Source: Escherichia phage VerenaGrendelmeier_Bas101
DNA length: 64,000 nucleotides
Reading direction: 5' to 3' (one strand)
Sequence record: PQ850631.1
Part shown: positions 1-64,000 of the stretch, in pieces
Layout: each line of letters opens with the position of its first letter
Numbering within the stretch: the stretch's first letter is position 1
Made by a program: the position numbers and the translations under genes
Notes under the pieces: model-generated
What the model saw: the letters and a program-made list of their open reading frames with translations, nothing else
Told to the model about the DNA's origin: nothing
The model's database searches: none

Positions 1-1428
1 ATGTACCAGTTGAATCCTGCTTTAAAAGAAGTCTGGAAGACAAAAGCGCGATACAAAGTAATATACGGCGGTCGTGCATCTTCCAAATCGCATGATGCCG
101 CTGGTTTTGCTATTTATTTGGCGGCAAACTTCAAATTAAAATTTCTTTGCGTGCGACAATTCCAGAACAAGATTTCTGAATCTGTATATACTCTATTAAA
201 AGACAAAATAGAGATTTCTGATTTCAAAGATGAGTTCAATTTATTAAAGAACTCTATTGAACATAAAAGAACTAAATCTGAATTTCTATTTTACGGTATC
301 GCACGTAACGTTGATGAAATCAAATCAACGGAAGGTGTTGACGTCCTTTGGTTGGAAGAAGCGCACGCGCTTACTGAAGAACAGTGGGACATTATTGAGC
401 CGACAATCCGTAAAGAAGGGTCCGAAATATGGATCATCTTTAACCCTGATGAAGAGGCTGATTTCGTCTACCAAAACTTTGTTATGCGACCGCCGAAGAA
501 TGCCATTGTTAAAAAGATAAACTGGCAAGACAATCCATTTTTGTCGCAAACAATGCTGGACGTTATTGCAGGCATGTACGAGCGTGACCCGAAAAAGGCA
601 GAGCACGTTTATGGCGGCGTGCCGAAGACTGGCGGCGACAAATCTGTAATCAACCGCGCATTCGTTAAGGCCGCTCTTAATCTCCACAAACACCCTACGC
701 TGGGATGGAGTTTGTCAGGGTCTAACCGTATAGGCTTTGACGTAGCGGACGATGGCGACGACCTTAACGCCACTGCATTCGTCACAGGAAACGTATTGCG
801 CGGCATCAAGACTTGGGAAGGTCTGGAAGATGAATTGTTGAAATCGGCAAGCGGAGTTTGGAAAGATGCGCTTACATTTGGCGCTTCTATAACTTATGAC
901 GCCATCGGTGTCGGCGCTTTTGCTGGTTCAAAATTTGATGAACTAAACGAGTATGCAATACATGAAAATCCATCATTTCCAAGAATCGAATTTAATGCGT
1001 TCAACGCGCAAGGGTCTGTTGATGATCCTGATGACGTTTTTCTTGAGCTACCACACGTTGAAATACTCAATAAAGACCATTTCGCAAACATAAAAGCGCA
1101 AAAGTGGACTGAAATTGCAGAGAGATTCAGAAAGACATACGAATATGCAACTGGGCAAGCCGTATATCCGACTGATGAATTGATTTCAATCGACACCGAT
1201 GGTATACCGGAACTTGGGATTCCAGCTTGGACTACTGAAGAGATTGAGACGTTTCTTTTTGAGATGTCAGCGCCGCGCAAAGATACGTCTGTTCTTGGCA
1301 AGTTCAAAGTTGAATCCAAAAAGGATATGGCAAAGCGTGGAGTCAAATCACCTAACAAAGCGGACGCAGCAATCATGGCATTGATGAAACCAATTGTTGC
1401 AGCATCCGGCTTCTTCTCTAACCTTTAA
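1..1428 (+). CDS. terminase large subunit
   Basis: 475-aa ORF starting at window base 1; N-terminal P-loop-like KVIYGGRASSKSHD; directly upstream of portal-like gene. Confidence 0.7.
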   Translation: MYQLNPALKEVWKTKARYKVIYGGRASSKSHDAAGFAIYLAANFKLKFLCVRQFQNKISESVYTLLKDKIEISDFKDEFNLLKNSIEHKRTKSEFLFYGIARNVDEIKSTEGVDVLWLEEAHALTEEQWDIIEPTIRKEGSEIWIIFNPDEEADFVYQNFVMRPPKNAIVKKINWQDNPFLSQTMLDVIAGMYERDPKKAEHVYGGVPKTGGDKSVINRAFVKAALNLHKHPTLGWSLSGSNRIGFDVADDGDDLNATAFVTGNVLRGIKTWEGLEDELLKSASGVWKDALTFGASITYDAIGVGAFAGSKFDELNEYAIHENPSFPRIEFNAFNAQGSVDDPDDVFLELPHVEILNKDHFANIKAQKWTEIAERFRKTYEYATGQAVYPTDELISIDTDGIPELGIPAWTTEEIETFLFEMSAPRKDTSVLGKFKVESKKDMAKRGVKSPNKADAAIMALMKPIVAASGFFSNL

Positions 1429-1431
1429 CAA

Positions 1432-1671
1432 TCAAAGCATTCCGTGCTGAAGGTCAAGCTTTCTTGCGGCAAACGACCTGGCACGGAATCGCTTACCCGC
1501 TCTCACCGCCTGCCGAATCTTCTTTTGCATACACTTACGGTCAAAATCGTTGCGGTCAACGGCTTCGAGTAAATCCCGACGCAAAGCACCTAGTGTCGCC
1601 TTTTCGGATAATTCCACGCCCAGCGCGGCTGCAACGTCTTTCAAAACATCGAGTTCGGTTAACGTTCTCAT
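1432..1671 (-). CDS. hypothetical small protein with basic C-terminus (second gene of minus-strand cassette)
   Basis: 79-aa ORF; start overlaps stop of upstream minus-strand ORF by 4 bp; C-terminus KKIRQAVRAGKRFRAR is Arg/Lys-rich. Confidence 0.4.
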   Translation of the reverse strand: MRTLTELDVLKDVAAALGVELSEKATLGALRRDLLEAVDRNDFDRKCMQKKIRQAVRAGKRFRARSFAARKLDLQHGML

Positions 1672-2084
1672 TTGATGATCCCCTTGATGTCTGATTCTGC
1701 CATAAAGATTGGAGTGCCGCCGCCGGGAACAATCGAGCGCGTTACTTTGTCGAACATATCGTTCTCTTCAACTTGAATACGATAAAATTTATTTTTGGAT
1801 GAAGATGGGCACAATCCAATAAATTTACCAATGCCGCGAACGCATTCATCTTCAAAGTATACTGTTTCGCCTTGAATGGATTCGATGTTTTCAACCGGAT
1901 ACACCTTGCGACCTAAAAGCCACTCATCCATGGTCGCCTGCAACACGTTTCGCGCATCCAAAATCCAAGGGTCAACTGTGGCACCTTCATATCGCGCAGC
2001 AGTGGCTTTTGCCAGCTCTTCATATTCGCATACGTTTACCACTTCGCCTTGATGAAGGACGACAAATACAATTGTTGTGCTCAT
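1668..2084 (-). CDS. hypothetical protein (first gene of minus-strand cassette)
   Basis: 138-aa ORF; AAAGGAG RBS 7 nt upstream of ATG; transcribed opposite to flanking late genes. Confidence 0.45.
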   Translation of the reverse strand: MSTTIVFVVLHQGEVVNVCEYEELAKATAARYEGATVDPWILDARNVLQATMDEWLLGRKVYPVENIESIQGETVYFEDECVRGIGKFIGLCPSSSKNKFYRIQVEENDMFDKVTRSIVPGGGTPIFMAESDIKGIIK

Positions 2085-2112
2085 TTCAATCTCCTTTCGT
2101 TTGGTTAACTAA

Positions 2113-2140
2113 AATATAACTCAAAATGATACAAAAGCAA
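2113..2140 (-). promoter_or_regulatory. sigma70-like promoter (TTGCTT-16-TATATT) for minus-strand cassette
   Basis: read on minus strand: TTGCTT, 16-bp spacer, TATATT, about 30 nt upstream of the RBS of 1668..2084. Confidence 0.45.
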
Positions 2141-2179
2141 AATATTTTATGAACTATTTATGATTACTATACATATCAT

Positions 2180-2208
2180 TTGCTTACAAACACATGAATA
2201 TTTATAAT
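2180..2208 (+). promoter_or_regulatory. sigma70-like promoter (TTGCTT-17-TATAAT) upstream of portal gene
   Basis: -35 TTGCTT 2180-2185, 17-bp spacer, -10 TATAAT 2203-2208. Confidence 0.5.
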
Positions 2209-2246
2209 ATAGATTGATTCCCTTTCACTGTCAGGTGGCGTTAACA

Positions 2247-4622
2247 ATGAAAATTCTTGGCATAAAACTCTGGGAGAAGACGCAACCAGAAGCCGAACCA
2301 GCGGAGATGCCGCCAGGCGACCCATTGGCACCGTTTGAACGCCTGGAAAGGCGCGGCAGCGGCCAACGCTGGGATAAGACCGAAAGCAACCGCCCGACCT
2401 TTAAAACCGTTGATGACTTTCCTTTATATGAGCCTGATATCAACGGGGACGGTGTTGCAATCATTAAAGGTCGCTCAGTAGATTCAGCAACCGTATCCAA
2501 AAAAGTTATGGATAATGCCTTAAAGAACATAAGTTCAGAAGGGCAGGTGAATCCATACACAGTCCCTATTCAGTTGCAAAACTGGTACTTATCGCAATCA
2601 TTTATCGGATATCAAGCTTGCGCCATCATCGCGCAGCACTGGCTAGTGAACAAGGCTTGTTCCATGGTAGGCCGCGATGCGGTCCGTAAAGGCTGGGAAG
2701 TCAAATCCAGCTCTGAGTCGGAATTGTCAGTACAGGCAAGCGAACGCCTAAAGCAAATTGATAAAGAATTTAATATCAAAGAGCACTTAGTTGAAGCCGA
2801 ACGATTCAAGAATATTTTTGGCATCCGCGTCATCATATTTGATGTGCGCAGTGATGACCCAGAATATTATAGCAAACCTTTTAACATCGATGGCGTGACA
2901 AAGGGGTCTTATAAGGGAATCATTCAGGTTGACCCTTATTGGATGATGCCATTCTTGACATCTGAAAACACTGCAGACCCTGCATCACAGCATTTTTATG
3001 ATCCAGAATATTGGGTGATCAGCGGACAACGTTATCACCGCAGCCACCTCATAATCTTGCGCAACGATGAGCCAGCTGATATTCTCAAGCCGACTTATAT
3101 CTATGGCGGCATTCCTTTGACTCAGCAGATTTATGAACGTATCTATGCCGCTGAACGTACCGCTAACGAAGCTCCATTGCTGGCGATGTCTAAGCGTACA
3201 ACCACGCTGCGGACCGACGTTGACAAGGCGATTGCCAATGAGCGGTCGTTTGCCGAACGTTTGATGATGTGGATTAAGTACCGCGACAACTATGCGGTAA
3301 AAGTACTTGGTCAGAAAGAAGAGATGGACCAGTTTGACATCAACTTGTCAGACTTCGACAGCATCATCATGAACCAGTACCAGCTGGTGGCCGCAATCGC
3401 AAAAGTTCCGTCGACAAAACTGTTAGGGACGTCACCTAAAGGCTTTAACGCCACTGGTGAGTTCGAAATGGTCAGCTATCACGAAGAATTGGAGACTTGT
3501 CAGCAGCACGATTTGACGAAGATTCTTGACCGTCACTACAAAATCCTTTTGAAATCTGAAGGTGTTGAAGTCGACGTTAAAGTGGCATGGGAGCCAGTTG
3601 GTTCACTTACTGCTACTCAACTTGCAGAGATTAACGACAAACGAGCGAATACTGGTAAGACTCTCATTGATGCTGGCGTCATCTCCCCTGATGAAGAGCG
3701 CGACCGCATCAAAGACGACAAAAACAGCGGCTACAACCGTTTGCCAGAAGATACAGCAGAAGAAACCCCAGGGATGTCTCCAGAGAATATGGCATTGCTT
3801 GGCAAGTCCGCTGGTGAAGTTCTGCAAGGTAAGGCCGATATTGAACAGGCTAAGGCTGATGTTGTCAAGATGGGCGGCCAGTTCTATAGCGAGACTGGTA
3901 TCATGCCGGAAGGTGCCGCGCGCGGTGAGTTGGCAGAAAACCCTGACAGGGCACCAGTTGAGATTAACATGGATGATACCGATGACGAATCAAGCCATCA
4001 CGTTGATGTTCTAACGCAACTTAAAGAGGGTCTGGAGGGTATTGCTGACTATTACCTTAAAGAAGGTCAGGACGTGGATTTTGACCCTCAAAAAGATGCA
4101 AGGTCGGTGCAACCGTCTACGCTTCCAAGCGTAAAAGGAAATGTCGTAAACTTGCGACACAATGTAGGGAAGATGGATGCCGCATCGCTGCCTAAGATGA
4201 AGTTGCACGGGATGATTCTTGGTATTGAGAATCCTCGCAACAGCATTCGCAGGGGTAACAGTCTTGATGGTGAATGGGCAGTTAAGATGCCGCACCATTA
4301 CGGATTCATCAAAGGAACCAAGGGTGCTGATGGTGATGAAGTCGACTGCTTTGTTGGACCAAATATGAAGTCGCCTAAAGTATTCATCATTAACCAAAAT
4401 GATAATTATTCTGGCGAATTTGATGAACACAAGTGTATGCTTGGATTCGATTCAGCAGAAGAAGCGAAAGAAGCTTATCAGGCATCATTTGGTAACGGTT
4501 GGAATGGATTCGACTCAATCCACGAATTGGATGTAGACTCATTCAAGGAGTGGTTGAAGGGTGATTGCTCTCAAGCATATGGAGCACTCAATAATCCTAC
4601 TAATTCACCGAAGCAAGGTTGA
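2247..4622 (+). CDS. portal-like protein with C-terminal inorganic-pyrophosphatase-like domain
   Basis: large ORF after terminase; start moved to ATG 2247 behind AGGTGG RBS; C-terminal HHYGFIKGT..DGDEVDCFV and AEEAKEAYQASF resemble family I PPase. Confidence 0.55.
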   Translation: MKILGIKLWEKTQPEAEPAEMPPGDPLAPFERLERRGSGQRWDKTESNRPTFKTVDDFPLYEPDINGDGVAIIKGRSVDSATVSKKVMDNALKNISSEGQVNPYTVPIQLQNWYLSQSFIGYQACAIIAQHWLVNKACSMVGRDAVRKGWEVKSSSESELSVQASERLKQIDKEFNIKEHLVEAERFKNIFGIRVIIFDVRSDDPEYYSKPFNIDGVTKGSYKGIIQVDPYWMMPFLTSENTADPASQHFYDPEYWVISGQRYHRSHLIILRNDEPADILKPTYIYGGIPLTQQIYERIYAAERTANEAPLLAMSKRTTTLRTDVDKAIANERSFAERLMMWIKYRDNYAVKVLGQKEEMDQFDINLSDFDSIIMNQYQLVAAIAKVPSTKLLGTSPKGFNATGEFEMVSYHEELETCQQHDLTKILDRHYKILLKSEGVEVDVKVAWEPVGSLTATQLAEINDKRANTGKTLIDAGVISPDEERDRIKDDKNSGYNRLPEDTAEETPGMSPENMALLGKSAGEVLQGKADIEQAKADVVKMGGQFYSETGIMPEGAARGELAENPDRAPVEINMDDTDDESSHHVDVLTQLKEGLEGIADYYLKEGQDVDFDPQKDARSVQPSTLPSVKGNVVNLRHNVGKMDAASLPKMKLHGMILGIENPRNSIRRGNSLDGEWAVKMPHHYGFIKGTKGADGDEVDCFVGPNMKSPKVFIINQNDNYSGEFDEHKCMLGFDSAEEAKEAYQASFGNGWNGFDSIHELDVDSFKEWLKGDCSQAYGALNNPTNSPKQG

Positions 4623-4623
4623 T

Positions 4624-5475
4624 ATGGCTTTTAAAGCTTCGAAAAAACGTGAACGCCGCTCACCCGATAGAATCGGGCGCGGCAGTCCGATAATCCCATC
4701 CAACGCTATTGCGATGGCCTATCGTCGTGAGATGAAAGGTCTTTGCTATGCGATGATTGACGACTATCAAGCAGGAATTGCTGAGTGGCTTGAAAAGAAG
4801 CAGGTGAAAAAGTTCTTTGCGCAAGACTCTGCTGATTCAACTTTTCAGACCTTGATGAAGCGCCTTCAACTGAAATGGGCAAAAGCATTCGCCCGTGTTG
4901 GGTCAAAGATTGCTGCAGATTTCATCAAGTCAGTTGAAAAGGGTGCGACTTCTGCTACATTCGCAAGTCTTAAATCTGCAGGAATAGAAGCGCCAAAAGC
5001 CACATATAATAAATTCGTTGAGAACACTCTTAAAACAAGCGAGACGTTCAACACGACTCTAGTGACTAAGGTTGGCGAGGATATTCACAACAGGGTGTAC
5101 GAAGCGGTGATGCTTTCGCTGACTTCGCCAGACCCAGCGCAGCAAGGCACATCCGGCATTCAGGCGGCACTAAGGAATGTAAAACAATTCTCTGCAAAAC
5201 GCGTAGACCTTATCGCCAAAGACCAAACGAGCAAACTTTATTGCGTATTAAGTGATGAAAGGATGCGACAGAATGGCGTTGAGGAATTTGAGTGGGCGCA
5301 TTCAGGAGCAGGCAAAGAGCCGCGAATATCACATGAGCACGTCGACGGCATGAGATTCAAGCTTGATGACAAACGCTTATGGGAAGTAGGTGGAGAACTT
5401 AAGTTCAAAAAGGGTGACATCGGTCCTCCTGGATGGGCAATACACTGCAAGTGCAGAAAAATACCAATTATCTGA
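4624..5475 (+). CDS. head morphogenesis protein (MuF / SPP1 gp7-like)
   Basis: follows portal; start taken at ATG 4624 just after portal stop; family assignment from position and C-terminal region, not searched. Confidence 0.5.
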   Translation: MAFKASKKRERRSPDRIGRGSPIIPSNAIAMAYRREMKGLCYAMIDDYQAGIAEWLEKKQVKKFFAQDSADSTFQTLMKRLQLKWAKAFARVGSKIAADFIKSVEKGATSATFASLKSAGIEAPKATYNKFVENTLKTSETFNTTLVTKVGEDIHNRVYEAVMLSLTSPDPAQQGTSGIQAALRNVKQFSAKRVDLIAKDQTSKLYCVLSDERMRQNGVEEFEWAHSGAGKEPRISHEHVDGMRFKLDDKRLWEVGGELKFKKGDIGPPGWAIHCKCRKIPII

Positions 5476-5482
5476 GGTCATT

Positions 5483-6403
5483 ATGACGATACCAATCAAC
5501 ACATTCCCTCTATCTGGACAAACTCCAGTCTTGCCTGCGGTGTATGCTAATGGCTTGGCAATTGTCTCAGAATTCACTTCTGATAAAAACTTGATTGTTC
5601 CACTGAGCCCGCCGCTTGCATCAGGGTATAACTCAGTAGGTCAATTCTTTATGATTGGCAATGATGGCGATTCGACCAGCAAGCCTAACCTGACATTGTC
5701 TGTGCCTAAGATGAACATCACAGACGTTCAAACTGGCTTGACTGCATCAACAATCACCATTGCTTTTGGTGAAGCAGTGATCATAGGTATGGAGTCTGGA
5801 GGGTCGAAAAACGCTGTCGCAGTCAAAGTTGTGAAAACCAGCGGCAACCAATACACGTTACCAGCGGCAACAGCTTCCGTTCTTGGTGGCGTCAAAATAG
5901 GCACCGGAATAAGCGTAGCAGGTGATGGTACAATCAGCGTCACCCAATACTCATTGCCGATTGCCTCAGCATCTACTTTAGGCGGCGTAAAGGTCGGTAC
6001 AACTCTATCAATTGATGGGTCTGGTGTGCTTAATGCAGCAGCAAGTACCGTCCAGAATGCCACTAATAGCGTCAGCAATCCTCCAACAACTTTGGTCAAT
6101 CTGGCAACCTTAAACCTTCCTGCAGGGAAATGGCTTGTAACAGCAAGTCAGTTGACTGTCGCGACAGCAGGCGTTCAAGCGAATACCGGAATTACAGTCA
6201 AATTGTCAACAAGCAATTCAGATATTACGGATGATGCATTTGCCATGTCAGCTGGAATTCGGGCTGCAGGTCGCTTCGGCGGCAACATCCCAACAAAAGT
6301 AATTACTCTTGCCGCGCCTGGTAATGTGTATTTAAACTATCAGTGCACCGACGCGTTGACATCTACCGTTTACGGACAGATCACCGCAATTAAGCTGAAC
6401 TAA
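5483..6403 (+). CDS. structural protein with internal tandem repeats
   Basis: start moved to ATG 5483 behind GAGG; two about 30-aa repeats containing LGGVK(I/V)GT. Confidence 0.45.
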   Translation: MTIPINTFPLSGQTPVLPAVYANGLAIVSEFTSDKNLIVPLSPPLASGYNSVGQFFMIGNDGDSTSKPNLTLSVPKMNITDVQTGLTASTITIAFGEAVIIGMESGGSKNAVAVKVVKTSGNQYTLPAATASVLGGVKIGTGISVAGDGTISVTQYSLPIASASTLGGVKVGTTLSIDGSGVLNAAASTVQNATNSVSNPPTTLVNLATLNLPAGKWLVTASQLTVATAGVQANTGITVKLSTSNSDITDDAFAMSAGIRAAGRFGGNIPTKVITLAAPGNVYLNYQCTDALTSTVYGQITAIKLN

Positions 6404-6413
6404 AGAGGAAGTT

Positions 6414-6551
6414 ATGCAAAAGATTATTCAGTCACGTTATGTTAAAGTGCGAAATATTAATTGCAACTCTTTGCTTTCTTGGAAATGGGCTGTTTATGAC
6501 TCGATGTTGATTGGCGTTTTAGTGGCAGGAGTGCTATTTAATATTCACTGA
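6414..6551 (+). CDS. small putative membrane peptide (45 aa)
   Basis: AGAGGAAG RBS then ATG 6414; hydrophobic stretch MLIGVLVAGVLF; not in ORF track (under 60 aa). Confidence 0.3.
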   Translation: MQKIIQSRYVKVRNINCNSLLSWKWAVYDSMLIGVLVAGVLFNIH

Positions 6552-6584
6552 ATTCATCGGCAAAGGATTGCCGCGAGTTTTATA

Positions 6585-6850
6585 CGTATAATGACGTATC
6601 ATCCGTATCAAGTAAGTTGTTGTTTTCAAAAGAATCTTACGGATGATACGCGTTGCCGCCGTACCATATAGGAATTCAAATAAATTAATTTAAAATTATA
6701 TATCTAATTTAATTTTATTTTTTTATAAACTCTTATATATGAAAAGTATCCGTATCATCCGTATCATCCGTAGCACACCAGTGATAGCGCGACTTATACA
6801 CCGATACGGATAAAAATACGCCTCATTTTATCCGTATCATCCGTATCACA
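6585..6850. repeat. control region A: conserved 14-mer CGTATAATGACGTA, 9-bp ATCCGTATC iterons and AT-rich tract
   Basis: 14-mer at 6585-6598; iterons at 6597-6610, 6637-6666 (inverted), 6748-6773 (three tandem units), 6803-6812, 6828-6848; AT-rich 6670-6745. Confidence 0.6.
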
Positions 6851-6905
6851 CTAATAAAGGCGCGGCTATATCGGTTGTTATACATATTCAAACCATAATT
6901 ATTGT

Positions 6906-6934
6906 TTGCCTAAGTTTTTTTCATTAGATATAAT
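6906..6934 (+). promoter_or_regulatory. sigma70-like promoter (TTGCCT-17-TATAAT) for head/tail operon
   Basis: -35 TTGCCT 6906-6911, -10 TATAAT 6929-6934, 24 nt upstream of the start of 6958..8379. Confidence 0.5.
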
Positions 6935-6957
6935 ACACAATACTTATTTGAGGGTGG

Positions 6958-8379
6958 ATGCGAATGCAAACGGCACGCGAAATTGACAAAAATGGATTCT
7001 TGACGATTATGGGTTGTCCAATTTCGTCATTTGGCATTTTTGATTATTCTGCTGGTCAAGTTGGTCTTGATGGTGATCCGAATCGCATCGTAAAAGTCTA
7101 TCGCCCTGAGTCAGCGGTGAAAGACCCCGAAGCGATAGATTCATTCAAAAATATCCCTTTCATCGACAATCACGAAATGCTTTCTGGATTTGAAGGTGAT
7201 GAGGATAACACGGCACCCGAAGAGTATGGTGTCGATGGCGTTCTAACTGGCAATGTTTATTATGACAAGCCATGGATGCGCGGCGACCTTAAAGTGTTCA
7301 GCCGTCGTCTTAAGAAGGCCATTGATTCTGGAAAGGTTGACTTGTCTTTGGGCTATGACTGTGAATTCATCATACAGTCTGGAGAGTTTGACGGGCAGCC
7401 GTATGAAGTGGTGCAGACAACTCTTCGCGGCAACCACATTGCTCTCGTGGACGTTGGTCGAGTACCAGGTGCACGGGTGCTGGATGGTCGTTGCTTTGAC
7501 CATCTTTGTTTGACGACTGTAACACCATCCAACGAGGATTTAGACATGCCAAAACCGTTAAAAGGTAAAGCGCGTGATAATGCTGTTGAACAGCTGAAAT
7601 CACTGATCCCTGCGCTCGAACAATTTCTGAATGAAGAGAGTGCTGAAGCTGCTCATCAGGACGAAGTTGAAGTGAAAGCAGAAGAGAAGGACTCAACCGA
7701 AAATCGTGAAGAAGTAATGGTTGATCCAGAAGTCAAGGCAGAAGCAGAAGAAACCCCAGAAGGTGAAGAGAAGTTTGAAGTTGAAACTGAATCTCACGCT
7801 GACGGCGAACTTCCGCAATTGATCAGCCAAATCGAAGCACTTATTGCAAAACTGAAAGGTGGCGCGGTAGGTGATGAAGAAGAAGTTGAAGCCGAAGTCA
7901 AAGACGAAGAAGAAGTTGAAGTCAAGGCTGAAGATGTATCACCTTGCGACAAAGCTGAAGATGTGGTTAGCGGCCTGCAAAACAGCAACGTAAAGGGGGC
8001 TTCGGTCGAAAAAGATGACAAACCGACAAAAGCGGCGAAAGCGTCGCCAGGTCCAGCAAAAGGGGAACACTCAATGGCATCTGATTCAGCAGTTGCTGCT
8101 TTCTACGCTGATTCTGCTCGTAAGAATAGCCTCTACCAGCGCCTGTCTAAAGTTGTTGGTGCCTTTGATCATGCAACTATGGACTCCAAGTCCGTAGCGA
8201 AATATGGCGCTAAAAAGTTAGGCTTGAAGTGCGTTGATGGTGCTGAGTTTGACGTGGTGGATAATTATCTGCGCGGCGTTGAGCACGGTCAAAAACAGCG
8301 TGTAGTCGCAAAACAAAAGGCCGCTGCGGATTCTGCAGCAACTGACGAAGCATTTGAAGCTTGGTTGAAAGGGGAATAA
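6958..8379 (+). CDS. putative scaffolding / prohead core protein
   Basis: 473 aa; globular N-terminal half, then highly acidic E/V/K-rich repeats (EEVEAEVKDEEEVEVKAED); lies between head-morphogenesis and capsid genes. Confidence 0.45.
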   Translation: MRMQTAREIDKNGFLTIMGCPISSFGIFDYSAGQVGLDGDPNRIVKVYRPESAVKDPEAIDSFKNIPFIDNHEMLSGFEGDEDNTAPEEYGVDGVLTGNVYYDKPWMRGDLKVFSRRLKKAIDSGKVDLSLGYDCEFIIQSGEFDGQPYEVVQTTLRGNHIALVDVGRVPGARVLDGRCFDHLCLTTVTPSNEDLDMPKPLKGKARDNAVEQLKSLIPALEQFLNEESAEAAHQDEVEVKAEEKDSTENREEVMVDPEVKAEAEETPEGEEKFEVETESHADGELPQLISQIEALIAKLKGGAVGDEEEVEAEVKDEEEVEVKAEDVSPCDKAEDVVSGLQNSNVKGASVEKDDKPTKAAKASPGPAKGEHSMASDSAVAAFYADSARKNSLYQRLSKVVGAFDHATMDSKSVAKYGAKKLGLKCVDGAEFDVVDNYLRGVEHGQKQRVVAKQKAAADSAATDEAFEAWLKGE

Positions 8380-8381
8380 AC

Positions 8382-8999
8382 ATGATTTTCCAAACTAGTG
8401 TAGGCCGTCAATATACAACTGGCTTTCCTGGCGACATCGTTCGCGACGGCCCACAGCGTGGGAAGCCAGGCCGAATCGTTAGCGCCAACGACGGTGCAAA
8501 CGTAAACGCCATCAGCCGTGTGTTTGGTTTTAAGGCTGACGTGTCATTAATGGGTACTGGCCAAACCAAAACCTTGGGCGCGCAGGACTTTGAAGTTGAA
8601 CTGGGCGGCACCAATTACTATGGCATCCTTGGCAACAGCAAGCGTTACGCTCTGTATGGCAACTCTACTGGTCCTTTGGGTGCCAGCATGGTTCTGCCTC
8701 AATATAGCGAAGGCGAGTTCTATGATATGTGCACGGGCCTCGTAGTTGAAGTATTCAACCCAAGCACCAGTCCGCAGACGCTGAACTACGGCGACCTGCT
8801 CGCTTATGTACCTAAAGGCATTTCCAGCGGTAACAACCCGAACAACTTGCCTATCGGTGCAATTATCGCCTATACTGGCTCACTGCCAACTGGCATGGTT
8901 GCCATTCCAGGCGGTATCGTGATTGACCCGACTGCTATTGCCCTTTCCGGCCCAAGCGTCCAGTCTTCCACTTATACCATTGTACAATTGACTCGTTAA
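8382..8999 (+). CDS. hypothetical head-associated protein
   Basis: start moved to ATG 8382 behind AAAGGGGA; Gly/Ser/Thr-rich; between scaffold-like and capsid-like genes. Confidence 0.45.
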   Translation: MIFQTSVGRQYTTGFPGDIVRDGPQRGKPGRIVSANDGANVNAISRVFGFKADVSLMGTGQTKTLGAQDFEVELGGTNYYGILGNSKRYALYGNSTGPLGASMVLPQYSEGEFYDMCTGLVVEVFNPSTSPQTLNYGDLLAYVPKGISSGNNPNNLPIGAIIAYTGSLPTGMVAIPGGIVIDPTAIALSGPSVQSSTYTIVQLTR

Positions 9000-9013
9000 T
9001 AGGCAGGTGAATA

Positions 9014-10153
9014 ATGACTCGCATTAGCCAAACACACTCTCGCCTCCCAGCGAGCAAGGTGCGCCCTTTTGATATGCAATCCGTTACTGACGCGGCTGTT
9101 TCCCAGCTTGCTCGTATCGGTATTGTGTTTGATTCCGCGATTGTGCGTGATCAGATTGAGCACTTAAACCGTGCAGGCGCTTTCCGCGTAGGTGACGCCG
9201 CGTTTACTGCGCCGCAGACTACTCCGTCAATCCCGACCCCGTTGCAATTCCTGCAGCAGTGGCTGCCTGGCTTCGTCAAAATCATGACCGCTGCTCGTAA
9301 AATCGACGAGCTGGTTGGTATTGATACCGTTGGTCAGTGGGAAGATGCAGAAATCGTTCAGGGCATCGTTGAACCAGCTGGCACCGCAGTTGAATATGGT
9401 GATTTCACATCTATTCCTCTGGCAAGCTGGAACGTAAACTTTGAACGTCGTTCTATCGTTCGTGGCGAAATGGGCATGGCAGTTGGTATGCTGGAAGAAG
9501 GCCGCGCATCCGCTATGCGTCTGAACTCCGCAGAAACCAAGCGCCAGCAGGCTGCTGTATCTCTGGAAATCATGCGTAACGCAATCGGCTTCTATGGTTG
9601 GTACAACGGGAACAACCGCACATTCGGCTTCCTGAATGATCCAAACCTGCCAGCAGCGATGACTTCCAACACCACTTCCGGCTGGGCTACTGCGACTTTC
9701 CAACAGGTAACTGCAGACATCCGTTTGATGGTTCGTCAAATTCGTGTGAACTCTCAGGACCAGATTGATCCAGAGAAAGTTGACATGACTCTGGCGCTGC
9801 CGACTAACTCTATCGATTGGCTGTCCAACACCACTGACTTCGGTATTTCTGTACGTGACTGGATCACCCAGACTTATCCGAAGATGAAGATCAAATCTGC
9901 ACCGGAACTCAACGGCGCACTTGGCAGTGACCCGACTTTCTTGAACGTGGCATACCTGTACGCCGATCACATCGATTCCTCAATCGATGGTTCAAGCGAT
10001 GATGGTTCCGTATTCAGTCAGCTGGTTCAAACCAAGTTCATGACTCTGGGCGTTGAAAAGCGTGCTAAGAGCTACGTTGAAGACTACGCAAACGCAACAG
10101 CAGGCGTTCTGCTCAAGCGTCCGTTCGCAGTCGTCCGTATGACTGGTATTTAA
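9014..10153 (+). CDS. putative major capsid protein
   Basis: 379-aa ORF after scaffold-like gene, AGGTG RBS, followed by a strong hairpin; assignment by position and size. Confidence 0.5.
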
Positions 10154-10178
10154 TTGCTGTGATTACACAGTAAAACAC

Positions 10179-10208
10179 ATGGGGCGTGGTCGAAAGGCTT
10201 CGCCCCAT
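10179..10208 (+). terminator. stem-loop after capsid gene (no clear U-tract)
   Basis: ATGGGGCG / CGCCCCAT 8-bp stem with 14-nt loop, 26 nt after the capsid stop. Confidence 0.3.
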
Positions 10209-10268
10209 ATCAATAGACCTCAAGGGCTGTAGGGGCTTATCTGAGGCTTATATAAATAGGACTACAAA

Positions 10269-10733
10269 ATGTCAAAATACATCGTTTCAACTATGTCTAT
10301 GTCAGTTAACTACACTTTCTATACGGAAGTGAAAGAAAACCCGAATGCAAAAGCTGGTTCAGGCGCTCTTCCAAATATTCGCAAACAGATTCTAATCAAG
10401 GGCGGCGCTGGTCTTACTTCAGCAACTTCCGGCTTTGGTGAAATGGCAAAAGGCGCTGACGGTGCACCTTTGTGGACTCCTGAAGGAATCGTCACCGTTG
10501 TAAGCGATGCAGATTTTGAGCATCTGAAAGATCATCACGTGTTTAAGCAGCATCTTGAAAAAGGTTTGGTGAAAGTCGTAAATCACGACATTGTTGGCAA
10601 CCACAAAGCCGTCGCTAAAGAAGTTCGCAGCATGTCAGACGACCCGTTTGCGCCTATGACGCGCGAAACTGCTGACAAGCGCATCAAGGTAAAATTGAGC
10701 GGCGACCAAGAAGATGATTTGTTCCGCGTTTAA
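10269..10733 (+). CDS. hypothetical virion protein
   Basis: 154-aa ORF in late operon. Confidence 0.45.
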   Translation: MSKYIVSTMSMSVNYTFYTEVKENPNAKAGSGALPNIRKQILIKGGAGLTSATSGFGEMAKGADGAPLWTPEGIVTVVSDADFEHLKDHHVFKQHLEKGLVKVVNHDIVGNHKAVAKEVRSMSDDPFAPMTRETADKRIKVKLSGDQEDDLFRV

Positions 10734-10738
10734 ATAAG

Positions 10739-11203
10739 GTGAATGCCATGTCATTAGATTACGAAAAGTTCAGAATTAAATTTCCACAGTTTGCTGATCA
10801 GGTTAAATTCCCTGACACAACACTTCAAGTATTCTATGACATGGCATGTGAATTTATTGAATCACAAGACAGTCCTTGTCGTGTTTTAAATGGCAGTAAA
10901 TTGGAGCTGGCATTGGAATATATGACGGCTCATCTTTTATGCATAGCCGCAGACCAACAAGTGTCTGTGTCTTCTGGTGACGGAGTTGAACAAGGCGGCT
11001 TCGTGACTGGCGCAACAATTGGTGACATCACAGTGAACAAAGTCGCGCCGCCTGCGAGTGATGGCTGGGAATACTGGCTATCAAGCACTCCATATGGCAT
11101 GGCGCTGTGGGCGCTTCTTCAAGCACTGGCCGTTGGCGGCTTGTCATTCGGCGGTCTTCCAGAGCGTGAAGGATTCCGTAAAATTGGTGGGGTATTCTGG
11201 TGA
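10739..11203 (+). CDS. hypothetical head-tail joining region protein
   Basis: 154-aa ORF, tightly packed. Confidence 0.45.
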   Translation: MNAMSLDYEKFRIKFPQFADQVKFPDTTLQVFYDMACEFIESQDSPCRVLNGSKLELALEYMTAHLLCIAADQQVSVSSGDGVEQGGFVTGATIGDITVNKVAPPASDGWEYWLSSTPYGMALWALLQALAVGGLSFGGLPEREGFRKIGGVFW

Positions 11204-11586
11204 GGATTCCTGGCGTAAACTTATATCGAGTTGCGACAAAGGTTATCGGTCGCCAACCGATTCAATATTACATGTACAAGGGGCGCACCCTTGATAAGAT
11301 GCGCAACTATGTCACTACATATGAAGAACCAATCACTTTACTTGCTTCGGTGCAGGCTGTACTTCGAAACCAATACGTTGAGCTTGGATTAGAGCTTCAA
11401 AAGAACTATGTCAAAATCTGGGTGGACAAAGACATTGTTGACCTTGACCGCGACGCTTCCGGCGACTATTTTGTGTTTGGTGGCAAAACGTACAAGATGG
11501 AAGATGAAACGACATGGTTTGACCAAGATGGTTGGACGTCTTGCCTTGCCGTGGAAGTAAAACAAAGCTTTCCAGTGTCTACTTGA
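11200..11586 (+). CDS. hypothetical head-tail joining region protein
   Basis: 128-aa ORF; GTG start overlapping upstream stop. Confidence 0.4.
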   Translation: MRIPGVNLYRVATKVIGRQPIQYYMYKGRTLDKMRNYVTTYEEPITLLASVQAVLRNQYVELGLELQKNYVKIWVDKDIVDLDRDASGDYFVFGGKTYKMEDETTWFDQDGWTSCLAVEVKQSFPVST

Positions 11587-11587
11587 G

Positions 11588-12169
11588 GTGTATATGACAG
11601 ATGTCGACCTGATTGACATGCTGGCAACGCGAATTGAAGAAGGTCTGGCGGCGTATAGTCGTGCAGACCTTTCTGCTGTTCCGGTCCAGAAAAAATACCA
11701 ACCGACTCAACAGGGCATTCCGACTGGTGATCAGATTTGGTTTAACCTTTTATTCTCAGTTCCATTTGGTTGGTCGATGAGAAAGAATGAATTTGTCAAT
11801 GATGAATCTCAATTCGTTAATGGCAAATTTAAAGATATTGAAGATCAGATATACGCAACACGTTTTCAAATTAGCGGTTTATTTCCAGAAGTCCCTGGCG
11901 ATCCAGAAAAGCCTACGGCTAATGACGTTTTGACTTATTTAGCAAGATTCATAACCCACAAGGCTAATTTGAGAGATTGGTTTAAAAAGCATCAAGCTTC
12001 AGTATATAGAGTCGACATGAACAACAATGAAAAGTTCTATGACGACATGTCGCAATTTGAATCGTTTCCTTCTTTTGATTTGGTAATCCTTCACAGAAAC
12101 GCAATTTCAATTGACACGCCTGCTGTTGCAAGAGCTGTTAATAACGATTTAGGCGATATTCCGGTGTGA
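11588..12169 (+). CDS. hypothetical head-tail joining region protein
   Basis: 193-aa ORF. Confidence 0.45.
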   Translation: MYMTDVDLIDMLATRIEEGLAAYSRADLSAVPVQKKYQPTQQGIPTGDQIWFNLLFSVPFGWSMRKNEFVNDESQFVNGKFKDIEDQIYATRFQISGLFPEVPGDPEKPTANDVLTYLARFITHKANLRDWFKKHQASVYRVDMNNNEKFYDDMSQFESFPSFDLVILHRNAISIDTPAVARAVNNDLGDIPV

Positions 12170-12170
12170 T

Positions 12171-12656
12171 ATGACAAAATCAAAAATGATAGAAAAACAG
12201 ATAAAGGCGCTTCAATCGATGAAGGGTCTTACTGTAGAGGCAGGATGGTTTGATTCTACCAGATACCCTTCAGAAACTGGTGGAGAAGGGATGTTGGTGT
12301 CAGAAGTCGCGCGGCTTAATGAATTTGGTCACATAGCCGTTTTGAACTTTGGACAAGGTCCAGTCAGGGTAGAAGTGCCACCCAGACCATTCATGAGATA
12401 TGCCTATGAATTATTCGTTAGTGAGCGCAGTGAAATAGAGAATAAAATTGCTAAAAAGATTTTTTCCGGTAAAATAGACGCTAGACAGGCATTAGGTCAG
12501 ATTGGGCTTGCGATGGAAGCAAAGATTGTCGAATCAATTAAAAACGGACCGTGGCAGCCAAACGCCAGATATACTGTACGTGTGAAGGGATTCGACAAAC
12601 CTTTGATTCACACCAGCCTCATGTGGCAATCTGTCAGCAGCCAAGTCATTAAATAA
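12171..12656 (+). CDS. hypothetical tail completion-like protein
   Basis: 161-aa ORF preceding sheath-like gene. Confidence 0.4.
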   Translation: MTKSKMIEKQIKALQSMKGLTVEAGWFDSTRYPSETGGEGMLVSEVARLNEFGHIAVLNFGQGPVRVEVPPRPFMRYAYELFVSERSEIENKIAKKIFSGKIDARQALGQIGLAMEAKIVESIKNGPWQPNARYTVRVKGFDKPLIHTSLMWQSVSSQVIK

Positions 12657-12668
12657 GAGGACACCGAC

Positions 12669-14207
12669 GTGATCAGTCAATCTCGTTATATTAAAATTGT
12701 ATCAGGGGTCGGAGCAGGCGCGGCTGTTGCAGTTCGCAAACTGTCGCTTCGCATCATGACTTCCAATACAGTCCTGCCGCCGGGCATTGTAGCAGAATTT
12801 TCAACTGCTGATGCCGTTGGATCATATTTCGGTTTTTCTTCCGAAGAATACAAGCGTGCAGCATTGTATTTTGGATTCATCAGCAAGCAAATCAACTCGC
12901 CTGATTCAATCAGCTTTTCTCGCGTTGTATCCACGGCGATTCCTGCAATGGTTATCGGCGATACTGAGCCTAAAACGCTTGCTACTTTTCAGGCATTCAC
13001 TGGCGCTATCTTAAGCATCACTTATGACGGCACAGACTACCTGACTGACGCCATCAACCTTTCAGCGGCAACAAGCCTTGCCAACGTAGCGGAACTTTTG
13101 GAAACGGCAATCAACACCAAGTTTGCAGCCGAAGGTGGCACGTCGGTGCCTGCACTTGCTGATGCAGAAGTGTATTGGAATGCCAACACCCAGCAGTTCA
13201 CTTTGGAAGCCGCTACGTCGACCGCTGGTGCTGGAAACCTTTCGATTAACGTCACAGGTCAACCGACAGACCCATCTCAGGCGCTTGGTTGGACGACTAC
13301 TGGCACCGTTACGGTTGCTGGCCAGGGTGTAGCAAGTCCGGTAGAAGCCATCGCGGCATCTGTGGAGATTTCCAACAACTTTGGCTCATTCCTTTTCGCT
13401 GGAGCAGACCGAACGCTGGAAGAAATCACAGCCGTTGCAGCTTGGACTCACTCGCAGAACAATATGTACATGTATCTGTTCTCGACTGCATTCGCCAACA
13501 TTGGCTCATACTATACCGCACTGAAAGGTTACTCAGGCGTTGGTATGATGATCCGTGCAACCAACCTTGCGAATGATTACATCGACCAGGCACCTGCTGA
13601 AATTCTCGCGGCGACAAACTATAATACTGTAAATGCAACTCAAAACTACATGTACTATCAGTTTGACACGCGAAATGTTACTGTATCGACTGATTCACGC
13701 GCAGATACTGCTGATCAAAACCGTGCAAACTATATCGGCGCTACTCAGCAAGCTGGTCAAACGCTCGCGTTCTTCCAGCGTGGTGTTCTGATGGGCGGGT
13801 CTACCGCAGCAGTTGACATGAACACTTATGCCAACGAGATGTGGCTTAAATCTGCTATTACTTCTCAGCTGTTCAGCATGTTCTTGAATCTTGGTCGCGT
13901 GCCTGCAAACGAAGAAGGCAAAGCGACTGTCCAAGCCATGATTCAAGTTGCTGTTGACAATGCGAAGGTTAACGGCACCATCTCTGTCGGTAAGGCGCTG
14001 ACGGAAATTCAGAAACAGTACATCACGCAAACCTCCGGTGACAACACTGCTTGGCGGCAGGTTGAGACTATCGGTTATTGGTTGACTGTCGATTTTGACA
14101 CTGAAACCACTTCCGATAACCGCACCGAATACTATGCAACATACACGCTAATCTACTCTAAAGATGATGCTGTGCGTCGCGTTGAAGGTCGTGACGTTCT
14201 TATTTAA
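12669..14207 (+). CDS. putative tail sheath protein
   Basis: 512-aa ORF immediately upstream of tube-like gene; assignment by order and size. Confidence 0.45.
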   Translation: MISQSRYIKIVSGVGAGAAVAVRKLSLRIMTSNTVLPPGIVAEFSTADAVGSYFGFSSEEYKRAALYFGFISKQINSPDSISFSRVVSTAIPAMVIGDTEPKTLATFQAFTGAILSITYDGTDYLTDAINLSAATSLANVAELLETAINTKFAAEGGTSVPALADAEVYWNANTQQFTLEAATSTAGAGNLSINVTGQPTDPSQALGWTTTGTVTVAGQGVASPVEAIAASVEISNNFGSFLFAGADRTLEEITAVAAWTHSQNNMYMYLFSTAFANIGSYYTALKGYSGVGMMIRATNLANDYIDQAPAEILAATNYNTVNATQNYMYYQFDTRNVTVSTDSRADTADQNRANYIGATQQAGQTLAFFQRGVLMGGSTAAVDMNTYANEMWLKSAITSQLFSMFLNLGRVPANEEGKATVQAMIQVAVDNAKVNGTISVGKALTEIQKQYITQTSGDNTAWRQVETIGYWLTVDFDTETTSDNRTEYYATYTLIYSKDDAVRRVEGRDVLI

Positions 14208-14254
14208 ATAATTGCCGCCGTAACTGGCGGCCATCTCTCTGAGAGGAATCTGTA

Positions 14255-14722
14255 ATGATTAACGTTTCCGGTTTTGGCGCTTCGATTCGTTTGGTAGCAT
14301 CAAACACTTTCCCTAATGGTGTGACCCTTTCTGATTTTGCAGATGATGCTGATCCGATTGACGCGCCGGACCTGCAAATCTCTGAGGCTGCAATGGGCCT
14401 TAACGGTGACTTAGTAGTGTGGAACCGTGCAAACCCGCTTGAAGTAGGTGTGAACATCATCCCTACTTCTGAAAGTGATGTTAACTTGGACGTTCTTGCA
14501 GCTGCAAACCGCGTAGGCAAGCGCAAGAACTCCGCAAAAGACGTGATCACACTTGTGCTGACTTATCCTTCTGGAATGGTTATCACGCTAAACAAAGGCA
14601 CCTTGACAACTGGTTCAGTAATTCCTGGCATCCAGTCTCAAGGTCGTGTGAAAACACGTCAATATCGCTTCAAGTTTGAGAACGTAGTCAAAACTGGCGT
14701 GAGCAACCAAGAGATTTTATAA
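14255..14722 (+). CDS. putative tail tube protein
   Basis: 155 aa, N-terminus MINVSGFGASIRLVA; homologous to 15673..16170. Confidence 0.45.
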   Translation: MINVSGFGASIRLVASNTFPNGVTLSDFADDADPIDAPDLQISEAAMGLNGDLVVWNRANPLEVGVNIIPTSESDVNLDVLAAANRVGKRKNSAKDVITLVLTYPSGMVITLNKGTLTTGSVIPGIQSQGRVKTRQYRFKFENVVKTGVSNQEIL

Positions 14723-15051
14723 TGTATCAAATACCACTTGACAGCGTACCTAACCAGAATATCAGCTTTAACGTTGACGGTGCATATTGGCAGTTGCACA
14801 TTTTTGCCGCTATCGAGCATATGTGTGCCGACGTATATCGCAATGGTGAACTTTTGATTCAAGGGGTGCGCTGTTTTGGTGGTATCCCAATGGTGCCTTA
14901 TAAGTATCTCATGATTGGGTACGGTAATTTCATTTTCGACAGCGTACCTGATTATGAAAGGTTTAACTCAGGCGGCTGTAATCTATATTACATGTCAGAA
15001 TCTGAGTTGGCTGAATTCCAGGCCACTGCTGAAGCGGAGTTTGCAATTTGA
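14722..15051 (+). CDS. hypothetical tail protein
   Basis: 109-aa ORF, start/stop coupled. Confidence 0.4.
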   Translation: MYQIPLDSVPNQNISFNVDGAYWQLHIFAAIEHMCADVYRNGELLIQGVRCFGGIPMVPYKYLMIGYGNFIFDSVPDYERFNSGGCNLYYMSESELAEFQATAEAEFAI

Positions 15052-15404
15052 CAACTCTAACCATTGAAGTGAACGAAAATAATGACCTTTTTCTACCTGA
15101 TGGAAGAAACTTAAATATTCTTTCAGGAGAAAAAGCGATGGTGCAAGTAATCAAGGCCGCGCATCAGATGCGACTTGGTGAAGACTTGTACGATATAGAA
15201 AACGGGGTCGATTATTTGGGGACCGTTTTCAAGTCGCCCGTTGACGAAGACGGTGCGCGAAAGTCGATTGCAGATGCTATTCTGAAGAAAGCAGACGTTG
15301 CCGGAATCGACTCATTGACTGTCACCATCCAAAACGGTATCCTTGGATTCACTGCAGAAGTGGTGACTATTTATGGCGAACGTATAAAGGTGAGTAATCA
15401 ATAA
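15048..15404 (+). CDS. hypothetical tail protein
   Basis: 118-aa ORF. Confidence 0.4.
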   Translation: MTTLTIEVNENNDLFLPDGRNLNILSGEKAMVQVIKAAHQMRLGEDLYDIENGVDYLGTVFKSPVDEDGARKSIADAILKKADVAGIDSLTVTIQNGILGFTAEVVTIYGERIKVSNQ

Positions 15405-15670
15405 TGGCACAAGTAATTCATTTTGCAAATGGCGTCATGAAATTTGGCGAAAAATTTGAAGACGCATCAGAGCTGTTTAATAAGAAGGTTGAGCCTGTTA
15501 CAGAAATCAAAGAGCAGGTCGAAGAAAAGTCCGTTGAACAAAAACTCGATTTTGATTCCATGAGCGTTTCAGAATTGAAGTCTTATGCCAAAGAAAATGG
15601 CATAGACATCAAGGGTCTTTCTTATAAGGATGAAATTCTTGCTGCAGTTAAATCTGCATCTGCGGAGTAA
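15404..15670 (+). CDS. hypothetical tail protein
   Basis: 88-aa ORF. Confidence 0.4.
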   Translation: MAQVIHFANGVMKFGEKFEDASELFNKKVEPVTEIKEQVEEKSVEQKLDFDSMSVSELKSYAKENGIDIKGLSYKDEILAAVKSASAE

Positions 15671-15672
15671 AC

Positions 15673-16170
15673 ATGGTCAATATTAGTGGATTTGGCACAA
15701 GCATTAGAATTGTCGCTCTTCAATCTTTTCCTGTTGGGCTGAATATCAGTTCTTTGTCTGATGACCAGGATTCGCTAATTATTGAGGAAGTTGAATCAGT
15801 AGGTTATCAACTTACTTACGACGGCGGCATTTGCATATACGACAAAGCCGCCGTCGTTCGCGTATCCATTGCGGTCATTCCAAACACTGAAGATGACATA
15901 AATCTTAAGCTTTTATTATCTGCCCGTAAAGGTGGATTCAAGTGGTTGCCAATTCAGGATGTGACATCAATGCTTATTACATATCCTGACGGTGGAAGGG
16001 TGGCATTCTCTAACGGAACAATAATCAGCGGTCCGCTTGGTGACTCCATAGAGCAATCAGGCCGTCGCAAGACAAACCGATACACATTTGTGTTTGCCAG
16101 CTACGGCGGCGCGCAGAGCACGTCTCAAATTGCCAAGGGCGTGGTGCAGAGCATATTGGGGTCCATTTAA
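15673..16170 (+). CDS. tail tube paralog (possible tube initiator)
   Basis: 165 aa; N-terminus MVNISGFGTSIRIVA and later ITYPDGG align with 14255..14722. Confidence 0.45.
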   Translation: MVNISGFGTSIRIVALQSFPVGLNISSLSDDQDSLIIEEVESVGYQLTYDGGICIYDKAAVVRVSIAVIPNTEDDINLKLLLSARKGGFKWLPIQDVTSMLITYPDGGRVAFSNGTIISGPLGDSIEQSGRRKTNRYTFVFASYGGAQSTSQIAKGVVQSILGSI

Positions 16171-16703
16171 TGGCTATCGATTTACTGTCATATAGTCTAT
16201 CAAACAGAAGCTTCACGATAAAGAGCTTCAACCTTGGAGAAGTATCCACGCTTGGATGGGCCATAGTCAACGTCAAAATAAGACTCCAAGCGAAGATATT
16301 CAAAAACCAAAGGGAAGACGGCAGCTATATTGTCGATGGCAGAGTAAAGATGCCGCGAATACTCACTGTCACCGTGATAGCGCAAACGAAAAGTGCATCA
16401 GATGCAATAGCTAAAATGCTGCAAAACAGGTCGACTATATACACAATTAATTCCCGTGGTCTAATATTCGAACGTATGGTGCTGCAAAATAACAACTTCA
16501 GCCAGGACGCTGACAATATAACGTCTCAGCCCATACAATTGGTCTTCCATGAGATATTAACACAGCAGGATGTGTCTATTCAAACAGCGCAGGCAGGCGA
16601 CTCAACAGTAATAGAGCGCGGCATTGCATACATAAAAGAAACTTCTGCCAGCGTCACTGGCGTCGCTACAAAGGTGATGAATGGTATCAAGGGGATGTTC
16701 TGA
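16170..16703 (+). CDS. hypothetical tail protein
   Basis: 177-aa ORF. Confidence 0.4.
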   Translation: MAIDLLSYSLSNRSFTIKSFNLGEVSTLGWAIVNVKIRLQAKIFKNQREDGSYIVDGRVKMPRILTVTVIAQTKSASDAIAKMLQNRSTIYTINSRGLIFERMVLQNNNFSQDADNITSQPIQLVFHEILTQQDVSIQTAQAGDSTVIERGIAYIKETSASVTGVATKVMNGIKGMF

Positions 16704-17263
16704 TGGACTTCGTTTCGATTCTGCTTTCTGGTCAATCTTTGACCATAACGAATGAGTCAACAGGTCTTCCTGTCTGGACAAGGCTTTCACCTGTTTCTGC
16801 AGAAATAACATCCCCAGCAGAAACAACTCAATTCCCTCTTGCTGGTACAGCCATGCAGGTTGTCGAAGTATCAAGCACGTCATCAGTAAGCAATTTACAG
16901 GCGGCAAAGGTTGTAATGCCAGCCCATATGGCGTTAAACGTAATTTGCAATGACCAGTCTACAATTGAAAATATCATAAATTCATTTGATGATGACGAAG
17001 TCACATTTTCAATAACTTCACGAAGCATCATTGCCAGTAAAATGTCGATGTCCGACGTTGAAATAACCCAGTCAGAAGAAAACTTGAATGGAGTCTCAAT
17101 AGTAATAACCTTCGAGCAAACGTCATTTAGCATTCAAGGAAGCTTCGACCCTAAACAATCTGCAGACGAATCATCAAATGGTGTTGCTATTAAAGAACCA
17201 GTCAGTTTGACTACAACTGTGAGTTCGTTATATAATAAAATAAAATCAACAGTAGGAATATAA
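16703..17263 (+). CDS. hypothetical tail protein
   Basis: 186-aa ORF. Confidence 0.4.
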   Translation: MDFVSILLSGQSLTITNESTGLPVWTRLSPVSAEITSPAETTQFPLAGTAMQVVEVSSTSSVSNLQAAKVVMPAHMALNVICNDQSTIENIINSFDDDEVTFSITSRSIIASKMSMSDVEITQSEENLNGVSIVITFEQTSFSIQGSFDPKQSADESSNGVAIKEPVSLTTTVSSLYNKIKSTVGI

Positions 17264-17264
17264 A

Positions 17265-17681
17265 ATGAAGATCACCAACAAACAAACTGGTCGTACAGTA
17301 GAAATTAAAATCAGCAAAATGACTGCGATGGAAGGCTGGAATATTCAGCGTCGCTTTGTCGAATTTGCAATGTCGAAAGACCCTGCTTTTCGTTCAGAGT
17401 ATACGATGGAAGTGTTGAGCTTCGCAAAAGTCGAGCTTGATGTGGGCCAAGAAATCCCATTAAGTACTGGTGCACTAATTGACAACCATCTTGGTGACTG
17501 GGAAAACCTTAAAGAAGTCTTCGAAGCAGTCCTCATGGAGAACGGTATAAACCCAGATACTCACGCCGAGCGTGAAGGCTACTGGGAACAAGCTGGCGGC
17601 GAAATGGCTGCAGCATTCATCGGCGAATCGATGCGATTAATCGCGCCATTCCTCAGCGGCGAGACTCCAAACAAGGGGTAA
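17265..17681 (+). CDS. putative tail assembly chaperone
   Basis: 138-aa ORF immediately upstream of tape measure gene; by position only. Confidence 0.35.
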   Translation: MKITNKQTGRTVEIKISKMTAMEGWNIQRRFVEFAMSKDPAFRSEYTMEVLSFAKVELDVGQEIPLSTGALIDNHLGDWENLKEVFEAVLMENGINPDTHAEREGYWEQAGGEMAAAFIGESMRLIAPFLSGETPNKG

Positions 17682-17684
17682 ACT

Positions 17685-19865
17685 GTGTCTGACTCATTAG
17701 AAAAATTTGTGCTTCAATATACGGTGGACTTGAAAGAGTCCATCAATCGTCTTGAGCAATTGCAAGATAAGGTTGATCAGACAAACAAAAAGGCGAAATC
17801 CGCTGGCAAAGATTTCTCTGGAGCATTCAAAGATGTTTTTGGCGAGCTAAAGCCGCTTACTGGTGAGCTAGGGTCAATTGACGGAATACTTGCGCGGCTG
17901 ACATATCGTTTTGCCGCGCTCGTTCCTGTTGTCGCAGGATTGGCCGTCGTCGTCAAATCCATCGTTGATGTTCGAAAAGAATACGAAGCGCAAAGAAAGC
18001 TTGGTTTTGAAGCCGGACTCTCTCCAATGGGCGTCGAACAACTACAACGACAGTTGAATGAAAGTTCAGGTGGCATCCTTGGCGCACAGGGGTCGCGCGA
18101 TTTAATCAGCAAAGCTTCTAATCTGGCATTCAATGCATACACCAACCCCGATGTGATGAACAAGGACAACTTGTTGTTGAACAAGATGGGGACAAGTCCT
18201 TTCAACAGTAACGGCGGCATCAAAGACACGAATCAGCTGCTTGATGAAATTGGAACAAAGCTGAGAAGTGTGAATGAGCAAACCGCTCGTGCTATTGGTG
18301 CTCTGGCAGGTTTTACCGCCGATGAAGTCCGCGCCCTTCGCGAGCGCAACCAGTCTGTGAAAGAAAGCACACGCATAAGCGATGAGGAAACGGCAAAGCT
18401 GCAGCGCCAACAAGCTGCTCTTGAGACTATACGAAATAGTATGGGGCAAATTCAAGAAGATTGGCGGCGTATTGAACTGGTTATCGGTGAAAACGTTATG
18501 CCTGCATTCTCGACGCTTGTCAGCAAGACCGCCGATACAGTCGAAGGATTCCAGATGATGTTCCAAAGAATGTCTGACGGATGGAGCGAATTTGTCGACA
18601 ATTTCATCGCTGACTTGAAACACCCGTTTGATAAACAGGCGGCTGTTAACGAGCGTCACGAGCGTGCCGTTGATAGATGGATCACGCAGATGGCCGAAGG
18701 CGATGTGAAACGCCAGAGGAACCAGGAGCAAAACGCTGCTGAACAACGCTCTGCACAGGCTCTTTTTACTCGCGATATCAACCTGTTTTCAAGTGCCGTT
18801 TCAACCTTTGCTGGCGTGATTGATGAGCGTCAAGCTTGGGCGGCATGGGCAGGTGAAATCGGGCGCAGCGCAGGGCAATCCGCGATGCCTGGAACACCAG
18901 CATTGAATACTGGCGCGACCGTAGGGAATAATCTTGGGTCAGGGAATCCGACAGCATATGACTCAATATATGAGGAAGCTTCAAAACGCTATGGCATACC
19001 TGTAGCGATGATGAAGGCTGTAACTGAAGTCGAATCTGGATTCAATCCAAATGCTGTGAGCGGAGCAGGCGCGACTGGTTTGATGCAAATCATGCCTTCT
19101 AACTTCAAGGGTCTTGGAATAACAGATGGTAATGATCCTCGACAAAACATTATGGGCGGCGCTCAACTTTTGAAAGAGTATCTGAACGCCGCCAACGGCG
19201 ATTGGAATCTTGCGCTGACGATGTATCACGGCGGCTACGACCGAAGCGGCTGGGGCAAGAACACACGCGCGTATCCTGGAAAGGTGATGGCCGCTCTCGC
19301 CCGACAATCCAATGGCGAGTATGCCACGACAGCGCCGCAAGGTGCACCAGTTACTCCAGTACTTAGCGGTAGCGGAGCGGAAGCGCCAAAGGGCCGTTAT
19401 GCACCAGTACAAGGTCAATCGCGCCAAACGGTGCAATACAGGCAATTGCAAGAAGCCATTGCAGGATACCTGAACGTACCAGTTGAGCAGTTGATGCAGG
19501 GACAAGTCAACAAAGGTGATATTGACTTTGCTCAAACTTACCTTAAGCTTGGCACGCAAAGGGATTATATTAAAAACATGCAACTGGCTTCAACTCCAGG
19601 TGTAAGACCGAACATTCAAGCCGAAGCTATGAAAAACGCTCGTCTTGCTGCATTCCAACTTGAAGCATTCCAGAAATACGGCGGCGACCTTTCCGCGAAT
19701 AGTCGACCTGGTGGGCGTGATATTACTATGGGTCAGAAAAACGTTGTCATCAACATCAACGGCGCTCAAGACCCACGCAGCACGGCATTCGAAACGAAAC
19801 GAGTGCTTGAACAAGATGATATCAACGACATAAACAACCTTACTGCTACACCTTTGAAGTGGTGA
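17685..19865 (+). CDS. tape measure protein with lytic transglycosylase (SLT-like) domain
   Basis: 726 aa; coiled-coil-like N-terminal half; VESGFNPNAVSGAGATGLMQIMPSNF...GGAQLLKEYL resembles SLT active-site region. Confidence 0.65.
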   Translation: MSDSLEKFVLQYTVDLKESINRLEQLQDKVDQTNKKAKSAGKDFSGAFKDVFGELKPLTGELGSIDGILARLTYRFAALVPVVAGLAVVVKSIVDVRKEYEAQRKLGFEAGLSPMGVEQLQRQLNESSGGILGAQGSRDLISKASNLAFNAYTNPDVMNKDNLLLNKMGTSPFNSNGGIKDTNQLLDEIGTKLRSVNEQTARAIGALAGFTADEVRALRERNQSVKESTRISDEETAKLQRQQAALETIRNSMGQIQEDWRRIELVIGENVMPAFSTLVSKTADTVEGFQMMFQRMSDGWSEFVDNFIADLKHPFDKQAAVNERHERAVDRWITQMAEGDVKRQRNQEQNAAEQRSAQALFTRDINLFSSAVSTFAGVIDERQAWAAWAGEIGRSAGQSAMPGTPALNTGATVGNNLGSGNPTAYDSIYEEASKRYGIPVAMMKAVTEVESGFNPNAVSGAGATGLMQIMPSNFKGLGITDGNDPRQNIMGGAQLLKEYLNAANGDWNLALTMYHGGYDRSGWGKNTRAYPGKVMAALARQSNGEYATTAPQGAPVTPVLSGSGAEAPKGRYAPVQGQSRQTVQYRQLQEAIAGYLNVPVEQLMQGQVNKGDIDFAQTYLKLGTQRDYIKNMQLASTPGVRPNIQAEAMKNARLAAFQLEAFQKYGGDLSANSRPGGRDITMGQKNVVININGAQDPRSTAFETKRVLEQDDINDINNLTATPLKW

Positions 19866-19869
19866 TAAT

Positions 19870-20742
19870 TTGAAAAAGAGAATCCTTAAAGTCACCTTAT
19901 CTATGCCGGATGGCACAAGCCAAGTGCTTGATGAAGGATTGATGCTTAGATGCCGAATCAAAAAGGCAGCACTTTCCGTGCAAAATAAGGCCACAATCGA
20001 AGTCGCAGGATTGACAGGGTACTTAAGAGAGTACCTGCTTTCCAACTTCACCGCATTCAACAAACGTCTGCGTGATCAAGGCCAATTGGCGGCGAATTAT
20101 GTCAACGTAACAATTGAAGCTGGATATAGAGAAGGCAACGTTGTTAGTAGCAACTTAGTCTACAAGGGGCAAGTCACAACGGTCGAGATAACAGCGCCGC
20201 CGCCGAACATCGTCATACGCATCACTTGCTACACCAACCAGATAAACAGGACTAAGTTTATCACTCAAGCTGCACCGTCAAACCCAACATTCAAAGAGTT
20301 TGTGGAGTGGTCGGCAAAGCAAATGGATATTGATACTGTTATATGCGATACTTCGATTAACAATCAGCGCCTTGTTAACCCAGGCCGCACAACATATGTT
20401 GCAGCCGCCTTGTTGCTTGAGATTCAGAACTATCAAAGGAACTCTATTGCGGCATATATCGATGATGATACGCTCATCGTCAAGGATAAAGACAAAATTC
20501 TGAATCCAGAACAGATAACGGTGATTGAGGAATTTGTCGGAATACCGATGTGGAACGAGTGGGGTGCTGACTTCACTTGCATGTATAACGCGGATTTGAA
20601 GCTTGCCCAAGGTGTGAAATTCAAATCAGTCTTAAACCCAAGCTTGAACGACACCACATTTGTCATCATGCAACTTGAATATGATTTAGCAAGTCGTGAT
20701 GATATATTTACGGTGACGGGCGGCGTTGCACCATCGGCCTAA
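19870..20742 (+). CDS. hypothetical baseplate/tail protein
   Basis: 290-aa ORF after tape measure. Confidence 0.4.
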   Translation: MKKRILKVTLSMPDGTSQVLDEGLMLRCRIKKAALSVQNKATIEVAGLTGYLREYLLSNFTAFNKRLRDQGQLAANYVNVTIEAGYREGNVVSSNLVYKGQVTTVEITAPPPNIVIRITCYTNQINRTKFITQAAPSNPTFKEFVEWSAKQMDIDTVICDTSINNQRLVNPGRTTYVAAALLLEIQNYQRNSIAAYIDDDTLIVKDKDKILNPEQITVIEEFVGIPMWNEWGADFTCMYNADLKLAQGVKFKSVLNPSLNDTTFVIMQLEYDLASRDDIFTVTGGVAPSA

Positions 20743-20744
20743 AT

Positions 20745-21266
20745 ATGAGAAAGAATAAAGTAATTGAGCTGTTTGGAGTTACTTATGAAATACATCAATT
20801 CAGCGCAATAGACGCGTTTGAAATGGTTGATGCGATAAGCATATTAACTCCACTTGAATTATTAAGTGAATGTCATGTTATTAAATATGACGGAACTAAA
20901 GTCAGATTAAACTCTGAGAAGGCCATCAGTGAAGAAGTGAAAAGTGTGCCAAATCACTTGCCGCCCAACCTTGTATTGAAAGTTCTAATGGAAGCGGTAA
21001 AGAAGCACAATTTTGGATTCCTCAGTGATTGGAAAGGCACTAAGATTCCAAATAGATTCTTGGCTGACGTCCCGACCGTAGAGCCTAATTATCTTGAGCC
21101 GATGGTTGCAAGCCTAATAAACAATGGTCTTGCTTCGTTAAAAGAATTGGAAGAATATTATTCATTGCGTGATGCATTCGCTATGTTTGATGGACTAATA
21201 GCAAAATCACTTAATGAAGCCTACTCAAACGAAGCTGCCATTAAAGAATCAAAGTCAAATCGCTAA
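20745..21266 (+). CDS. hypothetical baseplate/tail protein
   Basis: 173-aa ORF. Confidence 0.4.
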   Translation: MRKNKVIELFGVTYEIHQFSAIDAFEMVDAISILTPLELLSECHVIKYDGTKVRLNSEKAISEEVKSVPNHLPPNLVLKVLMEAVKKHNFGFLSDWKGTKIPNRFLADVPTVEPNYLEPMVASLINNGLASLKELEEYYSLRDAFAMFDGLIAKSLNEAYSNEAAIKESKSNR

Positions 21267-21270
21267 AATA

Positions 21271-21299
21271 TTGCTTATAGACTCCTTATAGATTATAAT
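21271..21299 (+). promoter_or_regulatory. sigma70-like promoter (TTGCTT-17-TATAAT) inside tail module
   Basis: -35 TTGCTT 21271-21276, -10 TATAAT 21294-21299. Confidence 0.5.
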
Positions 21300-21324
21300 T
21301 TGTTGATCAGATATAAGGAGTCTA
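21278..21324 (+). promoter_or_regulatory. 13-bp perfect inverted repeat spanning promoter -10 and downstream RBS
   Basis: TAGACTCCTTATA 21278-21290 and TATAAGGAGTCTA 21312-21324; right arm contains the AAGGAG RBS of the next gene. Confidence 0.5.
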
Positions 21325-22052
21325 TGATGGCAGAGAAGTTAACTCAACTTACAAGCCCCAACCAAACTGACAAATCAAGTATGTTTGCCGCGCTGCAGGG
21401 AATGCTGGATCGTGGCAAGTATACCACTGACGGCATGATTCCTGCACAAGTAATATCTTATGACCGCAAACAGAATTTAGCAGTCATAAAGCCTGTTATT
21501 CATTTCGTAAGTCTTGATGATAAACCAGTGGAGCGTCAACCTCTGGTGTCAATTCCTGTATTGGCAATCGGCGGCGGCGGCTTTGTAATCAACTTTCCTT
21601 TGAAAGAAGGTGATTTGGGCTGGATATTCGCTGGCGACCGCGAGTTGTCGACATTCCTTGAAGAATTGAAGCCGACCGCGCCTACCAATGGTCGCGTGAA
21701 AACTTTCGCTGATGGACTGTTCATACCGGATGTATTCCGAAAATACACCATAAGCGGAGAGGATGCAGGCTCAATGGTAATTCAGTCACTCAGCGGCGCT
21801 GTACGAATTGCATTAAGTGATGACTCGATAAACATAACCGCATCAGCTGGGGTAAACGTGAAAACACCAATCACCACTATCGACCAACAACTGATAGTGA
21901 ATGGAAAGGCAACATTCAATGGTGGTATAGAAGGGAAAGAAGGAACGACGGCAACGCTTCCGACTGGCACCACAATCGGCGGCACAAATGTATCCACTCA
22001 CGGGCACATAGGTAACGGACCTGGAAACAGAACTGGGGACATGATAGAATGA
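21324..22052 (+). CDS. putative baseplate spike/hub protein (gpV-like)
   Basis: start moved to ATG 21324 behind AAGGAG; Gly-rich C-terminal region; by position. Confidence 0.4.
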   Translation: MMAEKLTQLTSPNQTDKSSMFAALQGMLDRGKYTTDGMIPAQVISYDRKQNLAVIKPVIHFVSLDDKPVERQPLVSIPVLAIGGGGFVINFPLKEGDLGWIFAGDRELSTFLEELKPTAPTNGRVKTFADGLFIPDVFRKYTISGEDAGSMVIQSLSGAVRIALSDDSINITASAGVNVKTPITTIDQQLIVNGKATFNGGIEGKEGTTATLPTGTTIGGTNVSTHGHIGNGPGNRTGDMIE

Positions 22053-23320
22053 GTGCACAATATTCTTACATAGTAAGCACTGGTGTAATAACCATCGACA
22101 CAGCCGATTTGCTGGCTGACGTTCAGAATGAATGGATTGAGTCATTAGGGGTCGGGCTTGACGTTGATGCATCGACACCGCAAGGCACCCTAATCGCGAC
22201 AGAGACTTTGGCAAGAACTTCAGTCATGAAGAACAACGCCGAGCTGGGAAGTCTCATCAACCCTAATTATTCATATGGCGTATACCTTGATGCCATCGCG
22301 GCACTGCTTGGTATTGAGCGAACGAAAAACATCAGCACGATGTTGAAAGGAATTACCGCAGAAGGAACGCCGCTGTTGGAAATTCCTGCTGGAAGTTTGC
22401 TGACGGATTCAAACGGCACATACTGGTATGTTCTTGAAGACGTTCAAATCACTTCGACTGGCAAGACAAGCAACATGACTCTTGCATCAAAAGATTATGG
22501 CTCATTTACGGTTGCCCCTGATGAAGAGTTTACAGTGGTGCAAGGTTATGACGTCATCGGATGGTCAAGAACGTATTCAACATCAGCAACGACGACTGTG
22601 CCAGGAACGCAATACATGGGCGACGGAGCGTTAAAGGCCGCTCGCGTTAAGCGTCTTTACCAGCAGGGCATTGCATCGCTTGGTGCCATTCGCGCTCGCG
22701 CCATGTCGGTCGACGGCGTGGAATCTGTGATGGTCGTGGAGAACGACACGGGATTGCCTGGAACGGTACGCGGCATCACCTTTTCAACGCCTAACGGTGT
22801 TTGGGTGTGCGCAAGCGGAACTTTCGATAAGCAAGTTTTTGCTGAGACTATTTTCAAAGCGAAAATGGGCGGCCAGCCGTGGGACTTTGGTGCTGCCAAC
22901 CAGGGCAATCCAGTCAACTCTCCTGATGGAATAGAAGTTGTCGACGAAGAATCACAACTGTCTTATTTCGTGAAGTTCAACACTGCAGTAATATATGACT
23001 TGTATGTCGATATTACTGTTTCAAGAGGCACCGCAACCGCCGATGCGGAATCTATTATTGCCGCTGTGTTGAATTACGGCAATGGCAATTTTAACGGTGA
23101 GCAAGGGTATACAGTAGGTCAATCTCAATCTTCTTTTGAAATTGCTTCAGCAGTGTCTTGCGAGTATCCAGGCTTGTATATTAAAGATTGCAAAATTGCA
23201 GCAGTTAAAAGCGGACAGGCAGCGCCAAATTATCCATCCGATTACGGCAGCGAGTGGATTGCCAATCCTTGGGATAAGGCGAATACTATGCGCGGCTTCA
23301 TCAACGTTAAATTTGTGTGA
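22049..23320 (+). CDS. putative baseplate protein (J-like)
   Basis: 423-aa ORF coupled to upstream gene; by position. Confidence 0.4.
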   Translation: MSAQYSYIVSTGVITIDTADLLADVQNEWIESLGVGLDVDASTPQGTLIATETLARTSVMKNNAELGSLINPNYSYGVYLDAIAALLGIERTKNISTMLKGITAEGTPLLEIPAGSLLTDSNGTYWYVLEDVQITSTGKTSNMTLASKDYGSFTVAPDEEFTVVQGYDVIGWSRTYSTSATTTVPGTQYMGDGALKAARVKRLYQQGIASLGAIRARAMSVDGVESVMVVENDTGLPGTVRGITFSTPNGVWVCASGTFDKQVFAETIFKAKMGGQPWDFGAANQGNPVNSPDGIEVVDEESQLSYFVKFNTAVIYDLYVDITVSRGTATADAESIIAAVLNYGNGNFNGEQGYTVGQSQSSFEIASAVSCEYPGLYIKDCKIAAVKSGQAAPNYPSDYGSEWIANPWDKANTMRGFINVKFV

Positions 23321-23326
23321 GGAACT

Positions 23327-26065
23327 ATGCAAAAGTTTGACACAAACCTGTTGCAAAACCTTAAGTGGATGCAGAACAATGCACCAAACATTACATCTTT
23401 GGTGCAAAAGAAAAGTGACTGGTATGAAAGATACCAAGATCAGTTTTGGACTGACTGGTACAATAACATTTTTAACATTGACACTTGTGATGCAATGGGC
23501 ATTTATATTTGGTGCGACATTCTTTGCATACCAAGAGACTTTGTGGACTTAAGCAATTATGAGCACAACTGGGCGTTTGGACCGACGCGCGACAACTTTG
23601 AAGGTGCGGACAACATCGGCGGCAACTTCTTTGGTGCTGGCGGGAAGGTTGTAAAGAATATCGAAGAAGCGCGCATACTTCTTAAGCTTCGTTATCTGAC
23701 GCTTACAAGTGATGGCCGCATCGAAAGTATCAACCGCATGCTTAAGTGGATTTTTAACCGTGGAGAGGCTTGGGATTACTCTTCATCACGCTACGCATAT
23801 GTGACCGACAATACTCAAGGTGCGGTGTCTTCATCTGAATCAACAAATGGCTCATTCCTTCTGTACGACTGGCAAGGGTCAACTGAGATTCAGCATGATT
23901 ATAAGCAGATACTTTTAAGCCATGGCAACAACGCCGGGCTGACCATCAGCGGAGTGTCAGGCGCCGTGTCACGGATGGCGCACCCAGATTGGTACTCATG
24001 GGGGAATGGCTCCGGCACAGGTCTTGTCGGCGGCGACACCAGACAGTATGGCGGCCCTGATTACTATGGACAGTTGTGTGGTGATTACCCAGGCGAGGCC
24101 ATAGAGAATTTTGCCAACGCAGTAAGGGTAGTCAAGACTGCTTCAAGCGGTGAGCCTGTGTATTCTTTGGCAAATAATCCAAGCGCCCAATCCATTGCGC
24201 TTCCTTCGCAGGCTGGCGTTAACGTTTGTTATAGCTTCTACATAAAGGTGCTTTCTGAAAATGTCGCTTCTGTTTCGGTTACAGAGAATAGTGATGCATC
24301 GAGTAATGGAAAGCTGTTTGACCCCGTCACTGGCCAGTTCAACTTGGACCCGTCATTGAGCTATTTCATCAAAGGCAAATTCGATGGAGTAAGAAGGGAA
24401 TCAAACCGTGGTGGCATAAAAGCAATTGGCGGCGATTGGTATCGAATCTGGATTGTAGAGCAGACGGCAACCGCTGCTTCTGGAGTAAGTACCAGCTTTT
24501 CAATAGAGTTGAAGGCGACTGCCGCTGGATCAACTCAAACTCGTGAATTGCCTGAAGGGTCTGATGCTCTTTTGTTTGGATACTCGATTTGCGTCTGCGA
24601 CCCTGTTCAGAATCCAAATGGACCTGAGCCTTATTTTTATGGAACGCAAAACCCTCCTTCTGACGGAACAGCAATCCTGTCTGTAACGGCGGGAACACTC
24701 AATAACATCTCCTGTGCAAACGGACCGCTGACGACAAGAAACGGTGTAGTTGGCGAGTCATTCATGCAACCTGGCTCATCACTTGCATACTCTGGCTCAA
24801 TCGGCGGCTACCCGTACCCAGGGAACGCCACGCTGATTGCAGAGACTGATGGAATCAGACGCTCATGGAACGTTAGCAGGCTGGATGGAGTACCGCCGCC
24901 GCCGACCGCCGACTATTACATGGAATACGTCATCGGACCTTATTTCGCCAACAACCTGTCTGACAACTTTAAGACGCTAGTTGGTGACAGGAATGAAGGA
25001 TTCTTGCCAGCAAATGCCGGAATACGCTGGCAGCTTTACCAAGAAGTCGCAGACTTATCTGATATTGATTTGACTGTCAGCGACATAACAGACACGCGCG
25101 TAGGATTTGAAACGGAAGGTGTTGCGTGGATTAACACTGACGGTATCATCAGAGTTGGCGGCATCAACGAGTGGCCGCTGAACAACTTCAACGGTGTGAT
25201 ACGCCAGCTTGAATCTTTGAAAGGTGTAAACCAGGTCGTCGACGGCGCGCTTGTCAACGACTATTCAATCTCAAAAGCATCAAGAGATGACTTTGGTCGT
25301 GAAATACCACGCGCGGCAATCACTAACTATTGGCGCTACACACAGCCAAATGACGGTACATCTTTTGGCAATATCATTGAGGATGGCGCAAACACTGTCA
25401 CAGCGATGCCAATCAGCGGTGTGCCCAACCAGTTCCCATCATTCAAGCTTTCCGCTACAATAGGGACTGTGCCAACGTCCGGTTATGCACGCGCTGTACT
25501 TGCTACTAAATACACTGGCACCCTGACTGGCCCTTTGTCATTTATCGCAATAGTCAAAAACAACACGGTTAACGGTCAAAAACTTTTTGTAACTGTACCG
25601 GATGGGATGGGCGGCTATATCCCTAAATTCTACAACATAGGCGCAGGTGATTTGCAACGTATCGAAATTGACCTTGCCGCTGAGATTGTTGAAGGCGCTA
25701 CCTGGGATGGATCAACAGGCGGCATCAGCATCGGTTTGATATCAGGGAAAGACTTGCCGACCGAAGTTGGTACTACTCTTGAACTTGATATTTTAAGCTT
25801 GATGCTTGTGTCTGGTAGTACGATGAATGCGCTTGCAATTTCAACAAGCGAAGATTTCGCAAAGAAAACTGCGACTTCTATATACATCAAAAACCCAGGA
25901 TCACTTGCCACTGGAGTTCAATTGATTGCTTCTAATGGTGATGTTGTAGCAACAGTAAACTTTCCGAGAAGTGCTGCTGGTGGTTATGTTTCAAGCATGA
26001 ACATAACTGACTTAACTGGTGATTGGGCATCGACCCTTTTATCAAAAATTAAATACATCGTGTAG
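23327..26065 (+). CDS. large tail fibre / baseplate wedge protein
   Basis: 912-aa ORF rich in Gly/Ser/Thr/Asn. Confidence 0.45.
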   Translation: MQKFDTNLLQNLKWMQNNAPNITSLVQKKSDWYERYQDQFWTDWYNNIFNIDTCDAMGIYIWCDILCIPRDFVDLSNYEHNWAFGPTRDNFEGADNIGGNFFGAGGKVVKNIEEARILLKLRYLTLTSDGRIESINRMLKWIFNRGEAWDYSSSRYAYVTDNTQGAVSSSESTNGSFLLYDWQGSTEIQHDYKQILLSHGNNAGLTISGVSGAVSRMAHPDWYSWGNGSGTGLVGGDTRQYGGPDYYGQLCGDYPGEAIENFANAVRVVKTASSGEPVYSLANNPSAQSIALPSQAGVNVCYSFYIKVLSENVASVSVTENSDASSNGKLFDPVTGQFNLDPSLSYFIKGKFDGVRRESNRGGIKAIGGDWYRIWIVEQTATAASGVSTSFSIELKATAAGSTQTRELPEGSDALLFGYSICVCDPVQNPNGPEPYFYGTQNPPSDGTAILSVTAGTLNNISCANGPLTTRNGVVGESFMQPGSSLAYSGSIGGYPYPGNATLIAETDGIRRSWNVSRLDGVPPPPTADYYMEYVIGPYFANNLSDNFKTLVGDRNEGFLPANAGIRWQLYQEVADLSDIDLTVSDITDTRVGFETEGVAWINTDGIIRVGGINEWPLNNFNGVIRQLESLKGVNQVVDGALVNDYSISKASRDDFGREIPRAAITNYWRYTQPNDGTSFGNIIEDGANTVTAMPISGVPNQFPSFKLSATIGTVPTSGYARAVLATKYTGTLTGPLSFIAIVKNNTVNGQKLFVTVPDGMGGYIPKFYNIGAGDLQRIEIDLAAEIVEGATWDGSTGGISIGLISGKDLPTEVGTTLELDILSLMLVSGSTMNALAISTSEDFAKKTATSIYIKNPGSLATGVQLIASNGDVVATVNFPRSAAGGYVSSMNITDLTGDWASTLLSKIKYIV

Positions 26066-26075
26066 AGGAACGGCA

Positions 26076-27863
26076 ATGCCAACACTTATTAACAGACCTT
26101 TCGCGCAAAGCGGTGATGTATCCGTGGTGCCGGATGCAAGTCCAAGCGGTTATGTGAACTTCCAGCGCGGCTACACCCCTGACTATGCACTTGCGCTGGA
26201 AGCCGGAAACGTAGCCGCGAAAGCAGTTGAACGTGAGTCGATGAACTGGTTGCTGAATCTGATCACCGACAACCTTATGTTCATACAGGACCACGGCGCT
26301 CAACAGTATTTCTCGTCTGACTTGAAGCCAGATGGATACCCGAAAAATGCCATCGTTGTCAGCAACTCTGGCACCCCTTCAGCGCCTGAATGGCGCATTT
26401 TCCAGAGTGTGGTAGACGGCAACACCAGCGCAGTCCCAGCTAACGGCGAAACGGAATCTTGGCAGGAATTGACGCTGCCTAGCGAAGCGAGAAAATATAT
26501 TCCTATGCCTGCTGGCGGCGATGCGCAAAACCCGTATTTTGTTCGCGGACTGATTTCAAACTTTGTGGACTTTGATAATATCACGACTTCCACAACTATT
26601 GTCATTCAATCTGATGCCGTTGCCGCTCTCTGCTCTAACATCCCGAATGCGGTTGGTGCGACGAAGGTTGCAGGACGTCTCCAGGTTTGCGCTTGGCAGG
26701 TTGATGCGCAGACTTTCGCCCTGCAACAATACACGTCAATGAACGGATATGTTTTCACCCGCTCTTATACGTCTGGTGCTTGGAGTGCTTGGATTCAAAA
26801 TGCAACTGTTCAAGACGTGCAAATCGGCACGCCGAATCTTGCATCAGGTAAAGGCGCACAAGATATAATCCTTACCGTTCCGGCAGGTTATGCATGGCCG
26901 CCGTCAGCAGGTAGTCGCCTGACAATTGTCAATGATGTAACGACTACCGGACCTGTTACCGTGACCATTGGTGCAAACAAGGTTGCCGTCCTTGGATTCG
27001 ACGGCGGCGAGTTGCCAGCAGGGTCCATCGTCGGTCTGCTGCCTTTCACCATTATTTATGACGGAACAGTCTGGCGTCTTCTTCAAGCATTCGGCGCGGC
27101 GCAAATCGGTGTTGATGCTAGTGAGCCGCAACAGTTTGTGACAAAGCGTCAACTCGATGATTTGGCTTCTAAGTTGATCACTATGGGTGATGTATTCGAA
27201 GTCGGTGAGACTCGATTCTTGACTAATGGCACCAACCCAAACACCAAGCTTGGCGCTTATGGACAGGTGTGGACCAGATTGCCTGATAACATGGTCATCA
27301 GAACATCCGGCACGGCACGAAACGGTCTTGCCACTGGCGGCGCGGACTCCGTCACCCTTACCGCCGCCATGCTTCCTCTGCACAATCACAGCGTGAACAT
27401 TACTACGCGACAAAGCGGTCCATGGTCAAATACCACTGGAGATGCGGGCAACCATAACCACACAGGCGATACCAGTCAAAACGGTGCTCACGTGCACGGA
27501 ATGGATTCGGCAGGCAACCACCACCATGACAGTAGCTGGGGTGAGGCGAATACGAATGATGCGCGGTATGGCGTGTATGACAATACGCACAACAACTTCG
27601 GCAGTCGAAAGGGCGGCGACTGGGATAACTACAAATACAACACCTCGACTAACGGCAACCACGTCCACAATATCCAATCTTCTGGGTCACACACCCATGG
27701 GTTGAATATAAATTACGCTGGCAATCACAGCCATAGCTATACCCTTCCCGCTCACACTCACGATGTGGTCGGTAACACTGGCAACGCAGGGCAGTCTGTT
27801 CCAACGGCTGTCTCAACCCTGCCGCGATATGTCGTCTTGAACGGCTGGTACAGAAGCGCATAA
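26076..27863 (+). CDS. tail fibre protein with His-rich C-terminal region
   Basis: start moved to ATG 26076 behind GAGGA; C-terminal HNHS..NHNHTGD..HVHG..NHHHD..HVHN..HTHG..NHSHS..HTHD. Confidence 0.5.
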   Translation: MPTLINRPFAQSGDVSVVPDASPSGYVNFQRGYTPDYALALEAGNVAAKAVERESMNWLLNLITDNLMFIQDHGAQQYFSSDLKPDGYPKNAIVVSNSGTPSAPEWRIFQSVVDGNTSAVPANGETESWQELTLPSEARKYIPMPAGGDAQNPYFVRGLISNFVDFDNITTSTTIVIQSDAVAALCSNIPNAVGATKVAGRLQVCAWQVDAQTFALQQYTSMNGYVFTRSYTSGAWSAWIQNATVQDVQIGTPNLASGKGAQDIILTVPAGYAWPPSAGSRLTIVNDVTTTGPVTVTIGANKVAVLGFDGGELPAGSIVGLLPFTIIYDGTVWRLLQAFGAAQIGVDASEPQQFVTKRQLDDLASKLITMGDVFEVGETRFLTNGTNPNTKLGAYGQVWTRLPDNMVIRTSGTARNGLATGGADSVTLTAAMLPLHNHSVNITTRQSGPWSNTTGDAGNHNHTGDTSQNGAHVHGMDSAGNHHHDSSWGEANTNDARYGVYDNTHNNFGSRKGGDWDNYKYNTSTNGNHVHNIQSSGSHTHGLNINYAGNHSHSYTLPAHTHDVVGNTGNAGQSVPTAVSTLPRYVVLNGWYRSA

Positions 27864-27871
27864 GGTGATTT

Positions 27872-28516
27872 ATGATTAATGCAAACGTGATATCTAAAGG
27901 GACCGGATGCAGCATGGATGTCGCAGAGAAATGGGTGGACCCTTTCAAGCAGGCTTGTGAGCACTACGGAATCAAAAGCAAGAACGCCATCGCGGCGTTG
28001 CTTGCAAACGTAGGAGTGGAAACAGGCAGTCTGAAGACATTTGTGGAAAACTTGAATTATTCCGCTCAAGGTCTTGCTAATACATGGCCTAGCCGTTACA
28101 GCGCCAGCGGTCGTTTCGGCGGTGCACCCAACTCCTTGGCATTGTCGATTGCCCGTAAACCAATGGAAATCGCCAATAATACATATGCAAACCGCATGGG
28201 CAACGGTTCGGTAGCATCGGGAGACGGTTGGAAGTACCGTGGCCGTGGTGCCATTCAGCTGACTGGAAAGGATAACTATGCAGATTATTCAAAGCAATCA
28301 GGCTATGACGCATTGAACAATCCTGATATTCTGACTGAACCAAAATACATCGCTGACAGCGCGGCATGGTTCTTTAAGAATAGCGGCTGTATTCCTCTTG
28401 CCGATGCGGGTGCATTTGATTCGACTGTTAAGCGGATTAACGGGGCCGCGCCGAATACGGCTAACCATGGGGATTTGCGACGGAAGCGTTACAAGGATGC
28501 ACTAGCAGTTATGTAA
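27872..28516 (+). CDS. endolysin (GH19 / predicted-chitinase-like)
   Basis: 214 aa; AIAALLANVGVETGSLKTFVENLNYS and GAIQLTGKDNY motifs typical of this lysin family; last gene of late operon. Confidence 0.6.
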   Translation: MINANVISKGTGCSMDVAEKWVDPFKQACEHYGIKSKNAIAALLANVGVETGSLKTFVENLNYSAQGLANTWPSRYSASGRFGGAPNSLALSIARKPMEIANNTYANRMGNGSVASGDGWKYRGRGAIQLTGKDNYADYSKQSGYDALNNPDILTEPKYIADSAAWFFKNSGCIPLADAGAFDSTVKRINGAAPNTANHGDLRRKRYKDALAVM

Positions 28517-28548
28517 GAAAAAGGCCCATATGGGCCTTTGTTTATTTT
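28512..28548. terminator. bidirectional rho-independent terminator
   Basis: AGGCCCA / TGGGCCT stem 28522-28537 flanked by an A-run upstream and T-run downstream; between convergent endolysin and minus-strand genes. Confidence 0.65.
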
Positions 28549-28772
28549 ACGGCTTCAACCTGGACGGGCGGCGCGGAGCTTGTATCAATGTCTGGCAAGT
28601 CGAAGTAATACCCCGCCATGCCAATCACGCCAACAATCGCGGCCCGTGCCACCTTGTTGCTAATTGACTCCCCAATAAGCTTTACCAACAGGGACAAGAT
28701 TTGAGACGTCAAAGCCTTTTTCAGCCTTTTGTTTTCTTCCAAATCTTTCTGCATAACTACCACCCATGTCAA
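28542..28772 (-). CDS. small single-pass membrane protein (holin-like candidate)
   Basis: 76 aa, one hydrophobic helix AAIVGVIGMAGYYF; start overlaps upstream gene stop. Confidence 0.4.
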   Translation of the reverse strand: MTWVVVMQKDLEENKRLKKALTSQILSLLVKLIGESISNKVARAAIVGVIGMAGYYFDLPDIDTSSAPPVQVEAVK

Positions 28773-29311
28773 CGCACATCCTGTGTCTTAACATTACCTG
28801 AAGCATCTCTTAAGGGCAGTGGATAGTAGGCCATTTGGTAGTCTGATACGCCTTCAACATGATAAAACACGATTACGTCTTTGCTGTTGATGAGCATGTT
28901 AACGACATCTGATTTATCTTCTGGAGTAAGTATGAGTGCGCCGCCTGTCCTGCTGTCTACTGCAACAGGGTATGTCTTGTCGACAAGGCCGCTGTCCAAT
29001 GTATTATACCTGACAACGATTTCAGGGGCATCAACTTTTGCAATTGACATTCCGAACACAAACGACACGACTTGGCGACCGCGATCATTCATTACGCACA
29101 TCTTTTCCTTGTCAAACCTTTCCTTTATCACATCGTATTTGTTCCAGCAAAATTCGAACGATTGGCCGTTGTTAAAATATCGAGTTAATACTTTTGCATT
29201 GCTGTTTGGCGGCGTAAACATACTTTCAGCCGCAGCACTTTTGGTGAAGAACAAAACTGTCAGCATAGCCATGATGATGATCAAAACAATCTTTAAATTT
29301 TTTGATTTCAT
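28769..29311 (-). CDS. secreted or membrane-anchored protein
   Basis: 180 aa; N-terminal signal-like KIVLIIIMAMLTVLFFTKSAAAES; AAGGTG RBS. Confidence 0.45.
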   Translation of the reverse strand: MKSKNLKIVLIIIMAMLTVLFFTKSAAAESMFTPPNSNAKVLTRYFNNGQSFEFCWNKYDVIKERFDKEKMCVMNDRGRQVVSFVFGMSIAKVDAPEIVVRYNTLDSGLVDKTYPVAVDSRTGGALILTPEDKSDVVNMLINSKDVIVFYHVEGVSDYQMAYYPLPLRDASGNVKTQDVR

Positions 29312-29342
29312 TATAATTCACCTTTTGATTACGAATATTAAT

Positions 29343-29370
29343 AGTATAGGCCGAAGGTTTTGAAAGTAAA
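29343..29370 (-). promoter_or_regulatory. sigma70-like promoter (TTTACT-16-TATACT) for 28769..29311 cassette
   Basis: minus-strand reading: TTTACT (plus 29365-29370), 16-bp spacer, TATACT (plus 29343-29348). Confidence 0.45.
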
Positions 29371-29382
29371 TAAGGCGAAAGG

Positions 29383-29413
29383 TAAATAAAAGAAAAGCCG
29401 GAGATTTCCGGCT
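29383..29413 (-). terminator. rho-independent terminator downstream of ligase operon
   Basis: AGCCGGA / TCCGGCT stem with 4-nt loop; U-run on minus strand. Confidence 0.55.
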
Positions 29414-29487
29414 TTATGTATACACTGCAGATTTAATTCTATAAAACGGCGCGATAGATTATCCGCACCAATTATTTATCCAGTGTC

Positions 29488-30465
29488 TTAAAAATACTCC
29501 ATATCGGTAATATCACGGAAGCATTTATACAAAGCAGAGCGCGGCACATCGACAATGCCAAAGTTAAAGAATTTATATGTAAGATACTTGTTGCGATAAT
29601 TCTCGCGATTCTCCCAAAGCATTTTTCTCTCTGCCATAGGCATTGAACCAGCGGAGACGCGGAAAGGAATCATTTCGCCTTTCTCATCAACATATTTTGG
29701 ATTGACGACTACGAATGAGCCAAGGTATCCTTTTGCGACTAATCCTTCAGCCTCTTTTGAACGCTTAGTGCGACCCAACTCATCAATGAATGCTTCGTTG
29801 TTGTTCTCCATCATCTCAACGAAGTCTATGATCAGTCCTTCTTCATCGGTCCACGGCTTGTCCTTCCACACATCACGTGACTTTGGCGTCGCGCGGCCAT
29901 GCTTGTATTTACCCGTCCAAGACTTGCCATACAAGCCTTCATAGCCAAGCTGGTCTGCTTCGATTTGCATTGCCGCGTACTGCTCCATATTTTCGATGTT
30001 GCGATATTCGAGAGCGCGAAGGAATGGGCGTCGACCATGGTTGATGAGGTGCTGATTGACTTCAGCAACTCTAGCGCGATAGTTTGCATAACGCTTTTCA
30101 AAAGGCAAATCAGGGTCGCTGAAATCATCAAACACCCACCATGTAAAGTTAGTGATTGCATCAGTATTCATGCATGCAGTATAGGCCTGTTGCATGACGT
30201 TCTTATCATTTGGATTGCCGTCGATTAGCTCTCCATCAAGTCCGTGAATTAATTCACCCAAGAAGAGGAACTCTTTTTTGATTTGAATGTTTCGCAGTGC
30301 CATGCCGGACGTGCCCATTGGCAAGTTGTCATACGCCATTGCGCGTATGCCATCGACCTTGAATGACAATCCGCAAGGCAGCGGCACGTCTTCGCCGCGC
30401 TCGATTATTTGCTTACGCTGGCAACCCTTCATTGGTTTTAATGCTTTGATTTCTCCTGCCATCAC
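29488..30465 (-). CDS. ATP-dependent DNA ligase
   Basis: 325 aa; nucleotidyltransferase motif I KVDGIRA. Confidence 0.65.
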   Translation of the reverse strand: MMAGEIKALKPMKGCQRKQIIERGEDVPLPCGLSFKVDGIRAMAYDNLPMGTSGMALRNIQIKKEFLFLGELIHGLDGELIDGNPNDKNVMQQAYTACMNTDAITNFTWWVFDDFSDPDLPFEKRYANYRARVAEVNQHLINHGRRPFLRALEYRNIENMEQYAAMQIEADQLGYEGLYGKSWTGKYKHGRATPKSRDVWKDKPWTDEEGLIIDFVEMMENNNEAFIDELGRTKRSKEAEGLVAKGYLGSFVVVNPKYVDEKGEMIPFRVSAGSMPMAERKMLWENRENYRNKYLTYKFFNFGIVDVPRSALYKCFRDITDMEYF

Positions 30466-31055
30466 TCAAACTCCTTATTCATCACTTGTTCCAGCGCATA
30501 GGCGTAAGCCTGATCAGTCGATTTGATGAATGTGCCGTTGTACATGACACCTTTTCGGTCTTTAATGTCTTCGTAGGCCGCTTGCGCACAGTCGGATAAG
30601 CGAAGGCCATAATCATGAGCTACGCCGGAAAGGTAATCGGATGCGGCCATGATGGTCACGTCAATATCCATGGTCTGATTCTTAGCGATTGCATCACCAA
30701 GTCGTCCAAGGGTCTTTGCCAGGCGAAGGATAAATGAATGAGGGTGAGCACCTTTATCAGCGCAACCGCCGCCATTAATGTTTTCGATTTCAGTACCGTT
30801 TTGCGCTGCCAGGATGGTCAACACAACAAGGCAATCGCCGATGTCGTCCTTAATTGCTGCCTGCAAGTCACAGATGGCTTGCTCTGTATATCCAATTTCA
30901 GGGTCGAAGAACACAAGGTCATGGAGTTGATCAACGTGGTCGGTTAACTCCCCGAACTCGCTGATAAGCTTCGGGTATTGGTCCTTAAGGTCGCAACCTT
31001 GGATGATGTTACGGTCAGAAGCCCACTGGCGAATGTTTGCATAAATCTGTTTCAT
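30462..31055 (-). CDS. MazG-like nucleoside triphosphate pyrophosphohydrolase
   Basis: 197 aa; ISEFGELTDHV and DDIGDCLVVLTILA resemble MazG-type motifs. Confidence 0.45.
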   Translation of the reverse strand: MKQIYANIRQWASDRNIIQGCDLKDQYPKLISEFGELTDHVDQLHDLVFFDPEIGYTEQAICDLQAAIKDDIGDCLVVLTILAAQNGTEIENINGGGCADKGAHPHSFILRLAKTLGRLGDAIAKNQTMDIDVTIMAASDYLSGVAHDYGLRLSDCAQAAYEDIKDRKGVMYNGTFIKSTDQAYAYALEQVMNKEFE

Positions 31056-31570
31056 TTATTTTCCTTTGATGCATTGAATTGATCGATTTTTATTTTAGCC
31101 TGATTATAAGTATCAATCAAGCTATTAACTTTCTCTTTTAATCGATTTGTTTCTGCGGCGAACTGAACAAGAAAACTGACATCTTCTTCTGATAGTCCAC
31201 AGTTTCCTTCTGGGATAGAGAGGCGTCCAGTGGTCGCAGAGTCGGGCATACTCCTGAGTAACTCACGGGAGCAGCTGAGTTGCGCGCGCAACTTGATATT
31301 CCCAGACTTGTAACGAGCAATAGTGTCATCAGCAACCAGTTGCGCTTCCTGGCGACCCTTCTCATATGCCGATGCCGATTCAACCTGTAAAGATGCAATT
31401 TGCTCTTCGAGTGCATTTATCTTGTCCTTACGCTCATTAAGCGATGTCAGATATTGATTATCCTTGACCAGTGATGCGTTGGTTTGCTGCAGGTCTTCAA
31501 CGTATGATCCAGCGGCAAACGCGCCAACAAGGGCCAGAATCTTCAGGAGCGGTACAATTCTTTCTATCAT
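31052..31570 (-). CDS. i-spanin (Rz-like)
   Basis: 172 aa; N-terminal TM helix IVPLLKILALVGAFAAGSYV then long coiled-coil-like region; contains embedded +1-frame lipoprotein ORF. Confidence 0.45.
   Translation of the reverse strand: MIERIVPLLKILALVGAFAAGSYVEDLQQTNASLVKDNQYLTSLNERKDKINALEEQIASLQVESASAYEKGRQEAQLVADDTIARYKSGNIKLRAQLSCSRELLRSMPDSATTGRLSIPEGNCGLSEEDVSFLVQFAAETNRLKEKVNSLIDTYNQAKIKIDQFNASKENK
31138..31365 (-). CDS. o-spanin (Rz1-like), embedded in i-spanin gene
   Basis: alternative-frame ORF with lipoprotein signal and lipobox LLMTLLLVTSLGISSC, then short Pro-containing mature part; start codon uncertain. Confidence 0.35.
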   Translation of the reverse strand: MRRVARKRNWLLMTLLLVTSLGISSCARNSAAPVSYSGVCPTLRPLDASLSQKETVDYQKKMSVFLFSSPQKQID

Positions 31571-31627
31571 GATGCACCAGATAAATAAAAGGCCGCCAAT
31601 CGGCAGCCTTGTTGATTTGATTGTCGA

Positions 31628-32488
31628 TTAAAACTCTTCTGCGTCGGTCGGAGTTTCATTGACAGGACCAGCGGCACCGCTTGCTTCTTCCTGCTTGCTG
31701 CGGTCAATGTTAACGTTGCCGCCAACTACGTCATTGTGGAATGCCTTGGCGACTTCGTACAGACCTTTATCCTGCACCAGACCTTCCAGCTCAAACTTAA
31801 GAACTGACCAGGTGTTGCCGTCTTTGGACTGAGATGCAGTGCCCATGCGAACAATGTTCATAAAGGTCGGCGGCGTTTTCAGACCCTGCGGAGTCTGAAC
31901 TTTCTTCTGCTGCAGAGCGGTCATCAGCATGCGAGACGGCTTGATCATGGAAGAAGTCAGAGACAGCATTGCGCTACCAAATTCACCAGTTTCTTCGTTC
32001 AACAGAATTACGAAGTGGTTGCGTGTATCTGCGTAGTAAGGCGATTTCTTCTCGTGCACCTTGCCGTTTTCGTCCGGCACGAATACCTTACCGTTGATCT
32101 CAACAGCGCGGCCTGCCGCGACTTCTGCATCAACGTGCTCTTTGGTGAATTCACCTTTAAAGCCTTTATCATCGGACTCGCGACCGCCCCAAAGGATGAA
32201 GGTGCGTTTGAATGCGCAAGGGATGATCTGCACGCCTTTCTTGCCGTCATACAACTCACCAGTAACGGTGTTGTAAAGCATGCCAGCTTTTGCGCCAGGA
32301 ACGTGTTTTGGATCATCTTCGTCGACCATAGGAGACATCTTCTGCAGTACGACGATAAAAGGAATGGCATACGCATCGGCATCGGCACCTTCAAAACCAG
32401 CGCCAAAATCGGTCATGTCGACAAAATCAGCCATAGCGGACATCTGGGTGTTTTTCACTGCAACTTCGGTGGTTTCTTTCTTAGACAT
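31628..32488 (-). CDS. putative ssDNA-binding protein
   Basis: 286 aa; acidic C-terminal tail ending ...TDAEEF (SSB-like hallmark); in replication module. Confidence 0.35.
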   Translation of the reverse strand: MSKKETTEVAVKNTQMSAMADFVDMTDFGAGFEGADADAYAIPFIVVLQKMSPMVDEDDPKHVPGAKAGMLYNTVTGELYDGKKGVQIIPCAFKRTFILWGGRESDDKGFKGEFTKEHVDAEVAAGRAVEINGKVFVPDENGKVHEKKSPYYADTRNHFVILLNEETGEFGSAMLSLTSSMIKPSRMLMTALQQKKVQTPQGLKTPPTFMNIVRMGTASQSKDGNTWSVLKFELEGLVQDKGLYEVAKAFHNDVVGGNVNIDRSKQEEASGAAGPVNETPTDAEEF

Positions 32489-32547
32489 TTGATATTTTCC
32501 TATAGTATCAAGTTTCGTGGCAACCTGATTTCAAGATAAAGGTTAAA

Positions 32548-33105
32548 TTACTTTTTGCTTTTAGGCAAGGTTATTTTAGCTTCTTTGTATTCAAAAACGC
32601 TAATATCTTCACTAACTGGATTGCCCGCTTCCAGCTGTTCTTTTACAAACGACTTCAGTGTAGCAGAATGAACGCCTTGTTTCAACGTGGCTTCAACACC
32701 ATCTTCACGCAGTGCGGCAACAATCTCTTGCGCCTGTTCGATTTCTTCGCGACCGAACTCAGCCGTGACGCTGGACTTGATCAAGCCGCCGTAACCGTTG
32801 TTGACAAGCCAATCGAAAACTTTTAATTCGTTTTCTTTCTTGATTGAAGCATTCACCTTGGACTCGACTTTGATTTTGGTCTTGTCCTCAAGCTTGATTT
32901 CAGACACACCAAGCTCATCCATTACGCCAGGAAGCAGAACAGTTTTGATTTCACTGATGCGCTGCTTTTGCATATCAGCTTCATCTTCAAGCTCTGTCAA
33001 AGCTTCTTGGCGTTCTGCCAGTTCAGATACTAAGCGCGCAAGGCGCTCTTGAATGCTCTCAGGAGCGACCTGCGGCAAATCATCTTCCCAATTAATATTG
33101 CTCAT
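32548..33105 (-). CDS. hypothetical acidic protein
   Basis: 185-aa ORF in replication module. Confidence 0.45.
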   Translation of the reverse strand: MSNINWEDDLPQVAPESIQERLARLVSELAERQEALTELEDEADMQKQRISEIKTVLLPGVMDELGVSEIKLEDKTKIKVESKVNASIKKENELKVFDWLVNNGYGGLIKSSVTAEFGREEIEQAQEIVAALREDGVEATLKQGVHSATLKSFVKEQLEAGNPVSEDISVFEYKEAKITLPKSKK

Positions 33106-33365
33106 ATTTTACCTTCTTGCATTAGCCCTTCAACACGGGTCATTTGATAACGTTCAGGTTTCCAAGCCGCCAAAGCCTTCTCAGCGCCTTTTAAGGTTTT
33201 ATATGCCTTGATGCCAGGCATAATAACGGTATTCACCCCAGCACCGTTGCCATAATCAAACTCTTTAACAACGCGGAACATTCCGTCAATTTCTTTGACC
33301 AAAAGACGTTTGAAAGCGATTGCGCCAGTAGCTTCATTTTTGTAACGTTCAAGGATGCGTACCAT
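33102..33365 (-). CDS. hypothetical protein
   Basis: 87-aa ORF coupled to downstream gene. Confidence 0.4.
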   Translation of the reverse strand: MVRILERYKNEATGAIAFKRLLVKEIDGMFRVVKEFDYGNGAGVNTVIMPGIKAYKTLKGAEKALAAWKPERYQMTRVEGLMQEGKI

Positions 33366-33441
33366 TTTGTATTCCTCTGTTTCGTTTCTATGAATTAATT
33401 ATGACTCATCTTCCGTGACAAGTCAAATTATTTTTTTGATA

Positions 33442-34965
33442 TTAATTCATCTTTTTGCCGTCGAGGATGTGATCAGCAAGCATAGACTTCATACTTAGTG
33501 ATCGCTGAATTTCTTCGTCGATGGTATCAACACCAATAAAATCAACATACAACACGCTTGATTTGGTGCCGATGCGGTGATTTCGGTCTTCGGATTGCTT
33601 GCGCAGCTCGTTGTCATAGTTGCAAGAATAATAGATTGCCAAGTCGGCAGCGGTAAGCGTGATTCCGATGCCTGCCGCTGCAGCGTGGCAAACCAACACC
33701 TGTGTTCCACCATTCGCGACTGTGTTCTTCTGGAAGTCATCAATTAAGAACTCGCGCTGCTCTTTGGACGTTTCACCGTTGTATACACCAGTGACCACGC
33801 CTTCAGACCCAAGCCAGTCCTTAATCTGGTTCATCTCTTCCTTAAAGATGGCCCAAACGATGAATTTGCGCTCTGGGTCGTCTTCCAGCACCCCTTCCAC
33901 ATAGTCCTTAAAGGCCGTGAATCGTGGGTTGTCTTCCATGTAGACCATCTCATCATACACCTTAACAAAGCCTGATGTCACCTGCTTCATCTTAGTGCGA
34001 GATGCGATCATCTCAAACTTAACGTTTTCTTCTTCGCCTTTGTACTCCATCAGATAGTTGTACTCATTCTTGAGTTCATCGTATACATCGCGCTGCTTAG
34101 GAGACAACTCGAAGTCGATAAACTTGTACACCTTCTCTGGAAGGTCCGGCAAGTATTCCGCTTTTGTCGCACGGAAATAGTGCGGCTCCATCAGCCGGAT
34201 AAGCTTGTCAAGGTTTTTATACATCGGTCGGCCAAACTGGTCTTTGCGCGGCACTTGCGGAATGCCATAACCGTTGCCGCCGATTTTCTTGAGAATGGCC
34301 TGCATCTCTGGGTCGTGCGCTTCAAGCAGCACTGTGAATTCAGAGTTGAATGCACGGAACGATTTGGTGCCGAGCAAGCCAGCTTCAAGGAAGTGATACT
34401 GCATGTAAATATCAGCAGGCGAGCGCGGCAGCGGCGTGCCGGAAAGTATGCGACGGGCCTTTGCCAGCCGTCCCAATTCTACAACCTTGATGGAGCGTTT
34501 GGCTGTGTTATTTTTGATACGCGTCGATTCGTCAATGATCATCAAACAGCGGTACTTCTTCAGGACAGACTCGATGTGTTGATAACCGACTGGTGTGTTG
34601 ACAGTATCGATGTTGAATGAGAAGATGCGCGCAGGCACTTCACCTTCAGGATAGTGATCAGCAAACATCTTCTCCCAAATGGCTTTACCCTTTTTAGTTT
34701 TCATCTTGTCATTTCCGCGCCAGTAATGACCAATCCATTTAATGGAAAGGTGTTCTGGTGCTTCACGACGAATCCAGTTCGAGTGGACACCGTTAGGAGC
34801 GATGACAACCATGGCATCAAATGCGCCAGCGGCGAAGTGTTTTTCAAACTCTGCCAAAGCAGTCCAGGTTTTACCAAGACCCTGTTCCATAAAATAAGCA
34901 AAGTATTTTCTGCGGCCTGCTTTATCAAGCGCCAATAATTGGTGGCGCATCCCTTGTGTTTTCAT
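33442..34965 (-). CDS. SNF2-family helicase
   Basis: 507 aa; Walker A-like GLGKT, DExx-type IIDESTRIKN and SGTPL motifs. Confidence 0.7.
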   Translation of the reverse strand: MKTQGMRHQLLALDKAGRRKYFAYFMEQGLGKTWTALAEFEKHFAAGAFDAMVVIAPNGVHSNWIRREAPEHLSIKWIGHYWRGNDKMKTKKGKAIWEKMFADHYPEGEVPARIFSFNIDTVNTPVGYQHIESVLKKYRCLMIIDESTRIKNNTAKRSIKVVELGRLAKARRILSGTPLPRSPADIYMQYHFLEAGLLGTKSFRAFNSEFTVLLEAHDPEMQAILKKIGGNGYGIPQVPRKDQFGRPMYKNLDKLIRLMEPHYFRATKAEYLPDLPEKVYKFIDFELSPKQRDVYDELKNEYNYLMEYKGEEENVKFEMIASRTKMKQVTSGFVKVYDEMVYMEDNPRFTAFKDYVEGVLEDDPERKFIVWAIFKEEMNQIKDWLGSEGVVTGVYNGETSKEQREFLIDDFQKNTVANGGTQVLVCHAAAAGIGITLTAADLAIYYSCNYDNELRKQSEDRNHRIGTKSSVLYVDFIGVDTIDEEIQRSLSMKSMLADHILDGKKMN

Positions 34966-35384
34966 GACAATTCCTCTAAATACTTGATGATGTGATGAAT
35001 AGTTCCCTTCACGATTATCTCACGTTGAACGTCTGCAATATTATAACGCTTTAATTCAATAGAAGGGTGGACTAAATAAAACATCTTCTCAGAATCAACC
35101 TTAAGCAGAACAAATGATGGGTATTTCCAATCATTCCACGAAGAAAGAAAGCTGCATTGGCCTTTCTCAAATGCATTTCTGAAAGGTGCAGTGGTGGCCC
35201 TTGCAGGCCACGATTCAAAGAACTTCATTTCAAGCCAAAAGCCGCGCCCTTTCCGGTTTGTGCCGATTACGTCCGGCACGCCATCACCAGTCATCGACTC
35301 GATTCTTTGAAGCTTCAATACCGATTCTGAATGCTTCTTCAAAGGCACGAATATGTATTTCTGCTCACGGTTATTTGTTGCCAT
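34962..35384 (-). CDS. VRR-NUC-like nuclease
   Basis: 140 aa; GVPDVIG...GFWLEMKF matches a PD-(D/E)xK pattern. Confidence 0.55.
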   Translation of the reverse strand: MATNNREQKYIFVPLKKHSESVLKLQRIESMTGDGVPDVIGTNRKGRGFWLEMKFFESWPARATTAPFRNAFEKGQCSFLSSWNDWKYPSFVLLKVDSEKMFYLVHPSIELKRYNIADVQREIIVKGTIHHIIKYLEELS

Positions 35385-38268
35385 CTGGATACACCTGTTT
35401 GATCACATCAACGATGAACATGTCAATGCCTTCAAGCTTACGACCTTTCATCAGGAAGAATGCGCCGTTCCCGACGTTTTCAGCAATGTACTTCCCGTAC
35501 TTCTGGAACTTCTCTGGACGAATCCTGAAGCGCATTGGCGAGTCGGTCGAGTCGTCTTTGCACATAAGGTCGATGAACTGAGTCTCAAGCTTGTTCCCGT
35601 ACTGGTCAAACTCTGCGTAGCGGCCATCAGCTTGAAGACCCTTTTTAAGCTTTCCGTGCTTTGTATAAATGCCGCGCTCAAGACGTTTACGGATGCGTGT
35701 TGCTTCGTTCTCGTCTGCAAGCACTTTCTTTGTCAACTTGCCGATTACTATTGCGCGCTCGTCATCACCGACTTCCTTCATCTGGCGTATTGAAGCACCG
35801 GAAGTAACGCCAATCAGATAGGGGTCATTATACGCCCAGCCGAACTTGGTGTGCATCTCTGTAAGGTCGCCGTATTTAACTTCAGCATTGGCCAATGCAC
35901 CCTTTTGCTTTTGCGTTAAGGTTCCGGCTTCACGTGCTTCGATATACTTCATCGCCTTCACCATTCCGTACCCTTTCGCGTTCATGATGCCGCCGATTAG
36001 CTTTCCGTTCGCGATGGTCCAGTTCATCGAAGAGTGATCAGGGTCGATTGGAACGTAATCCACGCCTTCCTTCGCAAGTTCACGTAATATCGCAATCGTC
36101 TGGTCTTCGTCCTTAGCAGCGCGTAAGCAGGCAGCGGCAAATTCCAACGGGTAGTGTCGCTTAAGCCACAAGGTCCAGTAGGTCACGACCGCGTATGACA
36201 CGGAGTGTGACTTGTTAAAGCCCCATGACCCGAACGTAGCCATCGCTTGCCAAAGCTTTCTTGCATCCGCTTCCGGTACGCCGTTATTGATTGCGCCTGC
36301 AACAAAGTCCTCGCCAAGCTTGTTAAAGTATTCTTCACCCTTACGGCCTGACATCGCCTTACGTACAGCGGACGTTTTCGCCCAGTCAAATGAACCAATC
36401 TCTTTAACAACGGCCATGATTTGCTCTTGGTAAAGAAACACGCCGTAAGTCTCTTTTAAGTATGGCTCAAGCTGCGGCACGTCGTATTCAATCGGCGCAC
36501 GCCCTGCCGCGCGTTCAATGTATTTCTGGGCCATACCGGATGACAACGGGCCAGGTCGACCCAAAGCTGTCAGGTTGTCGATTTTGTTAAAGTTATCGAC
36601 GTGAACAAAGTTTGTTACTGAACGTACAGCATCACCTTCAAACTGGAAGATGCCTGACATCTTGTTTTCGTTAAGAATGTCAAGGACGCTTTGATCATCA
36701 AGCTTGATTCCGTAGAGCGTTTCAGCATCAATAACGCCTGTATCAGAAATAATGCCGAGAGTACGAAGGCCCAACGCATCAAGCTTCAAAAGGTTAAGGT
36801 ATTCGCTGTCAGGCTTATCGATTTGCGCAATCCCTTCTGCAGTTACAGTACAGTAATCAGAGATTGGGTCATTACACACAATGATTCCCGCTGCGTGAAC
36901 ACCTGTGTGAGACGGGTGAATCTCAAGGTCACCCATGCAACGCGCGGCGTCAGGATATTTCGCCACGAACTCTTGACCCGTGGTCGTTGTTGCAAAGGTA
37001 TCCTCCAGGCCGTGACCATAACGGGCGTCACCGGATGAGTATTCAAGCAGTGCGTTTTTAATGTTGGCCGTTTCGTGGTATCCAATGTTGAACTTCTTAC
37101 CAACCTGCGCCATTACTGAGTTGGCCTTAAGCGTGTTGATGTTGCCAAGCTTTGCAACGTTCATTTCGCCGTATTTCTCTTTAAGATAATCAAACACCAT
37201 ATAGCGTTTGGTATCTTCAAAGTCGATGTCGATGTCAGGAAGGTCGGCGCGGCTTACGTCGATGAATCGGGCAAACAGTAGCTTATACGGGATTGGGTCC
37301 ACTTCCGTGATGCCGAGGCAATAGCAAACAAGTGAACCAGCCGATGAGCCGCGCGCAGGACCGACGAGCATTTTTGTTTTTGCGAATCGCACAAGGTCCG
37401 CTACCACCAGAAAGTATGAGTCGAAATCTTTCAGCTGAATCTGGTGAATCTCTTCGTTGAAGCGGTCCTCATATTCCTGAGTCCATTCTTTGATGTGACC
37501 TGCTTTTAGACGGTACTCCATCCCCTCACGAGCAAGCTTTACCATGTCACCAGCAAGGTGAATAATCGGTGCCTTACGCAATTTCAAGTCAAGTCCGACT
37601 ATGCCGTTTGCTATGTCAACAGCATTGGCCGTTGCCTGATCAAGTTCATCTTCAGTCAAGATGCCTTTAAGCTGTTTGCGCAAGTCTTCCGCGTCAACGA
37701 TGCAATGCGGCTTGACCGTGTCGCGCACTTCCCAAGCATAAGCAAAGTCAACGTGCTCAGGTGAAGGCATGTGGTTGTATCCGGTTAAAACCAGCGGCCT
37801 TCCACCGCTACGATGAGCCAATGCCTGGCGCTTTGCCAAAAGGAACGATGATGGGTTGACGTCTATATAGTCGTAGTCCTCTGGCCGCAGCAACTCCACG
37901 GCACCGCCACAGAATTTAACGACGCCATCGAGCGCACCGAACTCTGCACGGGTAAGCCCACCGCGCTGCGTTGAAAGTGTTGTAGCATTGTAAAAAGATT
38001 TTAAGTCAAGGGCCAATATCCAAGCCTTCGGTTTGAATCCCTTTTTAGGGTCCGCATCAGGGTCGATGATTGGAATCTCCATCCCAAACATAGGCTTAAT
38101 ATCATTTTTCTGGCATTCCTTTTCCCAGCGAACGTGACCCCATGTGTTGTTATCAACTAATGCCGCGACTTCGCAGCCCAACTCTTTGAGCCGTGCTATA
38201 ATTTCAGGATGCCGTCCATAAACTTCTTTGAACGTGTAACCGCTGCGAACTCTCAATTGTGGAAACAT
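35371..38268 (-). CDS. DNA polymerase III alpha-like replicative polymerase
   Basis: 965 aa; N-terminal PHP-like region, overall DnaE-like. Confidence 0.7.
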   Translation of the reverse strand: MFPQLRVRSGYTFKEVYGRHPEIIARLKELGCEVAALVDNNTWGHVRWEKECQKNDIKPMFGMEIPIIDPDADPKKGFKPKAWILALDLKSFYNATTLSTQRGGLTRAEFGALDGVVKFCGGAVELLRPEDYDYIDVNPSSFLLAKRQALAHRSGGRPLVLTGYNHMPSPEHVDFAYAWEVRDTVKPHCIVDAEDLRKQLKGILTEDELDQATANAVDIANGIVGLDLKLRKAPIIHLAGDMVKLAREGMEYRLKAGHIKEWTQEYEDRFNEEIHQIQLKDFDSYFLVVADLVRFAKTKMLVGPARGSSAGSLVCYCLGITEVDPIPYKLLFARFIDVSRADLPDIDIDFEDTKRYMVFDYLKEKYGEMNVAKLGNINTLKANSVMAQVGKKFNIGYHETANIKNALLEYSSGDARYGHGLEDTFATTTTGQEFVAKYPDAARCMGDLEIHPSHTGVHAAGIIVCNDPISDYCTVTAEGIAQIDKPDSEYLNLLKLDALGLRTLGIISDTGVIDAETLYGIKLDDQSVLDILNENKMSGIFQFEGDAVRSVTNFVHVDNFNKIDNLTALGRPGPLSSGMAQKYIERAAGRAPIEYDVPQLEPYLKETYGVFLYQEQIMAVVKEIGSFDWAKTSAVRKAMSGRKGEEYFNKLGEDFVAGAINNGVPEADARKLWQAMATFGSWGFNKSHSVSYAVVTYWTLWLKRHYPLEFAAACLRAAKDEDQTIAILRELAKEGVDYVPIDPDHSSMNWTIANGKLIGGIMNAKGYGMVKAMKYIEAREAGTLTQKQKGALANAEVKYGDLTEMHTKFGWAYNDPYLIGVTSGASIRQMKEVGDDERAIVIGKLTKKVLADENEATRIRKRLERGIYTKHGKLKKGLQADGRYAEFDQYGNKLETQFIDLMCKDDSTDSPMRFRIRPEKFQKYGKYIAENVGNGAFFLMKGRKLEGIDMFIVDVIKQVYPDGNK

Positions 38269-38810
38269 TATTTACTCCAGATGTCATATACGCCAATTTG
38301 TTGGCAGACTTTGTGCAGTAATATTACGTCGTCTAATGCACGGTGTTTCTGTTCATATTTTCCGAAATATAATTCATACAGCTCTTGAAGCTTAACTCTT
38401 CGGCCAAAAATAGGCAAGGTTTGCTCAACTGTACAAATGTTTATTTCTGGAAAATTAACATCATCAAGCGTAAGTCCTTCGCGCTGTAGTGCATAATCAA
38501 GAATGTTTTTATCGAACGCATGGTTGTGCGCGATAGTGGCATCCGTCTTCTTGAAGATTTCTTTTAGCTGCGGGACAAAATTGATGAATGGTGGATTGCA
38601 CTCAAGGTCTTCATTTGTTAATCCGGTAATCTTTGTGATAATTTCTTCAATCACGATTTCAGGATTAATTATGAATTCAAACGTTTCAAGAATCTCTTTG
38701 CCGTCTGTCAACAGACCTGCAAATTCAATAGGGCGCGGCTGCATCCCAAGCGGCGCTTTCGGGTGCACGGTCAATCCGGTTGTTTCGAAGTCATAAGGGA
38801 GAAATAACAC
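38268..38810 (-). CDS. DnaQ-like 3'-5' exonuclease
   Basis: 180 aa; FDFETTG, HNHAFD and HRALDD motifs of DEDDh exonucleases; coupled to polymerase gene. Confidence 0.7.
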   Translation of the reverse strand: MLFLPYDFETTGLTVHPKAPLGMQPRPIEFAGLLTDGKEILETFEFIINPEIVIEEIITKITGLTNEDLECNPPFINFVPQLKEIFKKTDATIAHNHAFDKNILDYALQREGLTLDDVNFPEINICTVEQTLPIFGRRVKLQELYELYFGKYEQKHRALDDVILLHKVCQQIGVYDIWSK

Positions 38811-38864
38811 ATTAGCCTCCTACAAAAAGGCCGCCCATTAGGACGGCCACATATTCACGATTTG

Positions 38865-39416
38865 TTATACAGTGTACGGAGTACCGTCTTGATTCAACCG
38901 CACGATGAACTTAAGGTCAACACCAATGATTTCACGCGTATCAAAGATCACATAGTTGTAACGACGCTGACCAGCAATGTTTGGGTTGGTGTGAGAGTCG
39001 GTCACAACTTCCTGTGCAACCTGAATGCCTTCTTCGCTAAAGAACTTACGCCATTCAGCAAGTTCAGCGGCAGTCACGTGCATGCCAAGGTGGCTGACCT
39101 GATTGTCATGCGCATCGATATATTCGATGTTTTCGTTAATCCAGTTGCAGCCCATTGTGTAGTCAAGGATTTCAAGCTCAAGAGGCTTACCAGCGCCGCC
39201 ATCAGTACCGTTGCCAGCCTGATAGTTGAAGCGCAAGTCAGCTTCATTGGTACAATCGTCGCGACGACCTTTAAAGTCATCAGCTTCAAATACGCGACCA
39301 GTAGCAACAACATGATCATGGAACCATTCTGTCAGGCCGATTTTAGCCAAGAAATCCTGTGCGCGCTGAGCATCTGGAATTGACAGGGCGATTTGTTCAA
39401 TTTTAAAATGTGGCAT
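38865..39416 (-). CDS. VOC/glyoxalase-like fold protein
   Basis: 183 aa; N-terminal FKIEQIALSIPDAQRAQDFLAKIGL pattern and HLGMHV. Confidence 0.35.
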   Translation of the reverse strand: MPHFKIEQIALSIPDAQRAQDFLAKIGLTEWFHDHVVATGRVFEADDFKGRRDDCTNEADLRFNYQAGNGTDGGAGKPLELEILDYTMGCNWINENIEYIDAHDNQVSHLGMHVTAAELAEWRKFFSEEGIQVAQEVVTDSHTNPNIAGQRRYNYVIFDTREIIGVDLKFIVRLNQDGTPYTV

Positions 39417-39512
39417 TTTGTTTCCTTAATTAAATATTATTGATTAATTACTGTGTTGTCTTCGTCCTGTTTCTTTTCAGGAGCGGGTGTGACAACTTCA
39501 AATGTTCGTGAT

Positions 39513-40196
39513 TTATTTACCGAATGGAATATCAGTACCAGACATAAAGCGCCATGCGCCCGTAATTAAGATATGGCGAATGAAGTCAGCAATTACTTGC
39601 GGCTCAGTCTCCAATCCGTTCATCAATGCCTTTTTCTGGTATTCAGCAGCATACTCAGGAGTCCAGCCGCGAGTCGCGCAAACAGCATCTTCAATCTGTT
39701 TGGACATGCCAGTACCACGTAGCTTGTTAGGACTAATAGAAAATACCGTGATCCCGTATTTAGGCGTAAGCTCGTGAGCCATCTGCTTGCTAATCATAAG
39801 CGCAGCGGCCTTGGAAGCATTATAACACAAGCTGGACGTCATAGGAATATGCGCAGCGTTGGAAACGATATTGATCACAAAACCTTTGTTGTCGATAAGA
39901 CTTTTCAGCGCGGCTTGAGTCGTGTTGACGAAAGAGAAGGCGTTGGTGTGCATAACGCGATTGAACTCTTCGTAGTTAACATCTTCAAACCAGTTGTTGG
40001 AGTTGACGCCAGCACAGTTGATCAAGCCTTCTACATCATATGGGCTTAAAATTTCTTTCATCTGTTTCGCGTCGCGGACGTCATATCCGTATGCTGAATC
40101 GATTCCAAGCACGTTATGACCGTAAGCGCCAAGGGTGTCAAAAATAGATTTACCAAGACCGGAATTGGAACCTGTTACAACAATTACTTTTTTCAT
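39513..40196 (-). CDS. short-chain dehydrogenase/reductase (SDR)
   Basis: 227 aa; Rossmann VIVVTGSNSGLGKS and catalytic YNASKAA. Confidence 0.7.
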   Translation of the reverse strand: MKKVIVVTGSNSGLGKSIFDTLGAYGHNVLGIDSAYGYDVRDAKQMKEILSPYDVEGLINCAGVNSNNWFEDVNYEEFNRVMHTNAFSFVNTTQAALKSLIDNKGFVINIVSNAAHIPMTSSLCYNASKAAALMISKQMAHELTPKYGITVFSISPNKLRGTGMSKQIEDAVCATRGWTPEYAAEYQKKALMNGLETEPQVIADFIRHILITGAWRFMSGTDIPFGK

Positions 40197-40261
40197 TTAT
40201 TTATCCTTTTTGGACTTCATTTCGATGAGATAAATATAACTCATCGAAACGCACAAGTAAA

Positions 40262-41134
40262 CTATTTATTGAAATTAATATTGTGGGTGTTGACGAGACG
40301 TTCACACATGGCGCTGTAAACACCATCATCGTGTATAGAGTCTTCGTGCTTCAGGCCGCTGATTGCAAAGCGTGTAAGCTTGACAATCTTAAGCTCGAAC
40401 AGATGCCACATGTGGTAGTCTTCCGGCGTTTTCAACGTTACGCCATTAGGGAAAAGCACCTGCATAACCTGGCCTACCATCACAGCGTTATCGCCATAGA
40501 CAGCGTTACGCTCACGGAAAGTCGCGGCCATCGCATCAAGAATATCGGCGGCGGTTGCCGGAGATTGTTTGATTTCCACTGCTTTAGTCTCTTCTTGCCC
40601 CGTTGCGCTTGGATCAACTGCTAATCGTTGCACTACTTCACCTGCCTTGCAAAGATTAAATGTAAAAGCGATTTTATTTTGAGCAACGGAATTATAATCC
40701 ATAGCTTCTTTACGCATCGCCGCGAGTACGTCTTGTCTGTCGTCAAACACATTAATGATTCGATAATCGCCGTGACGCAATGCGTAATATAGCCATTCAG
40801 ACTTCATAATAGTTGATGGACGTTTGTCGCCATAGTCTCTCATCTTGATTGTAAATTCATCAAAAGGGAAAACATTGTCCAGACGTTCAAAAGTCACTTG
40901 TCTGTATTTTTCTGGCCTTGCAGTCCAATATTCAACCGCCTCACCGCGAAGAGATGCCGACTCTACTGCTGATGCAATGTGAGGATAGAACTGATCATAA
41001 CCAATACCGCTGTAATAATCATCATAGTCTGACAACGGACCTGCCACCTTGATGCGGTCTAAGCGCCAACGGTCATCAAACAGCGTTCCGTCAAGGTCGA
41101 ATACGTTTAAAATTTCGCTGTTTTTAATGCTCAT
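40262..41134 (-). CDS. HAD-like phosphatase with C-terminal extension
   Basis: 290 aa; N-terminal motif FDLDGTLFDD and later VFDDRQD. Confidence 0.4.
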   Translation of the reverse strand: MSIKNSEILNVFDLDGTLFDDRWRLDRIKVAGPLSDYDDYYSGIGYDQFYPHIASAVESASLRGEAVEYWTARPEKYRQVTFERLDNVFPFDEFTIKMRDYGDKRPSTIMKSEWLYYALRHGDYRIINVFDDRQDVLAAMRKEAMDYNSVAQNKIAFTFNLCKAGEVVQRLAVDPSATGQEETKAVEIKQSPATAADILDAMAATFRERNAVYGDNAVMVGQVMQVLFPNGVTLKTPEDYHMWHLFELKIVKLTRFAISGLKHEDSIHDDGVYSAMCERLVNTHNINFNK

Positions 41135-41934
41135 CCTTTTGATACTCCATCTTTAGCAACTGGATTGTTGGTGATTGGCATCGCACTCCAAAACTGGATG
41201 CGTAACTCTTCTTGCTGTGCCGTGGTATCCATCCAATCACGATACCAAGGGCAATGGGCTTTGCCATGACGAGGAAACGCGCATTTACCCATACCGATGC
41301 ATTGCGGCTGTAATAATGGATTTGCCCACGGGTGCACCTTGAGGACTTCCGCAACCATTGCTCGGAATACTTCTTGATACTCGCCTTGTGTGCGCGTGCA
41401 CAAGCGGTTGGAAGCCATCTGTTGCAGCGTTCGCAAGTTGAACTTTGCCATGATATGCGTTTGCATATTAGAAGGCAACACGGCACGTGCATCTTGAATC
41501 TCTGCGCCAGCCGCGCGAAGCTCTTGATACAAAGCATCGATAGTCGCCATCGCATCATCCCACTTCTCTGCCAGTTCAGCGGCCTTCTCGTCATGACGAG
41601 TCCATCCCTTTGGATCATCCTCTGGGTAAGTAAACTTAGCAGGGCGAATCGCATCAAATGCAGACGACTCCTGAGCGCGGCTGGTGCGTTCTTGATATGC
41701 GCCTGTGCGTGTGCGCACCATCTGATGGGTCATATTCTTTGATACATCAGTGATGTCAAAGATATAGTCCACAAAGTCAAAAGGCGACTTGATTGTATCA
41801 AGCATGTAGCGCCAGTGCTCTTGCTTCTCTGATTCTGTCATCTCAGAGACTGGCTTACCAGTCATGCGCGTGTTCTTTGTTTCCAGCAAAAGGTCAAGTG
41901 CATCTTGGGTGTATCGAATTAATTCAACTTTCAT
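41131..41934 (-). CDS. ThyX-like flavin-dependent thymidylate synthase homolog (divergent)
   Basis: 267 aa; SKNMTHQMVRTRTGAYQERTSR aligns with the ThyX RHR...S signature region but has RTR in place of RHR. Confidence 0.5.
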   Translation of the reverse strand: MKVELIRYTQDALDLLLETKNTRMTGKPVSEMTESEKQEHWRYMLDTIKSPFDFVDYIFDITDVSKNMTHQMVRTRTGAYQERTSRAQESSAFDAIRPAKFTYPEDDPKGWTRHDEKAAELAEKWDDAMATIDALYQELRAAGAEIQDARAVLPSNMQTHIMAKFNLRTLQQMASNRLCTRTQGEYQEVFRAMVAEVLKVHPWANPLLQPQCIGMGKCAFPRHGKAHCPWYRDWMDTTAQQEELRIQFWSAMPITNNPVAKDGVSKG

Positions 41935-41947
41935 TTTAATTATCCTA

Positions 41948-42394
41948 TTAACGGTAATTCACTAGTTGCTGATCACCAGAGAAGGTGCAATGATAAACGA
42001 ATTGTGCGTTATAAAGCAACTGAAAACTTTTCTTTGGTTCATTATTAGAACTCATTGATGTAAAGATTTCTGCACCAGAACGGTTTTCACCAATCAGGTT
42101 AATAAAGCCGCCAGTTGAACGAGGCTGAACGAAAGTGAAACGCTGCATCCACGGAGTCCGGTTGGCACCTTTTCCGGTGAATCCCTGAATCTGAATATTC
42201 AGACCTTCTTGCTCGTTCACACCGATGTAAGTGGTAATTGTTGCGCCAGTCGTCGCTGCGGTCTTGCCGTCCATCGCTTCGCAATCGTAAACAGCGATTG
42301 AATCGGAAGTACGGACAGCGGCTTCAGTCGCTTCCATATACATGGTTCCGAGAATAGCAGTCGCGGCAAGCGCGATTCCAGTGATGCGTTTCAT
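41948..42394 (-). CDS. secreted protein
   Basis: 148 aa; signal-peptide-like N-terminus MKRITGIALAATAILG; AGAGGA RBS; own promoter. Confidence 0.45.
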   Translation of the reverse strand: MKRITGIALAATAILGTMYMEATEAAVRTSDSIAVYDCEAMDGKTAATTGATITTYIGVNEQEGLNIQIQGFTGKGANRTPWMQRFTFVQPRSTGGFINLIGENRSGAEIFTSMSSNNEPKKSFQLLYNAQFVYHCTFSGDQQLVNYR

Positions 42395-42414
42395 TTTCGT
42401 TTCCTCTATGAGTT

Positions 42415-42458
42415 CTGCTTCAATGATTAAAGTATACGCCCATTGAAGCAGAAAGCAA
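42415..42458 (-). promoter_or_regulatory. promoter (TTGCTT-16-TATACT) with flanking 11-bp inverted repeat (operator-like)
   Basis: minus-strand -35 at plus 42453-42458, -10 at plus 42431-42436; arms CTGCTTCAATG 42415-42425 and CATTGAAGCAG 42441-42451 bracket the -10. Confidence 0.5.
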
Positions 42459-42459
42459 A

Positions 42460-43455
42460 TTATTTATTAGCAATATAAGCAAATTTTTGATAGTTATTTG
42501 CTTTGATGAGTTTTTCAACTTCAGCAAGGTCATGAGCGACGTCATCAAGCAAAATGTTTCGCCAAGTAGCGAATCGACCGACACTGAATACGTTCAAATC
42601 CATAGTCAACTGGAGCAGTAAGGCGTGGCGCAAGTCTTTCGGAATGTCGACAATTTTGCCATACTTCTGGTCAACCTTTTCAACTTCTTCCAAAGAGATG
42701 TCATTCCATGAAAGACCAAAAGCGGTAAGAACTTCATCCACTTCTGCACGCAGCTTCATGTCGCGATAACGTGTAATGCCGCCAGCGGCTTCAACTGCTG
42801 CCGCGCTGACGCTTACCAATGGAATTGTTTCAATGATCAGCGTGTCACCAGTGATTGATGCGCGGTAAGTCCTTACAGAATAGTCAGGGAAGTAAATTGT
42901 TTGATACAACTCACACTTGCGCTTAATCTTAAAACGATAAACGCGAATATTTGCCTTATCAAACGAGAAGTCGAGCTTTTGATCAATACCAGCAAGCTTC
43001 ATCATGACTGGCAGCGGCGATGTGTTGATGATTGGCGTCTCGCTATAGCCGCAAAGCGTGTCGACCGGAGTATTAAAGAATATACGGTCACCCAGTTTAT
43101 CGACAAGTTGATCATAAAAGTCATCCGGCGCTATGTAGCGCGTAGCAGTTTGAAGCTTCATGATTGAGCGGCTGCCAAACTGGTTGGTGACTTTCATAGA
43201 GTACATATTGGCAAGGTTGATTGGGCAATGGTCGTGATAGTAGTTACCGCGAAAATACACGGCCTTGTCAACTGTCACTGCCTTAAAAGGGATTCCGGTA
43301 ATACGGCTTACTTCTTCGCCGCGAAAGCGTAGCAGCGCCTTGTGCTGTGGCGCTCGCTCCCCTGCTTCGTACACAATAGAGTTCGGGAAGTGACACGCGG
43401 TAATAAGTCCTGCCAAACCGCCGCCGATAATCATTACAGGTTGTTTCATGTTCAT
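42460..43455 (-). CDS. FAD-dependent oxidoreductase
   Basis: 331 aa; N-terminal dinucleotide-binding VMIIGGGLAGL. Confidence 0.55.
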   Translation of the reverse strand: MNMKQPVMIIGGGLAGLITACHFPNSIVYEAGERAPQHKALLRFRGEEVSRITGIPFKAVTVDKAVYFRGNYYHDHCPINLANMYSMKVTNQFGSRSIMKLQTATRYIAPDDFYDQLVDKLGDRIFFNTPVDTLCGYSETPIINTSPLPVMMKLAGIDQKLDFSFDKANIRVYRFKIKRKCELYQTIYFPDYSVRTYRASITGDTLIIETIPLVSVSAAAVEAAGGITRYRDMKLRAEVDEVLTAFGLSWNDISLEEVEKVDQKYGKIVDIPKDLRHALLLQLTMDLNVFSVGRFATWRNILLDDVAHDLAEVEKLIKANNYQKFAYIANK

Positions 43456-43479
43456 TTGTCCTTTGTGGGTGATATGAGA

Positions 43480-43508
43480 AGTATAATAGCTAAATTATTT
43501 TACAGCAA
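43480..43508 (-). promoter_or_regulatory. sigma70-like promoter (TTGCTG-17-TATACT) for FAD oxidoreductase operon
   Basis: minus-strand -35 at plus 43503-43508, -10 at plus 43480-43485; AAAGGA RBS downstream. Confidence 0.45.
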
Positions 43509-43534
43509 CAAGTCATTTCTATTTAGTACAGACG

Positions 43535-43562
43535 AAAAAAAGACCCACAACAAGTGTGGGTC
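43535..43562 (-). terminator. rho-independent terminator after Lys/Ala/Glu-rich protein gene
   Basis: GACCCACA / TGTGGGTC 8-bp stem, 5-nt loop, then 7-nt U-run on minus strand. Confidence 0.6.
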
Positions 43563-43590
43563 AATTACCGCTATATAACCGTCCTACAGG

Positions 43591-44430
43591 TTATTCCGCT
43601 TGATCACCGTCTTCAGCATCGTCGTTGGATTCAACATCGACAAACTCGATGTGGCCCATCTCTTCCAGCTTGCTCAGGTAGGAGCGAACGGAAGCGCCAA
43701 ACAGTTGATCTTTAACTTTCTCGCCCAGCTCATCGATAGACTGTGCCACGCCAACTTCGCCTTCTTTGATCGCAGCCAGAACGCGTCCACGGGTGGAATG
43801 CTCTTGCGGCTGGCTCAGGCCATTACCAGTGTAGATGAAGTGAGTAGCTTTTGCACGACGCTGACCGTTTGCCTTTTTAGCAGCCTTACGTTCTGCGATG
43901 GCTTTGCGACGTTCTTCAGCTTCTTTCTTACGCTGTTCTTTCTGCTGTTCTGCAGCTTCTTTCGCCGCAATCTTAGCAGCTTCACGCTCTGCCTTGCGTT
44001 TCGCTTTAGCTTCTTCTTTGGCCTTCTCTTTTTCGGCCTTCGCTGCAGCACGGGCTTGATCACGCTCTGCTTTCTTAGCAGCAGCTTGTTCAGCTTTCAG
44101 GCGCTTGGCTTCTTCTTTAGCCTTTGCCTTTTCGATTTCTTTCGCTGCTTTAGCGGCTTCACGCTCTGCTTTCTTAGCAGCGGCCTTTTCTGCACGCTCT
44201 TTAGCTTTCTTGGCTGCTTCTTCAGCACGCTTCTGAGCCTTCTCATCAGCAGCCTGCTTGCGTTTCAGCGCAGCTTCTTCACGCTTGGCTTGTTTTTCCT
44301 GCTCACGCTTCTGGCGTTTTTCTTCGGCTTCTTTCTTTTTAGCCAGGCGTTTTTCTTCAGCCACGCGACGACGTTCTGCTGCAGCTGCTTGTTTTTCTTC
44401 TTTAGATAATACTTTGATTGCTTCGGCCAT
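43591..44430 (-). CDS. Lys/Ala/Glu-rich low-complexity protein with globular C-terminal domain
   Basis: about 200 aa of KAEE/AKKA-type charged repeats, then non-repetitive acidic C-terminus; ATG 44430 behind AAGGA. Confidence 0.5.
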   Translation of the reverse strand: MAEAIKVLSKEEKQAAAAERRRVAEEKRLAKKKEAEEKRQKREQEKQAKREEAALKRKQAADEKAQKRAEEAAKKAKERAEKAAAKKAEREAAKAAKEIEKAKAKEEAKRLKAEQAAAKKAERDQARAAAKAEKEKAKEEAKAKRKAEREAAKIAAKEAAEQQKEQRKKEAEERRKAIAERKAAKKANGQRRAKATHFIYTGNGLSQPQEHSTRGRVLAAIKEGEVGVAQSIDELGEKVKDQLFGASVRSYLSKLEEMGHIEFVDVESNDDAEDGDQAE

Positions 44431-44589
44431 GTTCACAGTCCTTAAATAAATTAGTTTATTTTATATTCCCCGTTTGGGATAACTTAATTATGCCTTCAGT
44501 CGCCGCCAGTAGCAACTAAAAACTATGGCGGCGATGCCACTTTAATTAAACTGATTTTCAGTTTTATTTTTCGTAAATTTACGTCAACA

Positions 44590-45774
44590 TTAACGCGCTT
44601 TCAAATCACGGTACACGGTCAGATTCTTCTTAGCACGGGTGATTGCGGTGTACATCATCTTGGAGTACGGAACGCCGCGCAAGATTTCTTCCAGCACGCA
44701 CACATTATCCCACTCGCTGCCTTGCGATTTGTGCACCGTGATGACATAGCCATAGTCCATCCCGCCAACAGCGCGTTGCGCTTCTTTGCGCACTTCCTGA
44801 TCAGTAGAGAAGGAAAGAGGATTAATCTTAACCTTTATATCTTTACCATCAGTCAATGAACGCAAGTTGACATACATTATTTCATTCGACTCATCTTCAT
44901 CCCTTTCAAAGTCCGGCACTGGCTCATAGCCAATAACAATCCCTTGCTCGCCATTACAGAATCCTGGCCCGTGTTGGTTGAAGGTGCAAATAACCTTCTC
45001 GCCGATTCCTGGCATTGGTGTTATACGTCCGCTCACTTGCCGTAATAATGAATTCCATTTATCTTTGGTGCTATTATAGGAGCAAATAATTTGATCATCT
45101 TCGCCCATGAATTTCTTCAATGCAGTAACGCGCGGCGATTCTGCCAATACTTTGACGTCATCGTATTCACGCGGAGGAAGGCGGTTGCCTTGGCGAACGA
45201 AGAAGGAAGCACGGATGATGTTGGACTCTTTCCCTTGCCGCATGATTTCTGTTAACAGTACGTCAACGGCTTCTTCGGTAAAGTAGGCGGCGGCTTTTAC
45301 CGGAGGGACTTGTCCAATGTCGCCTAATGCCAGCACAGGGATGCGGTGATCAAGAAGGCGCTCTGTGTCCCACTCGCCAACCATTGAAGCTTCATCAAGG
45401 ACTACAAGATGCGGCTTTTCGTCCAGCTTTGACTTTCTCGAGAATATTGGCTCATTGTCGTCATTTACGCCGCGCACGTTATAGATGAACTGGTGAAGGG
45501 TCTTAGCGCCACGACAACCTTTTTGCTTTAATCTGCTTGCAGCCTTTCCGGTCGGCGCAATATAGATAGCGCCGTACTCACCGACACAACGGCGCACAAT
45601 CTCGCGAGCAATAGAGGTTTTACCAGTCCCTGCATAGCCAGCGATGAAAAACACGCGCTTCGTCGTTTTACCGTCTTGCAATCGCTTGTACCATGCAACG
45701 GCCTTTTCGATGGCGTCAATTTGTTGCGCGTTAAACTGAATCACTGGCTCATCATTAAATTCTGGAATGTTCAT
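44590..45774 (-). CDS. Dda/RecD-like SF1 DNA helicase
   Basis: 394 aa; Walker A GYAGTGKTS; C-terminal YTAITRAKKNLTV. Confidence 0.65.
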   Translation of the reverse strand: MNIPEFNDEPVIQFNAQQIDAIEKAVAWYKRLQDGKTTKRVFFIAGYAGTGKTSIAREIVRRCVGEYGAIYIAPTGKAASRLKQKGCRGAKTLHQFIYNVRGVNDDNEPIFSRKSKLDEKPHLVVLDEASMVGEWDTERLLDHRIPVLALGDIGQVPPVKAAAYFTEEAVDVLLTEIMRQGKESNIIRASFFVRQGNRLPPREYDDVKVLAESPRVTALKKFMGEDDQIICSYNSTKDKWNSLLRQVSGRITPMPGIGEKVICTFNQHGPGFCNGEQGIVIGYEPVPDFERDEDESNEIMYVNLRSLTDGKDIKVKINPLSFSTDQEVRKEAQRAVGGMDYGYVITVHKSQGSEWDNVCVLEEILRGVPYSKMMYTAITRAKKNLTVYRDLKAR

Positions 45775-46100
45775 TATAACTCCACTACGCTGTCAAGGTC
45801 CAGATATACTGGAATAAAATGGCAATCTTCTTTTCGTTCAAACATCTCACCATCAACATGGCTGAAGAAAACAGTTGTATTTGGTATCTTCCATCCTTTC
45901 TCGTCGCGCACTAAGTACGCCATGGATTCAACAGGGATGTGCAGCGATACCGGATTTGCGGCAAAAATAAATTTGATTCTGTCTGGTTGACCCAGGAATC
46001 GCATGATTGTTAGGCTTGAATTCAATCTTGTATTAAGGAAGGACTCAACGATTCCGACGTGTGTTGCACGTTCGCGTTGCTTCGTCTCTTTTTCGTTCAT
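45774..46100 (-). CDS. hypothetical protein
   Basis: 108-aa ORF coupled to helicase gene. Confidence 0.4.
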   Translation of the reverse strand: MNEKETKQRERATHVGIVESFLNTRLNSSLTIMRFLGQPDRIKFIFAANPVSLHIPVESMAYLVRDEKGWKIPNTTVFFSHVDGEMFERKEDCHFIPVYLDLDSVVEL

Positions 46101-46203
46101 TTCAGGCGACCTTTGTTAGTGCGGAAATATTTTCTGATAGTATAATTGCAGATATAGTATAAAGCAAAGTAAATCGAAATTGTGAACTAAATGGTAAATA
46201 TTG

Positions 46204-46231
46204 TTGACTTTGTATCACTCAATATTATACT
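46204..46231 (+). promoter_or_regulatory. sigma70-like promoter (TTGACT-16-TATACT) for plus-strand early operon
   Basis: -35 TTGACT 46204-46209, -10 TATACT 46226-46231, in divergent intergenic region. Confidence 0.5.
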
Positions 46232-46260
46232 GCAGGTATTGATCACCGAAGGAAAGAAAG

Positions 46261-47343
46261 ATGGCTAGTTTAAGAGAAGAAGCAAAAATAATTGAAGAGT
46301 TTTTAACAGAACTCCAAAGAGGCATCCCAGAAGATGAGCGCGTCATGACGGTGTTTGCTCCTGAAGCAACGGTACAGACCGACGAGCGCGGCAAGAAGAT
46401 CAACAGCAGCTTCTGGCCTAAGCCTTGGAAGTTGGGCAAGCCGCTCATGCAGCACCAAAACGGCTATGCTTGCATCAGTTCAATGCGTAAGTCTCCCAAC
46501 CCAAAGACGGGTGAGATGCGATACTGGCGTACAGAGTCGGCCTTTGGTCACGGCATGGCGATGATGGTCGACGACATCGGTCACGGTAAAGGGTCCAAAG
46601 GCGATTTAGATTTGGAGTTCTTTTTCGAGCGACTGAAGCCGACTGTCATAGTCGAGACGTCACCGAACAACCACCAGCTTTGGTACTTCTTTAAAGAACC
46701 GATTGACCATCTTATTCAGTTCAAAGCATTTCTTGGGTCTTTCGTTAACATGGTACTCAAGAAGGGCGGCGACAACACGATTAAAGACGTAACGCGCGTT
46801 GGCCGTGTTCCTGGGTGCATCAACAACAAGCGTGTGACTCACGACGGCCCCTATAAATATGTCGATGAGAACGGCGACCCGTTCCGCTGCCGACTTGTCC
46901 ATGCAGACTACTCCTTGCGCTACACCATCGAAGACATCTGTCAGGCATTCGGCTTTCACGTCGTTATGCCGCAAAAGCGTGAGATTCAAATTGACGTAGA
47001 TGAATACAAGTACGATGCTGTTTGGTATAAAATAGCCCAGCAGATTCTAGCGCGCAACAAGATGGGTGAAGGGTCTGATGGCGACGTCATCGAGAATATG
47101 TCAGGCAAGTGCCGCATAATCTGCCCTTGGGGTGAAGAACACACCAACGGCGACCCGTATGGCGCTTACTTTCGCGGCCCTATCCCTGGTGCAGAACATG
47201 AGTTTGTGTTCGGTTGCGCCCACGACTGTCACCGGAAAGGGGAAGGCAAGAAAGGTTGGACTGCTTTTGTTGAAGCAATCGTCATGCCTTATATTGAGAA
47301 TCAACTTGACATGATAAATCGTCGTGCAGGTGGCATAAAATAG
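46261..47343 (+). CDS. putative primase (primase-polymerase / RepB'-like) with C-terminal Cys/His cluster
   Basis: 360 aa; MMVDDIGHG, SPNNHQLWYF and RVPGCINNK motifs; C-terminal CRIICPWGEEH...CAHDCH. Confidence 0.4.
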   Translation: MASLREEAKIIEEFLTELQRGIPEDERVMTVFAPEATVQTDERGKKINSSFWPKPWKLGKPLMQHQNGYACISSMRKSPNPKTGEMRYWRTESAFGHGMAMMVDDIGHGKGSKGDLDLEFFFERLKPTVIVETSPNNHQLWYFFKEPIDHLIQFKAFLGSFVNMVLKKGGDNTIKDVTRVGRVPGCINNKRVTHDGPYKYVDENGDPFRCRLVHADYSLRYTIEDICQAFGFHVVMPQKREIQIDVDEYKYDAVWYKIAQQILARNKMGEGSDGDVIENMSGKCRIICPWGEEHTNGDPYGAYFRGPIPGAEHEFVFGCAHDCHRKGEGKKGWTAFVEAIVMPYIENQLDMINRRAGGIK

Positions 47344-47344
47344 T

Positions 47345-47372
47345 TTGCTTTTATTTTCATAGCAACTATAAT
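47345..47372 (+). promoter_or_regulatory. sigma70-like promoter (TTGCTT-16-TATAAT)
   Basis: -35 47345-47350, -10 47367-47372. Confidence 0.45.
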
Positions 47373-47401
47373 CATTTTATGAACTGAAGCAGAGGTGATT
47401 C

Positions 47402-47548
47402 ATGCAAAGCGAAGAATTGAACATCGAGGTTGAATGTCTGTTAAAGTCGTTAGAACCTAAACCAGCAGAGCTTCCGACCCTTCAAGGAGTCACGGCTCAC
47501 CATCAAGCGGCTGCGGCCAAACACTACTCTGAATTTGTTAAGGAATAA
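47402..47548 (+). CDS. small hypothetical protein (48 aa)
   Basis: AGAGGTG RBS then ATG 47402; not in ORF track. Confidence 0.3.
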   Translation: MQSEELNIEVECLLKSLEPKPAELPTLQGVTAHHQAAAAKHYSEFVKE

Positions 47549-47550
47549 AA

Positions 47551-47841
47551 ATGAACGAACCAAAAATGATGACCGTTGAAGAAGCACAAAAGCTTCGTGT
47601 TGAAAACGAGCTTAAGCTTGTCAACCAGATTCTCCCCTTGTTTGCAGGCTACGCAGTGGAGGAAGTTGTTGGTGCAATCCTTAACGTATCAACGCATGTC
47701 GCTATGAATCTTCAGGCCGAACGATTCAATACGCTGCTGACTATTAAAAACCTTACGGTCAGTGCAACGTTCACCGTTGAGCCAGTCAATTTTGACGAAG
47801 CTTCAGCCGCAATTCAACAGCAAAGAGATCAAGAGGTGTAG
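47551..47841 (+). CDS. hypothetical early protein
   Basis: 96-aa ORF. Confidence 0.4.
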   Translation: MNEPKMMTVEEAQKLRVENELKLVNQILPLFAGYAVEEVVGAILNVSTHVAMNLQAERFNTLLTIKNLTVSATFTVEPVNFDEASAAIQQQRDQEV

Positions 47842-47842
47842 C

Positions 47843-48106
47843 ATGGGTGCTTTCCGTAATGAGTTCACCTGGAACGTTACCAGCAATCTCTCGACTTGTC
47901 CTAACTGTGCAAGCGATGTTATCAAGGTGCGGCAGCATCGCAACGCGGAGGAAGGTGCCTGGGAGGATGGCGACCTTGTAGAATGCCAGTGCTGCTCTCA
48001 TGAAGGTGTTGTGGAGCTTTACGCTGGCGAAGGTTGCCCACCAGCAGAACGCACAGCACGCGTTGAATGGGATGCAACAGACTCCATTGGTGATCCTCAA
48101 CAGTAA
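47843..48106 (+). CDS. zinc-ribbon-like small protein
   Basis: start at ATG 47843 behind AGAGGTG; CPNC...CQCCSH cysteine pairs. Confidence 0.4.
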   Translation: MGAFRNEFTWNVTSNLSTCPNCASDVIKVRQHRNAEEGAWEDGDLVECQCCSHEGVVELYAGEGCPPAERTARVEWDATDSIGDPQQ

Positions 48107-48124
48107 ATTTAGGTATAGATACTT

Positions 48125-48229
48125 ATGAAAGCCGTAAAGAAATACACATTAATCATTTCCCTTGTTATCATCCTGGGGCTATTATATGTATTGGATATGG
48201 CATATTATTTGGCAGGGGTGAGTAAATGA
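48125..48229 (+). CDS. small hydrophobic peptide (34 aa)
   Basis: single TM-like helix LIISLVIILGLLYVL; stop overlaps next start (ATGA). Confidence 0.3.
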   Translation: MKAVKKYTLIISLVIILGLLYVLDMAYYLAGVSK

Positions 48230-48516
48230 ATATTGTAATTCTTTATGGTGAAAATATCAGCGATGACGACATCGAAGTTGCCGTTGATGTTTACGGTATC
48301 GATGAGGTGAAACGTGTTGAAGAAATTAGTGGCGCAAATCTCAATGAGATTGTCAAAGAAGCTGGTTGCCCTTCGGAAGAGATTCTGGTGGTTACTAACG
48401 ATGACCTGTCTTCTATGGATCATTTGCGCCGCATCTTCACCGATTGCCAATACCTTCATGCTGTTCAATCAGTAAACAAATTGAGAAAGGCATACGCCAA
48501 CCAATTTCCTTGCTGA
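48226..48516 (+). CDS. hypothetical early protein
   Basis: 96-aa ORF. Confidence 0.4.
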   Translation: MNIVILYGENISDDDIEVAVDVYGIDEVKRVEEISGANLNEIVKEAGCPSEEILVVTNDDLSSMDHLRRIFTDCQYLHAVQSVNKLRKAYANQFPC

Positions 48517-48565
48517 TAGTTCACCAGTTATATTGCTTTAAATTGAGTTTTACTATATTAATATA

Positions 48566-48592
48566 CAACGCCAGATTTCTGGCGTTTATTTA
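48566..48592 (+). terminator. rho-independent terminator-like hairpin
   Basis: CGCCAGA / TCTGGCG stem followed by TTTATTT. Confidence 0.4.
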
Positions 48593-48652
48593 CCGCACCC
48601 TGAAAGGATATATCCATGCAACAATATAACAAAGCCGTATCAGGAGGATTAA

Positions 48653-50323
48653 ATGTCAATTAATAATGACAATCTTCCAGAGGATACAGGTGATGAATTT
48701 GGTGCAATCTTTGACGAAATTCAAGATGCAGGCGTTTCGGAAGAAATGCAGGCAGCAGAGCAGCAAGGCACCAGAGCTAAAATCAGCCTTCAACACAAAG
48801 CCGTTGAAAAAGATTCAGAGCGCATGGAGTGTTACGGTGAAGAAGACTTGGTTGAAAGAGCACGCTTGCTCGCCTCACTTCAGGTAATCAAGTTCCCTCA
48901 CTACAAGCCGACCAAAGATGACTTCGTTCTACAGGCAGACCGGACGAGTGACATGAACCGCTATGCGGTGTTCGACGCGTTGTTTGATAAGGGAAGTGGC
49001 ATTGTTCCATTCCCTCACAAAGATACTTTTCGTGGGCGCTTAGTCGACCATCGCGGCGAAACATTCACTGACCGTACCTTGGAAGTCACAGAGATAGTTG
49101 CCGCTGTCGACGCAGCAGGGCTGTCTAACCCAAACTCACGTCAGGTTGCTCAATCCTATAAGGAATGGGCCATGCGTTATCAGCGCGACGACCTGATGGA
49201 CTTCTTCTACAAGAAGCTGCCTGAATGGGACGGTACTGCGCGCATCGAGAAATACCTTATCGAGCTATTCCGACCGTTCGATACAGAGTTAAACCGACAA
49301 ATCGGTGTGTATTTTTGGCTATCGCTCTACAACCGCCTGACCAACCCTGGCTGTCAAGCGCCAATCTCCATCGCGCTCATCGGCGGCCAGAACGCAGGGA
49401 AGAGTTATTTTAGCAAGCTGCTTTGCGAAGCTATTATGAACGACCGCCACGCAACACCGATTCCGTTGAACTTAGCCGCGCAAAACTTCAACCCGTTCTT
49501 GCGAGCTATTACGGGTCGCTCGATTATCGCGAACGTCGGCGAGATGACAGGCTTTAAAAAGGCCGACATCGAAAACATGAAAGCATTCCTGACTAAGACG
49601 GAAGATGACCTGGACTTCAAATTTGAAGATACGCAGGTTAAACCACGCCAGTGGATTGCTATCATGGACGGCAACGAATACGCAGGCATGCAGCGTGATG
49701 ACACGGGCAACCGTCGTGTGTATCCTATCTTTGTTGGCCAACTCGCCGACAAGGACGGGCAACCGAACTGGTCGAAAGATTTCCAAGCTGACCTTTCCAC
49801 TTTGAAAGAAGACGTTTGGCAGCTTATGGCTGAGTGCGCTGCGTGGATGGAGAAGCACGGCGAAGCAGGCTATAACGCGTTTGTTGGTGAAACATCTCGC
49901 ATGCTTACTGAGTTCAGTAAAAACGAGATGGAACGCGCTCGCGGCGTTATCCGTGATGAGATGGTTGACAACGACCTTGTTGAAGTCGTCATCACCGCGC
50001 CTTATGATCGACATCACAGCGGACGCTGGCACATCACCAGTGGTGCTATTGCTATGGGATTCAGAGCGAAGTGCGGCAAGTCGCCTTTCTCTCGTACCCT
50101 TGCGCCGCACATGTCGAAGCTTGGTTTTGAGCCTGCAACCTATCGCAACCAGCGCGGTTACTTTACGCCGCTGATTAAGAATGAAGCAGGGGAATACATT
50201 TCTGATTTGATGACCATCTTAGCGTATCTTATCCGCGATGAGTCTGACCCTGAAGATATTGAATTCTTGAAGAAGGTTATCGAGCGTAAACGTTCTTTGG
50301 GAAGAGATAAGGATGAATTCTGA
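48653..50323 (+). CDS. primase-associated P-loop ATPase/helicase (VirE / D5-like)
   Basis: 556 aa; Walker A IGGQNAGKSY; overall resemblance to phage/plasmid primase C-terminal ATPase. Confidence 0.5.
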   Translation: MSINNDNLPEDTGDEFGAIFDEIQDAGVSEEMQAAEQQGTRAKISLQHKAVEKDSERMECYGEEDLVERARLLASLQVIKFPHYKPTKDDFVLQADRTSDMNRYAVFDALFDKGSGIVPFPHKDTFRGRLVDHRGETFTDRTLEVTEIVAAVDAAGLSNPNSRQVAQSYKEWAMRYQRDDLMDFFYKKLPEWDGTARIEKYLIELFRPFDTELNRQIGVYFWLSLYNRLTNPGCQAPISIALIGGQNAGKSYFSKLLCEAIMNDRHATPIPLNLAAQNFNPFLRAITGRSIIANVGEMTGFKKADIENMKAFLTKTEDDLDFKFEDTQVKPRQWIAIMDGNEYAGMQRDDTGNRRVYPIFVGQLADKDGQPNWSKDFQADLSTLKEDVWQLMAECAAWMEKHGEAGYNAFVGETSRMLTEFSKNEMERARGVIRDEMVDNDLVEVVITAPYDRHHSGRWHITSGAIAMGFRAKCGKSPFSRTLAPHMSKLGFEPATYRNQRGYFTPLIKNEAGEYISDLMTILAYLIRDESDPEDIEFLKKVIERKRSLGRDKDEF

Positions 50324-50970
50324 TGAATAAAGCAATCAACATCGCTAAATTCTTTCAACATCTTGGTGAACTGAACAAAGAAAGTGACGTTCACGGCGAA
50401 GAAATGAACCGGATGATCTCAACCGTGTTGCGTGGCTTTGGTTATGATAAGGACTCAATCACTTGCAAGCGTACAAAGCTTGTTGATGAGTCTTATCTTT
50501 ACTACGTAGAGTTGCGCATCGGGAAAGATGTGATGATCATTGACCCTAAACTGGAAGGGGCGCACTGTTTTGGCGCTCACCCTCGTGCGAGTGAATTCAA
50601 GGGTCGCGGTCGCAACCGAATCCAGAAGCTTGATGACGCAGGTGACTTGAACATTGCCATGTTCCTTAAAGAGTTCCTTGCGCTACCGAAGGTTGCATCA
50701 TCCACTGGTCGTGATGACCCTTGCAAGATTGGATTCCGAACTAAAGATTTGCGCAATGCGCTACGCAAGAAGGGATTTGTGCCTTCTTATGACAACGTCG
50801 CCGCGCTGATGGCTTCAATGGAGGAAGCTGAAGCGATGGACAAGGTGCGCGGCTATTTCCTGAATACAGGCTTCACCATGTATGAATGGCACACGAAGGG
50901 ATTGACTGTCGCCGACTTCATCTATTCATTAGAGCAGAAGTATGTACGCAATATGCAGGCCACAGGATAA
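50323..50970 (+). CDS. hypothetical early protein
   Basis: 215-aa ORF coupled to upstream gene. Confidence 0.45.
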   Translation: MNKAINIAKFFQHLGELNKESDVHGEEMNRMISTVLRGFGYDKDSITCKRTKLVDESYLYYVELRIGKDVMIIDPKLEGAHCFGAHPRASEFKGRGRNRIQKLDDAGDLNIAMFLKEFLALPKVASSTGRDDPCKIGFRTKDLRNALRKKGFVPSYDNVAALMASMEEAEAMDKVRGYFLNTGFTMYEWHTKGLTVADFIYSLEQKYVRNMQATG

Positions 50971-51009
50971 TTATCATCAAAATATTTGCTTTTCTGACGA
51001 GGTGATATT

Positions 51010-51234
51010 ATGATTAATTTAGACAGGATTGAGTTAGCACTTAGTACCTTAATCAAATATTACCAGTTTGCTTTTAAGGCTAGTTTGTTCGGCTTGTTCA
51101 ATCCTCATCAAGCAGCAAAGGCGCGAAGCAATGCTAACCGCCTGCGCTGTACTGGTATAGTTATCCACGACCGGATATTGACAGAGGGTAGATTCAGCCA
51201 TGAATACACAAGGGAGAATAACAAAGCAACGTAG
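51010..51234 (+). CDS. hypothetical small protein
   Basis: 74-aa ORF behind GAGGTGA RBS. Confidence 0.3.
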   Translation: MINLDRIELALSTLIKYYQFAFKASLFGLFNPHQAAKARSNANRLRCTGIVIHDRILTEGRFSHEYTRENNKAT

Positions 51235-51409
51235 GGCTTTACAAGTCCTCATCCACTACCTGTCACGCCTTTATCCAACGGCGCACGAGCAGAATCCATC
51301 AACGGGTCACCTGTTTAAGCGCCGTAACCTTTCGTTGAAAACATTCGCTTTAATCCAATACGACCGCTACCTGGACGGGCGCTACTGCGGCCCGAAGGAT
51401 TCTCTATGA
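51200..51409 (+). CDS. hypothetical small protein
   Basis: 69-aa ORF; overlaps neighbours; uncertain. Confidence 0.25.
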   Translation: MNTQGRITKQRRALQVLIHYLSRLYPTAHEQNPSTGHLFKRRNLSLKTFALIQYDRYLDGRYCGPKDSL

Positions 51410-51684
51410 TTACTACATACAAAGTATTCTTTGTCAAGTGCACATCATCTATTGATGACCAATTTACTGCTGACAAGAATTATCCCGTGATTTCTGAGTC
51501 AAGGCTAGATATAATCTTGAATGATCATGAGATCTATGAGCCGATGCCAGCGACTGCGTTTGATGTTATCGGTCACGTTCGGATTAAGACGAATGTTGAG
51601 ACGATGCATGACCCGTTGTTCAAGAAGCAAATCAAGAATGCTATGCAAGACTTTTGCGCGGCTATGTTTAAATATTATAAGTGA
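51406..51684 (+). CDS. hypothetical small protein
   Basis: 92-aa ORF. Confidence 0.35.
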   Translation: MITTYKVFFVKCTSSIDDQFTADKNYPVISESRLDIILNDHEIYEPMPATAFDVIGHVRIKTNVETMHDPLFKKQIKNAMQDFCAAMFKYYK

Positions 51685-51691
51685 GTTGAAG

Positions 51692-51913
51692 ATGAGCAAG
51701 AAAACCCTTAAGGCTGGCGACCGTATCCGTTGGGTATCAGGACAACATGTGCGAGCAGGAACCATCCTTGAGCTGGATGAATACCTTACCGATTCTCGCG
51801 GTCGCAATCATTACCGTGTAAGAATCGATACAGTAAAAGAAGATGACAAATCAATGGTTGGTGAAGTGGTCATCGTTACTCCACGTCAAATTAAGGCGGC
51901 TTGTGAAGCATGA
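51692..51913 (+). CDS. hypothetical small protein
   Basis: start moved to ATG 51692; 73 aa. Confidence 0.35.
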   Translation: MSKKTLKAGDRIRWVSGQHVRAGTILELDEYLTDSRGRNHYRVRIDTVKEDDKSMVGEVVIVTPRQIKAACEA

Positions 51914-52064
51914 ATAAATATCAATTTAGCGATAATAAAATCAGTAAGGCAGATGCAATCAAGCAGCTTCGCCGCGTACTTGAAGCCAGCGGACATACGA
52001 AAGAGCGTGCACGCGTCCTGGCCAAAGAGCATTATAAACGTTTTGTGTCACAAATCAGAGGTTA
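51909..52064 (+). CDS. hypothetical small protein (51 aa)
   Basis: ATGA start/stop overlap with upstream gene; not in ORF track. Confidence 0.3.
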
Positions 52065-52067
52065 ATT

Positions 52068-52559
52068 ATGATCATTCATCGCCCTTTAATGTTAAACAAA
52101 GAAGAGTGTGAAGAAATTTTACACGCATTGAGACGTGCAGAGGCAGATGTCAACATTCGTGTAAAGGTAAGAAACTTTATCATGAATGAGTTTAAAGGTT
52201 ATGATGTTGACTATGCCATCGATAAATTACTGAATCGAAACGTCAAGGGTGCAACAAGACCTATTCACCATCAATCACGTTGCGTAAGAGTTCCTATTAA
52301 AACTTATGTTGATAAAAAGCCGCGCCTTAAGCCAATTGACATATTTGACATAAAGAACGGCTACTCAATCATAAGCAAGGACGCGGAAGAGGGTGCAATT
52401 CCTGTCAATGGCCGAGTGATTCACGTGTCGCACGATGCTGATCAGACTTTAATTCAATGGGTAAGGTTTGATAACACTGGCGGCGGCAAATATCGCTACT
52501 ATGGCGACGAGCGATTCACCACTAAATTCTATAAGGTACTCGACCATGGCTCATGTTAA
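52068..52559 (+). CDS. hypothetical early protein
   Basis: 163-aa ORF. Confidence 0.45.
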   Translation: MIIHRPLMLNKEECEEILHALRRAEADVNIRVKVRNFIMNEFKGYDVDYAIDKLLNRNVKGATRPIHHQSRCVRVPIKTYVDKKPRLKPIDIFDIKNGYSIISKDAEEGAIPVNGRVIHVSHDADQTLIQWVRFDNTGGGKYRYYGDERFTTKFYKVLDHGSC

Positions 52560-52893
52560 AGACGAAGTGCTGTTTGGCGCAGAGATTAAGAAACGTGTCA
52601 GAGAAATGGCAGGAGAAGAAAGAATGAAGTCGCTGCGAAAAGGTTTTGATCACATCAATGGCGTATCCGGCACGAAGGAGATGGGCGTGTTGGTAAAAGA
52701 CATTCGCATTGGCGATGTCATGGTCATCGACCGACAAGCGCGCGTCGTTATCCAGGTACAGCCGAACGATGATGAAGGTTGTGTCCTATTGAAGCTGAAG
52801 AAGCTTTCATCCAGCCCAGCGAAAGCCGTCATCAAGAAGGTATGGCCCGAAGGATTACGCAAACTCATTCGTCGACCCGTGGAGAATGTTTAA
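52546..52893 (+). CDS. hypothetical small protein
   Basis: start moved to ATG 52546. Confidence 0.35.
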   Translation: MAHVKDEVLFGAEIKKRVREMAGEERMKSLRKGFDHINGVSGTKEMGVLVKDIRIGDVMVIDRQARVVIQVQPNDDEGCVLLKLKKLSSSPAKAVIKKVWPEGLRKLIRRPVENV

Positions 52894-53129
52894 TGGAAGA
52901 TTATATCAACGCTATGTATATGGCATTCTATGTCGTGCAACTTCCCAATGGCGCGGTATTTTATGGCGAGTATACCTTTGACGTTCAATATGACGTTTCA
53001 GAGCGTACAGTGTTAACAAGGGAGTTGATTGCGGACCTTAAGGACGACATCAAACGCGTCGCGCGGCAGCAGTTCAATTTGGATGACACAGTCATCGTTC
53101 GAATTACCGGAATAACAGAGGTGCAGTGA
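52893..53129 (+). CDS. hypothetical small protein
   Basis: start moved to ATG 52893. Confidence 0.35.
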   Translation: MEDYINAMYMAFYVVQLPNGAVFYGEYTFDVQYDVSERTVLTRELIADLKDDIKRVARQQFNLDDTVIVRITGITEVQ

Positions 53130-53458
53130 TGACCCGTGATCAGATACTCGCCGCGCATGAGCGTGGACTGATAAAGGAAGTGTGGAAGAAGGCCAATGCA
53201 TTTGCTGATTCTTATTACTTCTTAAAGAAGTGCATAAAAGAAAATGCAAGAATGGGCAACACAGTATTGACTTTCAATCTTCTGTCTTATGGCGAAAGGC
53301 TTAATGCAATATATGCTTGTAGACTAGCCAGCATGAAGTTTGATAGAGGAAATGACGGAGAGTTGACCATCTATCGATTCTCTCACCGGACGGGTGATAC
53401 AAAGATAACAAGGACACGTGAACAGATAGAGATTGACCTACTCCACTATGTAAAATGA
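53126..53458 (+). CDS. hypothetical early protein
   Basis: 110-aa ORF, followed by terminator. Confidence 0.45.
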   Translation: MMTRDQILAAHERGLIKEVWKKANAFADSYYFLKKCIKENARMGNTVLTFNLLSYGERLNAIYACRLASMKFDRGNDGELTIYRFSHRTGDTKITRTREQIEIDLLHYVK

Positions 53459-53463
53459 ATATC

Positions 53464-53511
53464 AAAAAGGTGAGCTAAATGCTTGCCTTTTCTTTTATCA
53501 ATACCTATACT
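53464..53511 (+). terminator. terminator-promoter cassette, copy 1
   Basis: GGTGAGC / GCTTGCC stem with G-U wobbles 53469-53487, U-run; descending arm supplies TTGCCT -35 (53483-53488), 17-bp spacer, TATACT 53506-53511. Confidence 0.55.
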
Positions 53512-53543
53512 CTTTTCATCAAGACGAACAATTGAGGTGAATT

Positions 53544-53861
53544 ATGATTTACTTAGGAATGGACCAGGAACAAAACGAGTTGCTAGGAAGCGTGTTAAAC
53601 GTAGACTTGAACACAGCTGTACACATCAAGCCTTGGCCAGAGGACCACGGCGACGTAGTTGTACCCGTTGCGCCTTGGACGCGTTACGTGGCCATTGACA
53701 ATGACGGCCTCGTACATTGTTATTCAGAAAAGCCGACTTACTTCGAAAAGTATCACCAATGGCTGATGACTGGATGGGCAAAGGTGCGCTGTTGCGGCGA
53801 AGTCAGTCTGGAAGGCTGGAGCTTCGAGGCTAGTGAATCGTGTGTCGAGGTGAAATTATGA
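53544..53861 (+). CDS. hypothetical early protein
   Basis: 105-aa ORF; shares A.D..G....EKP....QWL motif with 57338..57829. Confidence 0.45.
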   Translation: MIYLGMDQEQNELLGSVLNVDLNTAVHIKPWPEDHGDVVVPVAPWTRYVAIDNDGLVHCYSEKPTYFEKYHQWLMTGWAKVRCCGEVSLEGWSFEASESCVEVKL

Positions 53862-54076
53862 ATGCCGCGCTGGGTAAGTTGTCGTTCAATAAGCGTAACG
53901 AATTGCGCATGGTGTCGCGCTTTCAACAAACGCATTTATCACTAATCAAGATTGCAAACAAGGCCTACTCTCTAAATTGTCCTGAAGAAGAATGGAAAGA
54001 ATTGAATGAGCGTCATAAACAATTACAAAAGGCTGCATTTAAGCTGCAGCAATATGCTATGGAGTATGCAAAATGA
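53858..54076 (+). CDS. hypothetical small protein
   Basis: start moved to ATG 53858. Confidence 0.35.
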   Translation: MNAALGKLSFNKRNELRMVSRFQQTHLSLIKIANKAYSLNCPEEEWKELNERHKQLQKAAFKLQQYAMEYAK

Positions 54077-54456
54077 GAATGAAGCGTTGCCCTTACTGCC
54101 ACGATGTGATGCATCTTCCACACGAAGAGTTTGTGCAGCACATGACTAACTGTGATAAGAATCCTAAGAGCGAAAGCCAACTTGAAGAAAGAATGTTCTT
54201 GGTGTCATTCAAAGCTTCTGCTTATGAAGTGCAACGTTCTTACGGCGCACCAAGTACGATTTACTGTCCAACAACGTTGAGAAGCGACATCGACTCAATT
54301 CAGCTTTCGACTTGGATTAACGTTAAGGAAGGAGTCACGCCTCACTTTATTGCGCGCATTCAATCTCAGATTCTACAAATCAAGCGCGAATACAACCGTG
54401 ACATCACTGAAGTGAAGGTGTTGTCTATCACGCCGATGAATAAGGAGATGCCGTGA
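54073..54456 (+). CDS. zinc-finger-like early protein
   Basis: 127 aa; N-terminal CPYCHDVMHLPHEEFVQHMTNC. Confidence 0.4.
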   Translation: MRMKRCPYCHDVMHLPHEEFVQHMTNCDKNPKSESQLEERMFLVSFKASAYEVQRSYGAPSTIYCPTTLRSDIDSIQLSTWINVKEGVTPHFIARIQSQILQIKREYNRDITEVKVLSITPMNKEMP

Positions 54457-54713
54457 ACAAGGGTCCGATGACGAAGTTGGCCGTTGCCGCGCGGAAGCTT
54501 CGACAAGCCGTTAATGGGTCGCGGCCCGTGGCATTAACACTCGACGACGCAAAGGCACTGGTAGAGCTACTCGACGAGCACAACCGACGCAAGAATCTGG
54601 AGAACACATTACGCTGGCGCGTTACTCCGAAAGGGCGGGAGAGTGAAAAGAAAGCTTACTTGCGACGCAAACTAAGGTCAGTCGGCCTCCACGAAGAAGC
54701 AAAGAATATTTAA
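54453..54713 (+). CDS. hypothetical small protein
   Basis: 86-aa ORF, followed by terminator. Confidence 0.4.
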   Translation: MNKGPMTKLAVAARKLRQAVNGSRPVALTLDDAKALVELLDEHNRRKNLENTLRWRVTPKGRESEKKAYLRRKLRSVGLHEEAKNI

Positions 54714-54716
54714 TTC

Positions 54717-54763
54717 AAAAAGGTGAGCTATATGCTTGCCTTTTTATTTGACTGTATTATACT
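54717..54763 (+). terminator. terminator-promoter cassette, copy 2
   Basis: near-identical to copy 1: stem 54722-54740, U-run, TTGCCT 54736-54741, 16-bp spacer, TATACT 54758-54763. Confidence 0.55.
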
Positions 54764-54791
54764 TAGTTCATCAAGCAAAGGAGATTTGATT

Positions 54792-55043
54792 ATGCGTATC
54801 AAACCAGCAACCCATCGAGTCCAAGACCTAAGTGGCTTTCTTGAGAAGCAAATTAACATTAATGAATTGAAAGGTGATATTTCAGCGTATTTTTCAATTA
54901 AGCAGATGCAGTTGGATGCGCAAGAAGATGGTGATATGGAAATGGCTGCTGCATTTGGATCAAGTATGAGACAGATTCGTGAGAAGTATGACGAAAGAGT
55001 TTGGAAAAAAGAGATTGGATTGATTCAAGCAAAGGAGAAATGA
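54792..55043 (+). CDS. hypothetical small protein
   Basis: start moved to ATG 54792 behind AAGGAG, downstream of the terminator-promoter element. Confidence 0.4.
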   Translation: MRIKPATHRVQDLSGFLEKQININELKGDISAYFSIKQMQLDAQEDGDMEMAAAFGSSMRQIREKYDERVWKKEIGLIQAKEK

Positions 55044-55045
55044 TT

Positions 55046-55351
55046 ATGAGTTACGACGAAAGGTTTGGCAGAAGCGTATTGTTTCATGATGCTGTTTGGA
55101 TGGACAGCCAAGATGTTGTCTGCGTAGCGTTGAATGAATCTTATAACGGTGTGCTCAAGCCGTTCAAAATCGGTGAGACATACGAGCTGTTTCACGGATG
55201 GTTGACGCGTCGCAACAACCTTCCTGATATGGAAGTCTGGTGGATAGAATACAAGGGTCAGGCTCATCGGTGCAAGGTTGTAGAGATGCACGGCGTCAAA
55301 TACTATCAATCGATTATCAGCGGCTTTGTTTTTAAAGAGGGTGAGATATGA
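55046..55351 (+). CDS. hypothetical small protein
   Basis: start moved to ATG 55046. Confidence 0.4.
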   Translation: MSYDERFGRSVLFHDAVWMDSQDVVCVALNESYNGVLKPFKIGETYELFHGWLTRRNNLPDMEVWWIEYKGQAHRCKVVEMHGVKYYQSIISGFVFKEGEI

Positions 55352-55653
55352 GCACCGAAGCGATGAAGAGCAAGTTGTTGAAGGTGATGCAGGCCGCTGT
55401 CGAGTGCGGCGCTATTCAGGATTTCAAAGAGACGCAAGAAGGCGGTGAGCCAGTATTCTTCTTCAAGAACAAGAAAGGTGCGGCGGCTGCGGTGATGCTC
55501 TTGAAGAACAGCGACACGACCTTTATCCTTTGCGCAGGCGGTTATGACCTTGTTGCCGATGACTCTTACATCACCTGCGCGACGGGTATTAATCCTATGT
55601 TAACGTTCGAGCGTCGCGGTATTCGTGTTGCGACATTTGGAGGCTGTTTATGA
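55348..55653 (+). CDS. hypothetical early protein
   Basis: 101 aa; N-terminus resembles that of 56163..56672. Confidence 0.4.
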   Translation: MSTEAMKSKLLKVMQAAVECGAIQDFKETQEGGEPVFFFKNKKGAAAAVMLLKNSDTTFILCAGGYDLVADDSYITCATGINPMLTFERRGIRVATFGGCL

Positions 55654-55946
55654 AACTAAGTTTAGCACAAGTCCAAACATTATACCGTATGGAAGACGGG
55701 ACGCGATATATGTTGCGTGGCGATTGCAAGAAGGCTCATGAGAAGCGCCCATCGCTGTTTCATGACGTCAATGCACCATCAATCCCTGTCTTGTTTCGCC
55801 TTGGGCTTGTTGATTGGGCGGTTCAAGGAGAAAAAGACCCAAGGCTATATTCATTTGTGGTGATGACAAAGAAGGGTCGCGAGGCATTACAAGGAATTAA
55901 AGAGAATATGAGAAGAGGAAAATACTATTATGACATCCAACCTTAA
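55650..55946 (+). CDS. hypothetical early protein
   Basis: 98-aa ORF. Confidence 0.4.
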   Translation: MKLSLAQVQTLYRMEDGTRYMLRGDCKKAHEKRPSLFHDVNAPSIPVLFRLGLVDWAVQGEKDPRLYSFVVMTKKGREALQGIKENMRRGKYYYDIQP

Positions 55947-56166
55947 AGCCCGTTTATTATTCATCAAGCCGCATGTGCCGTATAAGATTAGTAAGCGCAC
56001 CTGGCTTAACATTTACAACCGCAGCGGCAACCGTTGTTTGTACAAGGCAAAGCGGCGCAAGAAGGTATATTTAAAGGCTGTGATGTCGCAACCCGTTGAT
56101 GCATTCAACATCGGCGAAAATGAATTGTCAATCGGCTATCAAATTGAACTAGGAGTAAAGAAATGA
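55930..56166 (+). CDS. hypothetical small basic protein
   Basis: 78-aa ORF. Confidence 0.35.
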   Translation: MTSNLKARLLFIKPHVPYKISKRTWLNIYNRSGNRCLYKAKRRKKVYLKAVMSQPVDAFNIGENELSIGYQIELGVKK

Positions 56167-56672
56167 AAATCGAACAACTCGAAGCAGTATTGGCAATGGC
56201 TGTTAAAGCAGGCGCAATCAAAAGCTGGCATCGCGAGAAGTCGGATGATGGCGCGCATTTTTGTCGCAACTTCTATATCGTCGGCAACCTTAACGACCAC
56301 TACACCATCGAGTGGTATATTAACATGATGACGCTTAAGTCGCGCACCATGGAGCTTTGGTTTGATGACGTTTGCCTTTCTCATAGCCACCCGTGCTACG
56401 ACGTTGCGCTTGGATTCTTTTACAAAAGCAACCAACCAATCGCCCACATCGGTGAGAAGCATGAGCATTTGAAGGATAAGCAAAAGACTGCTGACGGCTG
56501 GATTGATTGGGACGGCAGCGACTCGAATCCAGTACCAGGTAAGAAAGTTATGTATAAGCTTCGAGACGGTTATGAATCAAGAAGGCCTGTACTTTCGGAT
56601 AGTATGACATGGGAAATTGTCGGTAGACCTTTTGGCGACGACATCATCGCTTATCGCGTCGTGGAGGAATAA
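56163..56672 (+). CDS. early protein with shared C-terminal NPVPG...DIIAYRVV domain
   Basis: 169 aa; C-terminal 60 aa paralogous to C-terminus of 57826..58245. Confidence 0.45.
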   Translation: MKIEQLEAVLAMAVKAGAIKSWHREKSDDGAHFCRNFYIVGNLNDHYTIEWYINMMTLKSRTMELWFDDVCLSHSHPCYDVALGFFYKSNQPIAHIGEKHEHLKDKQKTADGWIDWDGSDSNPVPGKKVMYKLRDGYESRRPVLSDSMTWEIVGRPFGDDIIAYRVVEE

Positions 56673-57013
56673 TGGAAGAGCAAGAAGGACGTGAGCTAAC
56701 GTTCGACGAGCAGATGCAAGAGCTTCAGCGCACATCGCCGCTGCGCGGTAAGGTTGTTGACATCGAGGCGAGCAAGTCCAATCTCACTCAGTGGCGGCTC
56801 AAGTGCACCAGCACAAGCAAAGAACTGTCGAGCTTCAAAGTCGGTCAGACCTATTTGCTTTATGAGGCAAAAGGACTTATTATTGATGGAAGGCAAATTG
56901 TCTTCACGGTAGTCAGCGGAATGCGTTGGTTCGTGAAGCGTGATGTCGAGGGCCGTGACATGTTTGTCGCAGGCTTTCCAGAAACAAGATTCCAATTGGA
57001 GAAGGTTAAATGA
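56672..57013 (+). CDS. hypothetical early protein
   Basis: 113-aa ORF. Confidence 0.4.
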   Translation: MEEQEGRELTFDEQMQELQRTSPLRGKVVDIEASKSNLTQWRLKCTSTSKELSSFKVGQTYLLYEAKGLIIDGRQIVFTVVSGMRWFVKRDVEGRDMFVAGFPETRFQLEKVK

Positions 57014-57345
57014 AATTGAAATGGTACGTGGACCCTGAGCCGACAGGCTCATACAGGTCATTCCAACGTCGCGGCTGGCCGATTTGTTACAGCGGTAATC
57101 CCGATAAAGAAGACTGCGAGATGCTCGCCGCGATAGTAAGTCTTAATCATGACGGCTATGAAGGCCACTACGCGAGAGCAACCAACCTTCGGCTCAAGGT
57201 GCGCATCCATTTCAAGGTCGCAGGCGAGGACCGCACAGGACTCTCCAAGGAAGAGTTCAGCAGCATTGCCGAAGCAAAGGCATGGCTCAAGGCATTCTAT
57301 AAGAACAACCTAAATTTTATCCAACTAAGGACGCATCATGACTAA
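57010..57345 (+). CDS. hypothetical early protein
   Basis: 111-aa ORF. Confidence 0.4.
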   Translation: MKLKWYVDPEPTGSYRSFQRRGWPICYSGNPDKEDCEMLAAIVSLNHDGYEGHYARATNLRLKVRIHFKVAGEDRTGLSKEEFSSIAEAKAWLKAFYKNNLNFIQLRTHHD

Positions 57346-57829
57346 CAAAACGCAACGCATCAATTTTGAAGGTAAAGAATACGAAATAGACGCTCGTGCA
57401 AGATTCGTCGCGCGTGACTCTAACGGAACCATCTGGGCGTACGAGGAAAAACCTGTATGGGAAGAGCGGCGCGGCCAGTGGTTGTATGAAACATGCGGTT
57501 CAGTTTGGTGCGAGCGCATCGACCAAGTGAAGACGTTTGAAAAGAACAGGCCATCATCACGTGATTCATTGAAGGAAGTCGAATCAATCAAAATCAAAGA
57601 CCCAGCGCCGTCGACCGATAAACAATACGCAGTCGGGCAACGTGACATCGAGCAACTCGACGAGGGCGGCTATTATACGCGCCACATCCATGCCATGACT
57701 CAAGAAGGACTTTACAGCAAGTCGGACATCGCCGCTGAACTGGCCCATCGTGACTTACAAATCGACCTTCTCAAGATAGAAGTGCAGAACTTACGAAACA
57801 CCCTGTTAAATACTTGGAGCTTAAAATGA
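57338..57829 (+). CDS. hypothetical early protein
   Basis: 163-aa ORF; N-terminal motif shared with 53544..53861. Confidence 0.4.
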   Translation: MTNKTQRINFEGKEYEIDARARFVARDSNGTIWAYEEKPVWEERRGQWLYETCGSVWCERIDQVKTFEKNRPSSRDSLKEVESIKIKDPAPSTDKQYAVGQRDIEQLDEGGYYTRHIHAMTQEGLYSKSDIAAELAHRDLQIDLLKIEVQNLRNTLLNTWSLK

Positions 57830-58245
57830 TACAGCGTTACGATGTTGATTATTGCACGCAGCACGCTTGCACTTGTGAAGTTGTAAAGGATGATGAAGGC
57901 GGCTATGTTGAATATGAGGACTATGAATCACTACTCAAGCTTAATGAGTCGCTAACAAAAGAGATTGAGCAATACCGCGAGCGCATCAAAGTCGCTGAAG
58001 ATATTATCAAGCTTTTTAGCGAGGCTGTTGAGAAATACAAGGAGCGCAACGTACCGATTAAGGAGGAAGCGTGGACCGTGTGGCGTGGTGGCGATAATCC
58101 GGTGCCTGGTGAGATTGTTGAATACAAGCTGCGCAATGGAGGTGATAAAGTTCTGTCGAGACTTTCTGATCATCTTCACTGGGGTCATATAGGCGCGTTA
58201 AAGGGCAGCGACATCATTGCTTATCGGGTCGTTAAGGAGGGGTGA
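57826..58245 (+). CDS. early protein with shared C-terminal NPVPG...DIIAYRVV domain
   Basis: start at ATG 57826 overlapping upstream stop; CxxC-like N-terminus CTQHACTC. Confidence 0.45.
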   Translation: MIQRYDVDYCTQHACTCEVVKDDEGGYVEYEDYESLLKLNESLTKEIEQYRERIKVAEDIIKLFSEAVEKYKERNVPIKEEAWTVWRGGDNPVPGEIVEYKLRNGGDKVLSRLSDHLHWGHIGALKGSDIIAYRVVKEG

Positions 58246-58694
58246 TGGGCAAACGGCTTATCGCCGCTGGTTGGGCCATACCGAAGTGGGGCCATCGTGC
58301 GCATTACTTTGACGAAGGAGAAGGGCAAAGCCTTTGTGGTCGCGCAACATATTTCGGTGATGAGCGCGTCAGCGGCGATTATATCGATTCGCTTTTAGGT
58401 AAAGGTGATTGCAAGAAGTGCCAAAATATATTAAGAGATATTCTTACGCAAAAAGGATTGCTTGAGCTTGATGAATCGGAAGAAGTAATTGATCTTAAGC
58501 TGGAAGCCAATCACCTTATTAATATGTTCAAGAATTATTACTTAACTAATATGCGCTCAAAGATGCGTAAGGAAGTAATAGAAGAGGTACTCACTTACAA
58601 TCCTTTAAGGATGAATAAAACTAAATTGAAGAAGTTTAATATAATGATAAGGAAGGAATTTAAAAGGCTTGGAGTGAAGAATTTTATATTTTAA
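58242..58694 (+). CDS. hypothetical early protein with Cys cluster
   Basis: 150 aa; CGRATYFGD...CKKCQ; last gene before terminator. Confidence 0.4.
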   Translation: MMGKRLIAAGWAIPKWGHRAHYFDEGEGQSLCGRATYFGDERVSGDYIDSLLGKGDCKKCQNILRDILTQKGLLELDESEEVIDLKLEANHLINMFKNYYLTNMRSKMRKEVIEEVLTYNPLRMNKTKLKKFNIMIRKEFKRLGVKNFIF

Positions 58695-58710
58695 TAGTGA
58701 TTAATGTTAA

Positions 58711-58736
58711 GAGGGCCGATTGGCCCTTTTTGTTTG
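58711..58736 (+). terminator. rho-independent terminator ending early operon
   Basis: GGGCC / GGCCC stem, 4-nt loop, then 9-nt T-run. Confidence 0.65.
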
Positions 58737-58744
58737 CCTGTGGT

Positions 58745-58980
58745 ATGTGAGGATTTATTATCGGATAAAGCGATTGATTTGTGCAAATCTATTAGAGGGT
58801 CATGGGTAGTGAGGATTGTGACGTGAATTTTGTGTCTTGAATATGTGTGCGAATCTGGAAGATTATTGTACTGTGGTGCTGTGGGATTGTAGAGGGAATC
58901 ACTAGGAATTGGAGCGTGTACCGTGGTGTGTGGTCCTGTAGGCTGCGCCGTCTATGGGATTGTCGCTTGAAATTAAAAAG
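58745..58980. repeat. G+T-rich non-coding stretch with GGATTGT repeats
   Basis: plus strand has very few C; GAGGATTGTG at about 58811, GGGATTGTAG at about 58883, GGGATTGTCG at about 58966, plus degenerate copies. Confidence 0.5.
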
Positions 58981-59021
58981 GAGATATAGTTAGCTGGCTA
59001 ACCTTACGCATAGAATTTAAG

Positions 59022-59310
59022 CGTATAATGACGTAAGATTTGGACCTATCCGTAGTTCACTCCACACACTTCTATGGTGCGCCGCGACTGGGTTCAGTGG
59101 TACATCTTACGGATGATACGGATGATACGCGTCGCCGCTATACTTTATACAACTTTGAAAAAAACAATTAACTCCATTTTGAATTAATTTAAATTAATTT
59201 TTTTCTACATCCTCATACTTATACTAAACTTATATTTATACGTATTATCCGTAAGATATAAGTAAAAACAAAGACTTGCGGCAATACGGATGATACGTCA
59301 CGATACGCTT
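59022..59310. repeat. control region B: same 14-mer CGTATAATGACGTA, iterons and AT-rich tract as region A
   Basis: 14-mer 59022-59035; CTTACGGATGATACGGATGATACGCGTCGCCGCTA 59107-59140 matches 6637-6666; iteron copies at 59046-59055, 59243-59257, 59282-59307; AT-rich 59145-59240. Confidence 0.6.
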
Positions 59311-59472
59311 CAACCAGCCAGCAGCGGCTAAGTCATTGATTTGCATAACAAGCGACGAAAGGGATGGATTTCTTTTATACGTATCAAACAGTACACCACG
59401 CACCACGGTCCGTTATCCATCCAGCACTATGATTTGTGTACGTTTATAGCCATAATGAACATCAATCTGCAC

Positions 59473-59501
59473 TTGAATATAATGTCCATCCATTGTATAA
59501 T
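59473..59501 (+). promoter_or_regulatory. sigma70-like promoter (TTGAAT-17-TATAAT)
   Basis: -35 59473-59478, -10 59496-59501 with TG immediately upstream. Confidence 0.4.
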
Positions 59502-59521
59502 TCACACTATTAATTTGCACT

Positions 59522-60010
59522 ATGGGATTTTGCACTATGAGTCAAGATTATGTAGCGATGCCTGAAGACTTTGAAGACCCGCGATTCGCAGAGCACAATC
59601 AGGCTTTATTCGATGAGTTCATTGACCTTGTTATTCAGGGCCATGACATGCGCGCAGCTTTTGCACTAGTATTTGGAATGGAAGTTGCAACGGATAACTA
59701 CACTGGCCAGCGAATCCTTTGCACGCAACGCAATCCATACTACAAGATGCGCTTCAAAAAGCGTATGGAAGAGATGCCACTCAAGGATTTGTGGAGCGTA
59801 AAAGGTGCAATTCACAATTTGGTCAAGCTTGTGCGTGATCCAGAAGTCGCGGCGTCAGCCAAGCTTAATGCTATTCGTGAACTGAATATCATCTATGGCA
59901 TCACGATGATTGATGAAAACGGCAATAGTAAAATGGGCCGTTCTATGGACGATTTCTACAAGGATTTTGGAGAGGCGGCCAAAGAAGGCGAGCAATTCTC
60001 CCGCCACTAG
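59522..60010 (+). CDS. hypothetical protein
   Basis: 162-aa ORF; start region overlaps two TTTGCACTAT copies; start codon uncertain (59522 or 59537). Confidence 0.4.
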   Translation: MGFCTMSQDYVAMPEDFEDPRFAEHNQALFDEFIDLVIQGHDMRAAFALVFGMEVATDNYTGQRILCTQRNPYYKMRFKKRMEEMPLKDLWSVKGAIHNLVKLVRDPEVAASAKLNAIRELNIIYGITMIDENGNSKMGRSMDDFYKDFGEAAKEGEQFSRH

Positions 60011-60029
60011 CCAATTTGCACTATAAAAC

Positions 60030-60063
60030 GGCCCTAGAACACATTGTCTCCACTTCTAGGGCC
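60030..60063 (+). terminator. hairpin after 59522..60010 (weak U-tract)
   Basis: GGCCCTAGAA / TTCTAGGGCC 10-bp stem with 14-nt loop. Confidence 0.35.
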
Positions 60064-60124
60064 ATCGGTAATACGACGGGGAAGGTTGCAACCGTAAACG
60101 CGTTAGAAAGTGTATTATTATAAG

Positions 60125-60388
60125 TCATCTTTTAGTCACCTTACGTAACAATTTACGACCTTCAACCGTCCAATCGAACGACTCCACCAGCAGATTCGCA
60201 CTATAACCTAAGATGATGCGCCCTTTCTCGTTATCGACCCGCCAACAAGTCTCGAATAGCATTCGATTTGCACTATTAACTATCGCCGCAACGCGCGTTG
60301 GGTAAACGCAATTTGCACTATGGTCGTAAAGGGATAAGGTGCGACCACTTCCGATGGACAATGTAGCGATGAGAATAAGCGTATTCAT
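60125..60388 (-). CDS. hypothetical small protein
   Basis: 87-aa ORF; three in-frame TTTGCACTAT copies translate as SAN tripeptides; weak support. Confidence 0.3.
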   Translation of the reverse strand: MNTLILIATLSIGSGRTLSLYDHSANCVYPTRVAAIVNSANRMLFETCWRVDNEKGRIILGYSANLLVESFDWTVEGRKLLRKVTKR

Positions 60389-60438
60389 AAGCCACCAATT
60401 TGCACTATGAAAAGCGACCCCGAAGGGCCGCCATTCGA

Positions 60439-61065
60439 TTAGATAATCTGGAATGTGTAGGACTTGTTGCCGAACTCAAAGTTCAAGCGTCCAGCTTCTT
60501 TAAGCTTCATGCGGAAGCGAATGTGCTTACTATCCGGTAAGCCCAGCGCGGCGAACGCCACGCGGACCGATTTGAACTCGCCTACACCCTCGACCATAAC
60601 GCCGTTACGCGTGAGACGCTTTTGCGCCACTTCCTTGTTATCCCAACTTTTTGCAATACCTTCGCTATTCGAACGGCGATGGGAAGGAGTTCCATTTTGC
60701 ACTACGCAATTTGCACTATCGTTTAGGCCGCTTTTAACGAAGGCTTCATACTCTTCGTCGGTCATCGCGTCGAGTTCTTCCTGGGTCGGCTCGGCCTTTT
60801 TAACGACCGCACGCGCCTTATGCGTTTTTACATCGCTGGACACTTCCTCGCGCGGCTTCGCGTCGGGAATGGGCGATTCGTTGGACGGCTCATCGAGCGC
60901 GTTTAAGGACTCGATTAACGCGATTACGCGAGTCTCGGCGGTACGGCGGTCCGCAAATTTCTTAATCGGCTTCGAACCGGAATTTGCATTATAAAATGCA
61001 ACGAGGTCGGCGGTCTTAGTTGCGATAACGTCGCCGCTAGTCGAGAAACGATTTAAGCTAACCAT
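60439..61065 (-). CDS. hypothetical protein
   Basis: 208 aa; conserved initiation region ATAGGAGTTCATT-ATG. Confidence 0.45.
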   Translation of the reverse strand: MVSLNRFSTSGDVIATKTADLVAFYNANSGSKPIKKFADRRTAETRVIALIESLNALDEPSNESPIPDAKPREEVSSDVKTHKARAVVKKAEPTQEELDAMTDEEYEAFVKSGLNDSANCVVQNGTPSHRRSNSEGIAKSWDNKEVAQKRLTRNGVMVEGVGEFKSVRVAFAALGLPDSKHIRFRMKLKEAGRLNFEFGNKSYTFQII

Positions 61066-61145
61066 AATGAACTCCTATTTGTTAGGGCGCTAGGCGCGAA
61101 AGAATTTTATTAAAGCGCCGCGCGCGACGCTCTAAAAATCCTCTC

Positions 61146-61460
61146 TTACTCTTCGTCGTCTTCGATTAATTCGAGGGCGAAGGCGTAAGCTTTGCTATCG
61201 TAATTAACTAAAACGGCGAGTTCGAACTCGTTAATAAACGCCGTTTTACCGCATAAATTTAATTCCGCATCGACTTCGAAGAATCCGTTTTCGTCGCGCT
61301 CTAAGCGAGAAGCAGCGAGTTGCTCGATTACCGTCGCGTCGTTAATTTCTTCGCCTAAGCGAACGCCGGAGAATTTCGCGAGAATTTCGCCGTAAGTAAG
61401 CGTAACGCCCTGGACTTCGGCGGTTGCGTTTTCGAGGGTAAAGCGGGTAACGATAGCCAT
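61146..61460 (-). CDS. small acidic protein
   Basis: 104 aa ending LIEDDEE; conserved initiation region CTAGGAGTTTATT-ATG. Confidence 0.45.
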   Translation of the reverse strand: MAIVTRFTLENATAEVQGVTLTYGEILAKFSGVRLGEEINDATVIEQLAASRLERDENGFFEVDAELNLCGKTAFINEFELAVLVNYDSKAYAFALELIEDDEE

Positions 61461-61600
61461 AATAAACTCCTAGTTGGGAGAGGCGTTAACGACCTATTCG
61501 TTAACTCATCCCGTCCCGATATGAGTACATTATAATATAGTGTAGAAAAAAGTAAAGCACTTTTTCGATAAAAATGCGATAAATTATTTTATCTTTTTTC

Positions 61601-61628
61601 TTTACTTCTTCGTACACTCGCGTATACT
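61601..61628 (+). promoter_or_regulatory. sigma70-like promoter (TTTACT-16-TATACT)
   Basis: within direct repeat CTTTACTTCTTCGTACACT also found at 62003. Confidence 0.45.
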
Positions 61629-61684
61629 TGTTTATATCGAGACGGGCGATGGCCCTTCCTTCTACTAGCATCGGGAGTTTTATT

Positions 61685-61987
61685 ATGACCACTTTAATCT
61701 CTTCTATCCTTACTTACGACGAAGACCGTTTAACCGTTCGCTCTCTTATCGCCGCCGTTAACGCGGAACTAGAATCCACCATTATTAAGGTCCGCGCGGT
61801 CGCTTTCGTCGGCCTTTCCTTCGACGATATTAAGTACGCCGAACGTAGCGCCATCCGCTTCGCGAAGACCGACGACGAAGCCGTTACCCTTATCGAGACG
61901 GTTACGCCGCGCGGCGAAGCGTTAATTATCGTCGAGTATATCGACGTAGAAGGCGATAAGGCTTATAAATATTTTATTGCAGAATAA
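61685..61987 (+). CDS. small acidic protein
   Basis: start at ATG 61685 behind GGGAGTTTTATT; 100 aa. Confidence 0.45.
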   Translation: MTTLISSILTYDEDRLTVRSLIAAVNAELESTIIKVRAVAFVGLSFDDIKYAERSAIRFAKTDDEAVTLIETVTPRGEALIIVEYIDVEGDKAYKYFIAE

Positions 61988-61998
61988 CGAAAAAGTGC

Positions 61999-62027
61999 TT
62001 TACTTCTTCGTACACTAAGACTATAAT
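61999..62027 (+). promoter_or_regulatory. sigma70-like promoter (TTTACT-17-TATAAT)
   Basis: -35 61999-62004, -10 62022-62027; paralogous to promoter at 61601. Confidence 0.5.
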
Positions 62028-62094
62028 GTTTTATATCGAGAGGGGATGAGGTAGCGAATAGGTCGCTACCCGCCCGACCAACTAGGAGATTATT

Positions 62095-62385
62095 ATGATT
62101 ACTTTAGCCGCTATCCGTTCCGCTCGCGTCGAGACTTCCGAAAACTCTAACGTATTTGGCGAAACCTTAGAGAGCGTTTATCTCTCTAACGTAGACGCAA
62201 CTATCGAACCTATTTATGAGCCGATCAACTTCCTCGACCTTTACAAGTATCGCGACGAGGACATCGTATCATCCCGCGTAACGATTAACGGCTTCGTCTA
62301 TACGATTACCGAAATCGGCGGCGAATATCTCGCTGTACCGCAACTCGGCGGCGAAGTAACTTATTTTAAAATTGTCTCCTTATAA
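62095..62385 (+). CDS. small acidic protein
   Basis: 96 aa; conserved initiation region CTAGGAGATTATT-ATG; 5' UTR hairpin GGTAGCG / CGCTACC 62050-62070. Confidence 0.45.
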   Translation: MITLAAIRSARVETSENSNVFGETLESVYLSNVDATIEPIYEPINFLDLYKYRDEDIVSSRVTINGFVYTITEIGGEYLAVPQLGGEVTYFKIVSL

Positions 62386-62404
62386 TATCCTTCCGTTACT
62401 AATA

Positions 62405-62430
62405 GGCCGCGCTTAGTCGCGGCTTTTCTT
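62405..62430 (+). terminator. rho-independent terminator
   Basis: GCCGCG / CGCGGC stem, 6-nt loop, then TTTTCTT. Confidence 0.55.
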
Positions 62431-62549
62431 CGTCCCTATCTCGATGCGCTTCTCCGCGAAAACTCCTTTATCCTTCCCTTCGTCGTCGCATAATCTTCGT
62501 CGAGATGCGCCTTAGTTCGCATAACAGGTATTACGTTAAATGGAGAACA

Positions 62550-63012
62550 TCGCGTAAGTCCTTGTTTTATATAGACACCTATATCGGACCGTTAGGGCGG
62601 GTCGCGTAAGTCGTTGTTTTATAAAGGCGCAAAACTTTCCCTTCGTTCCGAACTAAAACGAGGAATATGCCGACCCTTCGCCCGAAAATAGTACGCATGC
62701 GAAATCACATGCATCTCGAATAATCCCCACCGATATTATCCTACACGCAATCATTCGCTTTCGAATCATTATGCTTCATATTATTATGCGTCGAATCATT
62801 CGCTTTCGAATTGTAACGCTGGAAACTGTAACGGCGATTGATTATTGCGTTCGTGTGGTTTTTAGGGCATGGGTCTTTTGGTGCGTTTTGGTGCTTGATG
62901 GAATTTGCGGTACACTAATCAAAATACGACACATTTGGTCCACTAACTTTTCAAAGAAAAAGTCCTAGACAGTACCGTACTATTTTGTACCCACAGGAAT
63001 TTGCAGTACACT
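62550..63012. repeat. non-coding region with three families of direct repeats
   Basis: TCGCGTAAGTCnTTGTTTTATA at 62550 and 62602; AATCATTCGCTTTCGAAT at 62749 and 62794; GGAATTTGCrGTACACT at 62900 and 62996. Confidence 0.55.
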
Positions 63013-63082
63013 CCTGCGCGGCAGGCAAAATAAAGGGCCGCCCTAAGCGACCCACGATTCATGGTTAAATCAGCAACACCCA

Positions 63083-63463
63083 CTATTCACTCTTATGGGC
63101 ATCACCAAATCCATCAGCAATCTGGCTGATCAACGACTCAATGGACACAGTTTTACCAATTGATCGAGCGGTTATGGCGAGCATATTATCAATCAAACCA
63201 CGATTGGCTTCACATGTTCCAGGCTTTAATTCATCTTTAGGACCACCAAAAAGCTGGTCGCGCAGACTTTCAAGAGAACGCTCAATATTTTCCAACTTCT
63301 CTTCTAAATCGGATTGGCGACGTAAAACCCACGTCAAGTCACGGTTGCCAACTTCCAATCCATCAGAATAGCAAGGTGGAGCGTCAATTTTGATGCTGGA
63401 ACCAAAAGCAGTGCCGCTGCCTTTAGTATAAGTATGGCTCATAGAATCATTTTTATTTGACAT
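63083..63463 (-). CDS. hypothetical protein with coiled-coil-like segment
   Basis: start moved to internal ATG (plus 63461-63463) behind AAGG. Confidence 0.35.
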   Translation of the reverse strand: MSNKNDSMSHTYTKGSGTAFGSSIKIDAPPCYSDGLEVGNRDLTWVLRRQSDLEEKLENIERSLESLRDQLFGGPKDELKPGTCEANRGLIDNMLAITARSIGKTVSIESLISQIADGFGDAHKSE

Positions 63464-63525
63464 ATCATTACCTTTAATATTTGGGTGATTAACAATAACT
63501 ATAATAAAGCCGCATAGCGCGGCAT

Positions 63526-63786
63526 TCAAATCGATTTATTAATTGTGACGATTGGATTCATCAATCGATACCAATTGCGCAGGGTCGCCGGATACCGTTG
63601 AGCCGATGATACCCATCTGAGAGAAAATTCTGAATAAACTTCTTTCCAGTACTTGCGCGCAGCTTTCTGGGCTTGCCCTTTGCGCTTATAACTTTTGCCT
63701 TGAAAGATGAAGCGGTCTTTTGGAGCGTAATACTCCACCACACCTTCCAGCCATTGTAAGAATGCTACTGATTCATTTTGATTCAT
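63526..63786 (-). CDS. hypothetical small basic protein
   Basis: 86-aa ORF; GAGG RBS. Confidence 0.4.
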   Translation of the reverse strand: MNQNESVAFLQWLEGVVEYYAPKDRFIFQGKSYKRKGQAQKAARKYWKEVYSEFSLRWVSSAQRYPATLRNWYRLMNPIVTINKSI

Positions 63787-63793
63787 GTTAACC

Positions 63794-64000
63794 TCAATAT
63801 TTTAATAAGAAAGCACCCAACCAACTTTCCTCGACCTCGCGGCCAGTAGCCACACGGTCGGTCTTGGCTATGGGTCTGGATTCGCCGCAGGGCAACCCGT
63901 CCTGTAGATGTGTACTATTGCCAATTCTCACCATGACCTTTCCATCAGGGTCGATATAAGCGCGACAACCCATGATTTCGAGTCGTTGTAGACACTGGCG
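63794..64000 (-). CDS. hypothetical protein, 5' end beyond window
   Basis: open minus-strand frame running off the window end; stop at plus 63794-63796, coupled to downstream gene. Confidence 0.3.
   Translation of the reverse strand, partial: RQCLQRLEIMGCRAYIDPDGKVMVRIGNSTHLQDGLPCGESRPIAKTDRVATGREVEESWLGAFLLKY

What the first reader, a model, noticed from the sequence alone, without database searches (positions are those of the whole stretch)
6552..6957. Control region A: conserved 14-mer, 9-bp iterons and AT-rich tract, duplicated 52 kb away
This 400-bp non-coding gap inside the head gene block carries CGTATAATGACGTA, at least five copies of ATCCGTATC in both orientations (three in tandem at 6748-6773), and a 75-bp AT-rich tract. 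The same elements recur in the same order at 59022-59310; CTTACGGATGATACGCGTTGCCGCCGTA matches CTTACGGATGATACGGATGATACGCGTCGCCGCTA. Iterons beside an AT-rich tract are the classic layout of a replication origin or a multi-site regulator array.
Basis: seen in the sequence. Interest (0 to 1): 0.55.

Follow-up and report, generated by a model that had tools for sequence, protein, structure and literature searches.

The report
Second copy of phage replication-origin-like element
This conserved non-coding gap in the head genes of an E. coli Wifcevirus phage is one of two copies of an iteron-plus-AT-rich element that most likely binds the phage's own SaPI-Rep-like initiator helicase, and the other copy also holds the physical left end of the packaged genome.

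Summary
ATCCGTATC occurs 7 times in 64 kb (0.31 expected): 6 in region A and 1 in region B. The 14-mer occurs only in A and B. Their AT tracts are the two least stable duplex stretches in the window.

The window is a Wifcevirus, a PB1-like E. coli myovirus. A lies between a terminator and the sigma-70 promoter of the head protease/scaffold gene.

An A/B pair exists in five lineages: Wifcevirus, two metagenomic relatives, Myosmarvirus and Pbunavirus. Each lineage has its own iteron, shared by its A and B. So one phage-encoded protein that co-evolves with the repeats probably reads both.

The best candidate is the 556-aa VapE protein at 48653-50323. It is a full-length structural homologue of the SaPI1 initiator-helicase Rep1. 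Rep1 origins have opposed iterons on both sides of an AT-rich centre. The protein's C-terminal winged-helix-like domain is its fastest-evolving part.

New here: B sits just upstream of terS, and the virion DNA left end (start of a ~3.7 kb terminal repeat) maps near B's dyad centre, in a conserved AACTCC|ATTTT site that A lacks.

Best reading: A is a second origin or Rep-bound auxiliary site, like SPP1 oriR. This is untested. A TerS-binding array is the main rival.

The parts
6558..6583 (+). Terminator-like hairpin (CGGCAAAGGATTGCCG) plus T-run that closes the upstream head-gene operon
   Evidence: The hairpin is conserved in other Wifceviruses.
6585..6610 (+). Left outer arm: the 14-mer CGTATAATGACGTA (a 10-bp-spaced iteron variant) overlapping CGTATCATCCGTATCA
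   Evidence: family D2; inverted pair I3, 13/13 complementary to 6638-6650.
6612..6632 (+). GTAAGTTGTTGTTTTCAAAAG box in the spacer between opposed iterons
   Evidence: The pattern GTAAGTNNTTGTTTT gives 4 hits against 0.17 expected: A, B (- strand) and two near the terminal-repeat right end.
6636..6652 (-). Left inner iteron arm (CTTACGGATGATACG). One 9-bp unit shorter than in other Wifceviruses
6653..6663 (.). GC box (TTGCCGCCGTA, core GCCGC at 6655-6659), mirrored by GCGGC at 6862-6866
   Evidence: Read from the sequence. GCGGC(A) boxes next to the AT tract recur in Pbunavirus, Myosmarvirus, XcP1, L029 and L030.
6666..6745 (.). AT-rich core (91% AT); candidate DNA-unwinding element and dyad centre near 6696-6700
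   Evidence: Least stable 60-100 bp stretch of the window, z about 4.5-4.9. Internal AT palindromes (I1, I9, I10).
6747..6774 (+). Three tandem 9-bp iterons (ATCCGTATC, ATCCGTATC, ATCCGTAGC) that face the left inner arm across the AT core
   Evidence: I4, I5.
6803..6847 (.). One inverted iteron (6803-6811, - strand) plus two tandem iterons (6830-6847, + strand). Includes a perfect 13-bp inverted repeat, 6803-6815 with 6826-6838
   Evidence: I7. Folds as a single-stranded DNA hairpin with z = -5.95.
6906..6934 (+). Sigma-70 promoter (TTGCCT, 17 bp spacer, TATAAT) of the head protease/scaffold operon. This is a neighbour of the element, not part of it
   Evidence: The homologous promoter in Pbunavirus 14-1 is an experimentally mapped start site, P014.
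59016..59054 (+). Region B, left outer arm: the 14-mer plus one ATCCGTA
   Evidence: I2: 20 nt, 85% complementary to 59294-59313.
59101..59138 (-). Region B, left inner arm (CTTACGGATGATACGGATGATACG) plus a GCCGC box
   Evidence: I1: 23 nt, 87% complementary to 59238-59260.
59141..59240 (.). Region B AT-rich core. It contains the conserved site AATTAACTCC|ATTTT (59166-59180). The virion DNA left end, which is the first base of the direct terminal repeat, is 59176
   Evidence: Second least stable stretch of the window. WFC record position 1 and Mansfield position 1 (set by PhageTerm) both map to 59176. The site is invariant across Wifcevirus haplotypes and in L029 and is unique in the window.
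59238..59313 (.). Region B right arms: CGTATTATCCGTAAG, the inverted GTAAGT box, GCGGCA, TACGGATGATACGTCACGATACG
59537..60010 (+). Small terminase (TerS) gene with its own sigma-70 promoter at 59473-59501
   Evidence: phmmer E = 6e-34 to the E217 TerS structure 7UXE. Promoter. Annotated as TerS in phage Mansfield.
48653..50323 (+). Candidate iteron-binding initiator: VapE / SaPI-Rep1-like helicase with a variable C-terminal winged-helix-like domain (residues about 436-504)
46261..47343 (+). RepB'-type primase, the partner of the initiator helicase
   Evidence: PF16793, E = 4.5e-36.

Best explanation
**Claim.** Region A is one of two paralogous origin-type elements in this phage. The other, B, lies upstream of terS.

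**Anatomy.** Each element is a dyad. Short iterons (core ATCCGTA / GATACG, tandem spacing 9 or 10 bp) point towards each other across an 80-100 bp AT-rich core. GCCGC/GCGGC boxes sit beside the core.

**Proposed mechanism (inferred).**
1. The phage's SaPI-Rep1-like initiator-helicase (48653-50323) reads the iterons with its fast-evolving C-terminal winged-helix-like domain.
2. It assembles on both sides of the AT core and melts it.
3. It loads itself as the replicative helicase.
4. The RepB'-type primase (46261-47343) primes DNA synthesis.

**What differs between the copies.** B additionally carries a conserved terminase cut site, AACTCC|ATTTT, that defines the left end of the terminal repeat. 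A lacks this site. A would therefore act only in replication. It could be a second origin, or a Rep-bound auxiliary or fork-arrest site like SPP1 oriR. It is insulated between a terminator and the head-operon promoter.

**Shown versus inferred.** Shown here: the anatomy, its conservation, the co-variation of iterons, the homology of the initiator, and the position of the DNA end by homology to deposited records. Inferred: which protein binds the iterons, and whether A fires as an origin.
For: **1. Architecture.** Opposed iteron arrays flank the AT cores, which are the two least stable duplex stretches in the window.

**2. Matching initiator family.** The 556-aa VapE protein matches SaPI1 Rep1 (PDB 7PDS).
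- Sequence: E = 4e-11 for the single protein, 1.5e-20 for a profile.
- Fold: AlphaFold2 model with pLDDT 89.7; Foldseek top hit 7PDS, E = 2e-16, about 480 aligned columns.
- SaPI origins have 6-12 short iterons, half on each side of an AT-rich centre, with at least two per side in opposite directions. They are read by the Rep C-terminal winged helix, and a primase gene lies upstream (PMC9371898).

**3. Fast-evolving DNA-binding domain.** Rep residues 441-556 are 52-58% identical to the closest relative (L029), against 82-92% across residues 81-400 (85-92% for most of it), and fall to about 10-22% in Myosmarvirus.

**4. Iterons co-vary between A and B in five lineages.**
- Wifcevirus: ATCCGTATC.
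- L029/L031: GATACGT types.
- L030/L032: TTATCCGCAAGA.
- Myosmarvirus: ACTTTTCG.
- Pbunavirus: GGTAATT.

**5. Position relative to the rep gene.** B lies immediately downstream of the rep homologue in Pbunavirus, Myosmarvirus and Xanthomonas phage XcP1. In XcP1, terS is 3.5 kb further on and has no such element in front of it.

**6. Independence from packaging mode.** Pbunaviruses keep both elements although they are reported to package by headful without fixed ends.

**7. A lacks the cut site.** The conserved AACTCC|ATTTT site is found only in B.

**8. Selection on A.** The non-coding core of A is 97-99% invariant.

**9. Precedent.** SPP1 has a second origin, oriR, in its late-gene region between transcription signals. 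It is bound by the same origin-binding protein as oriL and is proposed to stall forks (abstract of PMC3485210).
Against: - No experiment shows Rep binding or replication initiation at A or B in any of these phages.
- In this window A is about 42 kb from rep. B is 8.7 kb from rep but abuts terS.
- The virion end lies in B, so a packaging function is certain or near-certain for B. That function might account for the iterons.
- The iterons (9-12 bp) are longer than SaPI iterons (5-6 nt).
- XcP1 lacks A, so A is dispensable in at least one relative.
- GC skew gives no origin signal.
- The winged-helix assignment rests on predicted topology only.
Confidence: 0.55

Rival explanations
1. The iterons are small-terminase (TerS) recognition arrays. 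B is the packaging-initiation site: TerS binds on both sides of the cut, as at SPP1 pacL/pacR or P1 pac. A is a second TerS-binding site without cleavage. It might pair with B, as in the T4 'pac synapsis' idea, or titrate TerS.
For: - The virion left end maps near B's dyad centre.
- terS lies immediately downstream of B in Wifcevirus, L029, L030, Myosmarvirus and Pbunavirus.
- The homologous E217 TerS is a decameric ring with N-terminal helix-turn-helix motifs. An iteron period of 9-10 bp would suit DNA wrapped around such a ring (my inference).
- Flanking multi-site recognition is known for SPP1 pac.
- The T4 twin-ring synapsis model proposes two distant TerS sites.
Against: - In XcP1 the AT-rich, GCGGC-box element stays with rep. 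Nothing comparable precedes terS, 3.5 kb away.
- A lacks the conserved cut site, and no deposited record reports an end at A.
- Pbunaviruses keep both elements although PhageTerm finds no pac or terminal-repeat signal.
- E217 TerS showed no appreciable DNA binding in vitro.
- TerS divergence is spread evenly along the protein rather than concentrated in its DNA-binding end.
- This reading gives no reason for the deepest duplex-stability minimum to be at A.
Confidence: 0.2
2. A and B are operator arrays for a phage transcription factor. The factor would control the promoter downstream of each element: the head protease/scaffold/capsid operon after A, and terS after B.
For: - Each element lies upstream of a good sigma-70 promoter.
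- In Pbunavirus 14-1 a start site, P040, lies inside the B-equivalent tandem iterons.
- Earlier PB1-like phage papers noted AT-rich boxes and unexplained motifs in intergenic regions and suggested they might be recognised by a phage sigma factor.
Against: - The distance from the arrays to the promoter differs: about 60 bp in A and about 175 bp in B.
- Other late operons have no such arrays.
- No start site lies in the iteron/AT part of the A-equivalent in 14-1.
- A 300-bp dyad with a 90% AT core, and five lineages of iteron turnover, is more than simple operators usually need.
- No candidate regulator was identified.
Confidence: 0.12
3. The region encodes a structured RNA, or a small RNA started at the TATAAT inside the 14-mer.
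For: - The 14-mer contains TATAAT.
- The region folds better than shuffled controls (z = -4.9).
Against: - No Rfam family matches at the gathering threshold. Only noise appears at E of 1 or less.
- The fold signal is simply the inverted iterons.
- TATAAT is not kept in the B copies of other Wifceviruses, where it reads CGTATCATGACGTA.
- No start site was mapped in the homologous part of 14-1.
- The motifs occur in both orientations, which fits protein sites on double-stranded DNA.
Confidence: 0.04

Closest known systems
SaPI (staphylococcal pathogenicity island) replication origin with its Rep initiator-helicase and Pri primase
   Same: - Short iterons lie on both sides of a central AT-rich region, with at least two per side in opposite orientation.
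- The initiator is a self-loading hexameric helicase with a specificity-determining C-terminal winged helix.
- There is a separate primase gene upstream.
- Iteron sequence differs between lineages.
- The phage protein is a sequence and fold homologue of SaPI1 Rep1.
   Different: - The SaPI origin is single and lies immediately 3' of rep. Here there are two copies, A is 42 kb from rep, and B in this genome is 8.7 kb away.
- The iterons are 9-12 bp rather than 5-6 nt.
- The primase is of the RepB' type.
- One copy also carries the virion DNA end.
- Function is untested.
Bacillus phage SPP1 oriL / oriR
   Same: - Two origin-type elements have the same organisation: repeats plus an AT-rich unwinding element.
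- One lies near the replication genes. The other interrupts the late (virion) gene block between transcription signals.
- Both are bound by one origin-binding protein.
- The late copy is proposed to stall forks and trigger the switch to concatemer synthesis.
   Different: - The initiator is unrelated: gp38 with a DnaB-type helicase and loader, not a Rep/VapE self-loading helicase.
- SPP1 packages by headful from a separate pac site.
- There is no sequence homology.
Satellite phage P4 ori / crr, read by the alpha primase-helicase (from my own knowledge, not checked here)
   Same: - Two distant cis elements carry the same short iterons in both orientations.
- Both are read by the C-terminal winged-helix domain of a primase-helicase initiator.
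   Different: - crr is not itself an origin.
- The distance is 4.5 kb in P4 and 16 or 52 kb here.
- The protein family differs (P4 alpha / D5-like rather than VapE).
Multi-site packaging signals: SPP1 pacL-pacC-pacR and P1 pac (from my own knowledge)
   Same: - Repeated short sites lie on both sides of the terminase cleavage point.
- They lie next to the terS gene. This applies to region B.
   Different: - A has no cut site and no terS neighbour.
- The phage makes exact ~3.7 kb terminal repeats rather than headful-permuted ends.
- TerS binding to the iterons is unproven.
RSF1010 oriV with the RepB' primase (from my own knowledge)
   Same: - Iterons plus an AT-rich region plus hairpin-forming priming signals used by a RepB'-family primase.
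- This phage has a RepB'-type primase, and A has two hairpin-capable inverted repeats.
   Different: - No RepC homologue was found.
- The hairpins here are built from the iterons themselves.
- Any priming role is pure inference.

Membership tests
Rep (SaPI/PICI-type self-loading helicase) iteron origin | A cognate Rep-family initiator-helicase is encoded by the same genome | tested here: met
   The protein at 48653-50323 carries PF05272. It matches 7PDS (SaPI1 Rep1) at E = 4e-11 and, as a profile, 1.5e-20. The Foldseek top hit is 7PDS over about 480 columns.
Rep (SaPI/PICI-type self-loading helicase) iteron origin | The initiator has a C-terminal winged-helix DNA-binding domain that sets iteron specificity | tested here: inconclusive
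   The model shows H-E-H-H-E-E topology at residues 436-504 with high confidence. This C-terminal domain is the fastest-evolving part of the protein. DNA binding itself was not tested.
Rep (SaPI/PICI-type self-loading helicase) iteron origin | Short iterons on both sides of a central AT-rich region, at least two per side, pointing in opposite directions | tested here: met
   In A, iterons lie at 6601(+) and 6638(-) on the left and at 6748, 6757, 6766(+), 6803(-), 6830 and 6839(+) on the right. The AT core at 6666-6745 is the stability minimum. B has the same layout.
Rep (SaPI/PICI-type self-loading helicase) iteron origin | [quoted passage not shown] | tested here: not met
   A is about 42 kb from rep, and B in this window is 8.7 kb downstream. 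The feature is met for the B element in PS44, MTx, MyoSmar and XcP1, and nearly met in L030.
Rep (SaPI/PICI-type self-loading helicase) iteron origin | Rep binds and melts the element and supports its replication | not testable with these tools
   This needs EMSA or footprinting and a plasmid-origin or marker-frequency assay.
SPP1-type dual origin (oriL/oriR) | Two elements of the same organisation, one inside the late-gene block and bracketed by transcription signals | tested here: met
   A lies between the terminator at 6558-6583 and the promoter at 6906-6934 within the head genes. B lies in the early/terS region.
SPP1-type dual origin (oriL/oriR) | A gp38-type origin-binding protein with a DnaB-type helicase and loader | tested here: not met
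   The replication genes found are a VapE/Rep-like helicase, a RepB' primase, an SNF2 helicase and a Dda-like helicase. The resemblance is an analogy only.
Terminase recognition site (pac/cos-like) | A virion DNA end maps inside the element | tested here: not met
   For A, no deposited record starts there and the conserved cut context TTAACTCCATTTT is absent. For B the feature is met by homology to WFC and Mansfield.
Terminase recognition site (pac/cos-like) | TerS binds the repeats | not testable with these tools
   The homologous E217 TerS is reported not to bind DNA appreciably in vitro. Its cognate site was not known to those authors.
DnaA-box cluster (host-initiator origin) | Several TTATNCACA boxes | tested here: not met
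   There is one match in the window, and none in A or B. The iterons differ between phages of hosts that share the same DnaA box. TTATCCGTA and TTATCCGCA only resemble the box.
Promoter/operator array | A transcription start lies inside or directly controlled by the repeat block | tested here: inconclusive
   The scan finds only the gene-proximal promoter in A. The 14-1 start-site map shows none in the iteron/AT part of the A-equivalent, but one (P040) in the B-equivalent iterons.
Known structured RNA | A match to an Rfam covariance model | tested here: not met

The most novel reading that the evidence does not exclude
In this phage family the long direct terminal repeat is made at a replication origin. 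The terminase cut AACTCC|ATTTT sits near the dyad centre of a Rep-type origin (B), so initiation at B and left-end formation or terminal-repeat duplication would be mechanistically coupled. The cut-site-free twin (A), in the head genes, would be a Rep-bound fork trap or second origin that times the switch to concatemer synthesis. This would give a concrete mechanism for forming long exact terminal repeats, which is poorly understood.
Probability: 0.15. Interest if true: 0.7.

Novelty: new member of a known kind. Interest (0 to 1): 0.45.

Why it matters
**Why these phages matter.** Wifcevirus and its Pbunavirus relatives are used or considered for phage therapy. Their replication origins and packaging signals are undefined.
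- Published guesses rest on GC skew, which here only tracks gene strand.
- Reports on Pbunavirus genome ends contradict each other.

**What this analysis offers.**
- Two precise candidate cis elements.
- A named candidate initiator.
- A defined terminase cut site. Knowing these would help genome rebooting and engineering of these phages.
- Five natural iteron/initiator pairs that could be used for specificity-swap experiments.

**Mechanistic interest.** A virion end near the dyad centre of an origin-like element hints at how long terminal repeats might be generated.

Tried and rejected
- **GC and AT skew.** They follow the four transcription blocks and say nothing about origins.
- **Rfam.** No hit at the gathering threshold on the whole window. 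Only noise on A at the permissive threshold.
- **tRNA/tmRNA scan.** None found.
- **DnaA boxes and IHF sites.** No DnaA box in A or B. One IHF-consensus match beside B (59329-59341), none in A, and the window-wide count is not above chance.
- **Promoter scan.** No sigma-70 match uses the TATAAT inside the 14-mer. That TATAAT is not conserved in B of other strains.
- **RNA and single-stranded DNA folding.** The strong z-scores only reflect the inverted iterons.
- **Pfam and NCBIfam for TerS.** No match. TerS was identified only through the PDB sequence search.
- **Linkage test (which gene does B stay with, rep or terS).** XcP1 favours rep and Wifcevirus favours terS. The ancestral order is rep-B-terS, so linkage alone does not decide.
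- **Per-domain divergence.** It favours the Rep C-terminal domain but does not exclude TerS.
- **Link between A and the terminal-repeat right end.** Only a 21-bp GTAAGT box is shared.
- **IMG/VR pattern scan for the L030-type tandem iteron.** No hits.
- **Papers not available.** The E217 terminase paper (PMC10026623) is not held. The journal version of the 14-1 transcriptome paper has no supplements held, so the bioRxiv version was used.
Full report
**What the window is.** The window matches 28 Wifcevirus records at 90-99% identity (E. coli and Shigella myoviruses, "PB1-like"). It has the same start as phage Bas100, with the large terminase at position 1. The gene layout is:
- virion genes on the + strand, 1-28.5 kb;
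- replication genes on the - strand, 28.5-46.2 kb;
- primase, Rep-like helicase and many small early ORFs on the + strand, 46.3-59 kb;
- then terS and a block of mostly - strand genes.

Region A (6552-6957) is the gap between a 45-aa ORF and the head protease/scaffold gene at 6958-8379.

**Checking the observation.**
- ATCCGTATC occurs 7 times against 0.31 expected, with six copies in A and one in B.
- The core ATCCGTA occurs 18 times against 5.3 expected, with 8 in A and 5 in B.
- The 14-mer occurs only in A and B, plus an inverted 2-mismatch copy in B.
- A and B align over about 200 bp in both orientations, because each is a nested dyad. Outer arms (the 14-mer type) and inner arms (iterons) face each other across an AT-rich core.
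- The two AT cores are the first and second least stable duplex stretches of the whole window at 60, 80 and 100 bp.
- A k-mer clustering scan ranks A as the strongest short-repeat cluster in the window.
- A has no ORF of 40 aa or more.
- A's core is 97-99% invariant among four Wifceviruses, while the coding sequence just upstream is only 74-92% invariant.
- This genome has lost one 9-bp unit from A's left array relative to six of the seven other sequences compared; the seventh is truncated before that position.

**Anatomy of A.**

| Coordinates | Feature |
|---|---|
| 6558-6583 | Terminator hairpin and T-run |
| 6585-6610 | Left outer arm |
| 6612-6632 | GTAAGT box |
| 6636-6652 | Left inner arm (- strand) |
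| 6655-6659 | GCCGC box |
| 6666-6745 | AT core, 91% AT |
| 6747-6774 | Three tandem iterons |
| 6803-6847 | One inverted plus two tandem iterons, forming a perfect 13-bp inverted repeat |
| 6862-6866 | GCGGC box |
| 6906-6934 | Sigma-70 promoter TTGCCT-17-TATAAT of the head operon |

- The gene at 59537-60010 is the small terminase. It matches the solved TerS of Pseudomonas phage E217 at E = 6e-34 (7UXE) and is annotated as TerS in phage Mansfield.
- Wifceviruses have a ~3.7 kb direct terminal repeat (Korf 2019; Mansfield announcement).
- Two independently deposited genomes opened at that repeat both start at the base that corresponds to window 59176. These are WFC (72,472 bp with both repeat copies) and Mansfield (opened with PhageTerm).
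- That base lies inside B's AT core. It is 5 bp from the centre of the inner arms and 12 bp from the centre of the outer arms.
- The surrounding sequence AATTAACTCC|ATTTT is an invariant island in an otherwise variable tract. It is conserved across both Wifcevirus haplotypes of B and in a relative whose Rep is only 75% identical.
- It is unique in the window and absent from A.
- The right end of the repeat maps to about 62959 by homology to WFC. It has other repeats and no iterons.

These ends are inferred by homology to public records. The window itself cannot show them.

**The A/B pair is old, and its iterons co-vary.**

| Lineage | Shared iteron and other shared sequence |
|---|---|
| Serratia phages MTx and MyoSmar (Myosmarvirus; protease 53% identical) | A 470-bp gap at the same place before the protease gene, and a paralogous element at the PhageTerm-defined repeat boundary. 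Both use ACTTTTCG / CACTTTT (8-bp tandem); 5 of 6 genomic ACTTTTCG copies lie in the two elements. The two copies also share long blocks around the terminus. |
| Pseudomonas phage PS44 (Pbunavirus) | Both elements use GGTAATT / GTAATTTGG. Of 10 GGTAATT matches in the record, 7 lie in the two elements, 1 is the start-of-record duplicate of a B copy and 2 are background. |
| Metagenomic lineage L029/L031 (Rep 75% identical) | GATACGT-type units with 10-bp spacing, plus the 9-bp type |
| Metagenomic lineage L030/L032 (Rep 56% identical) | TTATCCGCAAGA in both, with obvious paralogy of the AT cores |

GCGGC(A) boxes next to the AT tract are common to all lineages.

Xanthomonas phage XcP1 has the B-type element but no A.

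The hosts share the same DnaA box, yet the iterons differ by phage lineage.

**Candidate reader.** The 556-aa protein at 48653-50323 carries a VapE domain.
- It matches SaPI1 Rep1 (PDB 7PDS) by sequence, at 4e-11 for the single protein and 1.5e-20 for a profile.
- An AlphaFold2 model (pLDDT 89.7) has 7PDS as its top Foldseek hit over about 480 columns. The next hits are NrS-1, ASFV, poxvirus D5/E5 and SaPI5 primase-helicases.
- The paper on these Reps (PMC9371898) describes the SaPI origin. It has 6-12 short iterons just downstream of rep and an AT-rich centre, with at least two iterons per side pointing in opposite directions. The iterons are read by the Rep C-terminal winged helix, the helicase is self-loading, and a primase gene lies upstream.
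- The phage protein's residues 436-504 have helix-strand-helix-helix-strand-strand topology.
- Residues 441-556 are by far its fastest-evolving part.
- A RepB'-type primase gene lies upstream at 46261-47343.
- The B element lies directly downstream of the rep homologue in PS44, MTx, MyoSmar and XcP1, and about 1.2 kb downstream in L030 (one ORF and one more small ORF intervene). In XcP1, terS is 3.5 kb further on with only a terminator and a promoter before it.
- In Wifcevirus and L029, an ~8 kb block of small ORFs has been inserted between rep and B.

**Transcription.** ONT-cappable-seq of Pbunavirus 14-1 (bioRxiv 10.1101/2023.10.13.562163, Table S3) gives the following.
- In the A-equivalent gap there is a single start site, P014. 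It is the gene-proximal sigma-70 promoter, homologous to 6906-6934 here.
- None lies in the iteron/AT part. An earlier computational promoter call there, in JG024, is therefore not borne out.
- In the B-equivalent, P040 starts inside the tandem iterons and P041 lies before terS.

**Interpretation.** The features shared by A and B (opposed iterons, deepest melting minimum, GC boxes) fit a Rep-type origin. The feature unique to B (the conserved cut site with terS next door) fits packaging.

Pbunaviruses keep both elements although they are reported to be headful packagers without fixed ends. This also separates the iteron function from terminal-repeat formation.

I therefore read A as a second copy of the origin module that has no packaging role. 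I cannot say whether it fires or only binds Rep. The closest functional precedent for a copy placed in the late genes between transcription signals is SPP1 oriR. The origin-binding protein bound at oriR is proposed to stall forks and trigger concatemer synthesis. I put this reading at about 0.55.

**Rivals.**
- *TerS-binding arrays, about 0.2.* This explains B well: the end, the terS neighbour, and a 9-10 bp period that would suit DNA wrapped on a decameric ring. It is weakened by XcP1, by A lacking the cut site, by the Pbunavirus data, and by the reported lack of DNA binding by E217 TerS.
- *Operator arrays, about 0.12.* This fits the downstream promoters and P040. It does not fit the unequal spacing, the lack of such arrays at other late operons, or the 14-1 map for A.
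- *RNA element, about 0.04.* It has no support.

**Novelty.** I found no paper that identifies these elements as origins or packaging sites.
- PB1-like phage papers mention AT-rich boxes and motifs of unknown function.
- A recent Pbunavirus paper infers origins from GC skew elsewhere in the genome.

As a kind of thing, an iteron origin for a Rep/VapE initiator with a second copy elsewhere is known biology, so I class this as a new member of a known kind. The position of the terminal-repeat end near the dyad centre of the origin-like element is the unusual point, and it is where a more novel mechanism could hide.

Noticed in passing
window 59514-60992: TTTGCACTAT (1 mismatch or fewer) occurs 11 times, all on the + strand. 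It runs from the terS ribosome-binding region through the first 1.5 kb of the terminal repeat and lies partly inside - strand ORFs. Only one further match exists in the rest of the window. In a similar place, MTx has AAAAAATAAGCATGCTTTGTA three times just after terS. The function is unknown; it could be a directional packaging, injection or anti-nuclease signal.
   Followed up: partly
window 6612-6626, 59265-59279 (-), 62554-62568, 62606-62620: A GTAAGTNNTTGTTTT box occurs in A, in B (inverted), and twice about 350-400 bp inside the right end of the terminal repeat. That is 4 hits against 0.17 expected. It is the only sequence that links A and B to the right-end region.
   Followed up: partly
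window 62400-62960: The non-coding region ending at the inferred right end of the terminal repeat (about 62959...TTTTCAAAGAAA|AAGTCC) carries its own direct repeats, for example AATCATTCGCTTTCGAAT twice. It has no ATCCGTA iterons.
   Followed up: partly
window 6636-6652 versus other Wifceviruses: There is copy-number variation of the 9-bp iteron. This genome has one TACGGATGA unit in A's left array, where six of the seven other Wifcevirus sequences compared have two; the seventh is truncated there.
   Followed up: yes
window 59000-59104: The left part of B exists in two unrelated haplotypes among Wifceviruses, with a mosaic break at about 59104. Both still carry a 14-mer-type unit and one ATCCGTA.
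   Followed up: partly
window 59329-59341 (-): A single IHF-consensus match (AATCAATGACTTA) lies just right of B's outer arm. There is none in A, and the window-wide count is not above chance.
   Followed up: no
L025 35-998 and L024 14388-14900 (Pseudomonas phage PS44): In PS44, each element has its own extended inverted repeat around the AT core. In A it is CCTACTGCCGCGAG ... CTCGCGGCAGTAGG. In B it is CTTAGTGCCGCG ... TGCGGCACTAAG. The arms therefore differ between A and B but stay complementary within each element.
   Followed up: no
KM434184.1 (PS44 record) 1-2450: The start of this GenBank record duplicates 60397-62346 and 68430-68618. It looks like an assembly chimera or deletion variant rather than a true terminal repeat. 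Another paper also excluded a 68.8-kb Pbunavirus genome as misassembled.
   Followed up: partly
window 43919-44303: A cluster of AAGAAGC / AGCGTGA repeats lies inside the - strand ORF 43591-44436. It probably encodes a repetitive Lys/Glu/Ala-rich protein segment. A similar cluster occurs in MTx at 56.0-56.4 kb.
   Followed up: no
MTx versus MyoSmar terminal-repeat boundary: The PhageTerm-annotated ends of two Myosmarvirus genomes fall about 15 bp apart within homologous sequence. The single-base position of the end in this family therefore remains uncertain.
   Followed up: no

Follow-up and report, generated by a model that had tools for sequence, protein, structure and literature searches.

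Results

The gap upstream of the baseplate spike gene

The DNA analyzed here is a single stretch of 64 kb (the window), which by sequence identity is assigned to a Wifcevirus-like E. coli myovirus. Over the 5 kb surrounding the inverted repeat described below, it shares 90 to 98% identity with 28 E. coli/Shigella myoviruses, the Wifcevirus relatives, and the matches include TH32, Bas98-100, WFC, WFH, ECML-117, FEC19, and others. Note that Bas99 coordinates run approximately 6 nt ahead of those used for the window. The locus of interest lies within the tail module, whose relevant genes are as follows.

17685-19865, lytic tail protein of the tail module
19870-20742, baseplate hub of the E217 gp41 family, also in the tail module
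20745-21266, + strand, upstream gene encoding 173 aa (phrog_4774; homolog Bas99_0027), whose TAA stop at 21264-21266 opens the gap
21327-22052, + strand, baseplate spike gene, with an alternative start at 21324
22049-23320, Baseplate_J wedge gene, whose start overlaps the spike stop

The space between the upstream gene and the spike gene (21267-21326, 57-60 nt, hereafter the spike gap) is the sole real intergenic space between 14.26 and 28.5 kb, and all other gene junctions in that region are tight. Two in-frame ATG codons, at 21324 and 21327, are available to the spike gene. Because the second is better spaced from the Shine-Dalgarno (SD) sequence (6 nt), matches in alignment the start of the homolog in Pantoea phage Kyle, and is the annotated start in Bas99, we consider 21327 to be probably the true spike start.

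An inverted repeat that spans a promoter and a ribosome-binding site

An earlier note on this DNA had reported two 13-mers, TAGACTCCTTATA (21278-21290) and TATAAGGAGTCTA (21312-21324), as perfect reverse complements. Inspection of the sequence confirmed an exact match over these 13 bp, but the maximal perfect arms are 14 bp in length, with one more base on each side, and are separated by 21 nt. The repeat and the signals associated with it are listed below, together with a second promoter-like site further upstream.

17207-17236, + strand, upstream promoter-like site TTGACT-18-TATAAT, by position the counterpart of P016/P017 of Pseudomonas phage 14-1
21271-21276, + strand, -35-like hexamer TTGCTT, 17 bp upstream of TATAAT
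21277-21290, + strand, left arm ATAGACTCCTTATA, within the promoter spacer and containing CTCCTTA (21282-21288)
21294-21299, + strand, -10 element TATAAT, in the hairpin loop and the counterpart of TATACT in phage 14-1 P018
21305-21307, + strand, predicted transcription start site (TSS), 6-8 nt past the -10 element and between the arms, placed by analogy with phage 14-1 P018
21312-21325, + strand, right arm TATAAGGAGTCTAT, containing the SD AAGGAG (21315-21320) and the first ATG
21272-21332, + strand, predicted full read-through helix, with a 16-bp outer stem, a bulge, and a 5-bp inner stem, plus four more pairs in some contexts

The left arm had been placed just 5′ of a TATAAT box, and this box indeed begins 3 nt past the arm. 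The right arm had been said to carry the ribosome-binding site (RBS) and the start codon of the spike gene. It does hold AAGGAG and the first ATG, but the likely start codon at 21327 falls outside the perfect arm and is reached only by the extended RNA helix.

When loops of up to 60 nt are allowed, no other perfect inverted repeat in the window is as long as that of the spike gap. In 200 dinucleotide-preserving shuffles, arms of at least 14 nt are expected 0.015 times per shuffle, and for arms of at least 13 nt the window holds four examples against 0.06 expected. A chance origin of the repeat is thereby excluded. We also considered the arm as a dispersed genomic motif and rejected this idea, given 13 sites with up to three mismatches against 9.9 expected. 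The CTCCTTA within the left arm has the sequence of the 16S rRNA 3′ terminus and would be a literal mimic of the anti-SD.

Evidence for an internal sigma70-type promoter

The site at 21271-21299 is a member of a family of promoter-like sites in this genome. The pattern TT[GT][AC][CT]T-16..18-TA[TG]A[AC]T occurs at 16 sites in the window compared with 1.25 in shuffles, and 9 or 10 of these sites are intergenic even though intergenic DNA makes up 8% of the window. The hexamer TTGCTT at 16-17 bp from TATAAT or TATACT recurs in the gaps at 2180, 47345, and 42458 (- strand), and the -10 element is kept in 25 non-redundant orthologous gaps.

An ortholog of this promoter has been mapped in Pseudomonas phage 14-1. 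In the published study, ONT-cappable-seq placed the primary 5′ end of promoter P018 at 28318 and P018 was classed as sigma70 (PMC10914365; bioRxiv 10.1101/2023.10.13.562163 Table S3), with the sequence upstream of its start ending in CCTGGGAAGGCTATACTAGACCTGC (bioRxiv 10.1101/2023.10.13.562163). In reporter assays of the same study, uninfected E. coli and P. aeruginosa cells expressed msfGFP significantly from P018 (PMC10914365), and the transcription unit TU018 from P018 spans gp42 (spike) and gp43 (wedge) (bioRxiv 10.1101/2023.10.13.562163 Tables S3/S5). P018 resembles the window site in occupying the orthologous gap between homologous flanking genes in identical order, in having its TSS between the arms of an equivalent helix, and in driving the spike and wedge genes. 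It differs in its -10 element (TATACT) and in its arms, GGGAAGGCT and AGGCTTTCCC, which form two G-U pairs. The reported P018 start lies 8 nt past the -10 element, 19 nt before the ATG, and between the arms of the 14-1 helix, and by analogy we placed the window TSS at about 21305-21307. A 'CTGGG' motif known from phage 14-1 was rejected as the relevant signal. This phage-specific motif is present in the PB1-like gap, but Putzeys et al. put P018 in the sigma70 class, and the window lacks the motif. On the combined strength of the genome's own promoter family and the P018 ortholog, we conclude that the spike-gap promoter is real and of the sigma70 type.

Transcripts may also enter the gap from upstream. 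The promoter-like site at 17207-17236 lies 5′ of the gene that precedes the lytic tail protein, and by analogy with phage 14-1 it is the likely source of read-through RNA. A terminator scan revealed no convincing intrinsic terminator between 14.3 and 21.3 kb. For phage 14-1, no transcription termination site (TTS) was called between 6.7 and 35.5 kb, in an experiment that captured long transcripts poorly (PMC10914365).

Predicted folding of read-through and promoter-initiated RNAs

In RNA, the helix is predicted to extend beyond the perfect arms through a U-G pair (21276/21326) and then, past a 2-nt bulge, through pairing of 21272-21275 with 21329-21332. The left arm and its flanks pair with 21311-21326, and in some contexts to 21332. 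The full helix covers the SD and both ATG codons. Read-through RNA (21255-21358) has a predicted MFE of -30.5 kcal/mol (z -5.21), a stability reached by none of 200 shuffles, whereas promoter-initiated RNA beginning at 21306 has an MFE of -6.8 kcal/mol (z 0.12). The predicted probability of being unpaired is below 0.01 for bases 21313-21325 of the read-through RNA.

To express masking of the start site as a single value, we used the opening energy, defined as the free energy needed to make positions -14 to +3 around the start codon single-stranded within a -70 to +35 context. This value is 19.4 kcal/mol for the first ATG and 22.9 kcal/mol for the second on read-through RNA, and 1.8-5.2 kcal/mol on promoter-initiated RNAs with 5′ ends at 21303-21310. 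Among 87 mapped genes the median is 5.6 kcal/mol (standard deviation 3.3), and the spike gene has the highest value, with the next highest at 12.2. When the segment upstream of the -10 element was shuffled, the opening energy was 7.3 ± 2.1 kcal/mol with a maximum of 17.7, and none of 1000 shuffles reached the observed value of 21.3. In the same calculation, RNAs with 5′ ends at 21303-21310 had values of 3.7-5.2 kcal/mol. An in-silico left-arm mutant (CTCCTT to AGGAAA) likewise lowered the opening energy from 21.3 to 7.3 kcal/mol.

The earlier note had proposed that read-through transcripts could fold to hide the RBS while transcripts from the internal promoter lack the left arm, and had suggested folding of the two kinds of 5′ end as a check. 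The folds agree with this proposal (opening energies of 19-23 versus about 2-5 kcal/mol), as do the P018 TSS, the promoter family, and the compensated helices found in relatives.

The hairpin was also considered as an intrinsic terminator, and this assignment was rejected. Its stem is A+T-rich and is followed by GATGGCAGAG without a U-run, and the terminator scan makes no call at this position; the assignment is further disfavored by the lack of a mapped TTS for the 14-1 ortholog. A search of Rfam 15 gave no matches at E<=1 within 20500-22200 on either strand.

Conservation of the promoter and of complementary arms in relatives

Within Wifcevirus, the spike gap, here taken as 63 nt, is identical in 24 of the 28 genomes, while the flanking 5 kb differs by up to 10%. 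Three of the four variant records were examined, and the changes fall in the loop (21305, 21310) or in the second innermost pair (21313). More distant homologs of the spike protein occur in Pantoea phage Kyle (58% identity), Serratia phage MTx (52%), Salmonella phage PCSE1 (47%), and PB1-like Pseudomonas phages (44%). In each case the gene order is shared and a gap of 55-67 nt is present at the spike junction. About 30 non-redundant viral contigs of 62-73 kb in IMG/VR carry a near-consensus TTTAC(T/C)-17/18-(GC)TATAAT in this gap. In phages of other types (contigs of 36-48 kb), the hub gene abuts the spike gene without a gap.

The arms in representative relatives are listed below, with L numbers identifying further lineages. 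The arms of the PB1-like phages are those given above for phage 14-1, again with two G-U pairs.

Pantoea phage Kyle, left arm ACCTCTTACAGTA, right arm TACTGTAAGAGGT
L034, left arm TCTCTCCCGGTG, right arm CACCGGGAGAGA
L037, left arm ACTCCATGAC, right arm GTCATGGAGT
L044, left arm GCACCCGCT, right arm AGCGGGTGC
L057, left arm AGCCATCCGT, right arm ACGGATGGCT, over the ATG
Serratia phage MTx, left arm TATAATATC, which is the -10 element itself, right arm GATATTATA
Salmonella phage PCSE1, left arm TCCTTTATT, right arm AATAGAGGA, with one G-U pair

Across genera, the arm sequences are entirely different and yet still complementary. The left arm may lie upstream of the -35 element, in the spacer, or over the -10 element, whereas the right arm never leaves the SD/AUG, even where the leader is as long as 25-27 nt. 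Since arm positions shift among lineages, we used alignment-free shuffle and swap tests; note that the -10 boxes of the PB1-like loci and of L050 were assigned by hand, guided by the mapped TSS. The median opening energy in the 25 non-redundant gaps is 12.4 kcal/mol for read-through RNA versus about 6 for promoter-initiated RNA. When each upstream segment was compared with shuffled versions of itself, start-site masking was significant (p<=0.05) in 15 of the 25 gaps. In the other 10 lineages the promoter is present but masking is not significant. When every upstream half was combined with each downstream half, the cognate half masked best in 10 of 25 cases, with one expected. It ranked second in three further lineages, in two of which the better partner came from a sister lineage. 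The sense strand folds more stably than the antisense strand in 12 of the 16 hairpin-bearing lineages, and G-U pairs account for 28 of the 275 pairs made to the start region.

These data also bear on the alternative that the palindrome acts in DNA, either as an operator for a dimeric regulator of phage or host origin or by forming a cruciform through which the internal promoter is controlled. In favor of this, the perfectly symmetrical core brackets the -10 element, and 24 of 28 Wifcevirus genomes show no change in the gap. However, the 14-bp arms have centers 35 bp apart, which is atypical spacing for an operator, and arm sequences are unrelated from one relative to the next, as they are at the three bracketed promoters of the window. 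In addition, the right arm always coincides with the SD/AUG, the orthologous helices contain G-U pairs that can form only in sense RNA and fold better in the sense strand than in the antisense strand, and P018 of phage 14-1 is active without any phage protein. We therefore regard action of the palindrome in DNA as very improbable, and the operator offered in the earlier note as an alternative is not supported, given the unrelated arms, the 35-bp center spacing, and the G-U pairs of the orthologs. Because the arms are unrelated but compensated, the helices include G-U pairs and are biased toward the sense strand, and the right arm is anchored on the start region, the comparison favors a helix selected as an RNA structure aimed at the translation start over a protein-binding palindrome.

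Given that 10 of 25 lineages keep the promoter without significant masking, the promoter is the universal element, and the helix a frequent but dispensable or replaceable addition. Coupling of the helix to a ribosome terminating on the upstream gene was rejected as a conserved feature, with distances from the stop codon to the left arm ranging from 9 to more than 25 nt in relatives. In the window helix, a ribosome at the upstream stop would open only the outer pairs.

Other promoters bracketed by inverted repeats

Two further promoters of the window have a -10 element bracketed by a perfect repeat, one in the gap at 42395-42459 (- strand; 13-bp arms) and the other in the gap at 40197-40261 (- strand; 10-bp arms), and in both the SD is free. 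The arms of the three bracketed promoters are unrelated in sequence. When the energy of the bracketing duplex was evaluated, 2 of 17 promoter-like sites proved extreme against the background, lying in its 0.08% and 1.1% tails. One of the two additional repeats has homologs solely in Wifcevirus, all identical, and the other loses the arrangement outside the genus. The existence of these two repeats hints that bracketing of the -10 element may itself be the selected feature. With a leader of about 20 nt, any hairpin that brackets the -10 element and TSS must overlap the SD.

RNase III sites of the T7 or lambda type comprise a double-stranded region of roughly 20 bp or more. A possible explanation is that the hairpin serves as a general RNA end, stability, or processing element at internal promoters, either as a stem protecting the 3′ end of the upstream message or as an RNase III site at which upstream and downstream messages are separated. 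It would then overlap the SD merely as a consequence of the very short leader. In the RNase III variant, cutting might even release the RBS, such that read-through RNA would be translated after processing. The two other promoters with 10-13 bp perfect repeats around the -10 element and a free SD, and the extreme duplex energies of 2 of 17 promoter-like sites, fit this explanation, as does the window helix of about 21 bp with a 3-nt bulge, which is near the length that RNase III needs. Nevertheless, we judge it unlikely. Where leaders are at least 25 nt (MTx-like, L041, L043), the 3′ arm is found at the SD/AUG end, away from the TSS, and among relatives the left arm shifts in position while the right arm always stays over the start region. 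Most orthologous helices span 9-14 bp, too short for RNase III, and, as far as could be checked, neither of the other two bracketing repeats is retained beyond Wifcevirus.

Discussion

A model for control of spike translation

The anatomy of the spike gap, a promoter combined with a helix that masks the RBS, is well supported by the evidence presented above. We propose that two signals are superimposed in this gap, a sigma70-type promoter that acts at the level of DNA and an anti-Shine-Dalgarno strand that acts at the level of RNA. The internal promoter would initiate at approximately 21305-21307 and yield transcripts in which the spike, wedge, and downstream tail genes follow a leader of 18-21 nt. 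The left arm, as the anti-SD, would be carried only by transcripts that enter from upstream promoters, such as the site near 17.2 kb. On this read-through RNA, the left arm would pair with the SD and start codons to form a helix of about 20 bp, and 30S subunits would largely be kept off the spike start. The wedge gene would probably be affected as well, because its start overlaps the spike stop. Transcripts from the internal promoter would lack the left arm, leaving the start site open, and the internal promoter, not read-through from upstream, would determine expression of the spike gene and the genes behind it.

We hold this mechanism, masking of the RBS on read-through RNA and its exposure on promoter-initiated RNA, to be reasonably probable as stated. 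Lower translation of the spike gene from read-through RNA is a strong prediction of the folding models. The position of the window TSS, the existence of read-through RNA, and the size of the translational effect are inferred in this model. The purpose of the arrangement may be independent dosage or timing of the spike and baseplate proteins. Neither a hairpin nor a translational effect at this site is described in the accessible parts of Putzeys et al. or in the literature covered by a limited keyword check.

A masked RBS could also act as a conditional transcription stop, with Rho ending the upstream unit inside the spike gene once the polymerase is uncoupled, so that the main role of the helix would be insulation of transcription units. 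Given a masked RBS, the known polarity exerted by Rho would have this outcome, the downstream starts overlap stops and so depend for their translation on the spike start, and the units have no intrinsic terminator between them. However, the C-over-G excess in the first 80-100 nt of the spike gene, taken as a signature of Rho loading (rut), is unremarkable (70th-80th percentile of the structural module), and phage 14-1 has no called termination sites between 6.7 and 35.5 kb, a region in which long transcripts were poorly captured. A polar effect through Rho is plausible, but we consider it quite improbable as the main role of the helix and retain masking of translation as the preferred explanation.

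A broader generalization seems to us rather doubtful. It holds that, in the supergroup formed by PB1-like phages and Wifcevirus, hairpins around the -10 element of internal sigma70 promoters are a general design that marks or silences read-through RNA at unit boundaries, with three such sites in this genome. The spike hairpin would then be a translational insulator that resets baseplate and tail-fiber expression and that is kept across genera by compensatory evolution. The reason would not be early/late timing but could be, for instance, the stoichiometry of assembly or avoidance of premature spike synthesis.

Significance for related phages

Phages of the genera Pbunavirus and Wifcevirus are common candidates for phage therapy, yet little is understood of how their structural genes are regulated. 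All of their promoters are of the host sigma70 kind, and to our knowledge they lack a clear late switch. A conserved, predicted RBS-masking helix around a promoter validated in an ortholog is a concrete and testable point of post-transcriptional control, one that would decide which transcripts make the spike protein and the baseplate proteins encoded behind it. It would also show that a mechanism described chiefly for T4 operates in a phage group unrelated to it and with a different class of promoter. For genome engineering, the promoter spacer in the spike gap should not be treated as free sequence, and insertion of reporters or payloads there would be expected to alter spike translation.

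Comparison with known systems

Promoter-coupled terminators have a stem-loop that constitutes the -35 element, a T-tract in the spacer, a -10 element directly behind this T-tract, and termination approximately 10 bp before the TSS (10.64898/2026.08.19.745784). In the window, as in the examples of Fletcher et al. 2026, one intergenic segment between tandem genes encodes both a stem-loop palindrome and a promoter. However, the window has its -10 element within the loop, its 3′ arm past the TSS, and no U-tract. We rejected identity with promoter-coupled terminators on the basis of this geometry, namely the -10 element in the loop and the 3′ arm past the TSS.

A closer parallel is provided by the T4 genes e, soc, 49, and I-TevI, and also by mobE of Aeh1, whose long upstream transcripts hide the SD and/or AUG in a helix (PMC3014915). 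In the T4 cases, a promoter resides in the DNA of the 5′ strand of this helix, and the RNAs that start there do not carry the strand and can be translated (PMC3014915). The window shares with the T4 e-type arrangement a left arm in the promoter region, a predicted TSS between the arms, and a right arm over the SD and AUG. In T4, the inner promoter is a late promoter that depends on gp55 and has no -35 element (TATAAATA), whereas the window promoter is of the sigma70 type with a -35 element. A later temporal class for the inner promoter, by which the T4 e-type is recognized, was not found here, and the P018 ortholog is active in uninfected cells. The upstream and internal promoters of the window are both sigma70-like and both serve structural genes, and the temporal logic of T4 is not evident.

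In T4, the arrangement keeps early and late expression apart for genes that are toxic or lie in introns. In the window, by contrast, the genes upstream and downstream are both tail or baseplate genes, and the controlled gene encodes a baseplate spike within a structural operon. Sequence homology between the two is absent, and the phage lineages differ. As modeled here, the spike-gap arrangement would nonetheless work like those of T4 e, soc, 49, and I-TevI.

Additional promoters with an inverted repeat around the -10 element

The arrangement found upstream of the baseplate spike gene, in which the arms of an inverted repeat lie on both sides of a promoter -10 element (bracketing), was also recognized by sequence at two minus-strand promoters.

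42395-42459, minus strand: second promoter with an inverted repeat around its -10 element
40197-40261, minus strand: third promoter with a bracketed -10 element, TTTACT-17-TATATT

Read in minus-strand order, the second promoter comprises TTTGCT/TTGCTT, a spacer with TTCTGCTTCAATG, TATACT, and CATTGAAGCAGAA, and its two arms (42413-42425 and 42441-42453) are perfect over 13 bp each. Because the right arm stops 8 nt short of the minus-strand Shine-Dalgarno (SD) sequence GAGGAAA, the predicted fold leaves the ribosome-binding site of this gap uncovered. The gap sequence is identical among the four Wifcevirus contigs compared. The third promoter lies upstream of a FabG-like gene, and its -10 element is flanked by the perfect 10-bp arms TTTCGATGAG and CTCATCGAAA; the SD is located 17 nt beyond the repeat, outside the arms. 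The equivalent promoter in relatives of the Serratia phage MTx group is TTGACT...GATAAT with a small palindrome (GGCCAAGGATGGCC) within the spacer and no bracketing of the -10 element, and other relatives lack a promoter at this position.

A sigma70-like promoter family

A genome-wide sigma70-like promoter family, with TTGCTT, TTGCCT, or TTTACT at -35 and TATAAT or TATACT at -10, yielded 16 matches in the window versus 1.25 in shuffles. Most of the 16 sites are intergenic, and in three copies at around 61.5-62.0 kb the conservation extends over a longer block, GTGCTTTACTTCTTCGTACACT...TATCGAGA. Motif matches include the following.

2180-2208: family site
6906-6934: family site, TTGCCT-17-TATAAT, within the non-coding region 6552-6957
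29343-29370, minus strand: family site
47345-47372: family site
54736-54763: family site
61999-62027: family site

Non-coding regions near the head genes

6552-6957: non-coding stretch (about 400 nt) flanked by a 45-aa ORF and the gene for the head maturation protease
6596-6613, 6638-6650, 6748-6773, 6803-6815, 6826-6850: CCGTATCATCCGTATC-type units
10154-10268: gap 3' of the major head protein gene, with two strong hairpins (predicted fold)

The first region holds numerous repeats of CCGTATCATCCGTATC-type units, both direct and inverted, arranged around a very A+T-rich stretch (about 6680-6740), and contains two of the four perfect inverted repeats of at least 13 bp in the window. By sequence, this region resembles an iteron/origin or a multi-operator array. 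In the 10154-10268 gap, the first hairpin is formed by ATGGGGCG...CGCCCCAT and the second lies at about 10220-10255, with a predicted fold of -44.6 kcal/mol for the whole gap. These hairpins may serve as a terminator or attenuator that sets a high ratio of head protein to downstream products.

The spike locus in relatives and the likely source of read-through RNA

At the spike locus of IMGVR_UViG_3300048898_000066 (about 1056-1100), the spike ATG starts 7 nt past a TATAAT box, and therefore promoter-initiated spike mRNA would be leaderless. In the read-through RNA, which enters from an upstream promoter, this ATG is predicted to reside within a perfect 10-bp helix (AGCCATCCGT / ACGGATGGCT).

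Separately, the wedge gene adjoining the spike gene in Pseudomonas phage LBL3 carries a run of 9-10 G (2194-2202 of the locus), across which the depositors' annotation joins the gene, noting that run length differs between subpopulations; this run is a putative site of frameshifting or phase variation.

17207-17236: strong promoter-like site, TTGACT-18-TATAAT (11/12 matches)

This site, located in the 3'-terminal part of a tail gene and directly ahead of the gene preceding that for the lytic tail protein, is the likely origin of transcripts reading into the spike gap (21267-21326). Its relative position is that of promoters P016/P017 of the PB1-like Pseudomonas phage 14-1, which have been mapped (Putzeys et al. 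2024, PMC10914365).

Follow-up and report, generated by a model that had tools for sequence, protein, structure and literature searches.

A very probable two-component spanin in the embedded Rz/Rz1-type gene arrangement, encoded in the replication gene array of a Wifcevirus genome

The window analysed here, a 64,000-nucleotide stretch of DNA from Escherichia phage VerenaGrendelmeier_Bas101 (PQ850631.1), contains a locus that can be regarded with high confidence as a two-component spanin of the genus Wifcevirus, in the embedded arrangement of lambda Rz/Rz1, a functional class taken from Summer 2007 and Kongari 2018. The outer gene, which codes for a 172-aa inner-membrane subunit (i-spanin), is found at 31052..31570 on the minus strand, and a lipoprotein subunit (o-spanin) is encoded within it in the +1 frame (31138..31416, minus strand). 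The assignment of spanin function follows from the architecture of the locus together with homology to annotated spanins. An embedded i-spanin/o-spanin pair had been proposed in the first-pass annotation, and this reading is now supported by a match of the outer protein to PHROG 1327, by selection on both reading frames, by distant homologues and by independent annotation. The strand of the pair had not been stated in the first-pass annotation; its other descriptive points on the open reading frames (ORFs) were correct. A literature search found no experimental paper on the Wifcevirus spanin family.

The 2.2 kb around the spanin locus showed 93–98% nucleotide identity to 28 phage-collection records, all of them E. 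coli or Shigella myophages of the genus Wifcevirus. ECML-117, WFH, WFC, FEC19, Mansfield and Bas98-100 are among these records. By this nucleotide comparison, the window is assigned to Wifcevirus, as an E. coli myophage resembling ECML-117 and Mansfield, and its numbering is collinear with phage HansTraber_Bas100 at an offset of 10. The plus strand carries a structural module that runs from terminase to tail fibre, with an endolysin as its last gene (27872..28516). This endolysin is GH19/chitinase-like, has no N-terminal transmembrane domain (TMD) and matches PHROG 181 (endolysin, E = 8.5e-70); the counterpart gene is also labelled endolysin in the Mansfield and Bas100 records. In lysis it would act together with the spanins. 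Beyond the structural module, at about 28.5–46 kb, the minus strand carries a module for replication and nucleotide metabolism. The earlier statement that the spanin pair is located 3 kb from the endolysin agrees with measurement, as the gap from the endolysin to the spanin gene is 2.5 kb at the 3′ end of the latter and approximately 3 kb at its start, with the two genes on opposite strands. A holin was not identified within the window, where screening of small proteins for two or more TMDs returned only antisense or alternative-frame artefacts.

The i-spanin gene is surrounded by a same-strand array of Pam3 gp34-like, MazG-like, ligase, helicase and polymerase genes. An ATGA sequence (31052..31055, minus strand) combines its stop codon with the start codon of the downstream gene, which places the spanin pair inside the minus-strand replication and nucleotide-metabolism array. 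Of the two neighbours named in the first-pass annotation, the MazG-like gene downstream was confirmed (PHROG 1992, E = 5.8e-62), but the label of SSB-like for the upstream gene is unsupported, though not disproved. The upstream product is Pam3 gp34-like (PF23977, E = 4e-86; PHROG 2402, function unknown), and no link to SSB was found for it in Pfam, PHROG or PDB sequence searches. The PDB sequence search gave no relative of this protein, and the literature on Pam3 gp34 did not clarify the role of the gene. An intrinsic-terminator-like hairpin on the minus strand (31579..31610), composed of a 9-bp stem with six G-C pairs and a T-run, ends approximately 10–18 nt upstream of the i-spanin ATG. This hairpin is near-invariant across 19 Wifcevirus sequences, and the records of Mansfield and WFH label it a terminator. 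The i-spanin start itself has only a weak Shine-Dalgarno sequence, GGTG.

The 172-aa product of the outer gene matches PHROG 1327 (“Rz-like spanin”) with E = 4.6e-26, residues 6–160 aligning with profile positions 9–156 of 158. It is 95–99% identical to Wifcevirus proteins labelled i-spanin or Rz-like spanin, and it differs from most of these relatives at allelic positions, e.g. A35V, E96A, V108M and R132S. The N-terminal transmembrane helix reported from the first reading is clearly present at approximately residues 5–22, with peak hydrophobicity at residues 5–19 (IVPLLKILALVGAFA; mean Kyte-Doolittle value 2.33, 15-residue window). A single-sequence AlphaFold2 model of moderate confidence (mean pLDDT 74) predicts a helix at residues 5–106, a linker at approximately residues 107–127, which is of low confidence (pLDDT < 50 at residues 110–124), and a second helix at residues 128–170. 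The long coiled-coil-like region that had been noted was therefore borne out only in part, as the model has both helices, but in a crude heptad a/d test the C-terminal helix was significant (residues 128–170; 0.67 versus 0.46, p ~0.01) and the helix at residues 24–106 was not. For the ECML-117 i-spanin, one coiled-coil segment is predicted in the supplement to a census of phage spanins (PMC6139136). Two Cys residues, Cys100 and Cys124, are located on the periplasmic side of the protein. A Pfam scan of the i-spanin returned no spanin family and only weak coiled-coil matches at chance level, and comparison with PDB sequences returned nothing meaningful. A scan of IMG/VR with the i-spanin retrieved only four near-identical Wifcevirus contigs, which added no diversity.

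The nested ORF begins 154 nt into the outer gene, i.e. in the +1 frame, and lies wholly inside 31052..31570. It codes for 92 aa when read from the ATG at 31416, or for 75 aa from the ATG at 31365. A +1-frame lipoprotein with the lipobox LGISSC had been recognized previously, and this motif was recovered as part of a PROSITE-type lipobox, LLVTSLGISSC. The codon of the lipobox Cys is located at 31288..31290, which is residue 43 or residue 26 when counted from ATG 31416 or ATG 31365 respectively. In the 75-aa form, pattern matching and hydropathy predict a lipoprotein signal peptide of 25 residues (MRRVARKRNWLLMTLLLVTSLGISS; 31291..31365, minus strand) with R/K within its first seven residues and cleavage before the Cys. 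The mature o-spanin consists of 50 aa with four Pro, in agreement with the short Pro-containing mature part described at first, and has Ala at position +2 and one further Cys (C40 of the 75-aa form, C15 of the mature part). Its identity to the Wifcevirus counterparts is 91–99%. Neither Pfam nor PHROG gave a significant match to the embedded product; the best PHROG match had E = 0.029, and the matches at E ~0.03–0.1 fell on the signal-peptide region. A unimolecular spanin of the T1 gp11 type was also considered and ruled out. The 172-aa protein has an N-terminal TMD, with neither a lipobox pattern nor a C-terminal hydrophobic segment, and the embedded protein has no C-terminal TMD.

Distant relatives of both subunits were found by tblastn, in which either query, the i-spanin or the 75-aa o-spanin, retrieved the Yersinia phages PY54, P840 and P744 as well as the Pantoea phages LIET2 and Nafs113. 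In all four loci that were read in detail (PY54, P744, LIET2 and Nafs113), a lipoprotein is encoded in the +1 frame of the i-spanin homologue. The PY54 pair (ORF63 and its nested o-spanin) and the pairs of LIET2, Nafs113 and P744/P840 are homologous to that of the window and, like it, have the embedded +1 arrangement. In an alignment with four distant relatives, identity to the window proteins was 43–45% for the o-spanins and 23–30% for the i-spanins, and in pairwise comparison with PY54 it was 51% (E = 4e-17) and 29% (E = 7e-22) respectively. The distant o-spanins have the motif I-S-[GS]-C...CP...D..L...D...MS.FLF in common, in which the lipobox I-S-[GS]-C is invariant, and their signal peptides are approximately 15–20 residues long, without an upstream extension. 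Cys100 and Cys124 of the i-spanin and the second Cys of the o-spanin are invariant in 4/4 distant homologues. Two-component spanins generally carry periplasmic Cys residues, a rule with which the invariant Cys in both subunits are in accord (PMC6139136).

The genomic position of the pair differs among these phages. PY54 has a cassette of holin, endolysin and spanin, in which the pair directly follows the holin and endolysin genes, and this position ties the family to lysis independently of architecture. The pairs of Wifcevirus, Lietduovirus (LIET2 and Nafs113) and P744, unlike that of PY54, are found among early or replication-type genes, the P744 homologue following an exonuclease gene. In the 2018 census, ECML-117 and PY54 were each placed in a separate singleton spanin family (PMC6139136). 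The alignments described above indicate that the two sets of spanins belong to one family, homologous in both frames.

An alternative to be weighed against the embedded pair is that the 172-aa protein alone is real, and that the nested ORF arises as a by-product of the sequence around it and is not translated. The frequency with which such an ORF may arise was estimated by holding the outer protein fixed and resampling synonymous codons or, alternatively, permuting codons. A replicate was scored when another frame contained an ORF with an initiation codon and a basic n-region, followed by a lipobox and no fewer than 20 residues beyond it. Lipoprotein-like ORFs of this kind appeared in 4.3% of synonymous resamplings and in 0.19% of codon permutations, and weak look-alikes were present in two other ORFs among the 88 ORFs of at least 100 aa in the window. 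These frequencies, as well as the failure of the embedded product to match any PHROG or Pfam entry significantly, speak for a by-product. The motif alone is not rare enough, so the case for a nested gene rests on conservation. In an alignment of the window with 18 Wifcevirus loci (19 sequences, representing 18 distinct DNA alleles and 15 distinct protein alleles), the nested ORF retains its two ATGs, its lipobox Cys and its stop in 19/19, and the lipobox-compatible start codon, whose absence from relatives the first-pass annotation had named as a refutation, is thus found throughout. The mature o-spanin has a near-invariant core in the same 19 sequences, YSGVCPTLR.LDASLSQKETVDYQK and MS.FLFSSPQK. 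With a +1 offset, each third codon position of the outer gene doubles as a second position of the nested one. Sites with third-position variation numbered 119/287 in the upstream Pam3 gp34-like gene, 113/198 in the downstream MazG-like gene and 20/80 in the i-spanin gene outside the overlap, compared with 8/93 inside the overlap. The difference is significant against both the rest of the i-spanin gene (Fisher p = 0.004) and the flanking genes combined (232/485; p = 5e-14). Across the overlap only, the outer frame is therefore depleted of synonymous-site variation, approximately 3-fold when measured against the remainder of the gene and approximately 5.5-fold against the flanking genes. In outer-gene numbering, third-position variation halts at nt 132 and returns at nt 438, 441 and 444; the nested stop codon occupies nt 431–433, so that variation is back 5 nt later, which gives a sharp 3′ boundary. 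The codon-position check suggested by the first-pass annotation was hence positive. On this pattern of conservation, the nested +1 frame is shown to be dual-coding, with both frames under purifying selection. Among the distant phages, moreover, conservation is higher for the embedded than for the outer protein (43–51% versus 23–30% identity). A translated nested gene is therefore preferred, and an untranslated by-product is extremely improbable. A chance origin of the embedded ORF is ruled out by the conservation evidence, despite the 4.3% obtained under synonymous resampling.

A membrane-anchored helical protein of 172 aa might alternatively serve in replication or nucleotide metabolism, e.g. 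by tethering the replisome to the membrane, and have no role in lysis. Such a role would suit the same-strand gene array described above, including the overlap between the i-spanin stop codon and the MazG start. It would also suit the lack of sequence similarity to lambda Rz. The i-spanin gave no match to Pfam PF03245 (Phage_lysis, the lambda Rz family) at E <= 0.1, and BLASTP with manually entered lambda sequences reached E = 21 for Rz, while for Rz1 no alignment was obtained. However, the same protein matches the Rz-like spanins of PHROG 1327, its PY54 homologue directly follows a holin and an endolysin, and the co-conserved embedded outer-membrane lipoprotein has no obvious role in replication. 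Distance from the lysis genes is also a feature of the T4 spanin genes PseT.3/PseT.2, which are unlinked to the holin and endolysin and lie among early/middle genes (PMC6139136). The displaced position of the window pair is real but not unusual, and a function in replication or nucleotide metabolism in place of lysis is very unlikely. Both the T4 and the window genes encode a two-component spanin away from the lysis genes; the T4 genes are separated from each other, whereas the window pair is embedded.

The embedded spanin pair of Wifcevirus is outside the lambda Rz sequence family and, by analogy, would be Rz/Rz1-like in its working as well as its arrangement. Like the outer protein of the window, lambda Rz is a type II inner-membrane protein with a helix-linker-helix organization and two periplasmic Cys, and in both systems the gene for the outer-membrane lipoprotein is wholly nested in the +1 frame. 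A mechanism of membrane fusion is presumed to be common to the two. They differ in that no sequence similarity is detectable and in that the window pair lies apart from the endolysin. The mature o-spanin of the window is also less proline-rich (4/50) and lacks the penta-proline stretch of lambda. To our knowledge, a sequence relationship between T4 PseT.3/PseT.2 and the window spanins is not to be expected either.

The N-terminal transmembrane helix would anchor the i-spanin in the inner membrane, with its helical domain in the periplasm. The o-spanin is translated from the +1 frame and, by analogy with lambda Rz/Rz1, would be exported, lipidated at the lipobox Cys and then sorted to the outer membrane. 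Outer-membrane sorting is suggested by the +2 residue, which is Ala or Ser and not Asp. The C-terminal parts of the two subunits would bind each other to form a periplasm-spanning complex, probably stabilized by homotypic disulfides via the conserved Cys, and the peptidoglycan mesh would keep this complex inactive. Destruction of the wall by holin and endolysin would then permit a conformational change, leading to fusion of the inner and outer membranes and completion of lysis. Lambda spanins build up without harm for as long as they are restrained by the peptidoglycan, which the endolysin later removes. Because a spanin acts only after wall removal, early expression from a replication operon should be unproblematic. 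Early expression would also be consistent with the place of the pair in the minus-strand array, where a conserved terminator and a weak ribosome-binding site precede it.

The start codon of the o-spanin is a separate question, which leaves the identity of the spanin pair as it is. Choice of the ATG at 31365 gives a textbook signal peptide, but this codon has no Shine-Dalgarno sequence, whereas the ATG at 31416 has a good one (AAGGA, 8-nt spacer). Translation from ATG 31416 would produce a 92-aa precursor with an unusually long, very basic signal peptide of 42 residues, possibly beside the 75-aa form. Third positions of the outer frame are invariant from nt 133 to nt 212, an onset upstream of the first ATG, and the M1–M18 segment has 0/17 variable third positions versus 20/80 elsewhere (p = 0.02). 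This early onset of suppression is a slight argument for initiation at ATG 31416, or for a different constraint acting in that segment. The upstream ATG was also picked by the annotators of Mansfield and Bas98-100. On the other hand, the PROSITE lipoprotein rule places the Cys within residues 15–35, and residue 43, its position when counted from ATG 31416, is past that range. The short signal peptides of the distant homologues (approximately 15–20 residues), which have no extension, also argue against the upstream start, as does protein-level variation in 3/17 codons of the extension. The 75-aa form was the one taken in the census, the supplement of which gives the ECML-117 i-spanin sequence and a 75-aa o-spanin starting 205 nt into the i-spanin gene, with the same upstream Shine-Dalgarno context as in the window (PMC6139136). 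Use of ATG 31416 is thus a serious possibility, although we consider it somewhat doubtful. A broader and more tentative proposal, which we consider rather unlikely, is that the upstream start yields a 92-aa precursor with a conserved, highly basic extension of 17 residues, or else two isoforms, and that the terminator approximately 10–18 nt ahead of the i-spanin gene, itself weakly initiated, may join in setting spanin dosage from an early/middle replication operon and not from a late lysis cassette.

The embedded spanin pair has already been annotated and catalogued in Wifcevirus and is ordinary in that sense. The two genes are labelled i-spanin and o-spanin in phage Mansfield (CPT_Mansfield_057/058) and “Rz-like spanin” and “o-spanin” in Bas98, Bas99 and Bas100, and RefSeq re-annotation applies “Rz-like spanin” to the outer gene of ECML-117, WFH, WFC and FEC19. 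The census of Kongari et al. (2018) listed ECML-117 as an embedded two-component spanin with a singleton family for both subunits (PMC6139136). The pairs of ECML-117, Mansfield and Bas98-100 are the same genes as those of the window, identical in nesting, genome position and neighbours, and the differences between them are allelic only. In approximately half of the deposited Wifcevirus records, the outer gene is still called a “hypothetical protein”, and the nested o-spanin is missing from most. The main value of the present analysis is accordingly for annotation, in that the codon-position test gives the spanin labels a quantitative basis; no major question is opened or resolved by the Wifcevirus pair. 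The new points are minor ones, namely the ambiguous o-spanin start, the conserved upstream terminator and the homology of two “singleton” families. The last of these adds a small data point on the mobility of spanin genes, as the ECML-117/PY54 family is found both within and outside classical lysis cassettes.

The spanins of the ECML-117 type, named for a Wifcevirus relative of Bas101, and those of the PY54 type were placed in separate singleton families in the 2018 spanin census (PMC6139136). Despite this split, the two types are homologous in both reading frames, with 29% identity between the i-spanins (E = 7e-22) and 51% between the o-spanins (E = 4e-17). The Lietduovirus phages and Yersinia phage P744 also belong to this joined family. 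The spanin loci of these relatives are located at 2471..2992 in PY54 (locus L008), 4734..5234 in both LIET2 (L007) and Nafs113 (L010), and 2501..2962 in P744 (L009), and the embedded o-spanin is unannotated in all four records. Pantoea phage Nafs113 additionally encodes a separate 88-aa lipoprotein, ORF67 (MKKIILAALVAAAALSVGC...; L010 4467..4733, +), which lies directly 5' of the i-spanin gene, is labelled 'putative o-spanin' in the record and has a counterpart in LIET2. However, the homologue of the PY54 and Wifcevirus o-spanins in both Nafs113 and LIET2 is the ORF nested in the i-spanin gene, not ORF67. A PHROG search with the 88-aa protein returned no match.

In Bas101, the o-spanin nested in the i-spanin gene has two candidate start codons, and public sources differ in the one chosen. 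The ATG at 31416 (-) yields a 92-aa product and is preceded by a good Shine-Dalgarno sequence (AAGGA), whereas the ATG at 31365 (-) lacks one and yields a 75-aa product with a textbook lipoprotein signal. Synonymous variation in the outer frame is gone from nt 133 on, before the first of these ATGs, and none of the 17 outer-frame synonymous sites between them is variable (p = 0.02). Under loose criteria, lipobox-like ORFs were also detected in alternative frames of two other genes, the gp34-like gene (31628..32488, -) and the helicase gene (33442..34965, -). These have no convincing signal peptide and look like chance matches; they serve to gauge the false-positive rate, at approximately 2 of 87 genes.

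The upstream neighbour of the spanin gene, called SSB-like in the first-pass annotation, is Pam3 gp34-like (31628..32488, -; PF23977, E = 4e-86), and the SSB-like label found no support. No sequence relative of this protein was found in the PDB. The second gene upstream is Pam3 gp33-like (32548..33105, -; DUF7307, E = 3e-37), and the two form a conserved pair within the replication module. Between the gp34-like and i-spanin genes lies a terminator-like hairpin (AAGGCTGCCGATTGGCGGCCTT) followed by a T-run (31579..31610, -). Its sequence hardly varies among 19 Wifcevirus genomes' copies, and the Mansfield and WFH records list it as a terminator. The i-spanin ATG is approximately 10-18 nt downstream of the hairpin's end and has only a weak Shine-Dalgarno sequence, GGTG. 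The conserved hairpin and this weak site together suggest that spanin expression depends on read-through out of the replication genes upstream.

Near the endolysin gene (27872..28516, +), a holin is neither annotated nor evident, and when small proteins with two or more TMDs were sought, spurious ORFs alone came up. The nearest membrane-protein candidates are the products of two small genes convergent with the endolysin gene. One (28542..28772, -; PHROG 5165) is 70-76 aa long and has a single hydrophobic segment; the other (28769..29311, -), of 180 aa, begins with a signal or TMD at its N terminus.

Some relatives have one additional A in the AAAGG(A)AAAATAA run at the i-spanin gene's 3' end (31052..31075, -). 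These are the SP13/WFC-type alleles, the 170-residue i-spanin matches, in which the extra A shifts the frame at the final codons. The ATGA stop/start overlap of the i-spanin gene with the downstream MazG-like gene is expected to be lost in these alleles, and the annotated SP13 i-spanin CDS adjoins the MazG gene without overlap.
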